Of a stretch of DNA of 64,000 nt, positions 1 to 64,000 are shown in pieces. Location: contig OZ253442.1 of the NCBI GenBank assembly GCA_965261085.1, positions 1,824,001 through 1,888,000 of the forward strand, written 5' to 3'. The notes below the pieces were generated by a model. It ran no database searches, was not told the DNA's origin, and was given only the letters and a program-made list of their open reading frames with translations. The DNA is from a bacterium. Lineage in GTDB: Bacteria > UBA8248. Both the position numbers and the translations under genes were made by a program. Numbering within the stretch: position 1 is the first letter of the stretch; each line of letters starts with the position of its first letter.

Positions 1-1
1 G

Positions 2-1855
2 CTCAAGGCCGTGTTGAAAGAAGTGAGCGAATCCGCCGGCGAAATCGTCCTGTTTATCGACGAGCTTCACACCGTCGTGGGCGCGGGTGCTGCGGAGGGG
101 GCGGTGGACGCCTCCAATCTCTTGAAGCCGGCGCTCGCCCGTGGGGAACTCCACTGCGTGGGCGCCACCACGCTCGATGAATACAGAAAACACATCGAGA
201 AGGACGCGGCGCTCGAGCGGCGTTTTCAGCCCGTTTTGGTCGATGAGCCGAATATAGAAGACGCCGTCTCCATCCTGCGCGGCTTGAAGGAGAGATACGA
301 GATTCACCACGGGGTCCGCATTCTGGACAACGCCCTGGTCGCCGCCGTCGCGCTCTCGCATCGCTACATCAGCGACCGCTACCTGCCGGATAAGGCCATC
401 GACTTGATCGATGAGGCCGCGAGCGGTCTGAGGCTTGAGTTGGACAGCCTGCCCAAGGACATCGATCGCCAGGAGCGCGAGCTTCTCAGGCTCCGCATTG
501 AAGAGCGCGCCCTGGAAGGGGAAGAAGACGAGGACGGCCGGGAGCGTTTGTTGCAGATACGCGAGCGAATCTCCGTTCTCGATGAACAGAGCCAGGCGCA
601 GCGAAACCAGTGGGCGGATGAGAAAAAGGCCATCTCCCGGGTGCGGGAGCTTAAGGAACGCATCGAGGAATTGAAGGCCGAGGCCCAGCGCGCCGAGCGC
701 GAGGGAGATCTGGGCCGGGCGGCGGAGCTTCGCTACGGCGAGATTATCGCGGTGGAAAAACAGATGGCCGAAGCGGAGGCGCACCTCGAAGAAGGCGCCA
801 GTGGCCGCATGCTGAAAGAGGAGATCACCGAGGACGACGTGGCCTCCATCGTGAGCCGCTGGACGGGTATCAACGTGAGCAGGCTGCTCGAGACGGAGAG
901 GGAGAAGCTCCTGCAGATGGAGGCGAACATCCATAAGCGCGTCGTGGGTCAGGACAGGGCGGTGGAGGCCCTGGCCGAAGCCGTGCGCCGCGCCCGCGCG
1001 GGCATCATGGACGAGAACCGCCCCGTCGGCTCGTTCATCTTCTTAGGACCCACCGGCGTCGGCAAGACGGAACTCGCCCGCGCGCTCGCGGAATTCTTGT
1101 TCGACGACGAGGCGGCGTTGATTCGCGTGGACATGAGCGAATACATGGAAAAACACGCCGTCGCCCGGCTCATCGGCGCTCCGCCCGGCTATGTCGGCTA
1201 CGAGGAGGGGGGACAGCTCACCGAGGCCGTGCGCAGAAAACCCTATTCCGTGCTTTTACTCGATGAGATCGAAAAGGCGCACCCCGAGACCTTCAACCTG
1301 CTCCTGCAACTGCTCGATGAAGGACGCCTCACGGATGGGCACGGCCGCACGATCGATTTCCGCAACACCGTCATCATCATGACGAGCAACGTGGGAACTG
1401 CCGAGCTTGCGCGAACCGAAATCGGTTTCAACGGAGGCGGCGTACAGCAGACCGATCAGTCCGAACAATTGCTCGGGGAGCTTCGCAGGTCGTTCCGGCC
1501 CGAATTCCTGAACCGCGTCGATGAGATCATCGTCTTCCGCGCGCTCACGAAAGAACAGATTGGCGAAATCGTGGAGATTCAGTTGCGGGAGTTGGAAAAG
1601 CGCCTCGTAGCGCAAAAAATCAGGTTGCGCTTGACTGACGCCGCCAAGAACTTCCTGGCCGAACGCGGCTACGACTCCGTCTATGGGGCGCGACCCCTCA
1701 AGCGAGCGATTCAGACGCACATCATGAATCCGCTCAGCAAGAAGCTGCTCGCCGGGGAATACGAGGCGGGAGAAACCGTGGAGGCGGACCATGCGGAGGG
1801 GGCGGATGCGCTTTCTTTCGCCGTACTCATGGAGGCCGAAGTGGTGAAAACTTGA
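2..1855 (+). CDS. clpB: ATP-dependent chaperone ClpB (5' end outside window)
   Basis: NBD1 Walker B (LFIDELH), DAALERRFQ, coiled-coil M domain, NBD2 GPTGVGKT / [16 protein letters not shown]; frame open from window start. Confidence 0.95.
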
Positions 1856-1963
1856 ATGCTAGCGGATGCGGATGCACCTTTCCATTCCGCGTCCATGAGA
1901 GCGAACAGACTTGGAACTTGGTTGAAAAATTTTGATTGTTATTCCCGATAAGGAGAAAGGTTG

Positions 1964-3877
1964 ATGTCGAAAGTAATCGGAATCGATTTGGGTACCACCA
2001 ACTCGGTCGTCTCGGTCATGGAGGGTGGGCAGCCTACGGTCATTTCCAACCAGGAGGGGAACCGCACGACGCCCAGCGTCGTCGCGTTCACCGACGATGG
2101 AGAGAAACTCGTCGGTCTCGTGGCCAAGCGCCAGGCGGTGACGAACCCGACCAGGACCATCTATTCCGTCAAGCGCTTCATGGGCAGGCGTTTCGCCGAG
2201 GTGCCCGAAGAAGTCACCATCGTTCCCTACGAGGTCGTGAAATCGGACAACGGCGCCGCGCGCATCAAAATCGACGGCAAGGAACACGCCCCTCCCGAGA
2301 TATCTGCGAGCGTGCTGCAAAAGCTCAAGCAGGCCGCGGAGGATTATCTGGGCGAGAAGGTGAACGAGGCGGTCGTCACGGTGCCCGCGTATTTCAACGA
2401 CAGCCAGCGCCAGGCGACGAAGGACGCCGGGAAAATCGCCGGCCTCGACGTGAAGCGCATCATCAACGAGCCGACGGCCGCCGCTCTCGCCTACGGACTC
2501 GACAAGAAGACGGATCAGACCATCGCGGTATATGACTTCGGCGGCGGCACGTTCGACATCTCCATCCTCGAGGTGGGAGACAACGTGGTCGAGGTGAAGG
2601 CCACGAACGGCGATACGCATCTGGGCGGCGACAACATCGACCACCGGATCATCGAGTGGATGGCGGAGGAGTTCAAAAAAGATCAGGGAATCGACATCTC
2701 GGGCGACCCGATGGCGCTTCAGCGCCTGCGCGAGGAATCCGAAAAGGCGAAGATCGAACTGTCGAGCTCGATGGAGACGTCCATCAACCTGCCGTTCATC
2801 ACGGCGGACGCCTCGGGTCCCAAGCACCTGAACTTGAAGCTCACGCGCGCGAAACTCGATCAGTTGATCGGCGATCTGGTCGAGAAGACGCTGGCTCCCT
2901 GCCGCCGCGCGCTCGATGACGCGAAGCTCCAGCCCGGAGACATCGACGAGGTGGTGCTGGTGGGCGGTTCGACGCGGATGCCGCTGGTGCAGCAGACGGT
3001 GGAGAAATTTTTCGGGAAAGAGCCCCACAAGGGCGTGAATCCCGACGAGGTGGTGGCGGTAGGCGCGGGTGTTCAGGGCGGCGTGCTCGCCGGAGACGTC
3101 AAGGACGTTTTGCTGCTGGACGTAACACCGCTCTCTCTGGGCATCGAGACCCTAGGCGGCGTGTTCACCAAGCTGATCGAGCGCAACACGACCATACCGG
3201 TCAAGAAGAGCGAAACCTTCTCCACGGCGGCGGACAACCAGCCCTCCGTCGAGGTGCACGTCCTCCAGGGCGAGCGCGAAATGGCCGGGGGCAACCGCTC
3301 GCTGGGCAAGTTCCACCTGGTCGGCATTCCCCCCGCTCCCCGGGGCGTTCCCCAGGTGGAGGTGACGTTCGACATCGACGCCAACGGCATCGTGAACGTC
3401 TCCGCCAAGGACCTGGGCACCAGCAAGGAGCAGGCGATCACCATCACGAGTTCGAGCGGCCTCTCCGAGGATGAGATCAACAACATGGTGTCCGAGGCGG
3501 ATGAGCACGCCGAGGAGGACAAGAAGCGGCGCGAGGCCGTCGAGGCGAGGAACCTGGCCGACAGCATGGCGTACAACACGGAGAAGATGCTCAAGGAGAA
3601 CGAGGACAAGGTGTCGGCCGAGGACAAGAAAGAGATAGAAGACGCCATCGCCGCGCTCCGGGCGGTTCTGGAGAAAGAGGACGCGACGGCGGATGAAATC
3701 AAAGAAGCGCAAGAAAAACTCGAGGCGGCCTCGCACAAGCTCGCGAAGGCGATGTACGAACAGGCGAGTCAGGCCGGCGCCGCCGGCGCCCCGGAGTCCG
3801 GCGGTGGGGAGAACGGCGCGCCCGCGGACGACGTCGTGGATGCGGAGTTCGAGGAAGTGGATAAGGACAAGCCCTAA
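1964..3877 (+). CDS. dnaK: Hsp70 chaperone DnaK
   Basis: [41 protein letters not shown]-terminal DAEFEEV; RBS AAGGAG upstream. Confidence 0.98.
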
Positions 3878-3901
3878 AAGTCTTGCCCGCATGAGGATGG
3901 T

Positions 3902-4840
3902 ATGCCCAAGCGTGATTATTACGAGGTGATGGGAATCGACCGGAGCGCTTCGGAAACGGAACTGAAACGTGTCTTCAAGAAGCTGGCGCGCAAGTATCAC
4001 CCCGACGTCAACCCGGGGGATGCCAAGGCGGAGGAGCGCTTCAAGGAAATCAGCGAGGCGTACGCCGTCCTCTCAGACTCGGATAAGCGCAGGAAATATG
4101 ACGCCATGGGACATGCCGCCTTCGGCGGGGGCAGCCCCTGGGGCGAGGGCGCGCCCCCCGGAATGGAAGACATCCTGCGCGATATTTTCGGCGGAGTTTT
4201 CGGCGGCGCGCGCGGCGGGGCGGGGCGCGGCGGCTTCCACGCGCAGCCCCAGGCCCCCCGGCGGGGTCAGGACGTGAATTACTCGATGGAGATTGGTTTC
4301 GACGATTCCCTGAAGGGGCTCAACACCACCATCACCGTGCCCAAGACCATGCACGAGAATGGGAAAATCCGGCACACCACGGAGCGCATTCAGGTGAAGA
4401 TACCGCCCGGCGTCTCGAACGGCTCGCGCATCCGTCTGGCGGGCAAGGGAGAAGCCTCCCTGAACGGGGGGCCGCAGGGGGACCTCTTCATCGTCACGAA
4501 GGTGCGGGAGCATCCTTTCTTCGAGCGAAAAGGGAATAATCTGTATCTCGATCTTCCCGTCAGCCTCGGCGAGGCGCTGCTGGGCGCGCGCGTGGAGATC
4601 AACACCTTCGAGGGGGTGACGAAGATGACGATTCCCCCCTCGACCCAGAACGCCCAGGTTTTCAGGCTTTCGGGAAAGGGCGCTCCGAAGCTCAAGGGCT
4701 CGGGCAAGGGCGATTTGTTCGTCAGGGTCCAGGTCTTGCTGCCGGAGAAGATGGATGAGGAAAGCAAGGAAATGGTCCGCGAACTCGAACGGCGCAACCC
4801 CACGTCGCCGCGGGCGAAAATGACCGGCGTGAGTCTATAG
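3902..4840 (+). CDS. class II J-domain protein (CbpA-like DnaJ without zinc finger)
   Basis: J domain with HPD, G/F linker, DnaJ C-terminal domains, no CxxCxGxG motifs. Confidence 0.9.
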   Translation: MPKRDYYEVMGIDRSASETELKRVFKKLARKYHPDVNPGDAKAEERFKEISEAYAVLSDSDKRRKYDAMGHAAFGGGSPWGEGAPPGMEDILRDIFGGVFGGARGGAGRGGFHAQPQAPRRGQDVNYSMEIGFDDSLKGLNTTITVPKTMHENGKIRHTTERIQVKIPPGVSNGSRIRLAGKGEASLNGGPQGDLFIVTKVREHPFFERKGNNLYLDLPVSLGEALLGARVEINTFEGVTKMTIPPSTQNAQVFRLSGKGAPKLKGSGKGDLFVRVQVLLPEKMDEESKEMVRELERRNPTSPRAKMTGVSL

Positions 4841-4905
4841 GTATGTACGGATGCAGGTACGGGCGGGAGTGGACGATATGATGATGGTGGGATCCGGAGA
4901 AGGCA

Positions 4906-5313
4906 ATGGCGCGTAGAAGCGTGAGAAACGGGCGCTACACCATCAGCGCGGTGGCCGAGATGTTCGGGGTTCATCAGCAGACGCTCAGGATGTACGAGCG
5001 CGAGGGCCTCATCGAGCCGGACCGCAGCGAGGGCAGGACGCGCTATTACTCCGAAGATGACCTGGAGCGGCTCGAAATTATCATGGCGCTTACGAGGGAC
5101 ATGGGCGTGAATCTGGCGGGCGTGCAGGTCATCATCGAGCTTCGCGAGAAGCTCATGCGCGCGCTCGATCGCCTGGGTGAATTCGAGGAATTACTCGAGA
5201 GTCAGGCGTTCGAGGATTTACGCGAGCGGATGAACAACGCGACGCCGGATATGCAGGCCATGATCCCTGCGTTCTCCGCCAAACTCGTGCGTGTCAGGAG
5301 GAGACGGGCATGA
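4906..5313 (+). CDS. hspR: MerR-family heat-shock repressor HspR
   Basis: [43 protein letters not shown] motif typical of HspR; lies inside dnaK operon. Confidence 0.85.
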
Positions 5314-6170
5314 GCACGAATTCCATCAAATCCTTTTTACTGCTCGGTTTGTTGACGGGGCTGATTCTGCTCATCGGGAATCTGGTCGGCGGCACGACCG
5401 GGTTGGTCATCGCCCTGGTGCTGGCCGTGGGGATCAATGGATACAGCTATTGGTATTCGGACAAAATGGTTCTCGCCAGCACGGGCGCGAGCGAGGTGCT
5501 TCCCGAACACGCGCCGGAACTCTACGGCATGGTGGCGGACCTGGCGCGGCGCGCGAACCTGCCCATGCCGCGCGTATACGTCATTCCCGAGAGTGCGCCG
5601 AACGCCTTCGCCACGGGCAGAAACCCCGAGAACGCCGCCGTCGCCTTCACCGAGGGGCTTTTGCGGGACCTGAACCGCGAGGAACTCGAAGGCGTGGCCG
5701 CGCACGAACTCGCCCACATCAAAAATCGGGACATTCTTCTGAGCACCATCGCCGCCTCCCTGGCGGGCGCCATCATGTATCTCGCGCATATGGCGCAGTT
5801 CGCCGCGTTTTTCGGCGCCTACGGCAGGGGCGACGATGAGGAGGGCGGTGGCGGAGGCTTGCTGGGAATCATCGTCGCCGCGATAGTGGCTCCCATTGCG
5901 GCGACGCTCCTTCAGATGGCGGTGAGCCGCTCGCGCGAGTATCTTGCCGACGCCACGGGCGCGCAAATCGTGGGCACGCCGGTCGGGCTGGCGAACGCCC
6001 TGCATCGCCTGGATGAGGCCTCACGTCGTGAGGAACTCCACTGCGCGAGCGAGGCGACGGCCCATATGTATATCGTCAACCCGCTATCGGGCGGGGGTAT
6101 GGCGAGTCTTTTCAGCACGCACCCGCCGATGGAGGAGAGGATTCGGCGGTTGATGGAAATGAGATACTAG
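5310..6170 (+). CDS. htpX: zinc metalloprotease HtpX (M48)
   Basis: [15 protein letters not shown] (HExxH), [15 protein letters not shown]; N-terminal TM helices; ATGA overlap with hspR. Confidence 0.93.
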
Positions 6171-6192
6171 GTATTTGGGAGGAAGTCGTTTC

Positions 6193-6885
6193 ATGAAAGC
6201 GAAGGATGTGAAAGTCGAGACGGGCAAGGGGGAAGGGGTGAAGGCCGAAGCCGCAGAGCCGGTGGATGAAGGCCGCGCGGAAGAGGAAGCCAAGGAGAAG
6301 CCGCGCGTCGTGGACAGGCGGCGCGTCCGCGAAGACGGCGAGGTGAGCGAGGAGGGGGCCGGGGAGACCGAAGAGACCCCGCGCGTGCCCGCCTACGTGG
6401 AGCAGCTCCAGGCGAAGGTCGCCGCCGCCGAGGAGAAGCTCAGAGAGCACATCGATAAAATCGACAAGGAGACGGCCGATTTCAGGGCCCGGCAGGAGCG
6501 CGAGATGGAGCGCAGGACCCGGGAGGTGAAAAAACAGGCCGTATCGGGCTTTTTGAGCATCGCCGATGATCTGGCGCGCGCCACGGCGGCCGTGGACGGC
6601 GGCGCTTCCAAGGGGGAGGAGGGCGGAGTTCTCGAAACCCTGGTGCAGGGGGTGCGGATGATTCAGGGCCGGTTCTTTCAGGAACTCTCGAACCTGGGGG
6701 TGGAGCCTCTCTCTGCGATGGGCGTCGCCTTCAACCCCGAAGAGCACGAGGCGGTGCGCATGGTCGAGGTGAGCGAAGAGGCGCTAGACGGCATGGTGGT
6801 GGAGGAACTGGCTTGCGGCTATAGGCTGGGCGACGCGGTTCTAAGACCCGCGCGCGTCTCGGTGGGCAAGTATGCGGGCGAATAG
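6193..6885 (+). CDS. grpE: nucleotide exchange factor GrpE
   Basis: acidic N-tail, coiled coil, FNPEEHEAV, GYRLGDAVLRPARVSV. Confidence 0.9.
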   Translation: MKAKDVKVETGKGEGVKAEAAEPVDEGRAEEEAKEKPRVVDRRRVREDGEVSEEGAGETEETPRVPAYVEQLQAKVAAAEEKLREHIDKIDKETADFRARQEREMERRTREVKKQAVSGFLSIADDLARATAAVDGGASKGEEGGVLETLVQGVRMIQGRFFQELSNLGVEPLSAMGVAFNPEEHEAVRMVEVSEEALDGMVVEELACGYRLGDAVLRPARVSVGKYAGE

Positions 6886-6962
6886 TCGGTCTCGCGCCCT
6901 TGTACCAGATTCGTGCTCATAGTATCGTCGCGTGTTTTCGATTTTCGGGGTGAAGGGAAAGC

Positions 6963-8099
6963 ATGAGCAAGCGTGATTACTACGAAGTGCTGGGCGTAGG
7001 CCGCGATGCGGGCGACGCCGAGATCAAAAAGGCGTATCGCACGCTGGCGATGAAGCATCATCCGGATCGCAACCCGGGCGATGTGAAGGCCGAGGAGTTG
7101 TTCAAGGAAGCATCCGAGGCCTACCAGGTGTTGAGCGAGCCCGATAAGAGGAGCGCGTATGATCGCTTCGGCCACGAGGGGCTCCGGGGAATGGGGCATC
7201 AGGGGTTTTCGAGTTTCGACGATATCGTCTCCTCGTTCGGGGATTTGTTCGGCGGCGTTTTCTCCGGCGCGCGCACGCGCCGCGACGGTCCGCGCAAGGG
7301 CCGGGACCTTGCCTATCAACTGGAGATGACTTTCGAGGAAGCGGCGACGGGCATCGAGCGCGAGCTCGAGTTCGAGCGGCCTACGGAGTGTGTTTATTGC
7401 GGCGGCAGCGGGGCCAAGTCGCCCGATGCGGTTCGCAAATGCCCATCCTGCGGCGGCAGCGGCCAGAGGACCTATCGACAGGGGTTCATGACTTATTCCA
7501 CCACCTGCTCGGATTGTGGCGGCGCAGGCAGGCAAATCCTCGAGCACTGCGCGGAATGCGATGGGGCCGGACGCCGCCTGGAGCAGAGGAAGGTGAAGGT
7601 CAAGATTCCCCCCGGCGTGGACGAGGACGCCAGGCTGCGTCTACGCGAAGAGGGAGAAGGAGGCGCCAAAGGCGGGCCGGCGGGCGATTTGTTCGTCGTC
7701 GTCTCCTTGCTCGCGCATGAGGAATTCGAGCGCAACGGGGCGGACGTGGCGAGCCAGGTGTACGTCACCTTCTCGCAGGCGGCGCTGGGCGACACTGTGA
7801 GGGTGCGGACGCTCTATGGAGAATCCGAACTCGAGATTCCCAAGGGAGTGCAGTCCTCGGATGTTCTCAGGCTGAGGGGCGAGGGATTCCAGCGCCTCGG
7901 CAGGAAAGGGCGCGGCGCTCACATGTTCCTGCTTCACGTCCAGACGCCGACGAAATTGACGCCGGACGAGGAAAGAATCTTTGGCGAATTGTTGGAGATC
8001 GAACGTGAAAAGGCGGAAAAAAATGGGACTGGAAGAGTCGAGGAAAATGGCGCCGGGAAAAAGGGTATTCTCGGCAAGTTGAGTTCTCTTTGGGGATAG
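6963..8099 (+). CDS. dnaJ: chaperone DnaJ (class I)
   Basis: J domain HPD, four CxxCxGxG motifs (CVYCGGSG, CPSCGGSG, CSDCGGAG, CAECDGAG). Confidence 0.95.
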   Translation: MSKRDYYEVLGVGRDAGDAEIKKAYRTLAMKHHPDRNPGDVKAEELFKEASEAYQVLSEPDKRSAYDRFGHEGLRGMGHQGFSSFDDIVSSFGDLFGGVFSGARTRRDGPRKGRDLAYQLEMTFEEAATGIERELEFERPTECVYCGGSGAKSPDAVRKCPSCGGSGQRTYRQGFMTYSTTCSDCGGAGRQILEHCAECDGAGRRLEQRKVKVKIPPGVDEDARLRLREEGEGGAKGGPAGDLFVVVSLLAHEEFERNGADVASQVYVTFSQAALGDTVRVRTLYGESELEIPKGVQSSDVLRLRGEGFQRLGRKGRGAHMFLLHVQTPTKLTPDEERIFGELLEIEREKAEKNGTGRVEENGAGKKGILGKLSSLWG

Positions 8100-8169
8100 G
8101 CGCGCATTCAGGCGAAATGAAAAGAGGCGGGGTCCGATAGTCCCGGCATCCGGCGCGGGAGGGTAAGCG

Positions 8170-8694
8170 ATGGAAGAAGAAAACATAGAAAATAAGGGAT
8201 TCAAGGTTTCCGACCGAAGATTCTCCGTGAGGGGATATGAGGATGAAGAGCCGCCTGCTTCGGGTGGTGAGGGCCAGGCTCTTTCCCCGGATGCGGTTGA
8301 TGAAGAAATAGGTCCACAATCCGGCGCGTTTTCGTCCGGGCCGGAGGCGATGGAAACAGAGCCGGCTCCATCCCGGGAGGTTCCGCAACCACAGGCCGAG
8401 GAGCAAGCGCAGCCTCCGGGCGAGGAGGCGGACGATGACGAGGAGGAAGACAGGAGTTTCGAGATGCTCGTCGCTATCGTGCAGCAAAACGCTTTGGCGG
8501 CGATGGGCATTAATCCCCAGACGGGTGAGCGCATCGGGACGGCGGACCCGAGAAGTTCAAAAATTTTCGTCGATCTGTTCGCCGCCCTCAAGGAGAAGAC
8601 GAAAGGCAATCTTTCTCCGGAAGAGGAGCAACTCCTGAATCAGGTTCACTCCGATTTGCAAATGGTATATGTTCGGGAAGTAGGGTTCGGTTAG
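8170..8694 (+). CDS. DUF1844-like protein with acidic disordered N-terminus
   Basis: FKVSDRR N-motif; C-terminal ALAAMG..NP..G....D......VD....LKEKTKGNL..EE..LL......L...YV. Confidence 0.75.
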   Translation: MEEENIENKGFKVSDRRFSVRGYEDEEPPASGGEGQALSPDAVDEEIGPQSGAFSSGPEAMETEPAPSREVPQPQAEEQAQPPGEEADDDEEEDRSFEMLVAIVQQNALAAMGINPQTGERIGTADPRSSKIFVDLFAALKEKTKGNLSPEEEQLLNQVHSDLQMVYVREVGFG

Positions 8695-8774
8695 GTCCGA
8701 GTGATCGGCGAGGCGCGGGTTAGATGCGCGTCATCCCCGATCATCCTTTTTGTTCACCTCATGCGGGGGATTAT

Positions 8775-9050
8775 ATGGCCGTGCCAACGTCCTATGACGA
8801 GATGTTCGAAGAAGCGCTCGGTATCGTCAAGAATCGCTTTTTGCTTTCGGTGCTGCTCGCCAAGCGGGTGGCCCAACTCAGGCGGGGTGCGGAGCCTCTG
8901 GTAGCCTCACAGCCCAATGAGACGCCCGAGCAGATCGTGTTCCGCGAAATTATCGAAGAAAAACTGGAATGGAGAAAGACCGCGTCGGCGGTTGATTTGA
9001 CTGATATGGACCAGGGATTCATGGATGGCGGATTCGACGACGAAGAATAG
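8775..9050 (+). CDS. rpoZ: RNA polymerase omega subunit
   Basis: NRFLLSVLLAKRVAQLRRGAEPLV...FREI signature; ATG at 8775 after GGGGA. Confidence 0.8.
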   Translation: MAVPTSYDEMFEEALGIVKNRFLLSVLLAKRVAQLRRGAEPLVASQPNETPEQIVFREIIEEKLEWRKTASAVDLTDMDQGFMDGGFDDEE

Positions 9051-9073
9051 TTTCGCTTGAAATCGCACGCTGG

Positions 9074-9105
9074 CCGCTGCCCGATCCACCGGGCAGCGGT
9101 TTTTT
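9074..9105 (+). terminator. intrinsic terminator after rpoZ
   Basis: stem CCGCTGCCCG / CGGGCAGCGG, 6-nt loop, T6 run, between convergent genes. Confidence 0.8.
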
Positions 9106-10255
9106 ATCGCTCCCTCAAAAACGTCCCTACTTTTTCGAGGCCGGCTTCGATGTTTTCGACGGAGTTGCAGTAGGAGAACCGGAGGAATCCTTCTCCTCCG
9201 GGCCCGAAATCCGCTCCTGGTGCTACGGCCACGCCGGTGGCTTCCAGAATTTCCCTGGCCAGTTCCAGGCTGTCCGCGCCATAGGCGCGCGCATCGGCGA
9301 AGGCGTAGAATGCGCCCGTTGGCTCGTGGAGCATTTTGAGGCCGATATCCTCGAGGCGCGCGAGCATGATTTTGCGTCTTTCGTCATAAATGCCGCGCAT
9401 GCGCTCCGCTTCCGGCAGGCCTTCTTTCAGAGCGGCGATCGCCGCGTGCTGGACAAAAGAATTGGGCGAGACGAAATAGTTTTGCTGCAGTATCTCCAGC
9501 GGGCGGACATATTCGGGGGGCACGATGAGATAGCCGATGCGCCAGCCCGTCATCGCGAAATACTTGGAAAAACCGTTGATGACGAAACAATCCTCCGCAA
9601 AGTGAAGCGCCGTGTATTCGGCATCCACGTAGCTGAGTCCGTGGTATATCTCATCCGAGATAATGGGCTTACCCAGTTCGGCGAGCGCCGCCATATCCTG
9701 GCGCGAGAGCGATGCGCCCGTGGGGTTTGACGGCGAGTTGATGAGGATGGCTCTGGTTTTCGGGTTGAGGAAGTCGCGAACAGCCTCGGCTTTCAGTGCG
9801 AAGCCATGCTCCGCGCGGGTGGGCGCCCGTATGGGTATTCCGCAGGCGGACTGAATGAAAGCCGGGTAGCAGGCGTAGTGGGGGTCTGAAATGATGACTT
9901 CATCGCCCTCATTGACGAGGACGGAGAAGAGCATCAGCAGGCCCGGGCTCGTACCGTTCGTCACCACCACGCGCTCGGGCGATACGGATACTCCATATTT
10001 TTGGTTGTAAAAATCCGCTATCGCCTCGCGCAGTTCGGGAATCCCCAGTGCCGCCGTGTAGTGGGTGTGGCCGGCGCGAAGGGCATCCTCGGCGGCGCGG
10101 GTGATGACCTCGGGCGTGTCGAAATCTGGTTCCCCCACTTCCAAGTGGATCACCTCGCGGCCTTGCGCCTCCAGTTGATGGGCGCGCTCCATGATATCCA
10201 TCACCAAGAAGGGCTTTATGCCAGAGATTCGCGCCGGTACGGATAGTTCTTTCAT
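9104..10255 (-). CDS. class I/II PLP-dependent aminotransferase (AspC-like)
   Basis: GEPDF, NSPSNPTG, SDEIYH, GFSKYFAMTGWRIG (PLP lysine). Confidence 0.92.
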   Translation of the reverse strand: MKELSVPARISGIKPFLVMDIMERAHQLEAQGREVIHLEVGEPDFDTPEVITRAAEDALRAGHTHYTAALGIPELREAIADFYNQKYGVSVSPERVVVTNGTSPGLLMLFSVLVNEGDEVIISDPHYACYPAFIQSACGIPIRAPTRAEHGFALKAEAVRDFLNPKTRAILINSPSNPTGASLSRQDMAALAELGKPIISDEIYHGLSYVDAEYTALHFAEDCFVINGFSKYFAMTGWRIGYLIVPPEYVRPLEILQQNYFVSPNSFVQHAAIAALKEGLPEAERMRGIYDERRKIMLARLEDIGLKMLHEPTGAFYAFADARAYGADSLELAREILEATGVAVAPGADFGPGGEGFLRFSYCNSVENIEAGLEKVGTFLRER

Positions 10256-10443
10256 CTTGCTTGACCCTTCAATATTGATATTTTAAAATGGTTGCTCACC
10301 TGCAAGGCTAGTGGTAAACTTCATTGAACTCAAGGTGTTACCGATATCTTTGATAAGAAGGCAGCCAAAGAGTTGGAGAATTTTTTGCCCCGGATTGTTC
10401 ATCTTGAACGAGGTTCGAGGCTCCGAGGAAGGGGAGGAGTCCT

Positions 10444-10737
10444 TTGACTAAAATCGATATCATCAATCTCGTGTCGGACGATACGGGCCTCAGTAAAGTC
10501 AAGGCGGAAGAAGCAGTCGAGATGATTATCCAGACCATCAAGGAATCCCTCCAGAGCGGTGAGTCCGTCATTTTAAGGCGCTTCGGCTCCTTCCAGATGA
10601 GAGAGAAGAACGCTCGCGTGGGACGCAACCCGAAGACGGGTCAGGAAGCGCCCATCAGCGCGCGCCGGGTCGTGCGCTTCAAGGCGGGAAAACACTTCAA
10701 GGAAGCGGTGAACGGCGCCGAGGTGAAATTTCATTAA
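10444..10737 (+). CDS. integration host factor / HU family DNA-binding protein
   Basis: MTKIDI, FGSF, GRNPKTG, VRFKAGK; TTG start with GAGGAG RBS. Confidence 0.92.
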   Translation: MTKIDIINLVSDDTGLSKVKAEEAVEMIIQTIKESLQSGESVILRRFGSFQMREKNARVGRNPKTGQEAPISARRVVRFKAGKHFKEAVNGAEVKFH

Positions 10738-10761
10738 ACTTTTTTGTTCACCGCCTTTCAG

Positions 10762-11793
10762 CTAGTCTATCAGCATGGCGTCTCCGTAGCTGTAGAATCG
10801 ATAGCCCTTTTCAATCGCCTGCGTGTATGCGCTCAGGATTTTCTCCTTGCCCGCGAACGCCGCCACGAGCATGAGCAGGGTCGAACGTGGCAGGTGAAAG
10901 TTAGTCAGCATCATGTCCACCACCTGAAACTGAAAACCCGGCCTGATGAACAGGCGGGTGCTGAACTCCCCCGCCTGTAGCGTCTGGCCGCGCGCGGCCG
11001 CCTCGATATATGCGGATTCCAAGGCCCGAACCACCGTCGTTCCCACGGCCAGGATGCGGCCGCCATCCGCTTTCGTATCGTGGAGCGAGGCGACGGCGTC
11101 TTCCGGCAAAATGTAGGTTTCCGCGTCCATCTCGTGTTCTTCGATATTTTCCGTTTGAACGGGCCGGAACGTCCCGGCTCCCACGTGGAGGGTGAGCTGG
11201 GCGATGCGCGCGCCGGCGGCCGAAATGTTTTCGAGCATCCTTGCGCTCAGGTGCAGGCCCGCCGTGGGTGCGGCGACGGCCCCTGGGTTTCGGGCGAAAA
11301 TGGTTTGGTAGCGCTCCTTGTCGATGGCCTCGGCGCTTCTGTCCAGATATGGCGGGATCGGCATTTCCCCGAAAGATTCCAGCCACTCGGCGAGACCATG
11401 CGGGGAGGAGAATTCGAGTTCTCTCTCCCGGCCCTGCGGCCCTAGCGTGGCGTGGTGCTCCTCGTCGAAAACGATGGTTTCTCCCTCGGGCAATGGGCGG
11501 TTGGCGCGCACCATGGCGCGAAATTTTCCGGGAGAGAGTTGTTTGAGCAAGAGGGCTTCCACCCGGCCTCCGCTCTCGCGCCTGCCGCGAATTCTCCACG
11601 GGTTGACCTTCGTGTCGTTGAGAACAAGCAGATCCCCCGGACGCAGATGGCGCGGCAGATCGGTGACCTTGAGATGCGCAAGCGCTTCGCCCGCTTTGGG
11701 GAGATGGAGGAGCCTCGCGTCCTCGCGGTTCGGCGGCGGGTACCGGGCGATGAGATTCCGGGGCAGGTGATAGTCGAAGTCATTGAGTTTCAT
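10762..11793 (-). CDS. queA: S-adenosylmethionine:tRNA ribosyltransferase-isomerase
   Basis: DFDYHLP, PIPPY, YQT, AVAAPTAGLH, TLHVGAGTF, TNFHLPRSTL, YRFYSYGDAM. Confidence 0.97.
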   Translation of the reverse strand: MKLNDFDYHLPRNLIARYPPPNREDARLLHLPKAGEALAHLKVTDLPRHLRPGDLLVLNDTKVNPWRIRGRRESGGRVEALLLKQLSPGKFRAMVRANRPLPEGETIVFDEEHHATLGPQGRERELEFSSPHGLAEWLESFGEMPIPPYLDRSAEAIDKERYQTIFARNPGAVAAPTAGLHLSARMLENISAAGARIAQLTLHVGAGTFRPVQTENIEEHEMDAETYILPEDAVASLHDTKADGGRILAVGTTVVRALESAYIEAAARGQTLQAGEFSTRLFIRPGFQFQVVDMMLTNFHLPRSTLLMLVAAFAGKEKILSAYTQAIEKGYRFYSYGDAMLID

Positions 11794-11838
11794 ACGGCTC
11801 ACTTCCTGACCAGGTTTCCTTCGGGACGGCGCGCGAAG

Positions 11839-12666
11839 CTAGCTTTCTTCATCCGCTTGATCGAGGCGAGAGGAATCTTGTGACCCGTCTTTTTCCCCGG
11901 GATGAAAAAGTTTCCAAATCGCTTGTCGCAGCACGCCCCGCATTACCCGAACCTCCCTCTCGTCGGGCCCCAGCCTGTCGAGCATCCTCCTGAAGGTCCG
12001 GGCCACGCGATCCGGGTCGTTATGGGGTACGAAACCTATCTGTTCCATGGATTCGAGCAGATGATCCACCAGTCCCTCGATTTCCTCGCGAGATGCGGAT
12101 TCATACTCGTTCGCGCGCTCCGGCTTCGCATCGCTCTTTCGGGCAGGAGGGGTCACCTGGTTTTGGCTGAAAAGCTCCCAAAGGACGATCAGGACGGCTT
12201 GGGAGAGGTTGAACGATTCGCCGCTGGGCAATGCCGGAATGAGGAGTCTTTCCTGGCACAGGCTCAACTCCTCCGTGAACAGGCCCTTGTCCTCCTGCCC
12301 GAACACCAGGCCGACCTTCGTGGTCGATGCGCGCTCGAGCAGAGCGCCCGCATCCTCTCTCGGGCGCATGGTGGGCTGTCGTTTTCTGCCCAGACGCCTC
12401 GACGTGCCCACCAGCCAGCCGCAATCGTGCGAGGCCTCGCGAAGGCTGGCGAAATGCTTCGCGCTCGCCAGCAAGGGCTGCGCGTTCATGGCCATCGAGC
12501 GGGCGTCCACGCTTTTCACGTCGCATTGAGGTGAGACGAGGCGCAAGTCCGATACGCCGAAGTGCGACATGACGCGCGCGATGGCGCCCACGTTGCGCGC
12601 ACCCCTCGGGCGCACGAGAATGATGGCGAAATCGACGTTTTCTTCCAAAGAAACTGGCTCGACCAT
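11839..12666 (-). CDS. SPOUT tRNA methyltransferase, TrmJ/LasT group
   Basis: ILVRP...NVGAIAR.M..FG, VFGQEDKGL..EEL, SFNLSQAV; C-terminal helical extension. Confidence 0.85.
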   Translation of the reverse strand: MVEPVSLEENVDFAIILVRPRGARNVGAIARVMSHFGVSDLRLVSPQCDVKSVDARSMAMNAQPLLASAKHFASLREASHDCGWLVGTSRRLGRKRQPTMRPREDAGALLERASTTKVGLVFGQEDKGLFTEELSLCQERLLIPALPSGESFNLSQAVLIVLWELFSQNQVTPPARKSDAKPERANEYESASREEIEGLVDHLLESMEQIGFVPHNDPDRVARTFRRMLDRLGPDEREVRVMRGVLRQAIWKLFHPGEKDGSQDSSRLDQADEES

Positions 12667-12936
12667 AAAATGAAATCAGTGTGTGAGGGGAATAGGGACA
12701 TTTGCATTCTTCCGCGCCGGAGGCCTTGTTCGTCATGCCGCCCCGGTGCGGACGCGCTCTTTTCCCTCTCATAGCACGAAGAGGCCCAGCCTGTCATAAA
12801 CGAATCGGGTGTGAGCGCAGAAATGCCGACAATAGGCGTTTGCGAATTGGTGTCCCGGGCCTTGGCGCGACGGATTCGCTCCGAAAGCCCGCGCGGCGGT
12901 GTCATCTGCTCCATTTGGGCGTAATATGGACACGCT

Positions 12937-13329
12937 ATGAGTTCCGACATCACACGAACATTCGAAGGCGGGAACCTGCACGAGTTGTCCGCTTTTCTCG
13001 TGACGCCCGCTCGCTCGGGCATATTCCTCACGCGAAGCCGCATCCGCGCCCTGGCGCTGGAGATGGGACTGCGCGCGGGCGTCCAGAACCGCGCCAGAAT
13101 GCTGGAAAATCTTTTCCGCGAGGCGGGTTCGGACGGCCGGGTCCAGGAACTGCTCGGGCGAATCGATGACATCGCAGGGGAGAACCTTGCCCGGTACCGC
13201 GCTTGGGCGAAGGCGTGCCCGCCCTCGAAGGCCACGTGGCGCGATTGGTCCAGGAAAACGCGCGCGCTCAGACGCCACCTCTCGCAAGCCCAGAAATGGG
13301 CGCGCGCCATGAAAGAAGATGCCCCATAG
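12937..13329 (+). CDS. hypothetical protein (130 aa, basic, helical)
   Basis: ORF fills the intergenic gap with host-like codon usage; no recognised family. Confidence 0.6.
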   Translation: MSSDITRTFEGGNLHELSAFLVTPARSGIFLTRSRIRALALEMGLRAGVQNRARMLENLFREAGSDGRVQELLGRIDDIAGENLARYRAWAKACPPSKATWRDWSRKTRALRRHLSQAQKWARAMKEDAP

Positions 13330-13383
13330 GCGGATTTTGATGCGGGGTGAAAAAGCCGCGTGGCGGAATCGCCGTCCCCTCTC

Positions 13384-14022
13384 CTAAAGTATCCCGGCGA
13401 TGTATTTTCTGTCCGAGAAGGCGAATTCGCGTATCCATTTGGCGAGTTCACGGTACAGATGCGTTTCCGCGTCCTCTTCCATGCTCGACGTGTAGATGGG
13501 CATCCAGCCCATGAGATGCTCATCCATGAACCGCGCGCTTAAAGATAGTTTCTCCCGCGCGAGGTCGGCGTTTTCATCCTCCCAGGCGTCCGCTTCTTCG
13601 CTAGCGAGCCGGGCCAGGAATTCAAGCTCTACGCTTAAATGATCCATCGCCAGCACGCTGGGGTGGGCGAGGCCGGCGCTGCCCCGTCCGGGGTTGTAGC
13701 CGCACGCCCGGTAGAAATCGGCCACCTCATCCGTCCTCTTCGAATTCAGATGTCCGCTTTCATCCATCAGGGCGGCTTCGTAGGGAGGAGAGGAGAGCAC
13801 GAACAGGTTTGTGAAATCGACCCTGAGCTTTTGGAGGGCTTCTTCGGTGGGATTGAATCTTTCCGGGAATAAAAACGGGTAGTTATCTTGTAAGAACGCG
13901 GCTAGTTCCGAGTCGAGCGGGTCGAGCATCGCCCGCGCCTGAACCCGGTAGAGTTGCGCGCGGAGCCTCGCCTGCTCGGCGTTTTCAGAGTGTGAGGCGT
14001 GGCGCTTCCAGCGAAGACTCAT
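13384..14022 (-). CDS. TorD/DmsD-family molybdoenzyme maturation chaperone
   Basis: PPYE and DHLSVELEFL motifs, HL..W; ATG at 14022 overlaps the stop of the catalytic subunit (ATGA). Confidence 0.85.
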   Translation of the reverse strand: MSLRWKRHASHSENAEQARLRAQLYRVQARAMLDPLDSELAAFLQDNYPFLFPERFNPTEEALQKLRVDFTNLFVLSSPPYEAALMDESGHLNSKRTDEVADFYRACGYNPGRGSAGLAHPSVLAMDHLSVELEFLARLASEEADAWEDENADLAREKLSLSARFMDEHLMGWMPIYTSSMEEDAETHLYRELAKWIREFAFSDRKYIAGIL

Positions 14023-16895
14023 TCGGAGATGGTGTAGGCCTCGGCCTGGGGCTTGTTGGGCCGGGCGAACCACAGCGGGCGCCTGAGGTTGTCGGGGCCG
14101 GGCGCGGGCTTCGTCATCTCGAGCCATTGCTTGTAGTGCTCGAAACTCTTCTTCGTATCGACGCTGATGTCGCCGTAGCGATCCGCCGCCCCCGCTTTCG
14201 TGACCCGCACCTTCTGGTGCCAGCAGTGCATTCCGCTCACCGGATCGGGGTTGACCGGGAAGGTGAGGTTCTGGTTCACGCCCACCTCGCGCCACCATAT
14301 GCGCTCCGTGTCGGGGTCGTCGCTCTTGAAGGGCTGGACGCCGTGCACCTGGCGCATGGTGTATTCCCCATCACCCTTCTCATCGAGGCGAACGACGGCG
14401 GAGGCGATCCTGGGCGCGCCCTGGTCTTCGCTCAGACGCCAGCGGCCCAGGTGATGCGCCATGGCGACGATGCCGGGTTTCAAGCCCTCCGTCACCCAGC
14501 ATCTCGTGACGAAATGGCCTATCTTGGTCTCGACTTTCGCCAGGTCGCCCGTCTGGATCCCTAAGCGCGCGGCGTCGTTGGTGTGGAGCCACAGCGGGTT
14601 GTTGTGGGTGATCTCGTAGAGCCACTTCACGGCCGAGCGCGTGTGGACGAGGGTGGCGAGGCGATAGTTCGGCAACAGGTCGAACTCGTTGTTCCCCCGT
14701 TCCATGTCGCGCCAGTAGACGTGGGTCTTCATGTATTTTGGGATGGCCTCATCGCCCCAGTCCCAGGCCGCCATGGTCGGGCTGTAGAATTCGAGTTTCT
14801 TAGAAGGCGTGTGGAAGCCCTCCCTCGCCTTGCCCCGGCTCATGTTGCCGATGAGCGCGCCGTCTTTCCAGACCGAGCCCGTCGTCTCATCCACGTGGGC
14901 GTCGTGCATCGCCTCATCCGATAGCTCGTGCATGTGGGGTTCGTATATGTTTTCCTCTACGGCGAAAACACCGTATTTGCGCATGTATTCCAGCGCTGTG
15001 AGTCCTTCTTTCGCGGCGGCTTCGGGCAATCCCGGAACGCCGTTCTCGAACATCCACTGGTAGTATTCGTTCACCGTAATCTTCGCGCCCGGCCTGTAGG
15101 GACTCTCGAAATACTGCCGGATGCCGAGCGAACCGTCGGGGTCGATGCGCCAGGAGAGTTCGATGTGGAGCTCGTTTTCCTCCCACACCTCGCCGGGGTT
15201 CGTCTCGCGCGTAGTTTCGAACGTCTCGCCCATCTTCTCGCGCAACGCCCGCAGGACGGGCTGGCGGAAGCCCACCCATTTCGTGGGGTGCGTCTCCTGG
15301 CTCTGGTTGTCGTGGCGTTCCGTCGCGATGCCCATGGGCAGAATGTAGTCCGCGAACCACGCCGTCTCGCTCCAGGTGGGGGTGAGCGCCACGTGGCAGC
15401 CTATCTTGTCGTGGTCTTTGAGCATATCCACCCACATGAAGCCGTCGGGGTTCGTCCACACCGGGTTATAGACCCGCGTAAAGTAGACGTCGACGCTGTG
15501 GCCCTTGTCCTTCACGAGGTGGGGCATCAGGAAACTCATCTCGAAGAAGGCGAGGGGGTATTCCCGGGGAAAGAGGAGTTCGTTCCAGTCTTTGGGTCCC
15601 GGAGCGGGGTTGGGGTGTTTGGGCACGAATTTGTGCGTGCTCGCCAGATGGGTTCCGCCCACCGTGCCCACCGCGCCCGTCAGCGAAGGCAGAAAGTGCA
15701 GACACCGCGCCACCTGCCAGCCGTGCAGGTTGCCGGTGGCGGCAGCGCGCCAGACGTGGATGCAAAGGCGGCTCCCGGCGCGGGCGACGACCTGGGCGAC
15801 TTCGGCGATGAGGTCGACGGAAACGCCCGTCTCCTCCGCCGCGTACTCGAAGGTGAACTCCGCGTATTCTTGTTTAAGTTTCTCGATGAAGTTATCGAAA
15901 CTCGCCTCATCGTCGGGATGAACGGTCCGCATGTATTCGGTCCAGTTCATCCACTCCTCGACGAACTGCGCGTCGAACTGCCCGGTATCGAGCAGATAGC
16001 GCGCGATGGCGAGCAGAATCGCGCTCTCGGTTCCGCTGTAGGCGGGCAGCCAGTAGTCGGCCTTCGCCGCCGTGTTGGAGAGCCTGGGGTCTATGACGAT
16101 GAGCTTCGCCCCGCTCGTCTGCGCCTCGATGATGCGCTGGGCCGAGGGGTTGTAGTAGTGGCCCGTGTCGAGGTGGCTGCTGATTAGCAAAATGGCGTCG
16201 GCGTTGGTGAAATCGGGCGAAGGCCTGTCCGATCCGTTCCAGAGGAACTGGCCGATGCGGGCCGAGGAGCTGCACACGTTCGTGTGGCTGTTGTGTCCGT
16301 CCACGCCCCAGCCGGCGAGGGTCTTGAACATGTAGCCGTCCTCGCCGGGACGCCCCACGTGATAGATGATGCTGTTTCGCCGTTCTTCCTGGATCGCCTT
16401 TCTGATGCGCCCGGCGATGTCGTCGAGCGCCTCGTCCCAGCTCACGCGCTCCCACTTGCCCTCGCCGCGCTCGCCCACGCGTTTCAAGGGATAGAAGATG
16501 CGGTCGGGGTCGTACACCTGGTTGAGCGTCACCCATCCCTTGGCGCAGTTTCGCCCGCGCGAGGCGGGGTGGAGGGGATTCCCCTCGATTTTTCTGATCT
16601 TCATGTCGTCTTTGTCGACGTAGGCCAGAAGTCCGCATCCCGCCTCGCAGTTGAAGCAAAGCGTCGGAACCAGCGCGTAGTTTCTCGCTACTTTCTGCGG
16701 CCACTTGGTGCTTTCATATTCCGTCCAGTTGTCCCATTTGTCGGGACTCGGGTAGGAAGTGAGAGCGCCGTTCGTGTTGGTGTAGTTCAGTTGGCCTGCG
16801 GGGGCCGCGGGCGGGGCTTTGGTCAGCAGATCGGGGCGGCCCAGAGAGGCGATGTCGCGCGCGCCCTTGCCGGCTTGAAGATGGCTTGTGCTCAT
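14019..16895 (-). CDS. DMSO-reductase-family molybdopterin oxidoreductase, catalytic subunit, no Tat signal
   Basis: CFNCEAGC...NCAKG [4Fe-4S] motif, PLKRVGERGEGKWERVSWDEA, HNSHTNVC (putative Cys Mo ligand), C-terminal MGD-binding domain. Confidence 0.9.
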   Translation of the reverse strand: MSTSHLQAGKGARDIASLGRPDLLTKAPPAAPAGQLNYTNTNGALTSYPSPDKWDNWTEYESTKWPQKVARNYALVPTLCFNCEAGCGLLAYVDKDDMKIRKIEGNPLHPASRGRNCAKGWVTLNQVYDPDRIFYPLKRVGERGEGKWERVSWDEALDDIAGRIRKAIQEERRNSIIYHVGRPGEDGYMFKTLAGWGVDGHNSHTNVCSSSARIGQFLWNGSDRPSPDFTNADAILLISSHLDTGHYYNPSAQRIIEAQTSGAKLIVIDPRLSNTAAKADYWLPAYSGTESAILLAIARYLLDTGQFDAQFVEEWMNWTEYMRTVHPDDEASFDNFIEKLKQEYAEFTFEYAAEETGVSVDLIAEVAQVVARAGSRLCIHVWRAAATGNLHGWQVARCLHFLPSLTGAVGTVGGTHLASTHKFVPKHPNPAPGPKDWNELLFPREYPLAFFEMSFLMPHLVKDKGHSVDVYFTRVYNPVWTNPDGFMWVDMLKDHDKIGCHVALTPTWSETAWFADYILPMGIATERHDNQSQETHPTKWVGFRQPVLRALREKMGETFETTRETNPGEVWEENELHIELSWRIDPDGSLGIRQYFESPYRPGAKITVNEYYQWMFENGVPGLPEAAAKEGLTALEYMRKYGVFAVEENIYEPHMHELSDEAMHDAHVDETTGSVWKDGALIGNMSRGKAREGFHTPSKKLEFYSPTMAAWDWGDEAIPKYMKTHVYWRDMERGNNEFDLLPNYRLATLVHTRSAVKWLYEITHNNPLWLHTNDAARLGIQTGDLAKVETKIGHFVTRCWVTEGLKPGIVAMAHHLGRWRLSEDQGAPRIASAVVRLDEKGDGEYTMRQVHGVQPFKSDDPDTERIWWREVGVNQNLTFPVNPDPVSGMHCWHQKVRVTKAGAADRYGDISVDTKKSFEHYKQWLEMTKPAPGPDNLRRPLWFARPNKPQAEAYTISE

Positions 16896-16913
16896 GTTCT
16901 TGAAACTCCCGGA

Positions 16914-18434
16914 TTACGAAAGGGGAATGGCCTGTCCGGCCTTCACCCAGATTTTGTCCCAAAGATAGGCGCCCGCCATGGCCATGATGCCGGCCAGCAC
17001 CGCGCCGAAGCCGCCGAAGCCGCCCGCCCAAAGCAGGAACAGTGGAACGAGGCATCCCACGATGATGGCGCCTCCCCAGAAATCGTTCTTGAACGGTCCG
17101 CTCGTCAGCAGGTGGATCGCCCGCTCATGCGCCACGGAGCCGAAGCGATGCACGAGAATCGAGAACACGAGGATGCTCAGGTGCAGCAGGATGAGAATGG
17201 TGAGCAGCCCGCCCAGAATGTTCAGGACGGACGCTTGATTCGCGATGGGGAAGAGCGTGGCGAAGAGAATCAGAATCGCCGCGCCCTTCAAGCCCGATTG
17301 CACGCCGATGTCGAGGGTGTTCTCGCTTCCTTTCCACAGGTCGCGCGCCGAGGCTTGGGCGAAGAAAAAGCCGGTGTATATCGAGGAGAGCACGCCCATG
17401 ATGATAGTGGGCCAGAGAATGAGGCCCATGAAGCCCGTTGCGCCGAACATGGCTCCCAGCACCCAGAGAAGGGTGAGGGCGCCGTCGAGCGCGATGAACC
17501 ACGTGCCCCACGCCATCCAACTGCCCCAGTTCGAGCGCAGCATGATGTAGTAGAACCGCTCGGGCCGCTTGAGGTCGGTGACGAGCACCGCTCCCGTGGC
17601 GGCCAGAAGGATTCCGCTCAGTGCGGGCATCCAGAAAGAGAACAGCGAACTTTTGAAGCCGAACGCCCACAGAAACAGGCTGATGACCAGAAGACCCGTG
17701 CTCGCGCCCTTGGTCAGCAGATAGGTGATGATCTTCGTCTCCCAGGGAACCTCGTGGAAGGTGTCGTAAACGGTGCGGCTATCGCCTGGCTTGTTCTCCC
17801 ACTCGGGTACGACGTCTTCTCTTTCCATGTCCATCTCGCCCTGCTTGTAGATGCCCGACTGGCTCGCTTCCGTGGGGTCTAAGAGTTGGCGGCTGCCCTC
17901 GAGATAGTAGATGTTGGGTGCCGTGTTGTATTCGGGCTTTCTCACCTGGTAGGGGCGCTGCGTGGTGAGTTTCGATATCTTCGAATCCGCATCCTCCACG
18001 TCGCCGAACACGCGGCACTGCGTGGGACAGACCACCACGCAGGCGGGCTCCAGGCCCACTTCGAGGCGGTTCGCGCAGAAATTGCATTTTTCCGCCGTCA
18101 TCGTATTCGGATCGATGAAGAGTTGATCATACGGACACGCCGCGATGCAGGATTTACACCCGATGCACCAATCCGGGTCCAGGTCCACGATTCCGTCGCT
18201 GCGCCTGAAGAGCGCCTTCGTCGGGCAAATGTTCTGACACGGCGCGTCGTCGCACTGATTGCACAGGACGGGCAGAAATTCCCTTCTGGTGCTCGGAAAG
18301 ACGCCTTTCTCGACTTCTTTCACCCAGCATCGCCAGACGCCGATGGGAATATCGTGTTCAGATTTACACGCGATTGTGCAAGCATGACATCCTATGCAGG
18401 ATTCCAGATCAATCGCCATTGCATACTTGGTCAT
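16914..18434 (-). CDS. fused 4x[4Fe-4S] electron-transfer subunit + NrfD/PsrC membrane anchor
   Basis: N-half has CIGCHACTIAC, CNQCDDAPC...C, CIGCKSCIAAC, KCNFC...PACVVVCP; C-half multi-TM with DLKRPERF and SWMAWG NrfD motifs. Confidence 0.88.
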   Translation of the reverse strand: MTKYAMAIDLESCIGCHACTIACKSEHDIPIGVWRCWVKEVEKGVFPSTRREFLPVLCNQCDDAPCQNICPTKALFRRSDGIVDLDPDWCIGCKSCIAACPYDQLFIDPNTMTAEKCNFCANRLEVGLEPACVVVCPTQCRVFGDVEDADSKISKLTTQRPYQVRKPEYNTAPNIYYLEGSRQLLDPTEASQSGIYKQGEMDMEREDVVPEWENKPGDSRTVYDTFHEVPWETKIITYLLTKGASTGLLVISLFLWAFGFKSSLFSFWMPALSGILLAATGAVLVTDLKRPERFYYIMLRSNWGSWMAWGTWFIALDGALTLLWVLGAMFGATGFMGLILWPTIIMGVLSSIYTGFFFAQASARDLWKGSENTLDIGVQSGLKGAAILILFATLFPIANQASVLNILGGLLTILILLHLSILVFSILVHRFGSVAHERAIHLLTSGPFKNDFWGGAIIVGCLVPLFLLWAGGFGGFGAVLAGIMAMAGAYLWDKIWVKAGQAIPLS

Positions 18435-18578
18435 GAAGAATCCTCACTTGTGGTGAAACGTGTTTCTAATCATTTGGCTTAGCCCATTACTAGAACTTTG
18501 CGGCGGGCGTGTCAATTGAGGCAGGGTGATCCAGATTTTTCACGTTGTGGGGCGGCTTGAGGCTTGGGAGGAGTCCGG

Positions 18579-19157
18579 ATGACGGAGGGAAGCTTTATCA
18601 AGCCGAAACTCGCGTGCCTGGCAAGAGGCCTCACACTCGCCCGTATACTGGCGATTCCTGCATTCTTATGGGTTTTCTTCCGCTTGGAGTCCGCTCCCGA
18701 CCTTAGGTGGCGGATGTTGCTCATCGCCGTTTACGCCTACGCGATCCTGAGCGACTTGTTCGACGGCCCCTTGGCGAGACGCGCAGGCGCCGTGCGTTAT
18801 TTTTGGGGACTGGTGGACGCTTTTTCAGACGTCGCCTTCAACGCGGCGGCGCTTTCGGCCGCCGCCTGTACGGGGCGCATCGGCCCCTGGGCGCCCTTGG
18901 GCGTCTTGGCGCTGGGTGCGCAGTTCCTGTGGCGCTGCCGAGGCGGGGCCGGGAGCGCGGGCGATTCGTTGCCCGAAGATACGGCGGGCAAGTGGGCGGG
19001 GGTCTTTTTCTATGCGTTGGTGGGCGGCGTCGTCTTGGAGATGTGTTTCTCGTGGAACTGGCTCAAGCCCATCCTGTTCTGGCTCGGCCGCCTGGTTTTT
19101 CTCTACGCTTTATATTTACTCATCCGAAACGCGCGCTTATCTCAAAGACGCCTTTAG
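18579..19157 (+). CDS. CDP-alcohol phosphatidyltransferase family protein
   Basis: D..DG.LARR.......G..D...D signature; LTLARI; GGAGGA RBS. Confidence 0.85.
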   Translation: MTEGSFIKPKLACLARGLTLARILAIPAFLWVFFRLESAPDLRWRMLLIAVYAYAILSDLFDGPLARRAGAVRYFWGLVDAFSDVAFNAAALSAAACTGRIGPWAPLGVLALGAQFLWRCRGGAGSAGDSLPEDTAGKWAGVFFYALVGGVVLEMCFSWNWLKPILFWLGRLVFLYALYLLIRNARLSQRRL

Positions 19158-20098
19158 GTAATCTGCTTCTTTTTTCCGAATAAATCCGCATACGCTTTCG
19201 GCATGAACAACAAGCCGATCGTCCCGTTCGCCAGCATGAAGGTCAGGTGGGAGACGAGGCTGTAGGCGAGGAGGTCCGCTTCCGCCGCATAGTCCTTGAA
19301 AAAGAATATCCATGCCGCCTGGGAGGTGCCCAGATGCGCCACCGTCACCGGAAGCGCCCCTATCATGAAAACAAGCGGCAGGAACGTCAGAAGCCGAAAC
19401 AGCGGTATGTCCATCCCGAAGAGCGTCAGGGCGTATTTGTGCACGAATAAAGATAGCAGGAAAACGGAGCCCTTGAGCGCGAGGACGATGAGACCCTGTT
19501 TGAAGCGGACCGCCCGGAAGGTTTTGAGCAGGGTGTGGCCGCCGATTTTCTCGCCGATGACGCCCAGACCGCCTCGCGCCACCTGGGTGATGAAAATCCA
19601 GAAACACGCAAGTCCCAGGGGCAGAGTGATGAGAATGATCGGTGCGCCGCCTGGAAAGGCGATGAGGCCGACCGTCGCGAAGGAGATCAGGTTCGTGACT
19701 TCTAACAGGATGAGCATGGCGACGGTGCTGGTGATCTCGGCGAGCGGGGTCTGGAACCTGCGGTGAAAATAGAGCGCCAGCGCCACCTGGGCGAGTTGGG
19801 TGTTGATGATGGAGACGACGTAGGTGACGGCGCGCACGGGCAGCAGGGTCCGAAAAGTCAGCGGGCCGTGGAACCAGCGGATCATCTTGCTTAAGACGAA
19901 AGTATCCATCAGGAAAAAACAGATCGAAAAACACGCCATCAGCACGAGGAAGGGCGCAAGCCTCGCCTTCGATATGGCGAGGACGAACTCGTTGAAGGGG
20001 ATTCGCCAGAAAATGATGAGGAATATCACCACCGTCAGGCCGATGGGGATAAGTTGTCCGGCTTTGCCTGATTGATGAGAATCCTGGTTTTGCTCCAA
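19154..20098 (-). CDS. UPF0104 / lysylphosphatidylglycerol-synthase-TM-like flippase
   Basis: about 8 hydrophobic helices, LPVTVAHLG..Q motif; TTG start with AAGGAG RBS. Confidence 0.75.
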   Translation of the reverse strand: MEQNQDSHQSGKAGQLIPIGLTVVIFLIIFWRIPFNEFVLAISKARLAPFLVLMACFSICFFLMDTFVLSKMIRWFHGPLTFRTLLPVRAVTYVVSIINTQLAQVALALYFHRRFQTPLAEITSTVAMLILLEVTNLISFATVGLIAFPGGAPIILITLPLGLACFWIFITQVARGGLGVIGEKIGGHTLLKTFRAVRFKQGLIVLALKGSVFLLSLFVHKYALTLFGMDIPLFRLLTFLPLVFMIGALPVTVAHLGTSQAAWIFFFKDYAAEADLLAYSLVSHLTFMLANGTIGLLFMPKAYADLFGKKKQIT

Positions 20099-20124
20099 AG
20101 CGAAACTCCTTTGAAGAGGCGTGC

Positions 20125-21030
20125 TTATTCTTGATTTGGCAGCGAGAGGTCCAGAGTTTCATCGACGCCGGTGGAGGTGATGGAGGTGGCGTTTCTGGGT
20201 TCCTCATCACGACACAGATGCTCGTAAAAAATAATGTCGAATACGGTGCGGCTCATGGCGGAAGAAGGAGAGAAGCGGCTGATGATGCTCGAAGCGGCCC
20301 GGGCCGGCCCTCTGGGGATCGTCAGGATGCGGGGTTGTTTCCCGAGCCTTTTCCCGGCGCGCATCAAGAGTTCGGAATAGAGCAGGGTGTCCGGCCCCAC
20401 GAGGTTCATGCGCTTGAGCGGCGCCTCGGGATGAAGGAGCGACCACTCAACCGCACTCAGAACGTCGCCTAAGTAGATCGGCTGGATTCGAATCGCTCCT
20501 CCCGCCACAAGGGGGATCACTGAAGAGCGGAGCAGGTGTTTTATCTGGTTCATCGCCGGGGTATCGGGCCCCAGAATCATGGGCACGCGAAATATGGCGC
20601 CCGACGCGAAATTCCCTTCAATCAAATCTTCCGCCTGCCCTTTTGTCCGTAAATACTCGTTTTCTGACTCAGAATCCGCATCTGGAAAACTCAAGTACAC
20701 AAAGGATTTTACGCCGCGGGCGATGCTCGCCTCCACCATGTTTTTCGTGGTGATCAGATTCGCTTGAAGGAGGGAGTCGCCCGCTCTCGGAACGAGGGAA
20801 CCCGTCAGGTGCGCCACGCAGTCAGCACCTTCCACGGCGCGGCTGAGGCTTCCCGCGTCGCCGTAGTCCACCTGTATCAATTCGGCGGGGAGATCGCGCA
20901 GGTTCTCGCTTCGTCCCATATCCCGGACGAGCGCCCGCAGGCGAGCCTGCCCGAAGGGCGAATCCGCCCCGAGACGTTCGATGAGCGCTTTGCCGACGGC
21001 GCCGTTCGCGCCCGTGATGGCGATGTCGAT
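20125..21030 (-). CDS. NAD(P)-dependent epimerase/atypical SDR (NDUFA9-like); probable ATC start
   Basis: frame stays open upstream of the listed ATG (20919) and encodes DIAITGANGAVG (Rossmann GxxGxxG); YLRTK (YxxxK); IQPIY..DV. Confidence 0.8.
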   Translation of the reverse strand: MDIAITGANGAVGKALIERLGADSPFGQARLRALVRDMGRSENLRDLPAELIQVDYGDAGSLSRAVEGADCVAHLTGSLVPRAGDSLLQANLITTKNMVEASIARGVKSFVYLSFPDADSESENEYLRTKGQAEDLIEGNFASGAIFRVPMILGPDTPAMNQIKHLLRSSVIPLVAGGAIRIQPIYLGDVLSAVEWSLLHPEAPLKRMNLVGPDTLLYSELLMRAGKRLGKQPRILTIPRGPARAASSIISRFSPSSAMSRTVFDIIFYEHLCRDEEPRNATSITSTGVDETLDLSLPNQE

Positions 21031-21112
21031 GGGTTTTCTCCCGTCAGGTCGAAAGGCGTCCGTGCGCGACGGGTTCTTGATCGTCCGCCGCGACTTGGTT
21101 GCGGTCTCCGGC

Positions 21113-22345
21113 CTAGACCGTGAGCATTTCGTGGGTCGGCGCGGTCATCTTCTCGATGGGCAGTCCGTGCGTGCAGGCGCCTGCGCAGCTTTGGTGGCTG
21201 CATGTGAGACATGCCGATGCGCCCGCGCCCAGGAGGGAGTACTCGGCTTTGGCGAATCGCACGTCTTCATAGTCTGTCGCATACATGCGGGTGCGGAGCA
21301 CGTCCGCGATGGGGACGTTCTCCGGACACGCGCCCTCACAATCGTTGCACGCATGGCGGCAGTAGGAAGCTCCGTTGAGCCGCGCGTATTTTTTGAGGAT
21401 CGGCATTTCACGGCGCGATATCTTCTTCCAGCCCGAGCCGCCCACGAACTCTGTGATGTTCTCCTTGCTCGTCATCGAGATGATGAGGGAGTCCACGTTG
21501 GGGTTCGAGAGCACCCAGCGGAAGGCGGCCTGCGAGTAAGTGGCGCCTCCTTTCTCATAGAGCCGCATGTCGTTTAGGCGCGCGCCCATGAGCGTTTTCA
21601 TGGCGACGACGCCGATGCCCTTGGCCTTCGCCCTTGCGAGGACCCCGGGCAGTTTCGGGAATCTGGCGATGAAATCGAAACCGCGCGTGAACCTCTGGTA
21701 GAAGGCCGGGTCCTGGCCGAAATTGTACGCCACCAGGAATACGTCCACCGCACTGTTGTCGATGCAGTAATCGAGGCACTCGATCAGGTTGCCCGCATGG
21801 CCGGACATGCCGGAATACCGGATTTTCCCCTGTTTTTTCGCAAGCGCCACGAACTCGCCCCATTCGGGGTTCTTCAACCTGTCCACGTCGTTCACCGCGT
21901 GGTTGAAATAGACGTCCACATAATCGGTCTGGAGTTTTCGCAGGCTTTGTTCGAGAGAGCGCATCATCGACTCTTTTTTGTCCGTGGAACTCGTATGCGT
22001 CTTGGAAGTGAGGTAGACCTTGTGGCGTTTTCCCTTGAGCGCGCGGCCGATGGTGGTCTCGGATTCTCCCCAGGAGTAGCTCTCTGCGGTGTCGAAATAG
22101 TTGATCCCTGAATCGAGGGCGTGGAGAACGAGGTCTTCCTCGCCTGCGCCCAATCGGCTGCCGCCGAATGAAATGTCCGACATCTTGATGTCCGTTTTGC
22201 CCAGGGTGACGTAGCGGCGAACCCGGTTCTGCGCGGCGTCCGCTTCCATGGCGCGCGCGAGGGGCAGGAGTCCTGCGCCGAGACCGGCGAAAGCGCTTTT
22301 TCGGATAAAATCGCGTCTTGGTAAAAAGTCGGAATGATGGGGCAT
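21113..22345 (-). CDS. Tat-signal aldo/keto reductase with C-terminal Fe-S dicluster
   Basis: RRDFIRK Tat motif, GINYFDTAESY, SLRKLQTDYVD, C-terminal CRHACNDCEGAC / CLTC...CAGAC. Confidence 0.85.
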   Translation of the reverse strand: MPHHSDFLPRRDFIRKSAFAGLGAGLLPLARAMEADAAQNRVRRYVTLGKTDIKMSDISFGGSRLGAGEEDLVLHALDSGINYFDTAESYSWGESETTIGRALKGKRHKVYLTSKTHTSSTDKKESMMRSLEQSLRKLQTDYVDVYFNHAVNDVDRLKNPEWGEFVALAKKQGKIRYSGMSGHAGNLIECLDYCIDNSAVDVFLVAYNFGQDPAFYQRFTRGFDFIARFPKLPGVLARAKAKGIGVVAMKTLMGARLNDMRLYEKGGATYSQAAFRWVLSNPNVDSLIISMTSKENITEFVGGSGWKKISRREMPILKKYARLNGASYCRHACNDCEGACPENVPIADVLRTRMYATDYEDVRFAKAEYSLLGAGASACLTCSHQSCAGACTHGLPIEKMTAPTHEMLTV

Positions 22346-22537
22346 CGGCATTCTCCACGGTAGAGAAAGGTGGCGACCCGCCTATCTCACCTTATTTTTT
22401 CGTTCCGGTCAATTCGCGGGATTTGCTCGCTCATCAAGTCTTTGCGCCAGCGGATCCCGGACGCGAAAACGGCCTCTCTCCGCACGCGACGCCATTTTCA
22501 AATACCGGCCTGTAGAACAAGCCTTACCTCATGAAAA

Positions 22538-23770
22538 TCATGCGTCGATGACCCGGAAGCTCCTGTCCTGCGGGATGAGCATCTCCCAGCCGTTTTCCTT
22601 CACGATCACCGAGTATTCGATCTGGTATCCCCCGAAGCCGAACGTGCCGATGGGCGCCTCGATGTTGATCACCGAATCGACGGGGAAAGGAATCTCGGAG
22701 GTTTTTGGGTAGAACGGCTGGTCGTGCTTCGATTCAGGACCCAGGATGAACGGGAATTCCCTCGCTTCGAGGCCAATCGTGTGGCCGGCGAAGGGTGCGT
22801 CGAACTCGGCGAAGCGCGACTGGATTCCCTTGAGCAGGGCCTGATATATCTGGTTGCCCGTGCAGCCGGCCTTTATCACTTCCAGGCATTCGTGGAATCC
22901 CTCTTCGACCCCCTTCCATTCGCGCTGCGTCCGCGCGCTCGGCTCGCCGATGGAGCCGCAGCTTCCCGTGTCGGCGTTGTAGTTTCTATGAAAGAGCCCC
23001 GCGTCGAACATGAAGCCGTCGCCCTTTTGGAGTTTTCTGTCGGTGGGGGGAAAGATGAAGACGCCCCTCGGGCCGCTGTTGAAGTGGAACCAGTGCCACA
23101 TGCCGCCGGGCCGGGCCACCTCCTGGCGCCAGACCTCGGCCACCTCGCGCTCGCTCACGCCCTCGCGCACGAAGTCGAACACCTCGGAGATGGCGTCTTC
23201 ATTCACCTGGGCCGCCTCGCGCAGGCGGTCGAGTTCATCCGCCGTCTTGACGAGGCGCGTCATGAGGAACAGGCCCGAACCCGGGATAAATTCACAATGG
23301 GGGAGTTTTTCCTTCAAGGTGGCGAACAGGCTGTCCGGGCAGCCCTCCTCATCCAGGGCGATTTTGCCGGAAGTGATGCCCCGGTCCCTGAGCGCGGCGA
23401 GGAGCCCGTCGAGAAGGGTCGCGTGCTTGCCTCCGCTCGCATGAAGCTCCCGGTAGCGCCTCATCTCGTCGTCGTGCGGCTCATAGCCTTCCGGTTCGAT
23501 GTGATTCGCCTGTCCTCCCCAGACGTAGACGTTCTCCGCGTGTCCGCCATAGGCGGCGTAATAGGTGTTGTCCGCGCGGTTCATGATGAGGTCGGTGCCC
23601 GCGTCGGGGTTGTTGGTGATCACGCCATAGCTTTTGCGCGCGCGGTAGACCCGCTGCGCCCAGCCGATGTGGCCCGTCAGATAGGTGACGTTCTCAAGCG
23701 TCGTGCCGATCATGGCGACCACGTCGTGTTCTTTCATCAGTTCCAGCGCGTGTTCCCTGTTGTAAAGCAT
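22538..23770 (-). CDS. M24 (Xaa-Pro peptidase/creatinase-fold) hydrolase
   Basis: ENVTYLTG creatinase-N domain, RLVKT..EL, metal ligands D,D,H,E,E; GGAGA RBS before ATG 23770. Confidence 0.85.
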   Translation of the reverse strand: MLYNREHALELMKEHDVVAMIGTTLENVTYLTGHIGWAQRVYRARKSYGVITNNPDAGTDLIMNRADNTYYAAYGGHAENVYVWGGQANHIEPEGYEPHDDEMRRYRELHASGGKHATLLDGLLAALRDRGITSGKIALDEEGCPDSLFATLKEKLPHCEFIPGSGLFLMTRLVKTADELDRLREAAQVNEDAISEVFDFVREGVSEREVAEVWRQEVARPGGMWHWFHFNSGPRGVFIFPPTDRKLQKGDGFMFDAGLFHRNYNADTGSCGSIGEPSARTQREWKGVEEGFHECLEVIKAGCTGNQIYQALLKGIQSRFAEFDAPFAGHTIGLEAREFPFILGPESKHDQPFYPKTSEIPFPVDSVINIEAPIGTFGFGGYQIEYSVIVKENGWEMLIPQDRSFRVIDA

Positions 23771-23949
23771 GGTTTTCTCCCTGAAAAAATTCTTTTGCTT
23801 CATGAAATTTTGTTGGAAAGTGTCCTGGGGGGAATATGTATCACAACCAAAGCGTTTCAGGCGAGGCGATGCGCCTTGACAGAAACGTCCCGAAGCGCAA
23901 GGTTTAATAACAGCAAGAGCATTTGGGTTATCATCATGAGGAGATGGAG

Positions 23950-24531
23950 TTGAGCGTGGAACTGGATCGCCCGAGCGCCGAGGCGCTTTTATTCGAGTGG
24001 ACGAAAAGCCCCGGCTTGAGAGCGCATGCCCGGGCGGTGGAGGCCGCGCTGCGCGCCTACGCGAAGAAATTCGGAGAAGACGAGGCGCTTTGGGGAGTCA
24101 CAGGCCTGCTGCACGACATGGATTACGAGAAACATCCATCGCCCGAAGAGCACCCCGAGACCGGCTGCGCGGCGCTCCGTGAGGCGGGCTATCCCGAAGA
24201 GATGATACAGGCCATCCTGGGACATGCCCAGTATCTGGACGTTCCCCGGGAGACGCGCCTGGCTCAAGCGCTTTTCGCCGTGGATGAGTTGGTGGGCCTC
24301 ATCACCGCCGTCTCTCTGGTGAACCCGGCGAAAGACATCCGCGAGGTCAAGCCGAGAAGCATACGGAAAAAGTGGAAGGACAAGGCTTTCGCCAAGGGTG
24401 TGAATCGCGAGGACGTGGAGACGGGAGCCTCCGAACTGGGGGTGCCTTTGGAGGAGCACGTCGCCTTTACGCTGGAAGCTATGCAGGGCGCGGCTGAGGA
24501 TTTGGGCCTCGATGGCTCGCGCGCTCGTTGA
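23950..24531 (+). CDS. HD/HDIG domain hydrolase
   Basis: H...V, GLLHDMDYE, AILGHA, LFAVDELVG, KDKAFAKGVNR. Confidence 0.85.
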   Translation: MSVELDRPSAEALLFEWTKSPGLRAHARAVEAALRAYAKKFGEDEALWGVTGLLHDMDYEKHPSPEEHPETGCAALREAGYPEEMIQAILGHAQYLDVPRETRLAQALFAVDELVGLITAVSLVNPAKDIREVKPRSIRKKWKDKAFAKGVNREDVETGASELGVPLEEHVAFTLEAMQGAAEDLGLDGSRAR

Positions 24532-24569
24532 TGTGTTTGTTTTTTTTTGTAAAAAAGGTTGATTTCACG

Positions 24570-24598
24570 TTGACGGCTTTGATTGATTTAAGCATAAT
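24570..24598 (+). promoter_or_regulatory. sigma70-type promoter of korAB
   Basis: TTGACG-17 bp-CATAAT preceded by A/T tracts (UP-like). Confidence 0.6.
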
Positions 24599-24751
24599 TC
24601 GCGATCGGCTGGTTGGTCGATGAATCGCCACTCGGACTCAAAAAAGATATGCCCAAAAAAGACATGCACGACTTATGGTATTTCTCAGTGAATGAAACCC
24701 TCCACGTATTTTCCGACACCAGGTCAATCCAACTAAAGGACATCCAAACCA

Positions 24752-26608
24752 ATGGCTGAGTCTTCAGGTAAAAACGGGGCTGAGAAGCAGCTTGTTGAAC
24801 TAGAAACGGTGGCGATCCGCTTCGCCGGGGACTCCGGCGACGGAATGCAGCTTACCGGAGACAGGTTCACGAACGCGGCGGCCATTGCCGGGAACGATCT
24901 GAGCACGTTCCCCGATTTTCCCGCCGAGATTCGCGCGCCTGTCGGGACTCTCGCCGGAGTGAGCGGGTTCCAGATCAATTTCTCGAGCAAGGACATTCAT
25001 ACGCCGGGCGACGCCGTGGACGTTCTGGTGGCGATGAACCCCGCCGCGCTCAAGACGAGCATCTGCGATTTGAAGAGCGGCGGCATCATCATCGCCAACG
25101 TCGACAACTTCGGCCCGAAGAATCTCGACAAGGCCGGCTATGCGTCGAACCCCCTCGAGGATGAGGAGTTCAAGAGCAACTATGATGTCCACGAGGTGAA
25201 GATCACCTCCATGACGCGCCGGGCCCTGGAAGACATGGAGCTTCAGTCCAACCTGGCGGATCGGTGCAAGAACTTCTTCGCGCTGGGTCTGATGTTCTGG
25301 ATGTATTCGCGCCCCATCGAGCCGACCAAGCAGTGGATCGAGGAGAAATTCGGAAAACGCCCCGAGTTCGTGCAAGCCAACACGCGCGCCCTCGAGGCGG
25401 GTTTTTTCTTTGGTGAGAACACCGAGGTCTTCACCAGCAACTACATCGTGCGCGAAGCGACCTATCCGCCCGGCAAATACAGAAACATCTCGGGCAACGT
25501 CGCCCTGGCCTTCGGCTTCATCGCGGCGACGAAGAAGATGGGGATCAACCTTTTCTGGGGTGCCTATCCGATAACGCCGGCCAGCGACGTTCTCCACGAA
25601 CTCTCCCGCCACAAGAATTTCGGTGTGCAGACCTTCCAGGCGGAAGATGAAATCGCGGCCGTCTCCTCCGCTCTGGGCGCTTCGTTCACAGGCTCTCTCG
25701 GCGTGACGTGCTCCAGCGGTCCCGGCATCGCCCTGAAGGCCGAAGCCATGGGGCTGGCCGTGATGACGGAGCTTCCCATGGTCATCGCCAACATCCAGCG
25801 CGGCGGCCCGAGCACGGGCCTTCCCACGAAGACCGAGCAGGCCGACCTTCTCCAGGTGATGTTCGGGCGCAACAGCGAGAGCCCGCTGCCGGTCGTGGCG
25901 GCGGCCACGCCGGGGGATTGCTTCTGGACGGCGATAGAAGCGTGCCGCCTGGCGGTGAAATACATGACGCCCGTGGTGGTTTTGAGCGACGGTTATCTGG
26001 CCAACGGTTCCGAACCCTGGCTGCTGCCCAAGGCCTCCGACATCCCCGAGATGCCGGTAGCCTTCCGGACGGACCCGGAAGGGTTCCTGCCCTACCAGCG
26101 GGACCCCGAAACGCTGGCCCGTCCGTGGGCGATTCCCGGGACGCCCGGGCTCGAGCACAGAATCGGCGGAATCGAAAAAGAGGACGGGACCGGCAACGTC
26201 AACTACGAGCCCGAGAACCACGAATTCATGGTGCGCACGCGCGACGCGAAAATTGCGGGCATTGCGAAGGACATCCCGCCCGTGGAGGTCATCGGCGAGA
26301 AGAGCGGCAAGGTTCTCGTCATCGGTTGGGGTGGAACCTTCGGCGCCATCACGGCGGCGATGGAGGCTCTACAAGCTCGCGGCGCCTCCGTATCCCAGGT
26401 TCACCTCCGGCACCTCAACCCCTTCCCGGCGAACCTCGAAGAAGTGATGAGCGGTTTCGAAAAAATTCTCATCCCCGAGCTGAACCTCGGGCAACTCTCC
26501 AAAATGCTCCGCTACCAATATCTGGTCGACACGATCAGCTTCAATAAAGTACAAGGAAAGCCCTTCAAGGTCGGCGAACTGATTACCAAGATTGAGGAGT
26601 TACTCTAA
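24752..26608 (+). CDS. korA: 2-oxoacid:ferredoxin oxidoreductase alpha subunit (gamma-alpha fusion)
   Basis: FAGDSGDGMQ, YPITPAS, QAEDEIAA, QRGGPSTGLPTK. Confidence 0.9.
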   Translation: MAESSGKNGAEKQLVELETVAIRFAGDSGDGMQLTGDRFTNAAAIAGNDLSTFPDFPAEIRAPVGTLAGVSGFQINFSSKDIHTPGDAVDVLVAMNPAALKTSICDLKSGGIIIANVDNFGPKNLDKAGYASNPLEDEEFKSNYDVHEVKITSMTRRALEDMELQSNLADRCKNFFALGLMFWMYSRPIEPTKQWIEEKFGKRPEFVQANTRALEAGFFFGENTEVFTSNYIVREATYPPGKYRNISGNVALAFGFIAATKKMGINLFWGAYPITPASDVLHELSRHKNFGVQTFQAEDEIAAVSSALGASFTGSLGVTCSSGPGIALKAEAMGLAVMTELPMVIANIQRGGPSTGLPTKTEQADLLQVMFGRNSESPLPVVAAATPGDCFWTAIEACRLAVKYMTPVVVLSDGYLANGSEPWLLPKASDIPEMPVAFRTDPEGFLPYQRDPETLARPWAIPGTPGLEHRIGGIEKEDGTGNVNYEPENHEFMVRTRDAKIAGIAKDIPPVEVIGEKSGKVLVIGWGGTFGAITAAMEALQARGASVSQVHLRHLNPFPANLEEVMSGFEKILIPELNLGQLSKMLRYQYLVDTISFNKVQGKPFKVGELITKIEELL

Positions 26609-27631
26609 ATGTCTACAACGACAGCCAAGAACGGCGGTGGGTTGGGCCTCACCCGCAAGGATTTTAAGTCCGACCAAGTCGTGCGCTGGTGCCCGGGTTG
26701 CGGAGACTACGCGATTCTCGCCCAGATGCAGAAGGTGCTGCCGAACCTCGGGATTCCGCGCGAGAAATTCGTTTTCGTCTCCGGCATCGGCTGCGCGGCG
26801 CGCTTTCCGTATTACATGGATACCTTCGGTTTCCACACCATTCACGGGCGGGCGCCTGCGTTCGCCACCGGCGTGAAGGTGAGCAATCCGGAACTTTCCG
26901 TCTGGGTCATCAGCGGCGACGGCGATGCGCTGAGCATCGGCGGAAACCATCTGATTCACTCCATGCGCCGCAACGTGGGCGTCAAGATTATTCTCTTCAA
27001 CAACCGCGTCTACGGATTGACCAAAGGCCAGTATTCGCCCACCTCGCTTATGGGCTCGCGCACGAAATCCACGCCCATCGGCTCGGTGGACTATCCGCTT
27101 CACCCGCTGACGCTGGCCCTGGGGGCGGAGTGCAGCTTCGTCGCCCGCACCTCGGACAGGGATCAGAAGCACATGGCTGCGATGTTCGAGGAGATGGCGA
27201 ACCACGAGGGAACCTCTCTGCTGGAGGTGCTGCAGAACTGCATCGTGTTCAACGACGGCGCGTGGCATAAATACACCGAAAAAGGCATGAAAGAGCAGAA
27301 CGTGATTTATCTCGAAGACGGCCAGCCTCTCGTCTATGGCCCGGCGGATGATCGCAAGGGAATTTCTCTCGATGATTACAAGGTTCGCATCGTCGAGGCC
27401 GATTCTCCCGACGTCACCGTCCACCGCGTGCATGATGAGGCGGGCGGCTACGCCCACATCCTGAGCCGGGTCGAACTCGAAGGCGGCCCCGTGCCCCTGG
27501 GCGTTCTGAGAAAGGTGGAGCGTCCGCCGTTTGAGGAATTGATGGGCGAGCAGGTCGCCGCGTCCCAGGCGAAAGGCGAGGGTGATATCGACGCGCTCCT
27601 CAATTCAGGAGATACCTGGGAGCACCACTAG
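26609..27631 (+). CDS. korB: 2-oxoacid:ferredoxin oxidoreductase beta subunit
   Basis: WCPGCG, SGIGC, HGRA, GDGD...NN TPP motif, GLTKGQYSPT. Confidence 0.9.
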   Translation: MSTTTAKNGGGLGLTRKDFKSDQVVRWCPGCGDYAILAQMQKVLPNLGIPREKFVFVSGIGCAARFPYYMDTFGFHTIHGRAPAFATGVKVSNPELSVWVISGDGDALSIGGNHLIHSMRRNVGVKIILFNNRVYGLTKGQYSPTSLMGSRTKSTPIGSVDYPLHPLTLALGAECSFVARTSDRDQKHMAAMFEEMANHEGTSLLEVLQNCIVFNDGAWHKYTEKGMKEQNVIYLEDGQPLVYGPADDRKGISLDDYKVRIVEADSPDVTVHRVHDEAGGYAHILSRVELEGGPVPLGVLRKVERPPFEELMGEQVAASQAKGEGDIDALLNSGDTWEHH

Positions 27632-27645
27632 TATTCGTCGCCTCC

Positions 27646-27681
27646 AAAGGGCCGTCGGGATTCGCTCCGACGGCCTTTTTT
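27646..27681 (+). terminator. intrinsic terminator after korB
   Basis: GGCCGTCGG / CCGACGGCC stem followed by T6. Confidence 0.8.
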
Positions 27682-27707
27682 CGCGTTTCCAAACGCGCTT
27701 GGAACCC

Positions 27708-28577
27708 ATGTCCAAAACCTTCACCCTTCTTATCGTTCACGCGCACCCCGATGATGAGTGCAGCAGCACGGGCGGTCTGATTCTCAAGAGCGCGCGGGAA
27801 GGCCACCGCGTCATACTCATCACCTGCACCAACGGCGAGATGGGCGAGATGAAACATCTGGACATGAATCTCGACCCCGATTCCGAGGCCGACAGGCAAA
27901 GGCTCGGGGAAATCAGAAGAGAAGAACTCACCCGGGCGGCGCAGATATTGAACGTCTCGCAGGTTCACACCCTGGGCTATCGCGACTCCGGCATGGACGG
28001 CTGGGAGGGCAACGGGCATCCCGAGGCGTTCAAAAACGCCGATGAGGAAGAAGTCGTGGGCAAGATAGTGGGCTACATACGCCGCTATCGTCCGGACGTG
28101 GTCGTCACCTACAACGAGCAGGGCGGATACGGCCACCCCGATCACGTGATGACCAACAAGGTCACCACCGAGGCGATAGAGGCGGCCGCAGACCCCGACA
28201 GATTCCCCGAAAGCGGAGGAGAGGCCTGGCGGGTCCCCAAGCTCTACCACACGGCGTGGGCGCGCTCGAATATGCTGCGCGCCTGGCGCTGGATGAGGCT
28301 ATTCGGACAAAAAACACCGCTCGATGATCCGGACTTCAGGGAGGACAAATACGGGACGCCGGATGAGCTCATCACCACCCGCGTGAATATCAGCAGATAC
28401 CTTCGCCGCAAATGGCGCGCGCTCACCTCGCACAAGAGCCAAATCAACGGGAATTTCTTCTGGTGGTTCGTCCGCATGACGGGGCGCTGGCTCTACTACG
28501 AGGAGTCCTTCGTTTGCGCCCGCTCGCAGACGGAGGTGAGAGGCGATGAGAGGTCGGTGTTCGAGGGCCTATCCTGA
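27708..28577 (+). CDS. PIG-L/LmbE family deacetylase (MshB/Mca-like)
   Basis: HAHPDDE, TCTNGE.G, LGYRDSGM, GGYGHPDH, HKSQ. Confidence 0.88.
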   Translation: MSKTFTLLIVHAHPDDECSSTGGLILKSAREGHRVILITCTNGEMGEMKHLDMNLDPDSEADRQRLGEIRREELTRAAQILNVSQVHTLGYRDSGMDGWEGNGHPEAFKNADEEEVVGKIVGYIRRYRPDVVVTYNEQGGYGHPDHVMTNKVTTEAIEAAADPDRFPESGGEAWRVPKLYHTAWARSNMLRAWRWMRLFGQKTPLDDPDFREDKYGTPDELITTRVNISRYLRRKWRALTSHKSQINGNFFWWFVRMTGRWLYYEESFVCARSQTEVRGDERSVFEGLS

Positions 28578-28967
28578 GCCGCCTGAAAGGGGCCTGCTGA
28601 CCTCGATCAAAAACCCGTTCGGGTCCTTCAGCATGAACATGCGCACGCCCCAGGGGACGTCGCGGGGCGCGAAGATGACATCCGCCCCCTTTTCGGTGAG
28701 CGCGTCATAGGCGCGGTCGACGTCCTCAGGCGTGAGCGTCACCACGACGCCGGAACCCCGGGGCTCCCGGAGGGGTTCGAGATTCCATTTCCTCATCTCC
28801 TCATCCGGGATCGGCGCGTGGATGATGAGCGAGGTTCCTCCCAGTTCATAGCGAACGTGGTCTTTCGCCCGGCTCGCTTCTTTCAATCCCAGCGTTTCGG
28901 TATAAAAACGACAAGACGCCTCGTAGTCTTTGGTGATGAGAAAAACGGCGGGCAGCGACTCGAACAA
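28569..28967 (-). CDS. VOC/glyoxalase family protein
   Basis: FYTETLGL, DVD..Y..L, PWGVRMF...DPNG..IE; TTG start inferred. Confidence 0.8.
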   Translation of the reverse strand: MFESLPAVFLITKDYEASCRFYTETLGLKEASRAKDHVRYELGGTSLIIHAPIPDEEMRKWNLEPLREPRGSGVVVTLTPEDVDRAYDALTEKGADVIFAPRDVPWGVRMFMLKDPNGFLIEVSRPLSGGSG

Positions 28968-29013
28968 GATGAAGACCTCTTGATGTTCTTGAATTTGCGT
29001 TTGGAGAAAAGGT

Positions 29014-29697
29014 ATGCGCCATCCTCTGGTCGAGTTGAAAGAGGTCTCCAAAACCTACGTCGCGGGTGACGCGCTCGTCCACGCGCTCAAAGACGTCAGC
29101 TTCCGGGCGGAACAGGGCGAGTTTATCACGGTTTCGGGCCCGAGCGGGTCGGGCAAGAGCACGTTTCTGCACTTGATGGGCGCGGTCGACGCGCCATCGA
29201 GCGGCGAGGTCTTTTTCGACGGACGGGACATATCGGGCCTCAGCGACGAAGGTTTGAGCGAAATTCGCCTGAAAGAAGTGGGTTTCATCCATCAGTTTTT
29301 CCATCTCATGCCGACGATGACCGCGTACGAAAACGTCGCCCTGCCCCTCGTGCTCCAAGGCCAAAAACGGGCGCAGGCCAGGGAAGTAGTCGAAAACGCT
29401 TTGGCGCGCGTGGGGCTTACGAACCGGATGCGCAGCTTCCCGAGGCAACTCTCGGGCGGTGAGATGCAAAGGGTGGCCGTCGCGCGCGCCATCATCCACA
29501 AGCCCCGCCTCATCCTCGCCGATGAGCCGACGGGGAATCTCGATTCCGAGAACTCGCAGAAAGTCCTGGAACTCATCTCGGAACTCCACAAAGAAGATGG
29601 TTTCACGATCGTCATGGCGACGCACGACCAGATGCCATTGCGCTACGCCACGCGGAGTGTCGGGATAACCGATGGCCGCCTGGAGGCGGCGGTATGA
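29014..29697 (+). CDS. ABC transporter ATP-binding protein (LolD/MacB type)
   Basis: GPSGSGKS, LSGGEMQR, LADEPTGNLD, ATHD. Confidence 0.93.
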   Translation: MRHPLVELKEVSKTYVAGDALVHALKDVSFRAEQGEFITVSGPSGSGKSTFLHLMGAVDAPSSGEVFFDGRDISGLSDEGLSEIRLKEVGFIHQFFHLMPTMTAYENVALPLVLQGQKRAQAREVVENALARVGLTNRMRSFPRQLSGGEMQRVAVARAIIHKPRLILADEPTGNLDSENSQKVLELISELHKEDGFTIVMATHDQMPLRYATRSVGITDGRLEAAV

Positions 29698-32291
29698 TGA
29701 GCGTCTTAGGCGCGCTCTTGCGTCTTCTCGCTTGGCGCCGCCTGAAGGAAGAGCCGTTTCGCCTGCTGCTCACGCTGGTGGGGGTGGCCTTGGGCGTCGC
29801 CGTGTTCATTGCCATCAAGCTCGCTAACGGTGCGTCCACCCAGGCGTTTGAGAACAGCCTCACGGCCATTTCCGGCAAGACGCAACTGGAAGTTTCCGCA
29901 GGCGGTCTGGGCGTGAATGAAGAGTTGATTCTGCGGCTCCGGGCGATGAGGGAGGTGAAAAGAGCAGCGCCCGTCATCCAGCAACACGCCTGGGTGAAGA
30001 GGGCGGACGGCTCAGGCGCCAGGTGGCGGCGCGGCGCGCCTTCTCAAGGACGCGCCGTTCTGGCTTTGGGGCTCGACTTGCTGGGGGATAATGATTTCAG
30101 GGGCTATGCGTTCGAGAATAAATACTCGCGCGAAGAAATACTCTCGCGCATCGCCGACCCGCAGGGCTTGTTCATCGCCCGGGGCGTAGCCGATGCGCTG
30201 GGCGTCGGTGTAGGCGACTTCGTCGAACTCGAGGCCGCGCGGAGAATGCGCTTGCGCGTCCGGGGCGTCCTGAAGCCCGAGGGCATGGCGAAATCGATGG
30301 ACGGCCGCCTCCTCATCATGGATATCGGCGTCGCGCAAAAAGTTTTTGAGCGTTTCGGTCGTCTGGACAGGATCGATCTGATTTTTGGGGATAAGGGCGA
30401 AATCGAATCGATCCGCAAAAAGATTCAAAATTTCCTGCCGTCCGGCGTGGTGGTCGCGCGGCCTGCGCGGCGCGGAAGCGACGTGGAGAAAATGCTGGCG
30501 TCGTTTCAGTTGAACCTCACGGTGCTGAGCGTCATCGCGCTGCTGGTGGGCTGTTTTCTGATCTACAACACGATGTCGGCTTCGGTCTTGCGGCGTAAGG
30601 GTGAAATCGCCACCCTGCGCTCTCTGGGCATGACGTCAAGGGGAATCATCTTTCTCTACGGGGCGGAGGCGTTTTGCATCGGTCTAGCGGGTTCCTGTCT
30701 GGGCGTTGCGATGGGGGTGTTCATGGCCCAGGGCGCGCTTTGGTTCATCACCCAGACGATCCGCAACCTGTACGCATTTCTGGAAGTGCGTCATGTCCCC
30801 CTGGGTCCCGAGGCGCTCCTTTGGGGATTCGGCGTAGGGCTCGGGGTTTCTCTCGTTTCGGGTCTTTTCCCGGCGGTGGCGGCGTCGCGTCAGACTCCGC
30901 GCCAGGGCGTCGTGGACAGGCAGGGAAAAGTGGAGGTGCGGCCTGCGGTCACCGCTGCCCTGGTTGCAAGCGCTCTGCTCGTCGCCATCATCGCCTACTG
31001 GCTGAATTTGCAGGCGCTGGCGCGAGGAACCCCTCTGCCCGGCTATCTATCGGCGGCGGCGGTCATTCTGGCCACCGCGCTCGCGAGCCTGCCGGTCGTC
31101 TTGTTCGGTTCTTTCCTTGTCAGGCGCATGCTGGGCGGAAGCGCCAACGCCTGGCTTGCCGCGCACGGTTTGGGTAGGCATCCGCATCGCAACGGTGTCA
31201 CGCTGTCTTCATTGGCGATCGCCGTGGCCATGCTGGTGAGCCTCATTATCATGATCGAGAGTTTCAGGTCCACGGTGGAAATCTGGACGCATCAGACGCT
31301 CAAGGCGGATTTCTACGCAGCACCCGCATCGCGCTTCATCAAGGGCTCACGGGCGAGCATCTCGGAAGATGCGCTCGGAGTCATCAGGGGTGTTTCGGGC
31401 GTCGCGGCGGTCGATGGCTTCAGGGCGATACGCCTGCCCTGGCGCGGGAGGCGCATCACGCTTGCGGGTGGGGATTTTCGAATCGTGGCCGAAAGGGGCC
31501 GGCTGCTGTTCGTGGACGGCGACTCGAAAGAAACGCTCACCAGAGCGAGGACGCGCGGCGAGGCGATTATCACGGAGACTTTCGCAAACCTCTACGGCGT
31601 GAAAAAAGGAGACCTCCTCCGTCTCCCGGCCCCAAAGAGTGAGATTTCGGTTCGCGTGGCGGGCGTTTATTACGATTACACTACGGATGGTGGATTCGTC
31701 GTGGTGGATCGCGGGTTTCTGAAAAAACACTGGGGCGATGATCGCCTGAGTTCCCTGGCGATATATCTCGAAAAAAATGCGCGGCCAGAAGATGTGCGCA
31801 AATCGCTCGAAAACGTCCTGGATTCCACCATGGTGCTGATTTCAAACGCCGGTCTCAAAAAACGCGTGCTCAGCATCTTCGACCAGACGTTCGCCATCAC
31901 GTATGCGCTGGAGTTCATCGCCGTCGTGGTGGCCTTGCTCGGCGTGGCCACGGGCTTGAGTTCCAACATCCTGGAGCGCGTGCATGAAATCGGTACACTG
32001 CGAGCCATGGGATTAAACCAAAAGGGAATCGTATCCACCATCATGGGGGAGGCGGCCATTCTGGGCGTTCTCTCCGTGCTCGTCGGTCTCGCGGCAGGCG
32101 TGTGCCTGGCGGCCATTTTGATTTTCGTCGTCAACAAGCTGAGTTTCGGCTGGACAATTCAGTATATCTTCGCATGGAAGGAAATGGCGGCTTATCTTCT
32201 TCTGGTGGTTCTCGCCTCGCTGGCGGCGAGTTGGCTCCCCGCGAGAGCCGCCGCGAGGATACCCATTCGTGAGGCGTTGAGCGAGGAATGA
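29694..32291 (+). CDS. FtsX-like ABC permease with duplicated halves
   Basis: two FtsX-type modules (GVALGVA; R..EIATLR.LG; R..EIGTLRAMG) with periplasmic domains. Confidence 0.88.
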   Translation: MMSVLGALLRLLAWRRLKEEPFRLLLTLVGVALGVAVFIAIKLANGASTQAFENSLTAISGKTQLEVSAGGLGVNEELILRLRAMREVKRAAPVIQQHAWVKRADGSGARWRRGAPSQGRAVLALGLDLLGDNDFRGYAFENKYSREEILSRIADPQGLFIARGVADALGVGVGDFVELEAARRMRLRVRGVLKPEGMAKSMDGRLLIMDIGVAQKVFERFGRLDRIDLIFGDKGEIESIRKKIQNFLPSGVVVARPARRGSDVEKMLASFQLNLTVLSVIALLVGCFLIYNTMSASVLRRKGEIATLRSLGMTSRGIIFLYGAEAFCIGLAGSCLGVAMGVFMAQGALWFITQTIRNLYAFLEVRHVPLGPEALLWGFGVGLGVSLVSGLFPAVAASRQTPRQGVVDRQGKVEVRPAVTAALVASALLVAIIAYWLNLQALARGTPLPGYLSAAAVILATALASLPVVLFGSFLVRRMLGGSANAWLAAHGLGRHPHRNGVTLSSLAIAVAMLVSLIIMIESFRSTVEIWTHQTLKADFYAAPASRFIKGSRASISEDALGVIRGVSGVAAVDGFRAIRLPWRGRRITLAGGDFRIVAERGRLLFVDGDSKETLTRARTRGEAIITETFANLYGVKKGDLLRLPAPKSEISVRVAGVYYDYTTDGGFVVVDRGFLKKHWGDDRLSSLAIYLEKNARPEDVRKSLENVLDSTMVLISNAGLKKRVLSIFDQTFAITYALEFIAVVVALLGVATGLSSNILERVHEIGTLRAMGLNQKGIVSTIMGEAAILGVLSVLVGLAAGVCLAAILIFVVNKLSFGWTIQYIFAWKEMAAYLLLVVLASLAASWLPARAAARIPIREALSEE

Positions 32292-33400
32292 AAAAATTAT
32301 TCGCACCTCTTTTGGCCGCCGTTTTCATCCTGGGCGCTGCGCCCGCGCATCCCGAGAGTTGGCGGCAGGCGCTCCCCGGCTATCGCTACCAGTTTCCCGG
32401 AGACCACGGCGCGCACGAGGCGTTCCGCACGGAGTGGTGGTATTTCTCGGGAAACTTGCAGGATGCGGGAGGAGAGAAATACTCGTTTATGCTCACGTTT
32501 TTCAGGGTGGGGCTTCGACCGGGTGCGCCTCCAAAATCGAAAAGCCGCTGGGCGCTCAGGAATCTCTATTTCGGGCATTTCACGGTTCTGGACGCGAAGC
32601 GGGAGAAGCACTTGTTTTCAGAGCGAATCAGCCGGGGCGCTCTCGATCAGGCGGGCGCGTCGGAGGGGGGCCTTAAGGTCTGGCTTCGCGACTGGCGCGC
32701 TGAAAGCATGGGGGAGAAGGGCCCATCCTCGTTCAGGATAAGCGCGGCGACGCCCCAGATGAAGCTGCGCCTGGAACTGACATCCCGGAAACCTCTCGTG
32801 ATTCACGGCGAGGGTGGCGTGAGCCAGAAGGCCCTGGGTACTGGCCGCGCTTCTCACTATTATTCATACACGCGGTTTCTCGCGAAGGGTGTCCTCGAAA
32901 TCGGAGGGCGAAGTCTCGACGTGCGCGGATCGGCTTGGATGGACCATGAGTTCGGCTCGAACCAGCTATCGAAAGATCAGGTGGGCTGGGATTGGCTGAG
33001 TCTCCAGTTGTCCGATGGCCGCGATTTGATGTTATATCTTCTGAGGCGAAAAGACGGGAGCGTGGAGCCCACGAGCAGCGGCACGCTGGTGGAGGCGGAT
33101 GGCCGCGCAACGCATCTGCGCCTCGGGGATTTCAGCTTCAAGGGCACGGGTAGCTGGAAGAGTGAGCGAAGCGGCGGCGTCTATCCCATGGGATGGGAGG
33201 TCGAGGTTCCGGCGCACGGACTTCGTTTGCGGGTGACGCCGTATGCGCGCGCGCAGGAAATCGAATCGAAGGGCAGCACGGGAATCACCTATTGGGAAGG
33301 GGGCGTTTTCGCCAAGGGCGTTTCGGTCGAAAATAGTCTCACGGGGGTGGGCTTTATCGAGATGACGGGGTACGCTCCCAAGGGACGACCCAAATTCTGA
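32288..33400 (+). CDS. secreted AttH/CrtC-like lipocalin-fold protein
   Basis: signal peptide, FP.DHG.H..FRTEWWY.SG, SHYYS, WMDHEF, GWDW, YWEG, GFIEMTGY. Confidence 0.85.
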   Translation: MKKLFAPLLAAVFILGAAPAHPESWRQALPGYRYQFPGDHGAHEAFRTEWWYFSGNLQDAGGEKYSFMLTFFRVGLRPGAPPKSKSRWALRNLYFGHFTVLDAKREKHLFSERISRGALDQAGASEGGLKVWLRDWRAESMGEKGPSSFRISAATPQMKLRLELTSRKPLVIHGEGGVSQKALGTGRASHYYSYTRFLAKGVLEIGGRSLDVRGSAWMDHEFGSNQLSKDQVGWDWLSLQLSDGRDLMLYLLRRKDGSVEPTSSGTLVEADGRATHLRLGDFSFKGTGSWKSERSGGVYPMGWEVEVPAHGLRLRVTPYARAQEIESKGSTGITYWEGGVFAKGVSVENSLTGVGFIEMTGYAPKGRPKF

Positions 33401-33455
33401 TTTTGTGAAACGACTCCCCTTTTCGGGGGAGGTTTCGCCTGTTTGGAGATGCGAG

Positions 33456-34352
33456 ATGGCGGAGAGTGTGAACATCGGAATCGTAGGGCTGGGCCTGATG
33501 GGAACGGCCATGAGCCAGAAGCTGATGCAAGAGGGGCACCGGGTGCGGGGGTTCGACATCGACCAGAGCAGGCTCGATGCGCTCGCCGAGAACGGGGGCG
33601 CCCCGGCGGGCTCGGCGGCGGAGGCGGCGGAGGATGCGCAGTTCGTCATCATCTCCCTGCTCTACAGCCACGTCGTCCGCGAAACCTGCCTGGGTGACGG
33701 GGGAATCGCGAGCGTGGCGCGAGACGGACTCATCATCATCGACACGTCCACGGCGAGTCCCGATGATTCTGAAAAACTTGGGAAAGACCTTCGCAAAAAG
33801 AACATCGGCTTTCTCGATGCGAGCCTGAGCGGTTCGCGCAACAACGTGCTCGACGGTCAGATCGTCTCCGTCGTCGGGGGCGAGGAGAGCGATTTCGAGG
33901 CGGCGAAGCCGATTCTGGCTGAATTCGCCCGCTCCATCCACCACATGGGGCCGAACGGGGCGGGCGCGCGGACGAAGCTCGTCATCAACCTCGTGCTGGG
34001 TTTGACGCGTCTGGCGCTCTCGGAGGGCCTCGTTCTGGGCATGAAATCGGGCCTGGAGATGGAAGGCCTGCTCGAAGTGCTCAAAGACAGCGCGGCCTAC
34101 AGCAAGGCCATGGACCAGCGCGGCCCGCGCATGATTCACGCGGATTACGACAATCCCCTCTCGCGCATCAAGCAACACCACAAGGACGTGCGGCTCATGC
34201 TGGAGCAGGGCCAGAAACTCGGCTCCCCCATGCTGCTCAGTTCGGTTCACCAGCAGGTGCTCCAGGCCGCCGAACTGGGCGGGCTCGCCGACGCGGACAC
34301 GTCGGCCATCATCGAGGTATTCAGGCGCATGGCGGGCATTCCCTCCCGCTAG
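33456..34352 (+). CDS. beta-hydroxyacid dehydrogenase (3-hydroxyisobutyrate DH family)
   Basis: GIVGLGLMG, IDTST, LDASLSG, K.VIN. Confidence 0.88.
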   Translation: MAESVNIGIVGLGLMGTAMSQKLMQEGHRVRGFDIDQSRLDALAENGGAPAGSAAEAAEDAQFVIISLLYSHVVRETCLGDGGIASVARDGLIIIDTSTASPDDSEKLGKDLRKKNIGFLDASLSGSRNNVLDGQIVSVVGGEESDFEAAKPILAEFARSIHHMGPNGAGARTKLVINLVLGLTRLALSEGLVLGMKSGLEMEGLLEVLKDSAAYSKAMDQRGPRMIHADYDNPLSRIKQHHKDVRLMLEQGQKLGSPMLLSSVHQQVLQAAELGGLADADTSAIIEVFRRMAGIPSR

Positions 34353-34390
34353 GCGTATGGTGTGCATCCCCAAACGAAGGACTCGCAGAC

Positions 34391-35986
34391 ATGGTGAAAA
34401 GAATATCCCCGGTTGAACTCAAGGAATGGATGGAGAGTGATCGCGCGCACGCGGTGCTCGACGTGCGTGACCCGATGGAGTTTCACGAAAAACAGATATT
34501 CCTGACGACGAACGCCCCGCGCGGCGCGGTGGAGTTCCTGGCCGAGCGTCTCGTACCCGTGAAGTCCACGCCCGTGGTTTGCGTGGACGAGGGCGGCCCG
34601 AGGGCGGAGCGTGTCGCGTCGTTATTGGAAGAATGCGGCTACGCGGACGTCTCGGTGCTCGAGGGCGGCCTGGGCGCCTGGGAGGCTGAGGGTTTCCCCA
34701 CGGCCTCGGGCACGAACGTGCCGAGCAAGGATTTCGGTGAGCGGATTCACGTGGAAAACGCGGTGCCCGAGATTACGGCCAGAGAGCTTTATGCGCTGAT
34801 CGAGAGCGATACGCCTCCGCGTATTTTCGATACGAGAACCGAAGTGGAATTCGAGCGCTTCTGCGTCCCTACCGGGCGGAGCCTGCCGGGAGGCGAATTG
34901 ATTCTCCACGCATGGGATTTGGATCAGGATAAGGACAGCCCCCTCATCATCAACTGCGCGGGCCGCACCCGCAGCATCATCGGCACGCAGGCGCTTCACC
35001 GTCTGGGCGTCACGCACGCGCGCGCGCTCAAAAACGGCGGAATGGGCATTATACTCGAGGGTCTGAAGCTCGAGGAGGGAAAACCGAGCGAGATTCCGGC
35101 TCCCTCCGAACAAAGCCGCGCTCACGGGGAGGTGCTGGGAGCCCAAATAGCCGAAGAGGAGGAGATTCCCTTCATCTCGGTCGAGGAGCTTCGCGCGCTT
35201 CAGGCGGAAGCCGACAGCCGCACGCTCTACGTGCTCGACGTGCGCTTGGCACCCGAGTTTTCGGGAGACCATATTCCGGGGGCCATTTCCATCCCCGGCG
35301 GGCAGGCGGCGCAGCGCACCGATGAGGTGATCGCGGTGCGCTCGGGCAAAATCGTGACCTATTGCGATAAGAACGCGCGCGGCGTCATGGCCGCCTATTG
35401 GCTTCGCCAGATGGGGCTCGACGTCAGCGTGCTGAGGGGAGGCCTTAACGCTTGGATCGAAGCGGGAGGAGCGCTCGATAAGCCGAGCGCGGCGTCTTCG
35501 GGAGAAAGCCCGGCCGGGGCGGGAGAGGTTCTCCTCTTGAAAGAAGCGCGCGCTCAAACGCGCGCCTATTCGTCGGGGGAAGCGAGCGCCCGGAAAATCG
35601 GCGCGATTCTGGACGTGGATTTAAGCTCTTCCTATGAGAAAGGCCATCTGCCGGGGTCTGTCTGGATATCCAGAGGCCGGCTCGAGGAGGAGGTGTTCGA
35701 GCGGGTAGCGGATAAGAAAGCGCGCGTGATGTGCGTTTGTGAGGACGGGCAAAAATCCGCCCTGAGCGCGCTTTCCCTTCAAAAAATCGGGTACCGCAGG
35801 GCGGGCTATCTCGTAGGCGGCAAGACGGCCTGGCGAGAAGCGGGCTATTCCCTTGATACGGGACGCGAGGGTATCGATGAGCAGCCCAAAGACGTGCAGC
35901 TCAAGCCCTACGACATCGGCCGGGGCGCGATGGAGGGCTATCTCACCTGGGAGGAGAATCTGGGCAGGAAATACGCGCGGAAGTAA
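34391..35986 (+). CDS. four-domain rhodanese-like sulfurtransferase
   Basis: four repeats of LDVR/D...F...HIP...L.GG..AW; NCAGRTRS active-site loop in domain 2. Confidence 0.85.
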   Translation: MVKRISPVELKEWMESDRAHAVLDVRDPMEFHEKQIFLTTNAPRGAVEFLAERLVPVKSTPVVCVDEGGPRAERVASLLEECGYADVSVLEGGLGAWEAEGFPTASGTNVPSKDFGERIHVENAVPEITARELYALIESDTPPRIFDTRTEVEFERFCVPTGRSLPGGELILHAWDLDQDKDSPLIINCAGRTRSIIGTQALHRLGVTHARALKNGGMGIILEGLKLEEGKPSEIPAPSEQSRAHGEVLGAQIAEEEEIPFISVEELRALQAEADSRTLYVLDVRLAPEFSGDHIPGAISIPGGQAAQRTDEVIAVRSGKIVTYCDKNARGVMAAYWLRQMGLDVSVLRGGLNAWIEAGGALDKPSAASSGESPAGAGEVLLLKEARAQTRAYSSGEASARKIGAILDVDLSSSYEKGHLPGSVWISRGRLEEEVFERVADKKARVMCVCEDGQKSALSALSLQKIGYRRAGYLVGGKTAWREAGYSLDTGREGIDEQPKDVQLKPYDIGRGAMEGYLTWEENLGRKYARK

Positions 35987-35998
35987 GGCGCCGGTTTT

Positions 35999-36451
35999 TT
36001 ATTCCGGCCTCGTGGGGTTCGGCGATAAACCCGGTGACGCGTTTTTCCTCGCGTTCAGCGAAGCGATGATCTCGAGTTCCAGGTTTTCGTTGTAGGCGTT
36101 TACCTGCCTCGGAATCGTGAACAAATCCACGACCCACCAGACGCCATAGACGAACAAGGCGAGCAGGCTTAAGCCTGCGGTCGCCCCGCCCGCTTCGGGA
36201 TTCGATTCCGCCATGACGAAGCTGACCGCGAAGACGAGAATCAAAACCCACGGAGCGACGACGTATATGACGCCCACCGCGATTCTGCCCAGATAGAATT
36301 TGTGAATTCCGAGCCAACTGAGAAAAAACCACAGGCCGTATGTGACGCCCACTGATTTCCTGCGGCGGTCGAGTTCGATGTTCAGGATGTGTAGTTCGCG
36401 CTCATCCAGCCCGCTTTTCAAGGTGATGAGCCTTTCGCTTTGGTTCGTCAT
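35999..36451 (-). CDS. TM2 domain membrane protein
   Basis: KS..V.Y.LWFFL...GIHKFYLG ... WWVVDLF.IP. Confidence 0.85.
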   Translation of the reverse strand: MTNQSERLITLKSGLDERELHILNIELDRRRKSVGVTYGLWFFLSWLGIHKFYLGRIAVGVIYVVAPWVLILVFAVSFVMAESNPEAGGATAGLSLLALFVYGVWWVVDLFTIPRQVNAYNENLELEIIASLNARKNASPGLSPNPTRPE

Positions 36452-36517
36452 CGGTCGTCTCGCCCTCCTGTCGTTTTTCCCTGAACCATATTGATTCTTC
36501 TGCGTGTGGGAAAAATC

Positions 36518-37405
36518 TTATTCCACTGGATTCTTAATAGCCTTTTTCGAGAACCATATCCACCCTTCTCGATGTGCGATTTCCGTGTTCTCCTTCGGAG
36601 GGTTAATGCAATTTTTGGAGAGGAACTCCTGACCAGCTTGAACGCAAAGGACTGCATCCAGCATGTTGTCGTCGGCCAAGATGGTCTTTTCATCAATCTG
36701 AGGAACAAAACGGATGCGCTTTTTTAGCTTGTTGAGGATATCTCCTCGATTGGCGGGAGCAGATTCACCCGTCTTGTAACTTGTGTTCACGTCCAAACTA
36801 AGCACGGGCAGAACTGTTGCGGGATACACCTCGATGGCTTTTACGCCACTGATTTGTCCCTGCCTCCAAGCGAGTGGAATTTTACGACGGGAAGTGCGGA
36901 GTTCTTCCAACAGACTTAACGCCCAATGCGTGGTTCGGGCGATCTTGTCAGCACCAACCTCAAGTATTGTATTTTTCCGGGCTTTTTCTTTAACAAATTG
37001 GTCCGTCAAGCGACGGAATATATAATTCCGCTCAATATCGCCTTTTCCCGGGTGCTTTTTCTGACGCTTGACGAAATTTTTGACAAACTGTTCTTTCCGG
37101 TGGCGGAACGTGCAATCCTGTTCGATGAATAGCGGTGCACCCGCTGAGTGGTCGGCGAGGCCACCCCTCATACCGTCCGGCCACCCGAGTGGTGCGTCCA
37201 AAGCCAGCAGCACCGGGTTGAGATCATCTTTAATCTGATTGGCCAAGAACTTAGGAATAGACGAATTGGCTTTGTTTGCGGACAGCACGGACACACATTG
37301 GAGAACACAACCAGACGAACTGGATTCAGCGAGAGCGAGTCCTACTTCTTTTTTATCGGATTTAGCCGAGCAATCGATTCCGATGATGGTGGTCTTGTAG
37401 GCCAT
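36518..37405 (-). CDS. DUF429-like (RNase H-like fold) protein
   Basis: IIGID, ALDAPLGWP, RRLTD, IEVYPA, D.LDAVLC, EGWIW; visibly AT-richer than flanks. Confidence 0.75.
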   Translation of the reverse strand: MAYKTTIIGIDCSAKSDKKEVGLALAESSSSGCVLQCVSVLSANKANSSIPKFLANQIKDDLNPVLLALDAPLGWPDGMRGGLADHSAGAPLFIEQDCTFRHRKEQFVKNFVKRQKKHPGKGDIERNYIFRRLTDQFVKEKARKNTILEVGADKIARTTHWALSLLEELRTSRRKIPLAWRQGQISGVKAIEVYPATVLPVLSLDVNTSYKTGESAPANRGDILNKLKKRIRFVPQIDEKTILADDNMLDAVLCVQAGQEFLSKNCINPPKENTEIAHREGWIWFSKKAIKNPVE

Positions 37406-37469
37406 GAACTCAGTATTTAATTCCCATTTTCATTTTGACATTTCAAGGGGTATTGCGCGCGGCATCAGG

Positions 37470-37769
37470 TCAGGAGTTGATGATGCCGGGCTCGTTCCTG
37501 CTGATGTCCCATCCCTTGGATTCCATGAATCCTCTGAATTTTTCCCAGTCGAATTTGCCGGATTCCTGGAATTGCAGGATGGTTTCTCGCGACAGGTGAA
37601 TCTTCATCCACCGGTAGAGCGCCTCTCCGAGCGTATCGTGATGCTTGGCGGCGAATTCCGCCAGGGGGATTCCCTCCGGTTCGAGCACGACCCAGTAGCT
37701 GCTCCGGTATCTCACCAGCTTCAGGTCATCTTCCAGAGGCGTTGTTTCCGTCATTTTCTTTTTCGCCAT
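37470..37769 (-). CDS. hypothetical protein (99 aa)
   Basis: MAKKKMTE... start, host-like codons; no family recognised. Confidence 0.5.
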   Translation of the reverse strand: MAKKKMTETTPLEDDLKLVRYRSSYWVVLEPEGIPLAEFAAKHHDTLGEALYRWMKIHLSRETILQFQESGKFDWEKFRGFMESKGWDISRNEPGIINS

Positions 37770-37918
37770 GAATGGGACAAGATTCGGGTCTTTGCTACAG
37801 GCGATTCGCCGTATGCCCGACGAAAAGGTTTCCAATTGGCGCCTTTCACCTTGAAAATATAACAAGGCCCCCGGCGTAATGGAATAAAATAATTTCGCTC
37901 CGGAGCTCTTAAGAGTCT

Positions 37919-38569
37919 TCACTCCCATTTTCTTCGCATCATCTTGACGAGTTCAGTACCCGATTCGCCCGCGTCGAATCTTCGGGTGAATTCTTCTTCG
38001 ATTTCCATGACGATTCGGGTTCGCTCGCGGATCGCTTCCATTTTTTCCTGCGGAACCACGGCCACGCCGTCCGCATCGGCGACGACGATGTCTCCGGGCG
38101 CCACCCGCACCCCGCAGCAGGTGACGGGAACGTCGCGCTCGGCGGCGACGAGGCGTCTGGAATAGGGCAGGGGCCTCGCGCCGCAGGACCATACGGGCAG
38201 CCCCAGTTCCCTGATTTCCAGGACGTCGCGCGTCTTTCCGTCCGTGACGACGCCGGCCGCCCCTCGCCTGTGGATGACGCGCGCCCCGTTGGCCCCCAGA
38301 ACGGCCATGTCGCTCCCCTCAGTCGCGAGCACGACGAACTTGCCCGGCTCCATCTCTTCGTGCGTTCCGTAGAGGCTGACGCGGGAGGGGTTCACCTCGC
38401 CGTGGACGGGCTCGAACCGCATGGTCACCGCAGGGGCTGCGACGCGCTCCTCCGTGAAGGGCGTGAGCGGGGCGACGTCCTTCATGATGAGGTCCAGGCC
38501 TAAAAATATCGAAGCGTCCGCAATGGCCGTCGTCGGCGCGCGTGAGAAGAATTCGAGAGCGTCTTCCAT
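37919..38569 (-). CDS. RraA/HMG-aldolase family protein
   Basis: T..IADA, A.T.RF, GVVTDG..RD, V.PGD.VVADADGV; GGAGAAACCC-ATG. Confidence 0.85.
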   Translation of the reverse strand: MEDALEFFSRAPTTAIADASIFLGLDLIMKDVAPLTPFTEERVAAPAVTMRFEPVHGEVNPSRVSLYGTHEEMEPGKFVVLATEGSDMAVLGANGARVIHRRGAAGVVTDGKTRDVLEIRELGLPVWSCGARPLPYSRRLVAAERDVPVTCCGVRVAPGDIVVADADGVAVVPQEKMEAIRERTRIVMEIEEEFTRRFDAGESGTELVKMMRRKWE

Positions 38570-38732
38570 GGGTTTCTCCATCAGGTGAAAAGCGTGGTCG
38601 TGAGGACCGCCTTGGGTGAAGGGCGAATGTTGAAGAAAAAGACTGTTATTTATTGTAGAGCAGATTGTCTGTAATATCATTTATTGAAGTTTCAAGGTAA
38701 GCAAAAGGCGAAAAGAAGCTCGGAGGTGAAAG

Positions 38733-38903
38733 ATGTCTCAAAAACGCGCATTTACCGTGAAGGCCGTGTGGGATGAGGAAACGCGGGTTTTTTGTTCTGA
38801 AAGCGACGTTCAAGGGCTTCATATCGAGGCGGAAACGATAGAAGAATTTGAAGAAATCATTCGGGATGTCGTCGGAGAACTCATCGTGGCGAATCATATT
38901 TGA
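38733..38903 (+). CDS. small DUF1902/HicB-like protein (56 aa, not in ORF track)
   Basis: GGAGGT RBS; MSQKRAFTVKAVWDEETRVFCSESDVQGLHIEAETIEEFEEIIRDVVGELIVANHI. Confidence 0.7.
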   Translation: MSQKRAFTVKAVWDEETRVFCSESDVQGLHIEAETIEEFEEIIRDVVGELIVANHI

Positions 38904-38993
38904 AATTCAAGCCTTGATATATTACGATTTTGAATAACAAGCGTTCCAGAGGACCCGATTATATGCTTACGTCCTTAAGGAGTGCGTGGAAAA

Positions 38994-39161
38994 ATGACTG
39001 CCGAAATGATCGAGATCGCCGTTTTTGGAATCGCCATCCTAGCCTATCTTTACCGGATTGAGAGGAAGTTTGACAGCCGTCTCTCCGCCCTGGAAGCAAG
39101 AATGTCGCGCCTCGAAGGTATTATCGAGGGTTTTCTGGCGGCGCAAAAATCGCCCACTTAA
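38994..39161 (+). CDS. small membrane-anchored coiled-coil protein (55 aa, not in ORF track)
   Basis: MTAEMIEIAVFGIAILAYLY hydrophobic helix then heptad-like RLSALEARMSRLEGIIEGF. Confidence 0.55.
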   Translation: MTAEMIEIAVFGIAILAYLYRIERKFDSRLSALEARMSRLEGIIEGFLAAQKSPT

Positions 39162-39200
39162 CCGAGCATTCCCGCGCGAAACTTCCGTAACCCCGAACGC

Positions 39201-39893
39201 CTAGTCCACGACGGCCACGGCCCGGCAGGGGGAGCCTTCGATACCCGGCATCTTGAGCGGAAGCGCGATGACCTTGAAGCGCTCCTGCGTGACGGCGGAG
39301 AGGTTCGTCATGTGCTCGATCTGGATGATCCCGTTTCCCAATAACGTCCTGTGGACGACGTAGTTCTCGGGCACGTTGTCGGGAATCTTTTTTACTTCCT
39401 CTTCCTGCAGAAAATCGAAACCGGCGGCCTTCACGCCCTTGTCCACGAGCCACCTCGCGCCGTCGCCGGTCAGGTAGGGCGAGTTTCTCAAATAAGCGTC
39501 TGCGCCCCAGAACTTGTCCGTAAAATCGGTGCGCAGCAACACGATATCGTTTTCCCGGACGAGTCCCGCATGCGCCTCTAAATCCTCAGCGGAGATGGCC
39601 TCATCCGCCCCTTTGGATGAGAAATCGAGCAGACAGGCGGGCCCCATGAAGCGGTCGAGTTCCACCTCGTCCGTGGTCTTCCCCCAGCGGTAGATGTGGC
39701 GCGGGCAATCGAGATGCGTGCCCGCGTGGGCGAATATGGAGAGCCAGCTATCGACGAACACGACGTCGGGTTCTTTTTGGGGCGGGAAGAACTTGCGCCG
39801 CACGGAGGTTTCGGCATTCATCATCTTGCCTACGGCGGCGGCGACGGGGTCCATTTCGTCATAATGGGCGAGACTCAAATCGATAATCGGCAT
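39201..39893 (-). CDS. cyclase/kynurenine formamidase family metal hydrolase
   Basis: HAGTHLDCPRH, LLRT, H..LL..G...IE...NL, EGSPCRAVA. Confidence 0.88.
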   Translation of the reverse strand: MPIIDLSLAHYDEMDPVAAAVGKMMNAETSVRRKFFPPQKEPDVVFVDSWLSIFAHAGTHLDCPRHIYRWGKTTDEVELDRFMGPACLLDFSSKGADEAISAEDLEAHAGLVRENDIVLLRTDFTDKFWGADAYLRNSPYLTGDGARWLVDKGVKAAGFDFLQEEEVKKIPDNVPENYVVHRTLLGNGIIQIEHMTNLSAVTQERFKVIALPLKMPGIEGSPCRAVAVVD

Positions 39894-40138
39894 CGGGACT
39901 CCTTGGTATAGTATGAACGACGTGTCGTCCTGTGGTTTATCGGAGAAGCCGGGTTCATCCTGTCATAAAGAGGGCATTTTGAAAAACTTTGACGGGGTGT
40001 TCCTCCCACGCCTCATGCGCCTTCTATGGAGGTCATCAACTGGGAACCGGGACGGGTCGCTTTCCCCGTCTCCCTTTTGGGGATAAAATTTTATCGGATA
40101 ATCCAGCATCGGCGTGCTCAACCTATAGGGGCCTATGG

Positions 40139-40963
40139 ATGAAAAAGGCGCTTTGTTTCGCTCTGCTCGTCTGCCTTTTGGCCGCGCCGACCGTCGTTTC
40201 CGCAAAATGCTCACCCGGCCTGGTTCGTCACATGCCTTTTAAGAGAGCGGTGCCCGTAGCTTACGTCCGCGCGGCGAAGACCTCACGCCGGATCAGCATC
40301 CAGTGGTTCGGCCATGCTTTTTTCCGGCTCATCTCCCCCGGGGGAATCCGCATCGTGACCGATCCCTTTTCTCCCCACCGGGGCTACCCCATCCCGAAGA
40401 CGAAACCCCACGTGGCCACAACGAGCGAGGAGGCGATGAACCATAGCTCCGTCGAGGTTCTGGGCGGAAACCCCGTCGTCTTGCGGGGCGTGCTCGGGCA
40501 CGGCGAAAAATGGAACGAGGTGGATTACCGGATAGGCGACGTGCGCATCCGCAACGTGCCCATCGTTCAGGGCGATGGGGGTGACGATTTCGATGCGGGG
40601 GAATCGAAAGCCTCATCATTTCTGTTCGAGACGGGTGGCCTTTGCATCGCTCATCTCGGAGATCTGGGTTCACCCATGAACCCCGAGCAGCTAAGAAGGC
40701 TGGGGAAGATTCACGTGGCCCTGGCGATAATCTCAGACCCCGGAGCCATGAACCCCAGAGTGATGGCGGATTTCGTCCAGAGGCTCGGCCCCAACGTCGC
40801 GATTCCGATGGACGTCCGCTCGCTCGAGGAGTTGAATGTGTTTCTCGGCGCTTTCAGGCGCGTCAGGAGAATCGAGGGCGACACCTACGTCTTCAGCCGC
40901 AGGACGCTGCCGCGCCCCACCGAGGTGGTGCTCATCAAGCACAAGGCCTGGGAGTGGAAATAG
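40139..40963 (+). CDS. secreted metallo-beta-lactamase-fold protein
   Basis: signal peptide MKKALCF..., I.WFGHAFF, TDPF, AHLGDLG; canonical HxHxDH degenerate (TSEEAMNH). Confidence 0.75.
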   Translation: MKKALCFALLVCLLAAPTVVSAKCSPGLVRHMPFKRAVPVAYVRAAKTSRRISIQWFGHAFFRLISPGGIRIVTDPFSPHRGYPIPKTKPHVATTSEEAMNHSSVEVLGGNPVVLRGVLGHGEKWNEVDYRIGDVRIRNVPIVQGDGGDDFDAGESKASSFLFETGGLCIAHLGDLGSPMNPEQLRRLGKIHVALAIISDPGAMNPRVMADFVQRLGPNVAIPMDVRSLEELNVFLGAFRRVRRIEGDTYVFSRRTLPRPTEVVLIKHKAWEWK

Positions 40964-41034
40964 AAAAACCCTAGTCCCTCTTTTCTCGTCATTCTGGGAT
41001 GGTTTCTTCCGTAATTCGCAATCCCTCCTTTACC

Positions 41035-41542
41035 GGGGTTGTTGAAAAAGCCTTTGTCAAGGGAGCAACCCCCCTGTCCCCCCTTGTCAGGGGGGTAAAG
41101 GCGATGCCCCCCCGACGAGGGGGTGGAAGAAAAGCCCCCCTGACAAGGGGGGACAGGGGGGTTGCTTTTACCAGTCGAAAGGGGTGTCCCCTCTACTTTC
41201 TAAAAAGGGGTCTTTTTCACAACCCCGATGAACGAGCGTTTGCAGACCGACGAGGGAGGTATTATGTGCCAGGGTGGCGAATGCGCCGCAGGCATTTTTC
41301 CCTTGAGGGACTTTTTCAACAACCCCGAAGAGGGAGAGTTTGCGAAAGCCCAGGAACGAGGAACATATCGGTTCGCAATTCCTCGCTCCTCGCTCGGAAG
41401 AATTCCTCCTTCTTCAGTCGGAATTCACCCCCCACCGGTTCGCTTGCGGTCTTACGCCCTTAGCTCACCGACGGACTTTCCCCTCGGAAAGCCCGACCCT
41501 CAAGGGGGGAGTCATTTCTTTGGGGGCTTTTTCAACAGCCCC
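41035..41542. mobile_element. nested MITE-like element with GGGGTTGTTGAAAAAG-type terminal inverted repeats
   Basis: left end 41035-41050; right-end copies at 41212-41226, 41311-41326, 41527-41542; internal 32-bp perfect inverted repeat; TTACC on both flanks. Confidence 0.65.
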
Positions 41543-41653
41543 TTACCAGTCGGGTTTGACTTTCCGGTGAACGGATTTGACGGAACAGGAGTTCTCTTTT
41601 TATAGTCATGATTGTCTTAAGCGCCGGAGGACCCGTTTCCTTGGAAAAAGCGC

Positions 41654-41953
41654 ATGACATCGTATGAATATCTCAACCTCCTCGCCTCCTACGGCGGCCT
41701 GGGTCTCCTCTTCTACCGCATCCGCGTGATGGCGAAAGGCGCCGAAATGCGGGCGGCGGACTCCGAGCGCAAGCACACCGAGACGATGACCGACTCAGGG
41801 CGCAGGCACAATGAATTCATGATCGAATCTGAGCGCAGGCATAACGAGACGATGGTGTCGCTTTCGCAAAGTCACGACGCCTTGCGCGAACTCATCGAGG
41901 AACAGGGGGAAAGCCGCATGGCCCTGCGCGAACTCATCGAGCGGACCAGATAG
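41654..41953 (+). CDS. small membrane-anchored protein with three 11-aa repeats
   Basis: N-terminal hydrophobic stretch; DSERKHTETMT / DSGRRHNEFMI / ESERRHNETMV; ALRELIE twice. Confidence 0.6.
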   Translation: MTSYEYLNLLASYGGLGLLFYRIRVMAKGAEMRAADSERKHTETMTDSGRRHNEFMIESERRHNETMVSLSQSHDALRELIEEQGESRMALRELIERTR

Positions 41954-42112
41954 CCGATTCCCCGCTCGGCAACCCTTCCCTCATCGTTCGAGATTTGATC
42001 CGCAAAAGCGTTTCGGAATTTCGCGAGAAAACACTACGGTATGACGCGGCGCTTACATGGATGATTGTTTGAGAATGACGCTCTCAGGCGAGGTGGTTTC
42101 GCACGCTCAAGC

Positions 42113-44395
42113 TCAGCGCTTCTCCACCTCCACGTGGTAGCTGTTGAACGTGGCGTTTTCGTATTCGGACAAGGCGTCGCCGGTGAGTTGATTGGCTGCG
42201 CCGTTCTCAGGCAAACCGCCCGAGGGCACATGCACGACTCCGGGCCTGATTCCCTCGCTCACCCTGGCCTCGAACTCGGACTCACCAAAATCGTTTTTAA
42301 GGCGCACGCTGTCGCCGTTCGCAATCCCCCGTGCGGCGGCGTCGGCCGGATGGAGAGTAGCGACGTTCCACCCGTGGCGGAGCAGCTTCGGCGCGTTGTT
42401 GAAGGTCGAACTCGCCCGGAAATAGGTTTTCGGCGTCAAGAGGTGAAGCGGATAGTCCGCCCGCTCGTCCGCCACATCTTCTTCGGGCGGAAAATGCGTG
42501 GGTACTTGCTGGGGAATCTCTTCGAAATAGACCTGCGCGCGCCCGTGCGGGGTAGTGAGGTCCCAGCACGGCGCGGCGTCCGGCACGTCGAGGGTGATTT
42601 GCCCCTCGGCTTCGAGTTTTTCGAGCGTGACATCCTCGAACCAGGGGAAGCGCGCGTCCGCCCGGGCGGCTTCTAAGAGTTCTTCCATCCATTCCTTGGA
42701 TGATTTCCACGGGAAATGCGCGCCGTAGCCCATCTTTTCGGCCAGGCGGCAGACGATCTCGAAATCATCGAGCGACTCCCCGCGCGGCGGCATGACGCCC
42801 GGCGTATAGAGGAGGATGTGTTTGGGCGTCAACTCGTGAGCGAGGTGATAAAAGGTGCTGCCCGCTTCCATACCCTCGGTGATCGCGCAGCGCTCGAGCC
42901 AGGTGGACGCGGGCAACACCACGTCCGCGCATTTCGCCGTCGGCGTCATGAAGACGTCCGCCACCGCGCAGAAATCCAGAGATCGCAGGGCGCGCTCGGT
43001 CTTGTGCGCGTTTCCAGCCTGCCCGACCGGGTTGCCCCACATCACGAGAGCGGCGTTCACGGGGCCGCCGTGGGAGTCGGGGTTCAGGATGGCTTCTCCG
43101 ATCTGTCCGGTCGGGATGGTGCGCTTCACCGGATTGGGGAGCGCCCAGCGATCGGTCATCACTTCGGCGAGACCGGTTCCGTGCGCTCTCTCGAAGGAGT
43201 AGCCAGCGTCACGCGCGCCGTGGCGCAATACGCCGCCCGAGGCGCCCGCCATCAGGTTCAGGATGTGCAGCGCGCGAACGGCCTGCTCCCCGTGCACGGT
43301 GCGCTGATAAGACCCGTAGTAGACGATGACTTTTCCTCGCCGCATCGCCTGCGCGATGGCGTGTACGTGTTCCGCCGAGACGCCGCATTCGCGCGCCGCG
43401 CGCTCGGGCGTCCAGGGTTCGGCGGCGTCGCGCAGGTAATCGAGCGCGGGCCTGCATCCGGTTCCGTTCACCTGAAAGGTCCCGCTCAGGGCCGGTTTTT
43501 CGCAAGCCTCGAAAGGCTTGGCCGAGGCGGTTTCTTCATCCCAGACGAGCGGCGCGCCGCCCGAATCCCGCACGAAGCGGGCGGTATCCGTATCCACCAG
43601 GAACGCGGCGTTGGTCCTCTCCCCGAGGAAGGCTTCATCGAGCGCGCCTTCTGAGAGCATGAGGCGCAGCACGGCCAGCGCCAGCGCGGTGTCCGTCGAG
43701 GGGCGAATCGGCACGTGGACCTCGCCGAAGCGCTCCACCGTCCGCGTGCGAAGCGGGTCCACTACGATGAAGCGGGTTCCCTTCTTCTTGGCGCTTTGTA
43801 AGGACTGGAGCAGGCCGCGGTACCCCGTCTCCACCGGGTTGTTGCCCCAGAGGACGATCCACTCGCAATCATCGCTCGGCTTGTTACTCACCTGCCAGTG
43901 GCCGAAAACGTCGTCGCTCGCGCCGAGAAAGGCCTTCCAGCAGAGGCTGCCGCGCATGTAGGGCTGCACGGCGCCGCCCCACATGTTCAAGAGCCGCATG
44001 ATGGTGGCGGGTTCCGCGTCGCGCCCGCCGGGCAGGGTATGCTGGGCGGAGTAGTGGTACATCATCACCGATTCGTTTCCGCCCTTCGCCTTGGCGGCCT
44101 CGAGCCCTCCGGCGACCAGTTCCAGCGCCTCGTCCCAACTCACGCGCTCGAAGCGGTTTGCGCCGCCTGCGCCCGAGCCCTTCTCGCCCACGCGCTTCAT
44201 CGGGTAGAGGAGCCTGTCGGGGTGGTTGTACCTGTCCGGCAACTGGAACCCCTTGATGCAGGGTTTGATGCGCATTCTGGGATTCGCCTTAAACGAGGTG
44301 ATGTCCTCCCCGCGCACTTCGACCTCGAAGCTGCACGGGTTGTTCCCGCAATGAGGAGAGCAAAGCGTATAGGCTTTTCTGGGCGCGCCGGACAT
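42113..44395 (-). CDS. orphan DMSO-reductase-family molybdopterin oxidoreductase, no Tat signal
   Basis: CSPHCGNNPC...PCIKG, RLLYPMKRVGEKG, WGNNPVET, D.F.T.TA..AD.VLPA, LHPADAAARGI. Confidence 0.88.
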   Translation of the reverse strand: MSGAPRKAYTLCSPHCGNNPCSFEVEVRGEDITSFKANPRMRIKPCIKGFQLPDRYNHPDRLLYPMKRVGEKGSGAGGANRFERVSWDEALELVAGGLEAAKAKGGNESVMMYHYSAQHTLPGGRDAEPATIMRLLNMWGGAVQPYMRGSLCWKAFLGASDDVFGHWQVSNKPSDDCEWIVLWGNNPVETGYRGLLQSLQSAKKKGTRFIVVDPLRTRTVERFGEVHVPIRPSTDTALALAVLRLMLSEGALDEAFLGERTNAAFLVDTDTARFVRDSGGAPLVWDEETASAKPFEACEKPALSGTFQVNGTGCRPALDYLRDAAEPWTPERAARECGVSAEHVHAIAQAMRRGKVIVYYGSYQRTVHGEQAVRALHILNLMAGASGGVLRHGARDAGYSFERAHGTGLAEVMTDRWALPNPVKRTIPTGQIGEAILNPDSHGGPVNAALVMWGNPVGQAGNAHKTERALRSLDFCAVADVFMTPTAKCADVVLPASTWLERCAITEGMEAGSTFYHLAHELTPKHILLYTPGVMPPRGESLDDFEIVCRLAEKMGYGAHFPWKSSKEWMEELLEAARADARFPWFEDVTLEKLEAEGQITLDVPDAAPCWDLTTPHGRAQVYFEEIPQQVPTHFPPEEDVADERADYPLHLLTPKTYFRASSTFNNAPKLLRHGWNVATLHPADAAARGIANGDSVRLKNDFGESEFEARVSEGIRPGVVHVPSGGLPENGAANQLTGDALSEYENATFNSYHVEVEKR

Positions 44396-44557
44396 CGTTA
44401 CCTCTTCTCCCTTTCAGCACAGGGCTACTTTACACGATTTCTTGAGCATCCTAACATAGGGCTTCTTTTGTTTCTGAGCAAATGGTGTTTGTCATCATGG
44501 AGCGGAACGCGTGACATCGCTTCCATCTGCATTTGACCCTTCTGGAGGTAAGAGAGA

Positions 44558-45715
44558 ATGAGTACAGACGGAACAGCGCAGGTCGAGGAATTCGTGCCCC
44601 CCACCTGGGATACCAAGATGCCCTTGCCGTCGAATCCGGAGACGGGCGAAGACGCGAACGACTATTACACCATCGACTGCGAAGTGCACGTGATGCCCGA
44701 GGATTACCGGCGCTTCATCAAGTATTTCGAGGGCACCAAAACCTTCGAGTACGCGCATAAGATGTGCAACCAGTGGCAGTGGATCGACCACAGGAACAAC
44801 AGGCAATCGGCCATTCATCCGGGCATGGACTGGAACATCGACAAGATTATCGGCGACATGGATCGCTCGGGCGTGGATCAGATAGCCCTGATGCGCGAGT
44901 CGTTCATCGACACGACGGGCGACAGCGCGCCGTTCTCCACGAACCAGCACGTCATCGACGCCATGGAGAAATACCCCGACCGCGTGATCGGCGTCTCGAA
45001 CGTGGGGCCGTTCTCCAAGCGCAAGACCAAGGATTTCCTCTGGGAGATGGAATACCTCCACGACAACTACAACTTCAAGTTCTCGAAGTTCTATCAGCCG
45101 GAAGATTGCCCCATCAACGACCGCAGGCTCTGGCCCGCCTATGAGATGTGCCAGGACAAGGGCATCGTCGCCTTCTTCCATACCGGCATCACCATCCGGC
45201 TGGGTCCCACGCGCTACACCCTGCCGGTTCTGCTGGACGAGGTGGCGTCCGACTTCCCGGACCTCAAGATCGTGGCCTACCATGGCGGCTATCCCTACTG
45301 GGAAGACCTCATCATGCTGCTCTGGAAACACCCCAACATTTACGTGAGCTACTCGATTCTTTTGCCCTGGCTCATGCGCGCGCCGCACCGGTTCGCCCAC
45401 ATGGTCGGCACAACGCTGCAGATTGCAGGCCCCGGCCGTTTCATCTGGGGCAGCGACTGGCCGGCTTCGGACCCCTATCAGTCGGTCGAGGCTATTCTGA
45501 AGCTCGAAATCGACGAGGAACTACAGGAGAAGTGGGGATATCCCTCCATCACGAAACAGGACAAGGCGGACTTCCTGGGCGGTACGCTCGCGAGACTCGC
45601 AGGCATCGACCCGGTGAAGAACCACCTCAAGTTCCCCGGCATGAACGGCTCGCCGGAGGGGACGACGCCCGAGGGCGACATCACCCGCGCGATCATGGCG
45701 AAGCAGGGCAGCTAG
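44558..45715 (+). CDS. amidohydrolase_2 family protein
   Basis: IDCEVH, FHTG, FPDLKIVAYHGG, WGSDWP. Confidence 0.85.
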   Translation: MSTDGTAQVEEFVPPTWDTKMPLPSNPETGEDANDYYTIDCEVHVMPEDYRRFIKYFEGTKTFEYAHKMCNQWQWIDHRNNRQSAIHPGMDWNIDKIIGDMDRSGVDQIALMRESFIDTTGDSAPFSTNQHVIDAMEKYPDRVIGVSNVGPFSKRKTKDFLWEMEYLHDNYNFKFSKFYQPEDCPINDRRLWPAYEMCQDKGIVAFFHTGITIRLGPTRYTLPVLLDEVASDFPDLKIVAYHGGYPYWEDLIMLLWKHPNIYVSYSILLPWLMRAPHRFAHMVGTTLQIAGPGRFIWGSDWPASDPYQSVEAILKLEIDEELQEKWGYPSITKQDKADFLGGTLARLAGIDPVKNHLKFPGMNGSPEGTTPEGDITRAIMAKQGS

Positions 45716-45744
45716 CCTTACAGCCCGGCATCTTCACCTGAAAT

Positions 45745-45784
45745 TATGAAACCCCGTCCGGGTTCGCCCGGGCGGGGTTTCATA
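45745..45784. terminator. strong hairpin between convergent genes (probable terminator)
   Basis: TATGAAACCCCGTCCGGG-TTCG-CCCGGGCGGGGTTTCATA, 18-bp stem with one G-T pair. Confidence 0.75.
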
Positions 45785-45841
45785 TGTGATAAAACTTGAT
45801 GGCAACTCTTCAGGGTATAAGTCTTTTGTTCCCGTGAACCC

Positions 45842-46594
45842 TTACATCTTCGCTATGATGAACTTGATCACGAGGCTCGTGGCGATAAAGAACAAGGCGA
45901 TTCGGATGATCTTGAAGAAAAGCGCCTGGTCGATGCGCTCGCGAACCCGGATGCCCACCAGATACCCGATACCCACGGGGATGATCGCCAGCAGCCCTTC
46001 GATAAAGCGAGGCTTCGTATAAATGCCCTGGTGTGAAAGGCTCAAGATCATGATGAACATACCTGCCGCGTTGAAGATGTTCATCAAGAAGATAAAGGGG
46101 TTTTTCGGCAGTCTCAGCATACTGAAGTAAATCGTGCTGATGACGCCGCTAATGGTCGTCGTTCCGTATACGAAACCCAGAGTCGCGCCCATCATGGCGG
46201 CCACGATTCTTTGCAGCCCCGCGCCGAGTTCCTTGAAGGAGCCGAGGCGGCGCTCCACGAGCAGGTACGCATACGCCATGACACCCATCATCAAACGAAT
46301 GAAATCAGGGTCTCCGAACCCGAGAAACCATACCCCGACCGGTACGAACGCCAGGGCGAACGGGAGATAGAGCGATATTTCCCTGATGGCGCGCCACTCC
46401 GAGCGGAGGCGGTAGGCGTCGGTGATGTTCGAGACGAGCAGTGAGAACGCCAGCAGGGTGGCGACGTTTTGGGGGACAAGAAAGAGCGCGAGAAGCGGGG
46501 CGGCCACCAGGGGTGTGCCGAAACCGATAGACCCCTTGACGAATCCCCCCACGAAGAGAACGCAGACGACGAAGACGACTTCCAGTTCGCTCAT
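45842..46594 (-). CDS. TauE/SafE family permease
   Basis: GFVKGSIGFG..LV..PLL motif, about 8 TM helices. Confidence 0.85.
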   Translation of the reverse strand: MSELEVVFVVCVLFVGGFVKGSIGFGTPLVAAPLLALFLVPQNVATLLAFSLLVSNITDAYRLRSEWRAIREISLYLPFALAFVPVGVWFLGFGDPDFIRLMMGVMAYAYLLVERRLGSFKELGAGLQRIVAAMMGATLGFVYGTTTISGVISTIYFSMLRLPKNPFIFLMNIFNAAGMFIMILSLSHQGIYTKPRFIEGLLAIIPVGIGYLVGIRVRERIDQALFFKIIRIALFFIATSLVIKFIIAKM

Positions 46595-46719
46595 GTGAGA
46601 CCCAAGGGAAAAGAGGGGTGTCTATCTCGAAACGCGCGGCGCGAGTGTTTTCCGCCTATCCAGCGGCCCGTGGTGGGTTTCTTGCCGGGGAATGGTTCCG
46701 TGGTCCTGCGAAGCGTGCC

Positions 46720-47559
46720 TCAACCCGCGATGTCCTCGCCTCCGTCGACCCGAATCAAATCGCCCGTCATCCACTGTGTGCCGGAGGTGGCCAGCGTCGC
46801 GATGGCGTCGGCTACTTTTTGCGTCGTCGTCAACTTCCCGTGGGGATTGATTTTTTTCGTGTTTTCGATCATCTCGGCGTTGCCGGGAATTTTGCGCAGC
46901 GCGGGCGTGTCCGTAACGCCGGCCTGAATGCTGTTCGCCGTGATGCCTTTGGGCGCGAGTTCGACCGCGAGTTGGCGGATGTGGCTCTCGAGCGCGGCCT
47001 TGGCCGCCGATACGGCGCCGTAGGTCTTCCAGATGCGGTGTCCGCCCGCGCTCGTCATCGCGTAGATGCGGCCCCCGAAGCCCATGAGGTCGCGCCGCAC
47101 CAGCGCCTGGGTCCAATACACCAGGCTGTTCGCCATGACGTCCAGCGTCATCTCGAGTTGTCTGGGGGTGATGGCGTCTTTTTCCTCATCGGCGATGTAG
47201 GGCTTGAGCGTGCCGAAGGCCAAGCTGTGGAGCAGGATGCGCACCGAGCTTTTCGCGTTCTCGCCCAGATGCTCCTCGATTTGATCCAGAACGCTCGCGC
47301 GTTCTTCATGGCCCGCCGCGTTCACGTTGAAATAGAGGGATTCTGCGCCGTTGTTCTTGATTTGTTCCCGAATGCGCTCCACGTTCGGCAGCGTGGCCTT
47401 TCTGTCGAGGTGAACACCTATAATGTTCACTCCCAGGCTCGATAGCTTGAGCGCGTTCGCTTCGCCGAAGCCGCTGCTGGCCCCCAGGATGAGCGCCCAG
47501 CTCCCTGCTAAATCCGGTTTCGTCACGTCGTTCTTCTCCTTTTCAGACTGTGCGGACAT
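46720..47559 (-). CDS. SDR family oxidoreductase (FabL-like enoyl-ACP reductase)
   Basis: LGASSGFG, YGAVSAAK (Yx6K), GVTDTPAL, VDGG. Confidence 0.8.
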   Translation of the reverse strand: MSAQSEKEKNDVTKPDLAGSWALILGASSGFGEANALKLSSLGVNIIGVHLDRKATLPNVERIREQIKNNGAESLYFNVNAAGHEERASVLDQIEEHLGENAKSSVRILLHSLAFGTLKPYIADEEKDAITPRQLEMTLDVMANSLVYWTQALVRRDLMGFGGRIYAMTSAGGHRIWKTYGAVSAAKAALESHIRQLAVELAPKGITANSIQAGVTDTPALRKIPGNAEMIENTKKINPHGKLTTTQKVADAIATLATSGTQWMTGDLIRVDGGEDIAG

Positions 47560-47726
47560 CGCATTTTCGATATTTATAGCATATCCGGGTGAGATTGGGG
47601 GCTGCCTTGGGCGAGGCGGGCGTTTGCCGGTTCCCGGCGGGACCGACTACTCGCAGACCCGCAGGGGCGGCGCATATGCGGTCCTCGCGGATGAGGAAAA
47701 GCTGCGCGGCCCGGCAATTCCTCCCA

Positions 47727-47852
47727 TATGGACAGGTCGCGACCTGTCCATACGATCCCTGCGGCATGATGATCGAAAGCGAACGCTGGGTGGCCCCTGC
47801 GCCTGTCCGCCATCCGCGCTGTCCCGGTAAGGACAACCACAGGGGGTTGTCC
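47727..47852. repeat. cluster of REP-like palindromes
   Basis: perfect 26-bp palindrome TATGGACAGGTCGCGACCTGTCCATA (47727-47752); GTAAGGACAACC-N6-GGTTGTCC (47827-47852). Confidence 0.65.
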
Positions 47853-47897
47853 GACAACTGGATTCCGGCAACCCCATCCTCCGTGGTCGAATCAGTC

Positions 47898-48005
47898 CGC
47901 ATTTCCCCGCATTCGCCGTCATGGATCAGACATGAGCGTGTGGCATAATTTTCCCGCGAATCGGTGAATCGGATCCCTCCGGAATTTCTGAAAATATCGA
48001 TAAAT
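47898..48005 (+). repeat. left copy of ~107-bp inverted repeat (partner 54520-54625)
   Basis: 47975-48005 is the exact 31-bp reverse complement of 54520-54550; the remainder is clearly homologous. Confidence 0.9.
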
Positions 48006-48277
48006 ATGCGTGGTAATTCGATAAATTAGGTACATCAAGCTATTTTCATCGGCCATTGAATCCAGCTATCCTGTTGATATCATTTCAAAAATATATTTTT
48101 GCCAACATCATCCAGAATCCACTTTCCGCAACATGTAATCAAATCGAAAGCGGATTCATTATAATTTCTGCGCATCCTATCGGGTTCGTGTCCGGTAATC
48201 GATGGGGTGGACGCGCCCTCCCGGCAACTTCACACTGTGGCAAGGTGACGTCGTTTACCGCCCTGGAGGAGGTACCC

Positions 48278-48754
48278 ATGGAACAAGGTCACATCATCGG
48301 CATCGACTTGGCGAAACAGAGCTTTCAACTCCACGCGAGCGCGCGCGAGGACGAGGAGGCGAGGCGCCTGATGAGCATCCCGGGGATCGGGCCGATCTGT
48401 GCGATGGCTATCCAGGCCTTCGCGCCGCCGGTGGAGAGCTTCCGTCGCGGGCGTGACTTCTCCGCCTGGCTCGGGCTCGTCCCCTGGCAGCACTCCACCG
48501 GGGGCAAGGCGCGGCTGGGCAGGATATCGAAGATGGGCCAGCGCGACGTCAGGCGGCTGTTGATCATAGGCGCGATGACGGTGGTGGGCTGGGCGGTCCG
48601 GTGAGGCGCGCCGCCGGGCTCATGGCTGGCCCGGATGCTGGCGCGCAAGCCGCGTATGCTGGTTGCAGTGGCGCTGGCCAATAGGATGGCGCGCATCGCC
48701 TGGGCGCTGATGACGAACAAGGAAGTCTACCGGGAACCGGCGCCGGTCGCCTGA
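48278..48754 (+). pseudogene. IS110 transposase pseudogene
   Basis: MEQGHIIGIDLAKQSFQLH fused directly to LMSIPGIGP..FRRGRDFSAWLGLVP.QHSTGGK..LGRISKMG; in-frame TGA 48602-48604, then ..VAVALANRMARIAWAL. Confidence 0.9.
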
Positions 48755-48809
48755 GCGGGCAGGCGCGCGGATAGCGCCCGGAGGAATGTGAGCAGGTCGG
48801 AGGACAATG

Positions 48810-48975
48810 TAGGGGCAAACGGTCATCGAGACGGGATCGGGAAAACCAGGACCGAATGGAGAGCTTTCAAGCTCAAGTAAGCGATTCGGACCCGATCCGC
48901 GCATCTCCATACGGGCCCGCGGCGAGTGACATGCCGCAATCGAGAGGCCGGATACACGAATGCGCCTGACCACTT
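48810..48975 (+). ncRNA. putative bridge/seek RNA of the IS1111-type element (limits approximate)
   Basis: located in the 3' non-coding end; stem GGATCGGG/CCCGATCC enclosing hairpin GAGCTT/AAGCTC; TCCATACGG echoes the element end TCCATACAG. Confidence 0.55.
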
Positions 48976-49320
48976 TGCGCCGAACTATCCAAAACAACGC
49001 TTGCATTTTTGGGCGCGTCCATACAGATCGTTTCGGAACGCCTTGTCCACGGCGCAGTTGCGGCCCCACAGCAGAATTCATCCAAAATAACACGATAACA
49101 ACACGTAATTGTCGCAAACGCTCACACTAAGTTCACACATTTTGTGCTTAAATGGGTCTGGTAATTTACAGTGCTCCGTAGAGCAACTATGGGGCGAAAC
49201 TCGGGGAGTTTTCGTTGCGTGTGAGTGTTTGGGGGGGATCTTCCGGATCCCTCGACGAGGAGAAACGAGTTGAGCCGGGGCGCCCATTGCCCCGGATTCA
49301 CTTGAGAAAGGTGACAGACC

Positions 49321-51829
49321 ATGCCTGACGACTATACATCCGATACGCAGACCACCGGCGCGGTGGAGGTGGACGGCTCGGCGACGGGCGAGATCGAGAC
49401 CTCGAATGACTTCGACTGGTTCGCGGTCGACCTGGTCGCCGGCCATACCTACGTCATCGACCTGGAGGGAGCCGACAGCGGCGGTGGCGCCCTGCAGGAC
49501 CCGGTACTGCGAGGCCTCTACGACGCCGACGGCAACCGGATTGCGGGCGCCCGGGACAACGATGGCGGCGCTGGCAGGGACGCCCGGTTGACCTTCACCG
49601 CCACCACCACCGGCGCCTACTATATCGAAGCTCGCGGCCATTCGAATCAGACGGGCGAGTACACCGTGCGCGTGACGGAATGGGTGGATACGGACGCCGA
49701 GCGCGGCGGCGCCGCCGCGCTCGGCGATATCACGGCTCTCGCCGGGCCGCAGTTTCCGGCGGCATCACTCGACGGCTCCTCCGACTCGGTGGACTACTGG
49801 CGTTTCACGCTTTCGGAGGCCAGGAGGGTTGGACTGGGTTTGCGCCAACAGGATGCGAATGCCGACCTGTTTCTGGAGGACGCCGAAGGCAACGTCCTCT
49901 ACAGCGGCACGGAGGAGGGGACGGCGAGCGAGTGGATTTCGCAGACGCTCCTGGCCGGGACGTATTTCGTGCGTGTGGAAGCGCAGGAAGAAGGCGCCAA
50001 CGAATTCAAACTGCGTTATGGGGTGAGTGGGGCCAATCCCGACGTGGTGGCCGCCTTGGAACAGCAACAGGAGGGGACGGATGAGGCGCCGGCGTTCGCG
50101 GAGGGGAGCTATGCGTTCTCACTCGCGGAGAACACGGACGGCGGCACTGTCCCCGTTTCACTCGGCTTGGTACAGGCGACGGACCCTGAGGACGAGACGA
50201 TTACCTACAGCATCGAGGCGGGCGACTCCGGTGGCCTGTTCGCCATCGACCCGGGGACGGGCGCCCTGTCGTACCAGGGCGCGGGCGAGGACTACGAATC
50301 AGGGACGACCAGCTACGAGTTGACGGTGCGGGCGAGTGACGGCGGCCTGCACAGCGACGTGACCGTGACCGTCAACGTCACCGACGTAGAGGAATACGTC
50401 ATTCTTGCGCAGCAGGGGACGGATGAGGTGCCGGCGTTCGGGCAGACGAGCTATGCGTTCTCACTGGCGGAGAACGCGGACGGGGGCACGAACGGGGTGT
50501 CTCTGGGCGCGGTTTCGGCCACGGACCCGGAAGACTCGACGATTACCTACAGCATCGAGGCGGGCGACCCCGGTGGCCTGTTCGCCATCGACTCCGAGAC
50601 GGGCGCCCTGTCGTACCGGGGCGCGGGCGAGGACTACGAGTCGGAGACGAGGGGCTACGAGCTGACGGTGCGGGCGAGTGACGGCGGCCTGCACAGCGAC
50701 GTGACCGTCACCGTCAACGTCACCGACGCGCAGGAAGCTCCGGCGTTCGGTCAGGAGAATTACGCGTTCTCGCTCACGGAGAACGCGGGGGGGGGACACG
50801 ATCAGTCTTTCGCTCGGCGTGGTACAGGCGACGGACCCGGACGATGACCCGGTTGCCTACAGCATCGAGGCGGGCAACCCCGACGGCCTGTTCGCGATCG
50901 ACGCCACGACGGGCGAGCTGTCCTACCAGGGCGCGGGCGAGGACTACGAATCCGATGCGATCCGCTACGAACTGACGGTGCGGGCGAGCGACGGCAGCCT
51001 GCACAGCGACGTGACCGTCACCGTCAACGTCACCGACGTAGCCGATGTGGAGGAATACGTCAGTCTTCAGCAGGAGGCTAGTGTGTCCGAACCGGACGGC
51101 CAGGACCTTCCGGCAGGCGCCTCCACGACCGGCCGGGTTGCGGTGGGTGGCTCGGCGACGGGCGAGATCGAGTTCAACCGCGACCGCGACTGGTTCGCGG
51201 TGGAACTGGAGGCGAACACGAACTACCGGATCGACCTGGAGGGCTCGCCGACCGGGAACGGCACCCTGAGGGACCCGTATCTGCGCGGGGTCCACGACGC
51301 GAATGGCGTCCGCCTCCCCGGCACGACGAACGACAACGGCGGCGTCGCCCGGAACAGCCGGGTGGAGTTCACGGTGGACGATGCCGGCGCCTACTATGTG
51401 GCGGCCGGCGCTTATAAAAGCGGGCAAGGCGCCTACAGGCTGTCGGTGAGGGAGGTCCCGGACGATTTTTCGGCCGGGACCGGGACGACCGGCACGGTGG
51501 ATGTGGGTGGCTCGGCGACGGGCGAGATCGAGTTCCACCGAGACCGCGACTGGTTCGCGGTGGAGCTGGAGGCGAACACGACCTACCGGATCGACCTGGA
51601 GGGTTATTGGACCGGGGCCGGTACCCTGAGAGACCCATACCTGCGCGGGCTCCACGACGCGGACGGCAACCTCCTCCCCGGCACGACGGCCGACGACGGG
51701 GGCACGGACTGGAACAGCCGGATGGAGTTCACTGCCGACGATGCCGGGACCTACTATGTGGCGGCCGGCGCCGGGGGAACCTGGGAAGGCGCCTACACGC
51801 TGTCGGTGTCGGTGGAAGAGGTCATGTGA
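49321..51829 (+). pseudogene. PPC-like/cadherin multidomain surface protein, frameshifted at a G9 tract (listed as two ORFs 49321-50847 and 50819-51829)
   Basis: PPC-like repeat (GEIE..D.DWF, IDLEG, YY) + divergent PPC + 3 cadherin-like repeats (APAF....Y.F.L.EN, ATDPE, DYE, LTVRASDG) + 2 PPC-like repeats; removing one G at 50787-50795 joins the frames. Confidence 0.85.
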
Positions 51830-52279
51830 GGTGCGCGGCGGCGACCGCGAAAGCTGTCGTACGGCCTCAGAGTGCGGCCTCCGCGGGAGGCCCTGCCGGT
51901 GAACCCGGCGGGCCGGGCCGTGAGGGCCAGTCCCGCCGTGCCATGCGGTGGCCGACCCCGTGTTCGTTGGCGATGGAGGCAGGTTTGGCCGCGTCTTCGC
52001 CGGGCATGCGCCGGATTCGAATCGACACTCGAAGGACTCGGCGGCGGCGCTCTCCCAGGGGGATGGGATGAAAGCCGCCGTTTCCGGGGCGTTCACCGCA
52101 TTTCCCGGGAAATCACCCGATTCGAGTTGAAAACAGGAAGTTTACATACGCACTATACACCCTCGGCATGACGATTTGTCGTTTATTTTTTGGACGTCAT
52201 GTGATATATTTTATTTGATTGTTCATATAAATTTGCATATAATTTTCTTTTTTTATCCACTTGAGAAAGGAGGCGGACC

Positions 52280-52654
52280 ATGCCTGACGACTATTCATCC
52301 ACGACGCAGACCACCGGCGCGGTGGAGGTGGGCGGCTCGGCGACGGGCGAGATCGAGACCAGGAGCGACCGCGACTGGTTCGCGGTAACCCTGGAGGCGG
52401 GCAGGATCTACCGGATCGACCTGGAGGGTTCGGATTCCAGGGGCGGCACCCTGTACAACCCCTATCTGCGCGGGATCTACAACGCGGACGGCGTCCGCTT
52501 CGCCGGCACGACGGACGACGACGGCGGCGCGGACCGCAACAGCCGGGTGGAGTTCAGGGCGGAGGAGAACGCCACCTACTATGTGGCGGCCGGAGCCTAG
52601 AGAGACCGGGAAGGCGCCTACACGCTGTCGGTGACGGCGGAAGAGGTCATGTGA
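52280..52654 (+). pseudogene. single PPC-like domain gene with in-frame TAG
   Basis: MPDDY start; TAG at 52598-52600 followed in frame by RDREGAYTLSVTAEEVM-TGA, matching paralog C-termini. Confidence 0.85.
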
Positions 52655-52805
52655 GGTGCGTGTGAGCGTTCTGGGGGGATTTTCCGGATCCATCGACGAG
52701 GAGAAGCGAGTTGCGCCGGGGCGCCCATTGCCCCGGCTGGGCGGACCCATCGCCCCTCTCGGGGCGGGCCCTATTTCTTTATTCACTTGAGAAAGGGGAC
52801 AGACC

Positions 52806-54395
52806 ATGCCTGACGACTATTCGGCTAATACGGAGACCACCGGCAGGGTGACGGTTGGCGGCTCGGCGACGGGCGAGATCCAAGCCGGGTTCGACCGCGA
52901 CTGGTTCGCGGTGACCCTGGTGGCGGGCAAGACCTACTGGATCGACCTCGAGGGCTCGCAGACCGGGGGCGGAACCCTGTTCAACCCGTATCTGCGGGGG
53001 GTCTACGACGCGGACGGCGGTCGCCTCCCACGCACGTCGAACGACAACGGCGGTGAGGGCCGCAACAGCCGGCTGACGTTCACGGCCGGGGAGGACGCCA
53101 CCTACACGGCCGGGGAGGACGTCACCTACTATGTGGCGGCCAGCGGGCTTGGATACAGACTAGGCACCTACACGCTGTCGGTGACGGAGGTCCCGGACGA
53201 TTTCGAGGCCGATACCGGGACGAGCGGCGTGGTGGAGGTCGACGGCTCGGCGACGGGCGAGATCGAGACCGGGGGCGACCGCGACTGGTTCGCGGTGGAA
53301 CTGGATGCGGGCAGGACCTACCTGATCGACCTGGAGGGTTCGCATACCGGGGCCGGCACCTTGAGGGACCCGTATCTGCGCGGGGTCTACGACGCGGACG
53401 GCAACCTCCTCGCCGGCACGACGAACGACGACGGGGGCGCGGGCCTCAACAGCCGGGTGACGTTCAAGGCCGGGGAGGACGCCACCTACTATGTGGCGGC
53501 CGGCGCTTATGGAGACAGGGAAGGCGACTACAAGCTGTCGGTGACGGAGCTTGCGTACGACGATTTTGCGGCCGGGATCGAGACCACCGGCAGGGTGGAG
53601 GTCGGCGGCTGGACGACGGGTAATGTCGAACCCGGGGGCGAGATCGAAACCGGGTACGACCGCGACTGGTTCGAGGTGCAACTGCTTGCGGGCACGACCT
53701 ACCGGATCGACCTCGAGGGCCGGAAAACCGCGGACGTCACCATGACGGATCCATATCTGTACGGGATCCACGACGCGAACGGCGACATCATCCACGGCAC
53801 GGTCGACGACAACGGGGGTAGATTGAACGTTAACGACCGGGACAACTACAACAGCCGGGTGACGTTCACGCCGACGGCGGACGGCGCCTACTACGTGGCG
53901 GCCGGCGGCGCGGGAAGCGATCCAGGCACCTACAGGCTGTCGGTGATGGTCGCGGACGATATTGCGGACGATTTTGCGGACGGGACCGAGACCACCGGCG
54001 AGGTGGTTGTCGACGGCTCGGTGACGGGCGAGATCGAGACCAGGGGCGACCAAGACTGGTTCAAGGTCGAGCTCGATGCGGACACGACCTACCGGATCGA
54101 CCTCGAGGGCTTGGTGATCGTGGACGACCGCTTCCTGGAGAGCCATTTGCCCCCGAATGTGTGGATGGCGTTTTACGGGAACCCGTACACATACGGGGTG
54201 AACACGTATCTGCGCGGGGTCTACGACGCGAATGGCGTCCGCCTCGCCGGCACGACGAACGACAACGGGGGCTATGGCCCCGACAGCCGGGTGACGTTCA
54301 CGGCGGAGGAGGCCGCCACGTACTATGTGGCGGCCGGCGCCTGGTATAACGGGGAAGGCGCCTACACGCTATCGGTGGAAGAGGAGGTCATGTGA
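52806..54395 (+). CDS. protein of four tandem PPC-like beta-sandwich domains
   Basis: four ~120-150 aa repeats DD....T.T.G.V.V.GS.TGEIE...D.DWF.V.L....Y.IDLEG...YL.G..DA.G......DNGG..NSR.TF......YYVAA......G.Y.LSV; ends EEVM; no signal peptide. Confidence 0.88.
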   Translation: MPDDYSANTETTGRVTVGGSATGEIQAGFDRDWFAVTLVAGKTYWIDLEGSQTGGGTLFNPYLRGVYDADGGRLPRTSNDNGGEGRNSRLTFTAGEDATYTAGEDVTYYVAASGLGYRLGTYTLSVTEVPDDFEADTGTSGVVEVDGSATGEIETGGDRDWFAVELDAGRTYLIDLEGSHTGAGTLRDPYLRGVYDADGNLLAGTTNDDGGAGLNSRVTFKAGEDATYYVAAGAYGDREGDYKLSVTELAYDDFAAGIETTGRVEVGGWTTGNVEPGGEIETGYDRDWFEVQLLAGTTYRIDLEGRKTADVTMTDPYLYGIHDANGDIIHGTVDDNGGRLNVNDRDNYNSRVTFTPTADGAYYVAAGGAGSDPGTYRLSVMVADDIADDFADGTETTGEVVVDGSVTGEIETRGDQDWFKVELDADTTYRIDLEGLVIVDDRFLESHLPPNVWMAFYGNPYTYGVNTYLRGVYDANGVRLAGTTNDNGGYGPDSRVTFTAEEAATYYVAAGAWYNGEGAYTLSVEEEVM

Positions 54396-54519
54396 CGTGC
54401 GCGGCGGCGTTCGCAGGGCCTCCGCGGGAGGCCCTGCCGGTGCCCGGCGGCTGTTCTTCACCATCGGTCCGTTCAGCGCCTTCGTCAATCTTCCGGCGCC
54501 TCCCCGGCGAGCAGGGCCA

Positions 54520-54625
54520 ATTTATCGATATTTTCAGAAATTCCGGAGGGTTCGATTCACAAATTCGCGGGAAAACCTGGCGCGTCCGCGCGTCTGCCCG
54601 ATGACGGCAAATGCGGGGAAATGCG
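54520..54625 (-). repeat. right copy of ~107-bp inverted repeat (partner 47898-48005)
   Basis: ATTTATCGATATTTTCAGAAATTCCGGAGGG...ATGACGGCAAATGCGGGGAAATGCG. Confidence 0.9.
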
Positions 54626-54924
54626 CACCCGGTTCCGGCTGAAGAGGGAGGGATTGTTCAGACCGGGAAGGGTAGGCGCGTCAGGCAGGGACACCAACCG
54701 CCATCCCGCATCAATCCCGACGAAACAACGAGGAAGTGACACCGCAATGACGGCGTTCCATGCTTCCGGCCGGCCGAGGCGGTGCGGCTTTGTTCGTCAT
54801 TCCGGCGCATGCTGGTGGCAACCGCGAGGTTGACCATGTGTTTTGCCTTTGTTTTTTATTTTCTGATTGGTTCCAGCCAATGACGAGGAGATGAAAAGCC
54901 GGAGTATTGCCATTCCGCTCGGCA

Positions 54925-54995
54925 CTGGATTCCGGCTTTCGCCGGAATGACGGCAGTGGTCAATTCTTAGCGGGGCGGACTTTTTCAACAACCCC
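54925..54995. repeat. GTCATTCCGGCGAAAGCCGGAATCCAG-type palindromic repeat plus a lone MITE right end
   Basis: CTGGATTCCGGCTTTCGCCGGAATGACGG at 54925-54953; CTTTTTCAACAACCCC at 54980-54995, identical to 41311-41326. Confidence 0.7.
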
Positions 54996-55050
54996 CACAA
55001 GGAGGGAGTGTTTTGCCGAGATTCATCCCGATTGCGATTCCTCCCTCCCC

Positions 55051-58011
55051 CTAGAATTTCATTCCGAAATCGACGCGCCCGGAGTATTCATCATCGTCCG
55101 AGCCCGGGCCGCCCGCCGAGAGTTCGGCGCCCAGGGAGAAAGGGCCCTGGCGATAAGCGCCGCCCAGGCCCAGGAGAACGCGGGTTTTGGCCGATTCGGA
55201 TGTGAGTTTCTCGCCCGAAACAACGGTGGTCGTACCGCCGTCGCCGAGCGCCTGTTCCACATCCAGCGAGACGTGCAGGGAGAGAGCGCCGCCCTCCCAG
55301 GTGCGCGCGGTCTCCGCGATCAGTCCGAGGCCGCCCTTGAATCGCCGTGAGTCGTCCAGCGAGATGCGAGAGTTCACCGCGTCGGTGAATTCGGCGTTCA
55401 AAAACCCTGCGCCCATCATCCACGCGCGGGGCGTCAGTTTTATCTTCTCGCCCAGTGCGACCCGCATGCCCGCCTCGATTCCCACGGAATAACCGAGCGC
55501 CCCGCCGTTTTTGGTCAATTCGCCTCGCTTGGTGGAGGAAGCGTCCACGTCGTAGTCGATCAATGCGGTGCGGCCGGCCGCGTAATAGCCGCTCGTATTG
55601 CTCCACGAAGCGCCGAGCGCGGCGCCGATTCCCTGCGCTTTGATATCCCCATTCCCGGCGGGCGATTCGACCTCCGCCGAGCCGTTTACATAGCGTGCGG
55701 AGATCGAACCGCCCAGATTCTCGCCGAAAGAGAAACTCACGCCGGCTTCCGCCCCGAAGTGGTTCAGGTCGTATTTTGCGCCCACGCTCGCGCGCTCGGC
55801 CTCATACGAACCCTTGCCGTTCGAGAGGCTCACCCAGACGGGTGCGCCGGTCGATGCGATGCGTTTTCCCGCTACTCCCCGGCCGTTCAGGCGAAGTAGG
55901 AAGCCGGGCAGGGTCTCATAGACGGCTGCGCGCGGAGCGTAGACTGCGGTGAAGTCGTTATGCGAGAAAATCCGGCCCGTGACGGTCGGCGTTTCGAGCA
56001 GGGTGACGTCCCACGCCCCGTTCGGGGCTTCGAGACCGGTGGCGCCCGCTTCGCCGTCGTGAAGCACGACGCCGTTGATCAGCAGGGCGGTTTCGCCTTC
56101 GTGGTTGTGGATGAAGCTCTCGCCGATGACCTGCGCCACACGGCGGCCGTCGAGGTTCATGTCGACGTGGAGTCTGGGCGCATCGCCCGCCGCGCGAATC
56201 GCTATCCGCGATTCCGCCCCGAGGCTTCCCCTCGGCCCGATGACGACCCGGCCGCCGCCCGCGAGAAAGACGCCCGCCGCGTCCCTGCCCGAGCCGCCCG
56301 TCACCGGGGCGTTCACCGTGACGCTCTGCTTGCGGTAGCCCTCCTCGTCCACTTCGGCGGCGAGCGTCGCTCGTCCCCGGGAGTCGACCTCGCCCACCCG
56401 AACGCCGCTGGCGTCCGGCCCGGCGGCGTGGACTCTTCCCCCGTCCACGGCGATGCGGACCGAACCCGAACCCCCATGATAGGCCGCGATGCCGTGGGAC
56501 CTTTCGTTCATCGTCGCGACCTCGGCCCCGCGCGCGTCGATCTCGATGGAGCCCGTGCCGGTATGGGAGCCTTGTATGCTGGCGGCATTCATGCCCGTGG
56601 TCGTGACTCGGATGCCCCGGGCGTAAATGCGGACCCCACCGGCGTTCCGGTGAAGTCCGTGGACGCCCTCGGAACCCTCGCCTTCTGTCTGGATGAGTGC
56701 GTCGCGCACGACGATTTCAATTTCGCCCATACCGCTGTGGGAGGCGAGAATGCCTTCGGCGCCCGCACCCCTTGTCGTAACGCCGCCTCCCTGGACATCT
56801 ATGTGCGTGTTGCCCTCGGAGCCGACATGGTATCCATAGACGCCGTCGGCGTTCTCGCCTTCGGTCGTGATGGCGACGTCTTTCAGATCGATCTCGATGG
56901 CGCCCGTCCCGCCATGGGAGCCTCGGATTCCGTAAGCTCCCGCTCCCGTAGTCTTGACTTGGGTGTTTTGCGCGTCGATATTGACGTCGCCTTCGCTGTT
57001 CCGTTGATGAAGCCCGTGGACGCCCCCGGCTTCTTGGCCCTCCGTAGCGATGGAGACGCCGTGCATGTTCATTTCGATACCGCCCGCGCCTGAGTGAATG
57101 GCGATGATGGCCTCGGCTTGATTGCCCCTTGTCGTGATGTCGGTACCCTGCACGTCGATGCCGATGCTGTCCGCGCCTTCATGAGTTCCACGAATGGCCT
57201 CGGCTTCTTGGCCCATTGTCGTGATGGCGCCGCCCTGAACGTCGATGCGGATGTCGCCCTCGGAACCGACATGAAATCCATAGACGCCGTCGGCGTTTCT
57301 ACCCTGCGTCATGATGGTGACGTCTTTCAGATCGATCTCGATAGCGCCCCTCCCCCCGTGGGAGCCACGGACCCCGGAAGCACCCGCGCCCATCGTTATG
57401 ACCTCGGTGTTTTGTACGCCGATATGGACGTCGCCCGCGCCTCGATGAAGCCCGTGGACTCCTTCCGCGCCCTCGCCCTCCGTCTCGAAGAGGGCCTTAC
57501 GCACGAGGATTTCGATCTCGCCCGCCCTTTCATGGATGATGAGGATGGCCTCGGCTTCATCGCCGCTCGTCGTGATGTCGGTGTTTTGCACGTCGATGTG
57601 GACTCCGCCTTGGGCGCCTTCGTGAAATCCATAGACGCCGTCGGCGTTCCTGCCCTGTGTCGTGATGATGACGTCCTTTAGATCGACCTCGATTTTTCCT
57701 TCGCCGGCATGAGAGGCGGAGATAGCGTCGGCGATCGGCCCATCCGTGTTGATGGTGAGGTTTCGGGCGTCGATGTCGATGGCGTCGGTGGAATCAGCGG
57801 GCTCTCTGCAATCGATCCAACCGCCGGGTTCCGGCGTGTCTTTGCACACGCCTTGCTGGGCCGGCGCCTCCCCGGTGAGCAGGGCCAAGACGGCGGTCAG
57901 CGCCACGGCGATAGCGGCCGTCTTGAACGGCATTCTCATAGACCCTTTGTTTTTGAAACCGGAGACCGAAGCGAAACGGGTCTTTATGAGCGGGCGTGTT
58001 GAAAAATCCAT
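55051..58011 (-). CDS. autotransporter (type Va) with beta-helical repeat passenger
   Basis: hydrophobic signal segment TAAIAVALTAVLALLTGEAPA, fifteen ~29-aa Gly-rich repeats, YAPRAAVYE linker, amphipathic beta-barrel ending in F; start could also be 57939. Confidence 0.88.
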   Translation of the reverse strand: MDFSTRPLIKTRFASVSGFKNKGSMRMPFKTAAIAVALTAVLALLTGEAPAQQGVCKDTPEPGGWIDCREPADSTDAIDIDARNLTINTDGPIADAISASHAGEGKIEVDLKDVIITTQGRNADGVYGFHEGAQGGVHIDVQNTDITTSGDEAEAILIIHERAGEIEILVRKALFETEGEGAEGVHGLHRGAGDVHIGVQNTEVITMGAGASGVRGSHGGRGAIEIDLKDVTIMTQGRNADGVYGFHVGSEGDIRIDVQGGAITTMGQEAEAIRGTHEGADSIGIDVQGTDITTRGNQAEAIIAIHSGAGGIEMNMHGVSIATEGQEAGGVHGLHQRNSEGDVNIDAQNTQVKTTGAGAYGIRGSHGGTGAIEIDLKDVAITTEGENADGVYGYHVGSEGNTHIDVQGGGVTTRGAGAEGILASHSGMGEIEIVVRDALIQTEGEGSEGVHGLHRNAGGVRIYARGIRVTTTGMNAASIQGSHTGTGSIEIDARGAEVATMNERSHGIAAYHGGSGSVRIAVDGGRVHAAGPDASGVRVGEVDSRGRATLAAEVDEEGYRKQSVTVNAPVTGGSGRDAAGVFLAGGGRVVIGPRGSLGAESRIAIRAAGDAPRLHVDMNLDGRRVAQVIGESFIHNHEGETALLINGVVLHDGEAGATGLEAPNGAWDVTLLETPTVTGRIFSHNDFTAVYAPRAAVYETLPGFLLRLNGRGVAGKRIASTGAPVWVSLSNGKGSYEAERASVGAKYDLNHFGAEAGVSFSFGENLGGSISARYVNGSAEVESPAGNGDIKAQGIGAALGASWSNTSGYYAAGRTALIDYDVDASSTKRGELTKNGGALGYSVGIEAGMRVALGEKIKLTPRAWMMGAGFLNAEFTDAVNSRISLDDSRRFKGGLGLIAETARTWEGGALSLHVSLDVEQALGDGGTTTVVSGEKLTSESAKTRVLLGLGGAYRQGPFSLGAELSAGGPGSDDDEYSGRVDFGMKF

Positions 58012-58155
58012 GATTTGTTCCCCATCACCCTCGGCCTGATGGAATTCGGGTTCCCATGAGTCTTGGAAACGAAGCATCCACATTACATTATGATAAGACT
58101 TGCGGAACTTCACCGCTATCTTTTTTTCTTTGGGTTTTCCCGGTTGCGCCGGAAT

Positions 58156-58740
58156 TCACGGTTTCCAGGCTTCCGGCGGATCGGCTGCGGTGCGGGCGTG
58201 GCCGTCCCGGGAGAGCCTGTCCCGGAACCATTCCTCGTTCACCCGGTTCGTATATGGGTCCATGACGGCCAGATCGCAGAATATCTCGATGCAGTTGCCC
58301 GATGGGTCCGCAATATAAAGCGCGTGATTCTCGCCCCAGAAGCCGTCTCCCTCGGGGTGCGTGGGGCTGTGGATGGAGGGACCCCAGAAAATTTCAACCT
58401 CCTTCTCTTCGAGATAAGAGGCCCAGTTTTCCAACTGCGTGCGGTCTTCGACCTCGAAGGCGATGTGGTGCAATCCCGTTTGCAAGGTGTCGAAAGAACG
58501 CCCCTCGGGCGGGGCGGGGCCTTCGCCGTCGGGCCAGAAGATGAGGTTCATGTCGTGGTGAAGCTCCGTGCACCTCATGAAGCACAGGCCGAAGGGAAAA
58601 TCGCCCACCGTGCCCGGCTCATATATCTCCGAGATGGTGAAGCCCAGCGTGTTCACGTAGAAATCCTTCGCCGCGTCGATGTCGTGCACTTTTATGGCTG
58701 CGTGCTGAAGCCGCATCAGGCCCTCGGGTGGTCTCGGCAT
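58156..58740 (-). CDS. VOC family protein (extradiol dioxygenase C-domain-like)
   Basis: LQHAAIKV, FYVNTLGF, HHD, GLHHIAFEV, LYIADPSGNCIE. Confidence 0.82.
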   Translation of the reverse strand: MPRPPEGLMRLQHAAIKVHDIDAAKDFYVNTLGFTISEIYEPGTVGDFPFGLCFMRCTELHHDMNLIFWPDGEGPAPPEGRSFDTLQTGLHHIAFEVEDRTQLENWASYLEEKEVEIFWGPSIHSPTHPEGDGFWGENHALYIADPSGNCIEIFCDLAVMDPYTNRVNEEWFRDRLSRDGHARTAADPPEAWKP

Positions 58741-58759
58741 GAAACATTCTCCTCAGTTT

Positions 58760-59896
58760 TTATGAATCAATGCACGCCCAGGAATCCCTGCCCAAATCTC
58801 CCAGGCCCTCACAGCCGTCTTCGGTGACGGCTACGGCGTCTTCAATCTTCACGTGGCCGACTTCCGCGTGGCGGATGTCGCACTCGACGGATACCACCAT
58901 GCCCGCCTCGAGCGTTCGTTCCACCTCGGGTCCGAAGCGCGGCAATTCCTGCTGCACCATGCCGATTCCGTGCACCTCGAAAATTCCCAGATCGGAATAT
59001 CCGGTGTCCGCGAACGCTTCCTGTCCCCGCGCCTGAACCGAAGCGCAACTCGCGCCGGCCCGTATGGCGTCCCGGCAGGCGTCGACCGAGTGGAGACACG
59101 CTTTTCCGAGCTCCTCGGCTAAAGCGGACGGTTCGCCCCGCACCCCCATCCGGCAGATGTCCGACATATAGCCCGCCTCCGATCCGCCTGCGTCGATGTG
59201 GAGGATTTCTCCTTTCTCCCAGATTTTACCGGAGGGCTCGCGCCTCATGCCGGGTCCCGCGGCGGTGAAGGCGTAGTGGAAATGAAGGCCGCGCCGCACC
59301 ATTTCCTCCTCCACCCTTTGCTCCACCTGACGGGTCGTGACGTCGCGCACTCCCTCCTGAAAGCCGGCCTGTATGGCTTCTGAATCCGCAAGCGCGGCGC
59401 GCCGGAATATCTCCAGTTCATCCTCTCTCTTCACGGCGCGCAACTCTTCCAGAATGGCCAGGGAATCGACGAACCGCGCGCCGTGGAGTTCGCGTGCAAG
59501 CGCTTCCATCGCGTCAACGGGCAAGAAGGCGCGCTCGACGGCGATGATTCCCTCACCGAGACCGCGCTTCCTGATGGCCTCGGCCGCCGTTTCCGCCGCG
59601 CCGACGGTTCCCCGCGCCTTGGTGTAGATGACGTCGGGTATCCAGGTATCCACCTCGTTTCGGGGCGACGCCTCGACGCGCCAGGCCACCTGAAAGGCGT
59701 TTTCGGGGTTTCGCCGCGAAATCCCCACGAAAGGAAGGTACTGACTCGGCCCGATGGCGGCCACCCGTTCGCGGAAATGAAAGTAATAGCCTCCCGTCAG
59801 ATAGCGGAGGTTGTGGGGCGTGTGCGCGAGCACGAGGTCGACACCCGCCTCCTCCATCAGGCGATCGAGTTTTTCTTGATCGTAAAGCGGCTTCAT
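58760..59896 (-). CDS. M24 (Xaa-Pro peptidase/creatinase-fold) hydrolase, paralog 2
   Basis: NLRYLTGGYYFHF, LRAVK, HID, SDICR, HGIG, SVE, KIED. Confidence 0.85.
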   Translation of the reverse strand: MKPLYDQEKLDRLMEEAGVDLVLAHTPHNLRYLTGGYYFHFRERVAAIGPSQYLPFVGISRRNPENAFQVAWRVEASPRNEVDTWIPDVIYTKARGTVGAAETAAEAIRKRGLGEGIIAVERAFLPVDAMEALARELHGARFVDSLAILEELRAVKREDELEIFRRAALADSEAIQAGFQEGVRDVTTRQVEQRVEEEMVRRGLHFHYAFTAAGPGMRREPSGKIWEKGEILHIDAGGSEAGYMSDICRMGVRGEPSALAEELGKACLHSVDACRDAIRAGASCASVQARGQEAFADTGYSDLGIFEVHGIGMVQQELPRFGPEVERTLEAGMVVSVECDIRHAEVGHVKIEDAVAVTEDGCEGLGDLGRDSWACIDS

Positions 59897-61026
59897 CAGT
59901 CGATCACCACCCAGTCCTCACGTCCCAGGTCGCCCAAGGGCTCGTACCCATCGGCCGTTACCGCCACGGCGTCTTCCACCTTCACGAAGCCCACCTCGGG
60001 GTGGCGGATGTCGGTCTCTATCGACACCACCATTCCCTCTTCGAGCGCTCGCTCCACCCCGGGGCCGAAATAGGGCTGTTCGTGCGAGACCATGCCGATG
60101 CCGTGGATGATGAAATTGCCGTATTCGCCGTGCTCGGTGTTTTGGAGATACTTCTGGCCCTTCTCGTAGATGTCGCCGCACACCGCGCCCGGGCGGATCT
60201 CTGCGCGCACGTGATCCTGCGTCCCGAGACACGCCTTGTAGAGTTCGTCCGCCAGTGGCGTGGGCTCGCCCCGCACGCCCATGCGGCAGATGTCGGTCAG
60301 GTAGTCTGATTGGGAACCGCCCGCGTCGAGGTGCAGCACTTCTCCTTTTTCCCACACCTTCTCAGACGGAGCGCGCAGCATGCCCGGCCCCGCAGCGGCG
60401 AAGACCCACAGGAAGTGGAGGCCCCTGTCCGTCATGCCCCGCTCCACGGCGTGGGCGACATCGCGCGTCGTGGCTCCGGGCTTGGCCGTCTCGAACGCAT
60501 CGCGGACAGCCTCGGCGTCCGCCTGGGAGATGCGGCGATACAGTTCGATCTCCTCGGGCGTCTTGATGGCGCGAAGCTCCTCGAGTATCGGCAGCGCTTC
60601 CACGAACGTGGCGTTCGGAAGCGCCCTCGAGAGCGCCTCCTTGGCCGCTGCGGGCAGGAAGTTCTCCTCCACGGCGATGGTCCCGCTCCCCAGCCCGCGC
60701 TCGGAGATGGCGTGCGCGGCGTCCGTGGCGGCTTCCGCCGGGACTCTGCCCGAAGGAATGAGCTCTGGTATCCAGAGGTTCTGGTCCTGCGCCTGGCCGA
60801 GTTCGCCGCCCCCGCCGATCAGGAACGATTTTCCGGCGTCGCCGCGCGGGATTCCGGCCAGCGCCATGTACTGGCCGTGTCCGATGGCCGTGAACCTCTC
60901 GTGAAAGTGAAAGTAATAGCCCCCGCACAGATACCGCACGTTCTCCCGCGAGTTGGCCAGAATGAGGTCGACGCCCGCTTCTTGCATGAGGCGGTCGAGT
61001 TTTTCACCATCATAGGGTTGTTGCAT
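59896..61026 (-). CDS. M24 (Xaa-Pro peptidase/creatinase-fold) hydrolase, paralog 1
   Basis: NVRYLCGGYYFHF, LRAIKT, HLD, TDICR, HGIG, SIE, KVED; TGATG coupling to paralog 2. Confidence 0.85.
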   Translation of the reverse strand: MQQPYDGEKLDRLMQEAGVDLILANSRENVRYLCGGYYFHFHERFTAIGHGQYMALAGIPRGDAGKSFLIGGGGELGQAQDQNLWIPELIPSGRVPAEAATDAAHAISERGLGSGTIAVEENFLPAAAKEALSRALPNATFVEALPILEELRAIKTPEEIELYRRISQADAEAVRDAFETAKPGATTRDVAHAVERGMTDRGLHFLWVFAAAGPGMLRAPSEKVWEKGEVLHLDAGGSQSDYLTDICRMGVRGEPTPLADELYKACLGTQDHVRAEIRPGAVCGDIYEKGQKYLQNTEHGEYGNFIIHGIGMVSHEQPYFGPGVERALEEGMVVSIETDIRHPEVGFVKVEDAVAVTADGYEPLGDLGREDWVVID

Positions 61027-61166
61027 GGAAAATCCTCCATTCCTTGTTCGCCCGGAGATAGCTGAAATGATTGTCTGTTGTTCATTTCATCCTCGCGCAG
61101 AATACGGCGGGGGTCAATACGAAACCCCGTGAAATGAGATGACGCATCGACCAACCCGTTTCACCT

Positions 61167-62189
61167 TCAAACAAGGAGAGCGAGTTCTTTTTTCTTGGCT
61201 TCCACGTCGATTCCAAAGAGCCTCGCCTGGTTCTCGCCCAGAATGTTTCGCTTGTCTTGTTCCGTAATGGGAGGATAGCCGTATCGCTCCTGGAGTTCCT
61301 CGTCGATCTCCATCTCCCAGAACCATTCGATCATGGGCTGGGGGTTCCCCAGTAAGGGCGCTTCCGAGCCCCAGAGGATTCGCTCCGAACCTACGTCCCG
61401 AAGGAGCCTGCCCATGTACTCCTTGAACTGCCAGGGCGCGACGAGGGGCAGGTGCATCGTGCCCGAGAGAACGAGCACCACGTTCTCGAAGCGCGCGGCG
61501 ATGTAGACGCATTCCTCGAAGTAGGGGAGCGCCAGATGGTGGATGGCGAAGGTGAGGTCGGGAAAATCCATGGCCGCCTGCTGGATGTCGAGTGGCGTCA
61601 GGTCTTCCAGTCGCGCGCGGGTGATGGGAAAGCCCTTGTGGTACTGGAACACGTTGATCCCCAGTTCGCGGCCTTTTTCGTATATCGGGTAGGCGAGTTC
61701 GGGGTCGTCGCATCGCCAGGAATTCCCGTCGATGTGTGCGTTGTAGAATTTTACCGAGCGCGCGCCCATCTCGCTGATCTGGCGTTCCAGTTCTTCGAGC
61801 GCGCCCTGTACGCTCGGGTACTTGGGGTCCACTCCGCCGCAGAACAAAACGCGCTCCGGATGCGCCCTGGCGAATTCGTATTGCGCCTGAACGGGGGAGA
61901 AGCCCTCCTTGTAGACGTCGTAGAGCACGACGGCCTGCGCCATGGCCATGTCGGTCTCGGAATCCTCGAACACCAGTTTGCCCAACTCCCCACAAGTCCA
62001 TTTCTTGGCGAACCCGCCGATGGGGTCTCCGCCCGCGTAAATGTCTTCCTGGCCCACCGGGCGTCTCCCCTTGCCGGTTCGCAGGTGCCAGAGTCGGTCG
62101 AGGTGGCTGTCCGGGCGGGCGAGGTTCTCATCCGATAGGTCGTACATGTGCACCACGTTGTCGAAAACGAAGACGTCGCCGTTTAGCAT
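61167..62189 (-). CDS. amidohydrolase_2 family protein
   Basis: FDNVVH, YHKG, FPDLTFAIHH, WGSE; start at MLNGDVF (62189). Confidence 0.83.
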   Translation of the reverse strand: MLNGDVFVFDNVVHMYDLSDENLARPDSHLDRLWHLRTGKGRRPVGQEDIYAGGDPIGGFAKKWTCGELGKLVFEDSETDMAMAQAVVLYDVYKEGFSPVQAQYEFARAHPERVLFCGGVDPKYPSVQGALEELERQISEMGARSVKFYNAHIDGNSWRCDDPELAYPIYEKGRELGINVFQYHKGFPITRARLEDLTPLDIQQAAMDFPDLTFAIHHLALPYFEECVYIAARFENVVLVLSGTMHLPLVAPWQFKEYMGRLLRDVGSERILWGSEAPLLGNPQPMIEWFWEMEIDEELQERYGYPPITEQDKRNILGENQARLFGIDVEAKKKELALLV

Positions 62190-62414
62190 TTGAGCGTCCC
62201 CTCTTGGGGTGGGTTTGCTGGATATTTGGGCTAGTTCCAAGCCTAAAATATCGCAAAAACCGCGAATAGGCCACGGGGTGAAACGGGGTCTGGTGAAAAA
62301 AGAGGATTTTCCCAAATGTGGTTGACCATGCGCCCCTGAAACTATACATTGCCACCCGATTGGACGAATCAACCCTCTCGATTTCGAAATTTTTTGCTTT
62401 TTGGGGAGCAATTG

Positions 62415-63092
62415 ATGGGCCGGTTTGCGAAAGTCCTGCAATCATCCATCGGCGCGAAAGTCGCCATGGCCGTCACCGGGATTTTGTTGGTCTTGTTCAT
62501 CATCGCCCACCTGCTCGGCAATCTCCTGATGTTCGTAGGCCCCGAGTCGACGAACGCCTACGCCAAGGGCTTGAAGGATCTGGGCGCCTTGCTGTGGGTG
62601 GCGCGGGTCGGCCTGCTGGTCGTGTTTTTGATCCACATCGGCTCGGCCCTGCGCCTTTGGCGTCTGAACCGGGCCGCCCGGCCGCAAGCCTACGCCGTGG
62701 TCGATTCCAGCGTGGTCACCTATGCGGGCCGCTCCATCGTACTGACGGGCGCCGTGGTTCTGGCCTTCGCCGCCTACCATCTGCTTCATTTCACGCTGTT
62801 CGCCACGAACCCGGACTTCGCCCAGTTGCACGATGCGCAAGGCCGCCATGACGTCTACAGGATGGTGATTCTGGGATTCAGGAACGTCGCGGTGTCGGGC
62901 GTGTATCTCGTCTCGATGATTCTTCTCGGGCTGCATCTGAGCCACGGCGTGACGAGTCTGTTCCAGTCCCTCGGGATAAACAATCCGTCTTACAACCCTT
63001 TCATCAAACGGCTGGGTCCGTGGAGCGGCGTCCTCGTCGCCGTCGGCTTCATGTCGATTCCATTGGCCGTATTGGCGGGTGTATTGAAATAG
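62415..63092 (+). CDS. sdhC: succinate dehydrogenase cytochrome b subunit
   Basis: SSIGAK..MAVTG, HLLGNL, HI, YHLLHF, HLSHG..S.FQSLG; directly upstream of sdhA. Confidence 0.88.
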   Translation: MGRFAKVLQSSIGAKVAMAVTGILLVLFIIAHLLGNLLMFVGPESTNAYAKGLKDLGALLWVARVGLLVVFLIHIGSALRLWRLNRAARPQAYAVVDSSVVTYAGRSIVLTGAVVLAFAAYHLLHFTLFATNPDFAQLHDAQGRHDVYRMVILGFRNVAVSGVYLVSMILLGLHLSHGVTSLFQSLGINNPSYNPFIKRLGPWSGVLVAVGFMSIPLAVLAGVLK

Positions 63093-63116
63093 TTCTCCCT
63101 TGGTGAGGAGAAGGGT

Positions 63117-64000
63117 ATGGATACGAACGGCAGCCTGAACGGAAACGTCCCCGCAGGTCCTCTGGCGGAGAAGTGGGACAACCACCGCTTCAACATGAAG
63201 CTCGTGAATCCGGCCAACAGACGCCGCTACAAGGTGATCGTGGTGGGCTCGGGGCTGGCCGGCGGTGGCGCTGCGGCCACGCTGGGCGAGTTGGGCTACA
63301 ACGTGGATTGTTTCTGTTATCAGGACAGCCCCCGCCGGGCGCACTCCATCGCGGCGCAGGGCGGAATCAACGCCGCCAAGAACTACCAGAACGACGGCGA
63401 CAGCACCTACAGGCTCTTCTACGACACCATCAAGGGGGGCGATTTCCGCTCCCGTGAGTCGAACGTGTATCGCCTGGCGCAGGTGAGCGCGAACATCATC
63501 GACCAGTGCGTCGCCATGGGCGTGCCCTTCGCGCGTGAGTATGGCGGGCAGCTTGTGAACCGCTCCTTCGGCGGGGCGCAGGTGTCGAGAACCTTCTACG
63601 CCAGGGGCCAGACGGGCCAGCAACTCCTCCTGGGCGTGTATGCGGCCCTGAGCCGGCAGGTAGCGGCCGGAACGGTGAAGATGCACTCGCGCACCGAGAT
63701 GCTCGAGATCGTCCTGGTCGACGGGCAGGCGAAGGGCGTCATCACCAGAAACCTCGTGACGGGCGAAATTGAAAAACACGCGGCCGACGTGGTCGTCATG
63801 GCGACTGGCGGATACGGTCCGGTGTTCTACCTTTCCACCAATGCCATGGGGAACAACGTCACCGCCTCGATACGCGCGTACATGAAGGGCGCTTATTTCG
63901 CGAATCCGTGTTACACGCAGATTCACCCCACGTGCATACCCGTTTCGGGGGACCACCAATCCAAACTTACGCTCATGTCCGAATCCTTGAGAAACGACGG
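63117..64000 (+). CDS. sdhA: succinate dehydrogenase/fumarate reductase flavoprotein (runs off window; not in ORF track)
   Basis: GAGGAG RBS, ATG 63117; [51 protein letters not shown]. Confidence 0.93.

Follow-up and report, generated by a model that had tools for sequence, protein, structure and literature searches.

Organization of the Locus

The window analyzed here, a 64,000-nucleotide stretch of bacterial DNA, carries at 49321-54395 eight ~108-aa copies of the PPC domain (PF04151) in three genes, all on the plus strand. The initial annotation had recognized eight copies of one domain in three genes. All eight could be placed by coordinates, the loop strings and codon positions given there all agree with the sequence, and the gene count holds, except that the first gene is read as two ORFs through a frameshift. 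Pfam called PPC with 49.0, 46.5, and 73.3 bits (cut-off 25.9), while the single-domain gene scored 25.0 bits, slightly below the cut-off; cadherin (PF00028) was also called in the locus genes. Repeat family D2 has eight copies in the window (169 nt each, 66-81% identity to the reference copy).

Gene 1 (49321..51829) begins MPDDY and closes EEVM. An RBS (GAAAGG) precedes its ATG, and its 5' region (promoter/5' leader, 49026..49320) is 91-95% identical to that of four to five paralogous genes, as judged by a blastn search of the remaining genome and an upstream alignment. The gene encodes, in order, PPC copy d1 (49351..49674), a further, divergent PPC-like domain, three cadherin repeats spanning 50086..51037 (50086-50385, 50428-50727, and 50737-51037), and PPC copies d2 (51125..51448) and d3 (51485..51808). 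The N-terminal domain type represented by d1 is nearly unchanged across five genes. Gene 2 (52280..52654) consists of a single PPC domain, d4 (52310-52633), and is preceded in an AT-rich segment by a promoter-like site, TTGATT-17-TATAAT (52215..52243), a consensus match only, with one found vs. 1.1 expected in shuffles. Upstream of gene 3 lies an 80-nt copy (52657..52736; 91%, repeat family D10) of an element in the gene 1 5' leader (49216-49295). Gene 3 itself (52806..54395) contains four PPC domains, d5 (52836-53183), d6 (53220-53543), d7 (53583-53945), and d8 (53991-54377); a 24-nt tandem duplication in d5 (53082..53129; two units, one mismatch), seen in both sequence and alignment, adds 8 residues ahead of the YYVAA strand. 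GC-rich hairpins follow the gene 3 stop (54417..54450), including a terminator-like site at 54434-54450, and the segment 54417-54442 is identical to 51876-51901, which follows gene 1 (repeat family D13).

Two of the three window genes are broken. In gene 1, a G9 homopolymer (50787..50795) causes a +1 frameshift in cadherin repeat 3, hence the two ORFs (49321-50847 and 50819-51829). Removing one base from the run restores the frame, and the paralogous cadherin repeats are one base shorter here and lack a long G run. The length of the run varies between sequencing runs, being G8 in contigs of X10 and X2 and G9 in X6 and X1. Gene 2 carries an in-frame TAG at 52599-52601. The earlier observation that the only nonsense codon lies in a loop is correct in that the TAG falls in loop 4, but it is not the sole lesion in the array, since gene 1 carries the frameshift. 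At least three paralogues (at 3.275, 3.300, and 3.324 Mb) are broken as well, and gene remnants lie at 1.622 and 2.477 Mb, so part of the family may be decaying. Could the genes as a whole be decaying, largely nonfunctional remnants of a horizontally acquired island, accumulating lesions under relaxed selection? The IS and integrase genes that adjoin several family loci, and the absence of the family from 39 of the 40 relatives searched, fit such an origin. However, a framework omega of ~0.3 denotes purifying selection, intact family genes of 529-1866 aa remain, the frameshift is missing in contigs of two other runs, and the secretion operons adjoining family genes are intact; we regard wholesale decay as exceedingly improbable.

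Domain Fold and Probable Calcium Binding

The AlphaFold2 model of the domain (pLDDT 91) has seven strands, and its best PDB matches (TM 0.62-0.70) are the Bacillus anthracis collagenase PPC domain and the ColH/ColG collagen-binding domains (CBDs). A profile match to the ColH CBD (E=0.0046) aligned the D-x-D-[WY]-F and DDG..YY motifs. Together with the Pfam calls, these matches bear out the PPC-like identity proposed from sequence inspection. The domains share with those of the collagenases a Pfam family, a β-sandwich fold, and both motifs, and like them would be extracellular binding modules; according to PMC6168687, collagen is bound by a PPC-containing segment of a Grimontia collagenase, and Ca2+ is required for binding by the ColG CBDs. 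The family differs in forming tandem arrays that start with the domain from residue 1, and, with no peptidase attached, does not qualify as a "pre-peptidase C-terminal" appendage. The proteins would fold outside the cell, probably when Ca2+ is bound by the conserved Asp/Asn motifs D-x-D-W-F and N-D-D-G-G. Strand order suggests that the four strand-connecting loops share a single end of the sandwich; head-to-tail packing of the domains could instead place them at the junctions between neighboring domains.

Loop Composition and Selection

The initial annotation had placed variation at four fixed positions. Among the 55 full-length copies genome-wide, entropy does peak there, but about ten other positions peak too. 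The reported codon contrast is likewise real but uneven: GC3 averages ~0.76 over the 17 loop columns, compared to 0.9-1.0 for most framework columns, with the dip mainly in loop 4 (0.30-0.76) and loop 1. As for the loops being rich in W/Y/F/R, W is 2.9-fold enriched, but the overall effect is weak (184/927 loop residues vs. 807/4998 in the framework; odds ratio 1.29, p=0.006), Y and F stand at 0.98-fold, and loop residues are mostly G/S/T/E.

To quantify selection, we used home-made pairwise codon models on 26 independent nearest-neighbor paralogue pairs, with the loop rate left free (rho 0.8-1.1) and under both common and partition-specific codon frequencies. In these fits, on paralogues that recombine, omega was 2.1-2.9 for the loops and 0.27-0.32 for the framework, and likelihood-ratio tests against a loop omega of 1 gave 10.3-24.7 (p between 1e-3 and 7e-7). 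The signal persisted in 22 pairs without the window copies, which had defined the loops. In contrast, the 17 most variable nonloop columns gave 1.02, and the cadherin repeats in the same genes gave 0.17. By codon models, the loops are under positive diversifying selection and the framework is under purifying selection, as the initial annotation had suspected for the loops.

An alternative is that the loops are merely unconstrained parts of duplicated β-sandwich repeats drifting neutrally, with omega above 1 an artifact of codon bias, alignment, or recombination. Across 70 loci of other genomes, 438 copies repeat the same pattern of conserved and variable columns (Spearman 0.90), which structural tolerance would predict; loop insertions of 6-30 residues are tolerated in the alignment; NG86 counts on the same pairs gave a milder loop pN/pS of 1.35-1.58; and a framework GC3 of ~0.95 would mean that synonymous sites are constrained. 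Moreover, one nonconverged fit gave an omega of 0.99, and orthologues of 89-97% identity show no significant excess of loop differences (odds ratios 0 to 2.0, all p>0.17). Against this stand the converged estimates under both codon-frequency settings with a free loop rate, the value of 1.02 for equally variable nonloop columns, and the persistence of the signal out of sample, while misalignment should drive omega toward 1, not above. We therefore consider neutral drift unlikely and favor positive selection on the loops.

Recombination and the Source of Loop Diversity

Recombination has occurred in the locus. A 1000-bp tract (51638..52637, plus strand) is 100% identical to genome positions 3299861-3300860 (minus strand), 1.4 Mb away, while its left flank is ~75% identical and its right flank unrelated. 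The tract takes in the C-terminal half of d3, crosses the intergenic region, and continues through gene 2 to beyond the TAG, and it carries loops and framework alike. Gene 2 is chimeric, joining the 5' end of an 11-domain paralogue to the family's C-terminal tail. Gene 3 has four domains compared to five in its orthologues elsewhere (P0001, P0003, and P0004), orthologue domains 4 and 5 being fused in frame as d8. The tract and the d8 fusion show that recombination or gene conversion took place, with framework blocks holding the breakpoints, as had been anticipated. Ordinary homologous recombination between framework blocks and shared 5' and 3' gene ends, including unequal crossover, deletion, and gene conversion, reshuffles both the number of domains and the combinations of loops.

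We then considered whether a programmed system, such as mutagenic retrohoming of the diversity-generating retroelement (DGR) type, cassette conversion as in pilE/pilS or vlsE, or on/off switching at the G run, generates this diversity. Variable segments flanked by conserved framework, one very recent conversion tract, G8 vs. G9 between samples, and many paralogous donors in the genome would all suit one. Like DGR targets of the Mtd/TvpA type, the family displays a few variable, putatively ligand-facing positions on a stable scaffold; like pilE/pilS and vlsE, it has conserved blocks that allow conversion. However, the DGR reverse transcriptase that the initial annotation had found missing from the window is absent from the entire genome. 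The genome has two reverse transcriptases, neither near a family locus: one matches the maturase of group II introns (TIGR04416, 356 bits, cut-off 300), and the other is an RT-RNase H fusion below every NCBIfam cut-off. Adenine is involved equally in loop (203/428, 47%) and framework differences (441/948, 47%), the fold differs from that of DGR targets, and there is no template repeat. Nor are there silent cassettes, since each family gene has its own RBS and start codon, often with the same 200-nt upstream region; unlike pilE/pilS and vlsE, the family has no single expression site or promoterless cassettes, and its 1-kb tract spans an intergenic region and is not loop-restricted. Loops 3 and 4 are invariant across three orthologues of 89-97% identity, and near-identical paralogue pairs show 0-2 loop changes. 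A programmed mechanism is not supported and seems very unlikely to us. Taken together, the PPC fold, recombination, loop selection, and lack of a DGR reverse transcriptase survive from the earlier interpretation, but the "undescribed," "antibody-like" system, taken as a dedicated mechanism, does not, given stable orthologue loops, equal adenine use, a tract carrying framework as well, and a variability pattern shared with other genomes. Loop diversity under positive selection would instead be germ-line and slow, arising without a dedicated enzyme or cassette system and on evolutionary time scales only.

Gene Ends and Secretion Context

The genome holds 58 domain matches, 55 of them full length, in ~13 genes and seven regions, with tandem arrays of up to 11 copies (33 elsewhere). 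All complete family genes begin M-[PT]-D-D-Y, the first residue being that of the domain, without a leader, and end in acidic-hydrophobic tails (EEVM, EDSM, VDGM, and VDAM). Among 266 homologues fetched from other genomes, 144 begin with M..DD[YFHI], and the tails seen most often are EEVM (32), MDVL (16), and EEVL (10).

At 3.32 and 2.47 Mb, family genes are immediately followed on the same strand by ABC (622 and 620 aa), HlyD, and OEP genes, with matches to TIGR01842 (PrtD-type; 587 and 591 bits, cut-off 510) and TIGR01843 (312 and 320 bits, cut-off 209). A third PrtD-type operon, at 1.622 Mb, directly follows a family-gene remnant, so that all PrtD-type operons of the genome are family-linked (3/3). 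No secretion operon lies within the 64-kb window, the nearest being ~250 kb off. In other genomes, an ABC or HlyD homologue occurs within the 3-kb flanks at 14 of 70 loci, and ten ABCs at those loci are 68-89% identical to ABCs of this genome. According to PMC8277102, PrtD-type transporters lack C39/CLD domains and carry their cargo unfolded. From this gene context, a PrtD-type type I secretion system probably exports these leaderless proteins, which would be made without a signal peptide and cross unfolded. The C-terminal end, whose tail motif may be signal-like, is the putative element recognized by the system.

Most known type I substrates carry RTX nonapeptide repeats, whereas none were found in the family proteins. 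RTX adhesins of the LapA/MpIBP/SiiE type are also leaderless, long tandem arrays of Ca2+-type β-sandwiches with adjoining ABC-HlyD-OEP operons. Besides the missing RTX repeats, the family differs in its PrtD-type ABC without a C39-like domain, in a unit that is PPC rather than Ig-like, in having no recognized N-terminal retention module, and in comprising many mid-sized paralogues instead of one giant gene.

Distribution across Genomes

A profile search returned 18,384 cluster representatives at E<=1e-3, and 431 stretches in species genomes of several phyla match. Record titles include Binatia, Alphaproteobacteria, Nitrospirales, Chloroflexi, Gemmatimonadetes, Entotheonella, and Poriferihabitaceae, among others, and many of the matching genomes are sponge-associated MAGs; one of the 40 relatives searched has the family. 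Distribution and identity suggest movement of both the family and the secretion operon between phyla. We judge it reasonably likely that the locus of this sponge-associated bacterium belongs to a large family, spread horizontally, of calcium-type repeat proteins without a leader, which would serve as adhesin-like binding modules, plausibly toward the matrix or cells of the sponge host or neighbors.

Cadherin "attachment" genes are described as enriched and laterally transferred in sponge-symbiont MAGs in the text of Robbins et al. 2021 (PMC8163846), and the present family shares with them the cadherin repeats and a patchy, cross-phylum distribution; PPC ("peptidase C-terminal," 0 occurrences), this architecture, and the secretion route do not appear in that text. 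The genome-wide and cross-phylum spread and the secretion context were absent from the initial annotation. Near-identical pieces are also present in runs labeled "sponge metagenome."

The array belongs to a genome-wide PPC-domain family

Four plus-strand open reading frames (ORFs) occupy window positions 49321-54395 (49321-50847, 50819-51829, 52280-52600, and 52806-54395), and the only Pfam domains of any weight in this array were PPC (PF04151) and Cadherin (PF00028). Three of the ORFs scored 49.0, 46.5, and 73.3 bits against PF04151 (gathering score 25.9) and seven paralogs 54-244 bits, while single-domain gene 2 reached 25.0 bits, against the gathering score of 25.9. The first two ORFs are parts of one gene (gene 1, 49321-51829), split where a run of nine Gs (50787-50795) shifts the frame by +1. 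This gene encodes, in order, one PPC domain, another that is PPC-like but divergent, three cadherin repeats, and two further PPC domains. Gene 2 (52280-52654) has one PPC domain with an in-frame TAG at 52599-52601, and gene 3 (52806-54395) has four. Recoding of this TAG was rejected: in a family gene of a congener genome, the TAG stands at a different position and is followed by out-of-frame sequence. All three genes begin with M-P-D-D-Y, the domain's own start, end in EEVM, and have upstream and downstream DNA in common; a 24-nt tandem duplication lies within the fifth PPC copy (d5). The eight copies of one domain (~108 aa) and the framework blocks described in the initial annotation were confirmed in the sequence, as were all of its loop strings and codon positions.

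Using an HMM built from the eight window copies on a six-frame translation of the genome, we found 58 domains in ~13 genes, in regions at 1.067, 1.873-1.878 (the window array), 2.477-2.483, 3.275, 3.289-3.306, 3.323-3.325, and 3.804-3.810 Mb. We used 55 full-length copies and left out partial ones (1621799-1621891, 2476981-2477220, and 2477473-2477775). Each complete family gene starts with M-[PT]-D-D-Y and ends in an acidic-hydrophobic tail (e.g., EEVM, EEVL, EDSM, VDGM, VDAM, or VDAI), and several genes are disrupted by stops or frameshifts. The PPC domain is named for its position C-terminal to a secreted peptidase, a context not seen here: the four window ORFs and seven paralogs scanned contained no peptidase domain.

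AlphaFold2, given an alignment of 53 stop-free paralogs, returned a confident seven-strand beta-sandwich (mean pLDDT 91.2) in which only an 11-residue N-terminal linker scored low. The top solved Foldseek matches (5sv5, 3jqw, 1nqj, and 1nqd; E 1e-5 to 1e-4, TM 0.62-0.70) were the Bacillus anthracis collagenase PPC domain and the ColH and ColG collagen-binding domains. A profile search of PDB sequences recovered the ColH domain (E=0.0046), in an alignment that matched up the D-x-D-[WY]-F and DDG...YY motifs. The family copy thus resembles the collagenase domains in its modeled fold as well as in its PF04151 match, in agreement with the PPC-like beta-sandwich first proposed. In a Grimontia collagenase, a PPC-containing segment binds collagen, and binding by the ColG domains requires Ca2+ (PMC6168687). 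The four variable loops follow strands 1 (1-2), 3 (3-4), and 6 (6-7) or lie at the end of the long 4-5 connection; from this strand order, they should sit together at one end of the modeled sandwich, beside conserved Asp/Asn motifs.

Family genes are linked to PrtD-type type I secretion operons

The initial annotation missed what we regard as the more useful part of the finding, namely, that leaderless PPC/cadherin arrays are tied to PrtD-type type I secretion and are widespread. The 64-kb window contains no secretion genes. Elsewhere in the genome, however, two family genes are each followed directly, on the same strand, by genes for an ABC exporter, an HlyD-type adaptor, and an outer-membrane efflux protein. 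Both exporters exceed the 510-bit cut-off of the NCBIfam PrtD-type type I model (587 and 591), and both adaptors exceed the 209-bit cut-off of the type I HlyD model (312 and 320). A third PrtD-type operon, detected by tblastn at 1.622 Mb, directly follows a family-gene remnant, so that all three such operons in the genome are tied to the family. PrtD-type exporters have no C39-like domain and thread their cargo in unfolded form (PMC8277102).

By inspection, the family proteins have no N-terminal signal peptide: M-P-D-D-Y is the start of the domain itself, and a ribosome-binding site (RBS) lies 8-10 nt upstream. Substrates of the PrtD/Apr/Lip class carry an uncleaved C-terminal signal, with an acidic residue and then hydrophobic residues at the very end, a rule reportedly stated by Ghigo and Wandersman in 1994. 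The conserved tails of the family (EEVM, EEVL, VDAM, VDGI, and DVLL) appear to fit this motif. Family members are further like these substrates in the absence of a signal peptide (again by inspection) and in the linkage of their genes to ABC, membrane-fusion, and outer-membrane genes, but differ from them in the lack of RTX nonapeptide repeats (GGxGxD, PF00353), which gave no match in the four window ORFs and seven paralogs, and in having no linked operon inside the window. Given the operon linkage, the exporter class, and the apparent fit of the tails, we infer that the family proteins are type I secretion substrates. Separate small proteins made up almost entirely of RTX nonapeptide repeats (290, 521, and 322 aa, with 11-14 Pfam stretches each) are encoded close to two family loci (L001 14516-17022 and L004 11600-12568, in coordinates of the extracted loci) and may share the exporters.

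The family is widespread and patchily distributed

A profile search over 1.84 billion representatives returned 18,384 proteins at E<=1e-3, of which 2,648 reached E<=1e-30, and single proteins held as many as 33 copies. When one genome per species was searched, 431 stretches encoded a relative. The best 70 of these 431 loci were 53-75% identical and came from records titled Candidatus Binatia, Alphaproteobacteria, Nitrospirales, Chloroflexi/Dehalococcoidia, Gemmatimonadetes, Candidatus Entotheonella, Candidatus Poriferihabitaceae, Gammaproteobacteria, and a few cultured Rhodobacteraceae. Among 40 relatives of this genome, the family was present in only one (1 of 22 congeners and 0 of 18 more distant genomes). 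An ABC or HlyD homolog lay inside the 3-kb flanks of 14 of the best 70 foreign loci. Ten ABC proteins from these 14 were 68-89% identical to those of this genome, with record titles of Alphaproteobacteria, Gemmatimonadetes, Binatia, Paracoccaceae, and Entotheonella. The PrtD-type ABC at L003 10732-12600 has 75-89% protein identity to exporters at L022, L038, L025, L043, and other loci, in metagenome-assembled genomes (MAGs) titled Gemmatimonadetes, Alphaproteobacteria, Binatia, and Entotheonella, which is unusually high across phyla and suggests that the operon was transferred together with its substrates.

Together, the patchy presence among kin, the high identity across phyla, and the co-traveling secretion genes point to horizontal transfer of the family. 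Public runs labeled "sponge metagenome" contain parts of the window (in one run, pieces differing at few positions, for example, 671 nt with 20 differences), and this widespread, probably horizontally moving family apparently has its home in sponge-associated bacteria. A literature search found no description of a leaderless PPC/cadherin array family and no paper that connects PPC domains with either sponges or type I secretion; the supplementary tables of sponge-MAG studies may list PF04151.

The loops are probably under diversifying selection

Variation had initially been placed at four fixed positions. Entropy over the 55 copies indeed reached its maxima in the four loops (17 columns), but some ten other surface positions peaked as well. 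The same profile recurred in 438 copies from 70 foreign loci (the best 70 of 431; Spearman 0.90), so the pattern is a property of the family rather than of the window locus. The proposed codon contrast was present but uneven, GC3 in the 55 genome copies averaging ~0.76 in loops vs. mostly 0.9-1.0 elsewhere, with its minimum in loop 4. As for the claimed richness in W, Y, F, and R, Trp was enriched 2.9-fold in loops, but Tyr and Phe were not enriched.

To assess selection, we analyzed nearest-neighbor pairs of copies. With NG86-type counts, 26 independent pairs gave a pN/pS of 0.73 for the framework and 1.35 for the loops, while 22 close pairs gave 0.82 and 1.58, respectively; in the latter, 263 of 316 loop differences were nonsynonymous, compared to 75.9% expected (p=0.001). 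An all-pairs NG86 count over 1485 nonindependent pairs had put framework pN/pS above 1 in close pairs, which we discarded given 0.73-0.82 in independent pairs and ~0.3 in codon models. These pairwise codon models, with time shared per pair, put omega at 0.27-0.32 in the framework and at 2.1-2.9 in the loops, with a free loop rate near 1 and likelihood-ratio statistics of 10.3-24.7 against a loop omega of 1. The loop result persisted on 22 pairs that excluded the eight window copies by which the loops had been defined. The 17 most variable nonloop columns gave an omega of 1.02, and the cadherin repeats of the same genes 0.17; both controls argue against an artifact of column selection. Since the models were home-made and run on recombining sequences, we regard a loop omega above 1 as probable.

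Paralogs recombine, and no loop-writing system was found

Window positions 51638-52637 match 3299861-3300860 on the opposite strand base for base; identity falls to 75% in the left flank, and the right flank is unrelated. This tract starts in the middle of d3, crosses the intergenic region, and ends shortly beyond the gene 2 TAG, so the nonsense codon was copied within it. Gene 2 itself is chimeric, with the head of an 11-domain gene joined to a family tail. Gene 3 has four domains, compared to five in its orthologs, and its last domain (d8) is a fusion, made within the SRVTF block, of the front of ortholog domain 4 with the back of ortholog domain 5. The identical tract, the chimera, and the fusion thus place breakpoints in conserved blocks, as initially suggested, but the exchanged pieces include loops as well; recombination has occurred at this locus. 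The evolutionary reading of the initial annotation, a recombining framework with positively selected loops, was largely right.

We then considered whether a dedicated mechanism rewrites the loops. A diversity-generating retroelement (DGR) has a DGR-type reverse transcriptase (RT) near its target and a template/variable repeat pair differing at adenines. The reported lack of a DGR RT in the window holds across the genome, where the only two RVT_1 matches, at 1.15 and 1.69 Mb, are distant from all family loci. The first, which scores 356 bits against the TIGR04416 cut-off of 300, is a group II intron maturase; the other, a 582-aa ORF (L008 1291-3039; genome 1.694 Mb), has a group-II-intron-like RVT_1, a weak GIIM, and a C-terminal RNase H, and falls under all NCBIfam cut-offs (best TIGR04416, 137 bits vs. 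300). Differences between paired copies showed no adenine bias (loops 203/428 and framework 441/948, both 47%). Near-identical paralog pairs had only 0-2 nonsynonymous loop changes, and so the loops diverge in step with the remainder. In three gene 3 orthologs from other samples, with alignment identities of 97, 91, and 89%, loops 3 and 4 were invariant in domains 1-3, and differences were not enriched in loops (odds ratios 0 to 2.0, all p>0.17). Cassette-based antigenic variation, for its part, uses one expression site and promoterless partial cassettes, whereas in this family every gene comes with a start, an RBS, and an upstream region of its own. These results fit neither a DGR nor a cassette system, and the undescribed diversification system initially proposed is unsupported. 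Such variation would also show alternative variable segments within one population; the data covering this were contigs from four public runs, 100-870 nt long over the repeat region, with rare variants dropped and much cross-mapping from related organisms. Contig "joints," with sides of 20-38 nt at 90% likeness inside repeats, were left out, and no conclusion was drawn from depth or uncovered stretches.

A polymorphic G run and a conserved 5' leader

The G9 run of gene 1 was length-polymorphic among public runs. A version with one G fewer, which restores the frame, was carried by the sole covering contigs in runs X10 (depth 34.9 of 34.9) and X2 (6.23 of 6.23), while G9 was kept in X6 (0 of 7.22 depth with the shorter run) and X1 (0 of 10.4). 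Paralogs in the genome itself are an unlikely source of the G8 contigs because their repeats are at most 80% identical, under the 90% mapping threshold. The polymorphism could reflect on/off switching by slipped-strand mispairing or mere strain differences, and X6 may represent the source sample.

A leader of ~200-290 nt, conserved at 91-95%, precedes five to six family genes (window copy 49026-49320; paralogs at 1.0667, 3.2923-3.2926, 3.3060-3.3063, and 3.3251-3.3254 Mb) and carries a G-rich run followed by a GC hairpin (CCGGGGCGCC...GCCCCGG). An Rfam search of the whole window gave no match, so the leader does not belong to a known RNA family; it may be regulatory or simply recently duplicated.

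A tentative joint reading

Taken together, the data allow a reading that we offer tentatively and consider rather doubtful as a whole. The PrtD-type operon and the PPC-domain arrays would form one horizontally mobile module among sponge-symbiont phyla, endowing each recipient with a germ-line repertoire of putative Ca2+-dependent binders. Positive selection would drive the four apical loops apart, gene conversion and unequal crossover would recombine loop sets among paralogs, and homopolymer slippage would turn single members on or off. If true, bacteria would have their own counterpart to the multigene variable-receptor families. The family bears on how sponge symbionts attach to, or avoid, their host. 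Earlier studies of sponge symbionts have pointed to cadherin, fibronectin, and other eukaryote-like repeats and have remarked that their delivery is not explained by any usual secretion route (PMC8163846). To this question, the family contributes a concrete, testable route in the PrtD-type system adjoining its genes, a binding module akin to collagen-binding domains, and 17 defined loop positions, probably under diversifying selection, that are open to swapping and assay.

Neighboring genes

Just upstream of the array, at window 48056-48604, a 182-aa ORF matches PF02371 over residues 102-177 and represents a fragmentary IS110/IS116-family transposase, and DDE transposases and two phage-type integrases stand beside other family loci (L001 17422-18864, L004 9751-11199, and L006 13473-15748). 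Directly after the array, on the minus strand, window 55051-58113 encodes an autotransporter of 1020 aa, which has a PF03797 beta-domain and a passenger with internal repeats. Another autotransporter (1260 aa, L001 8061-11843) and a LuxR-type regulator (L001 6622-7764) adjoin the family gene at 3.275 Mb. At the other end of the window (11-8099), a heat-shock cluster running in one direction encodes ClpB-like, DnaK, and DnaJ-like proteins, a MerR/HspR-type regulator, an M48 peptidase, GrpE, and DnaJ.
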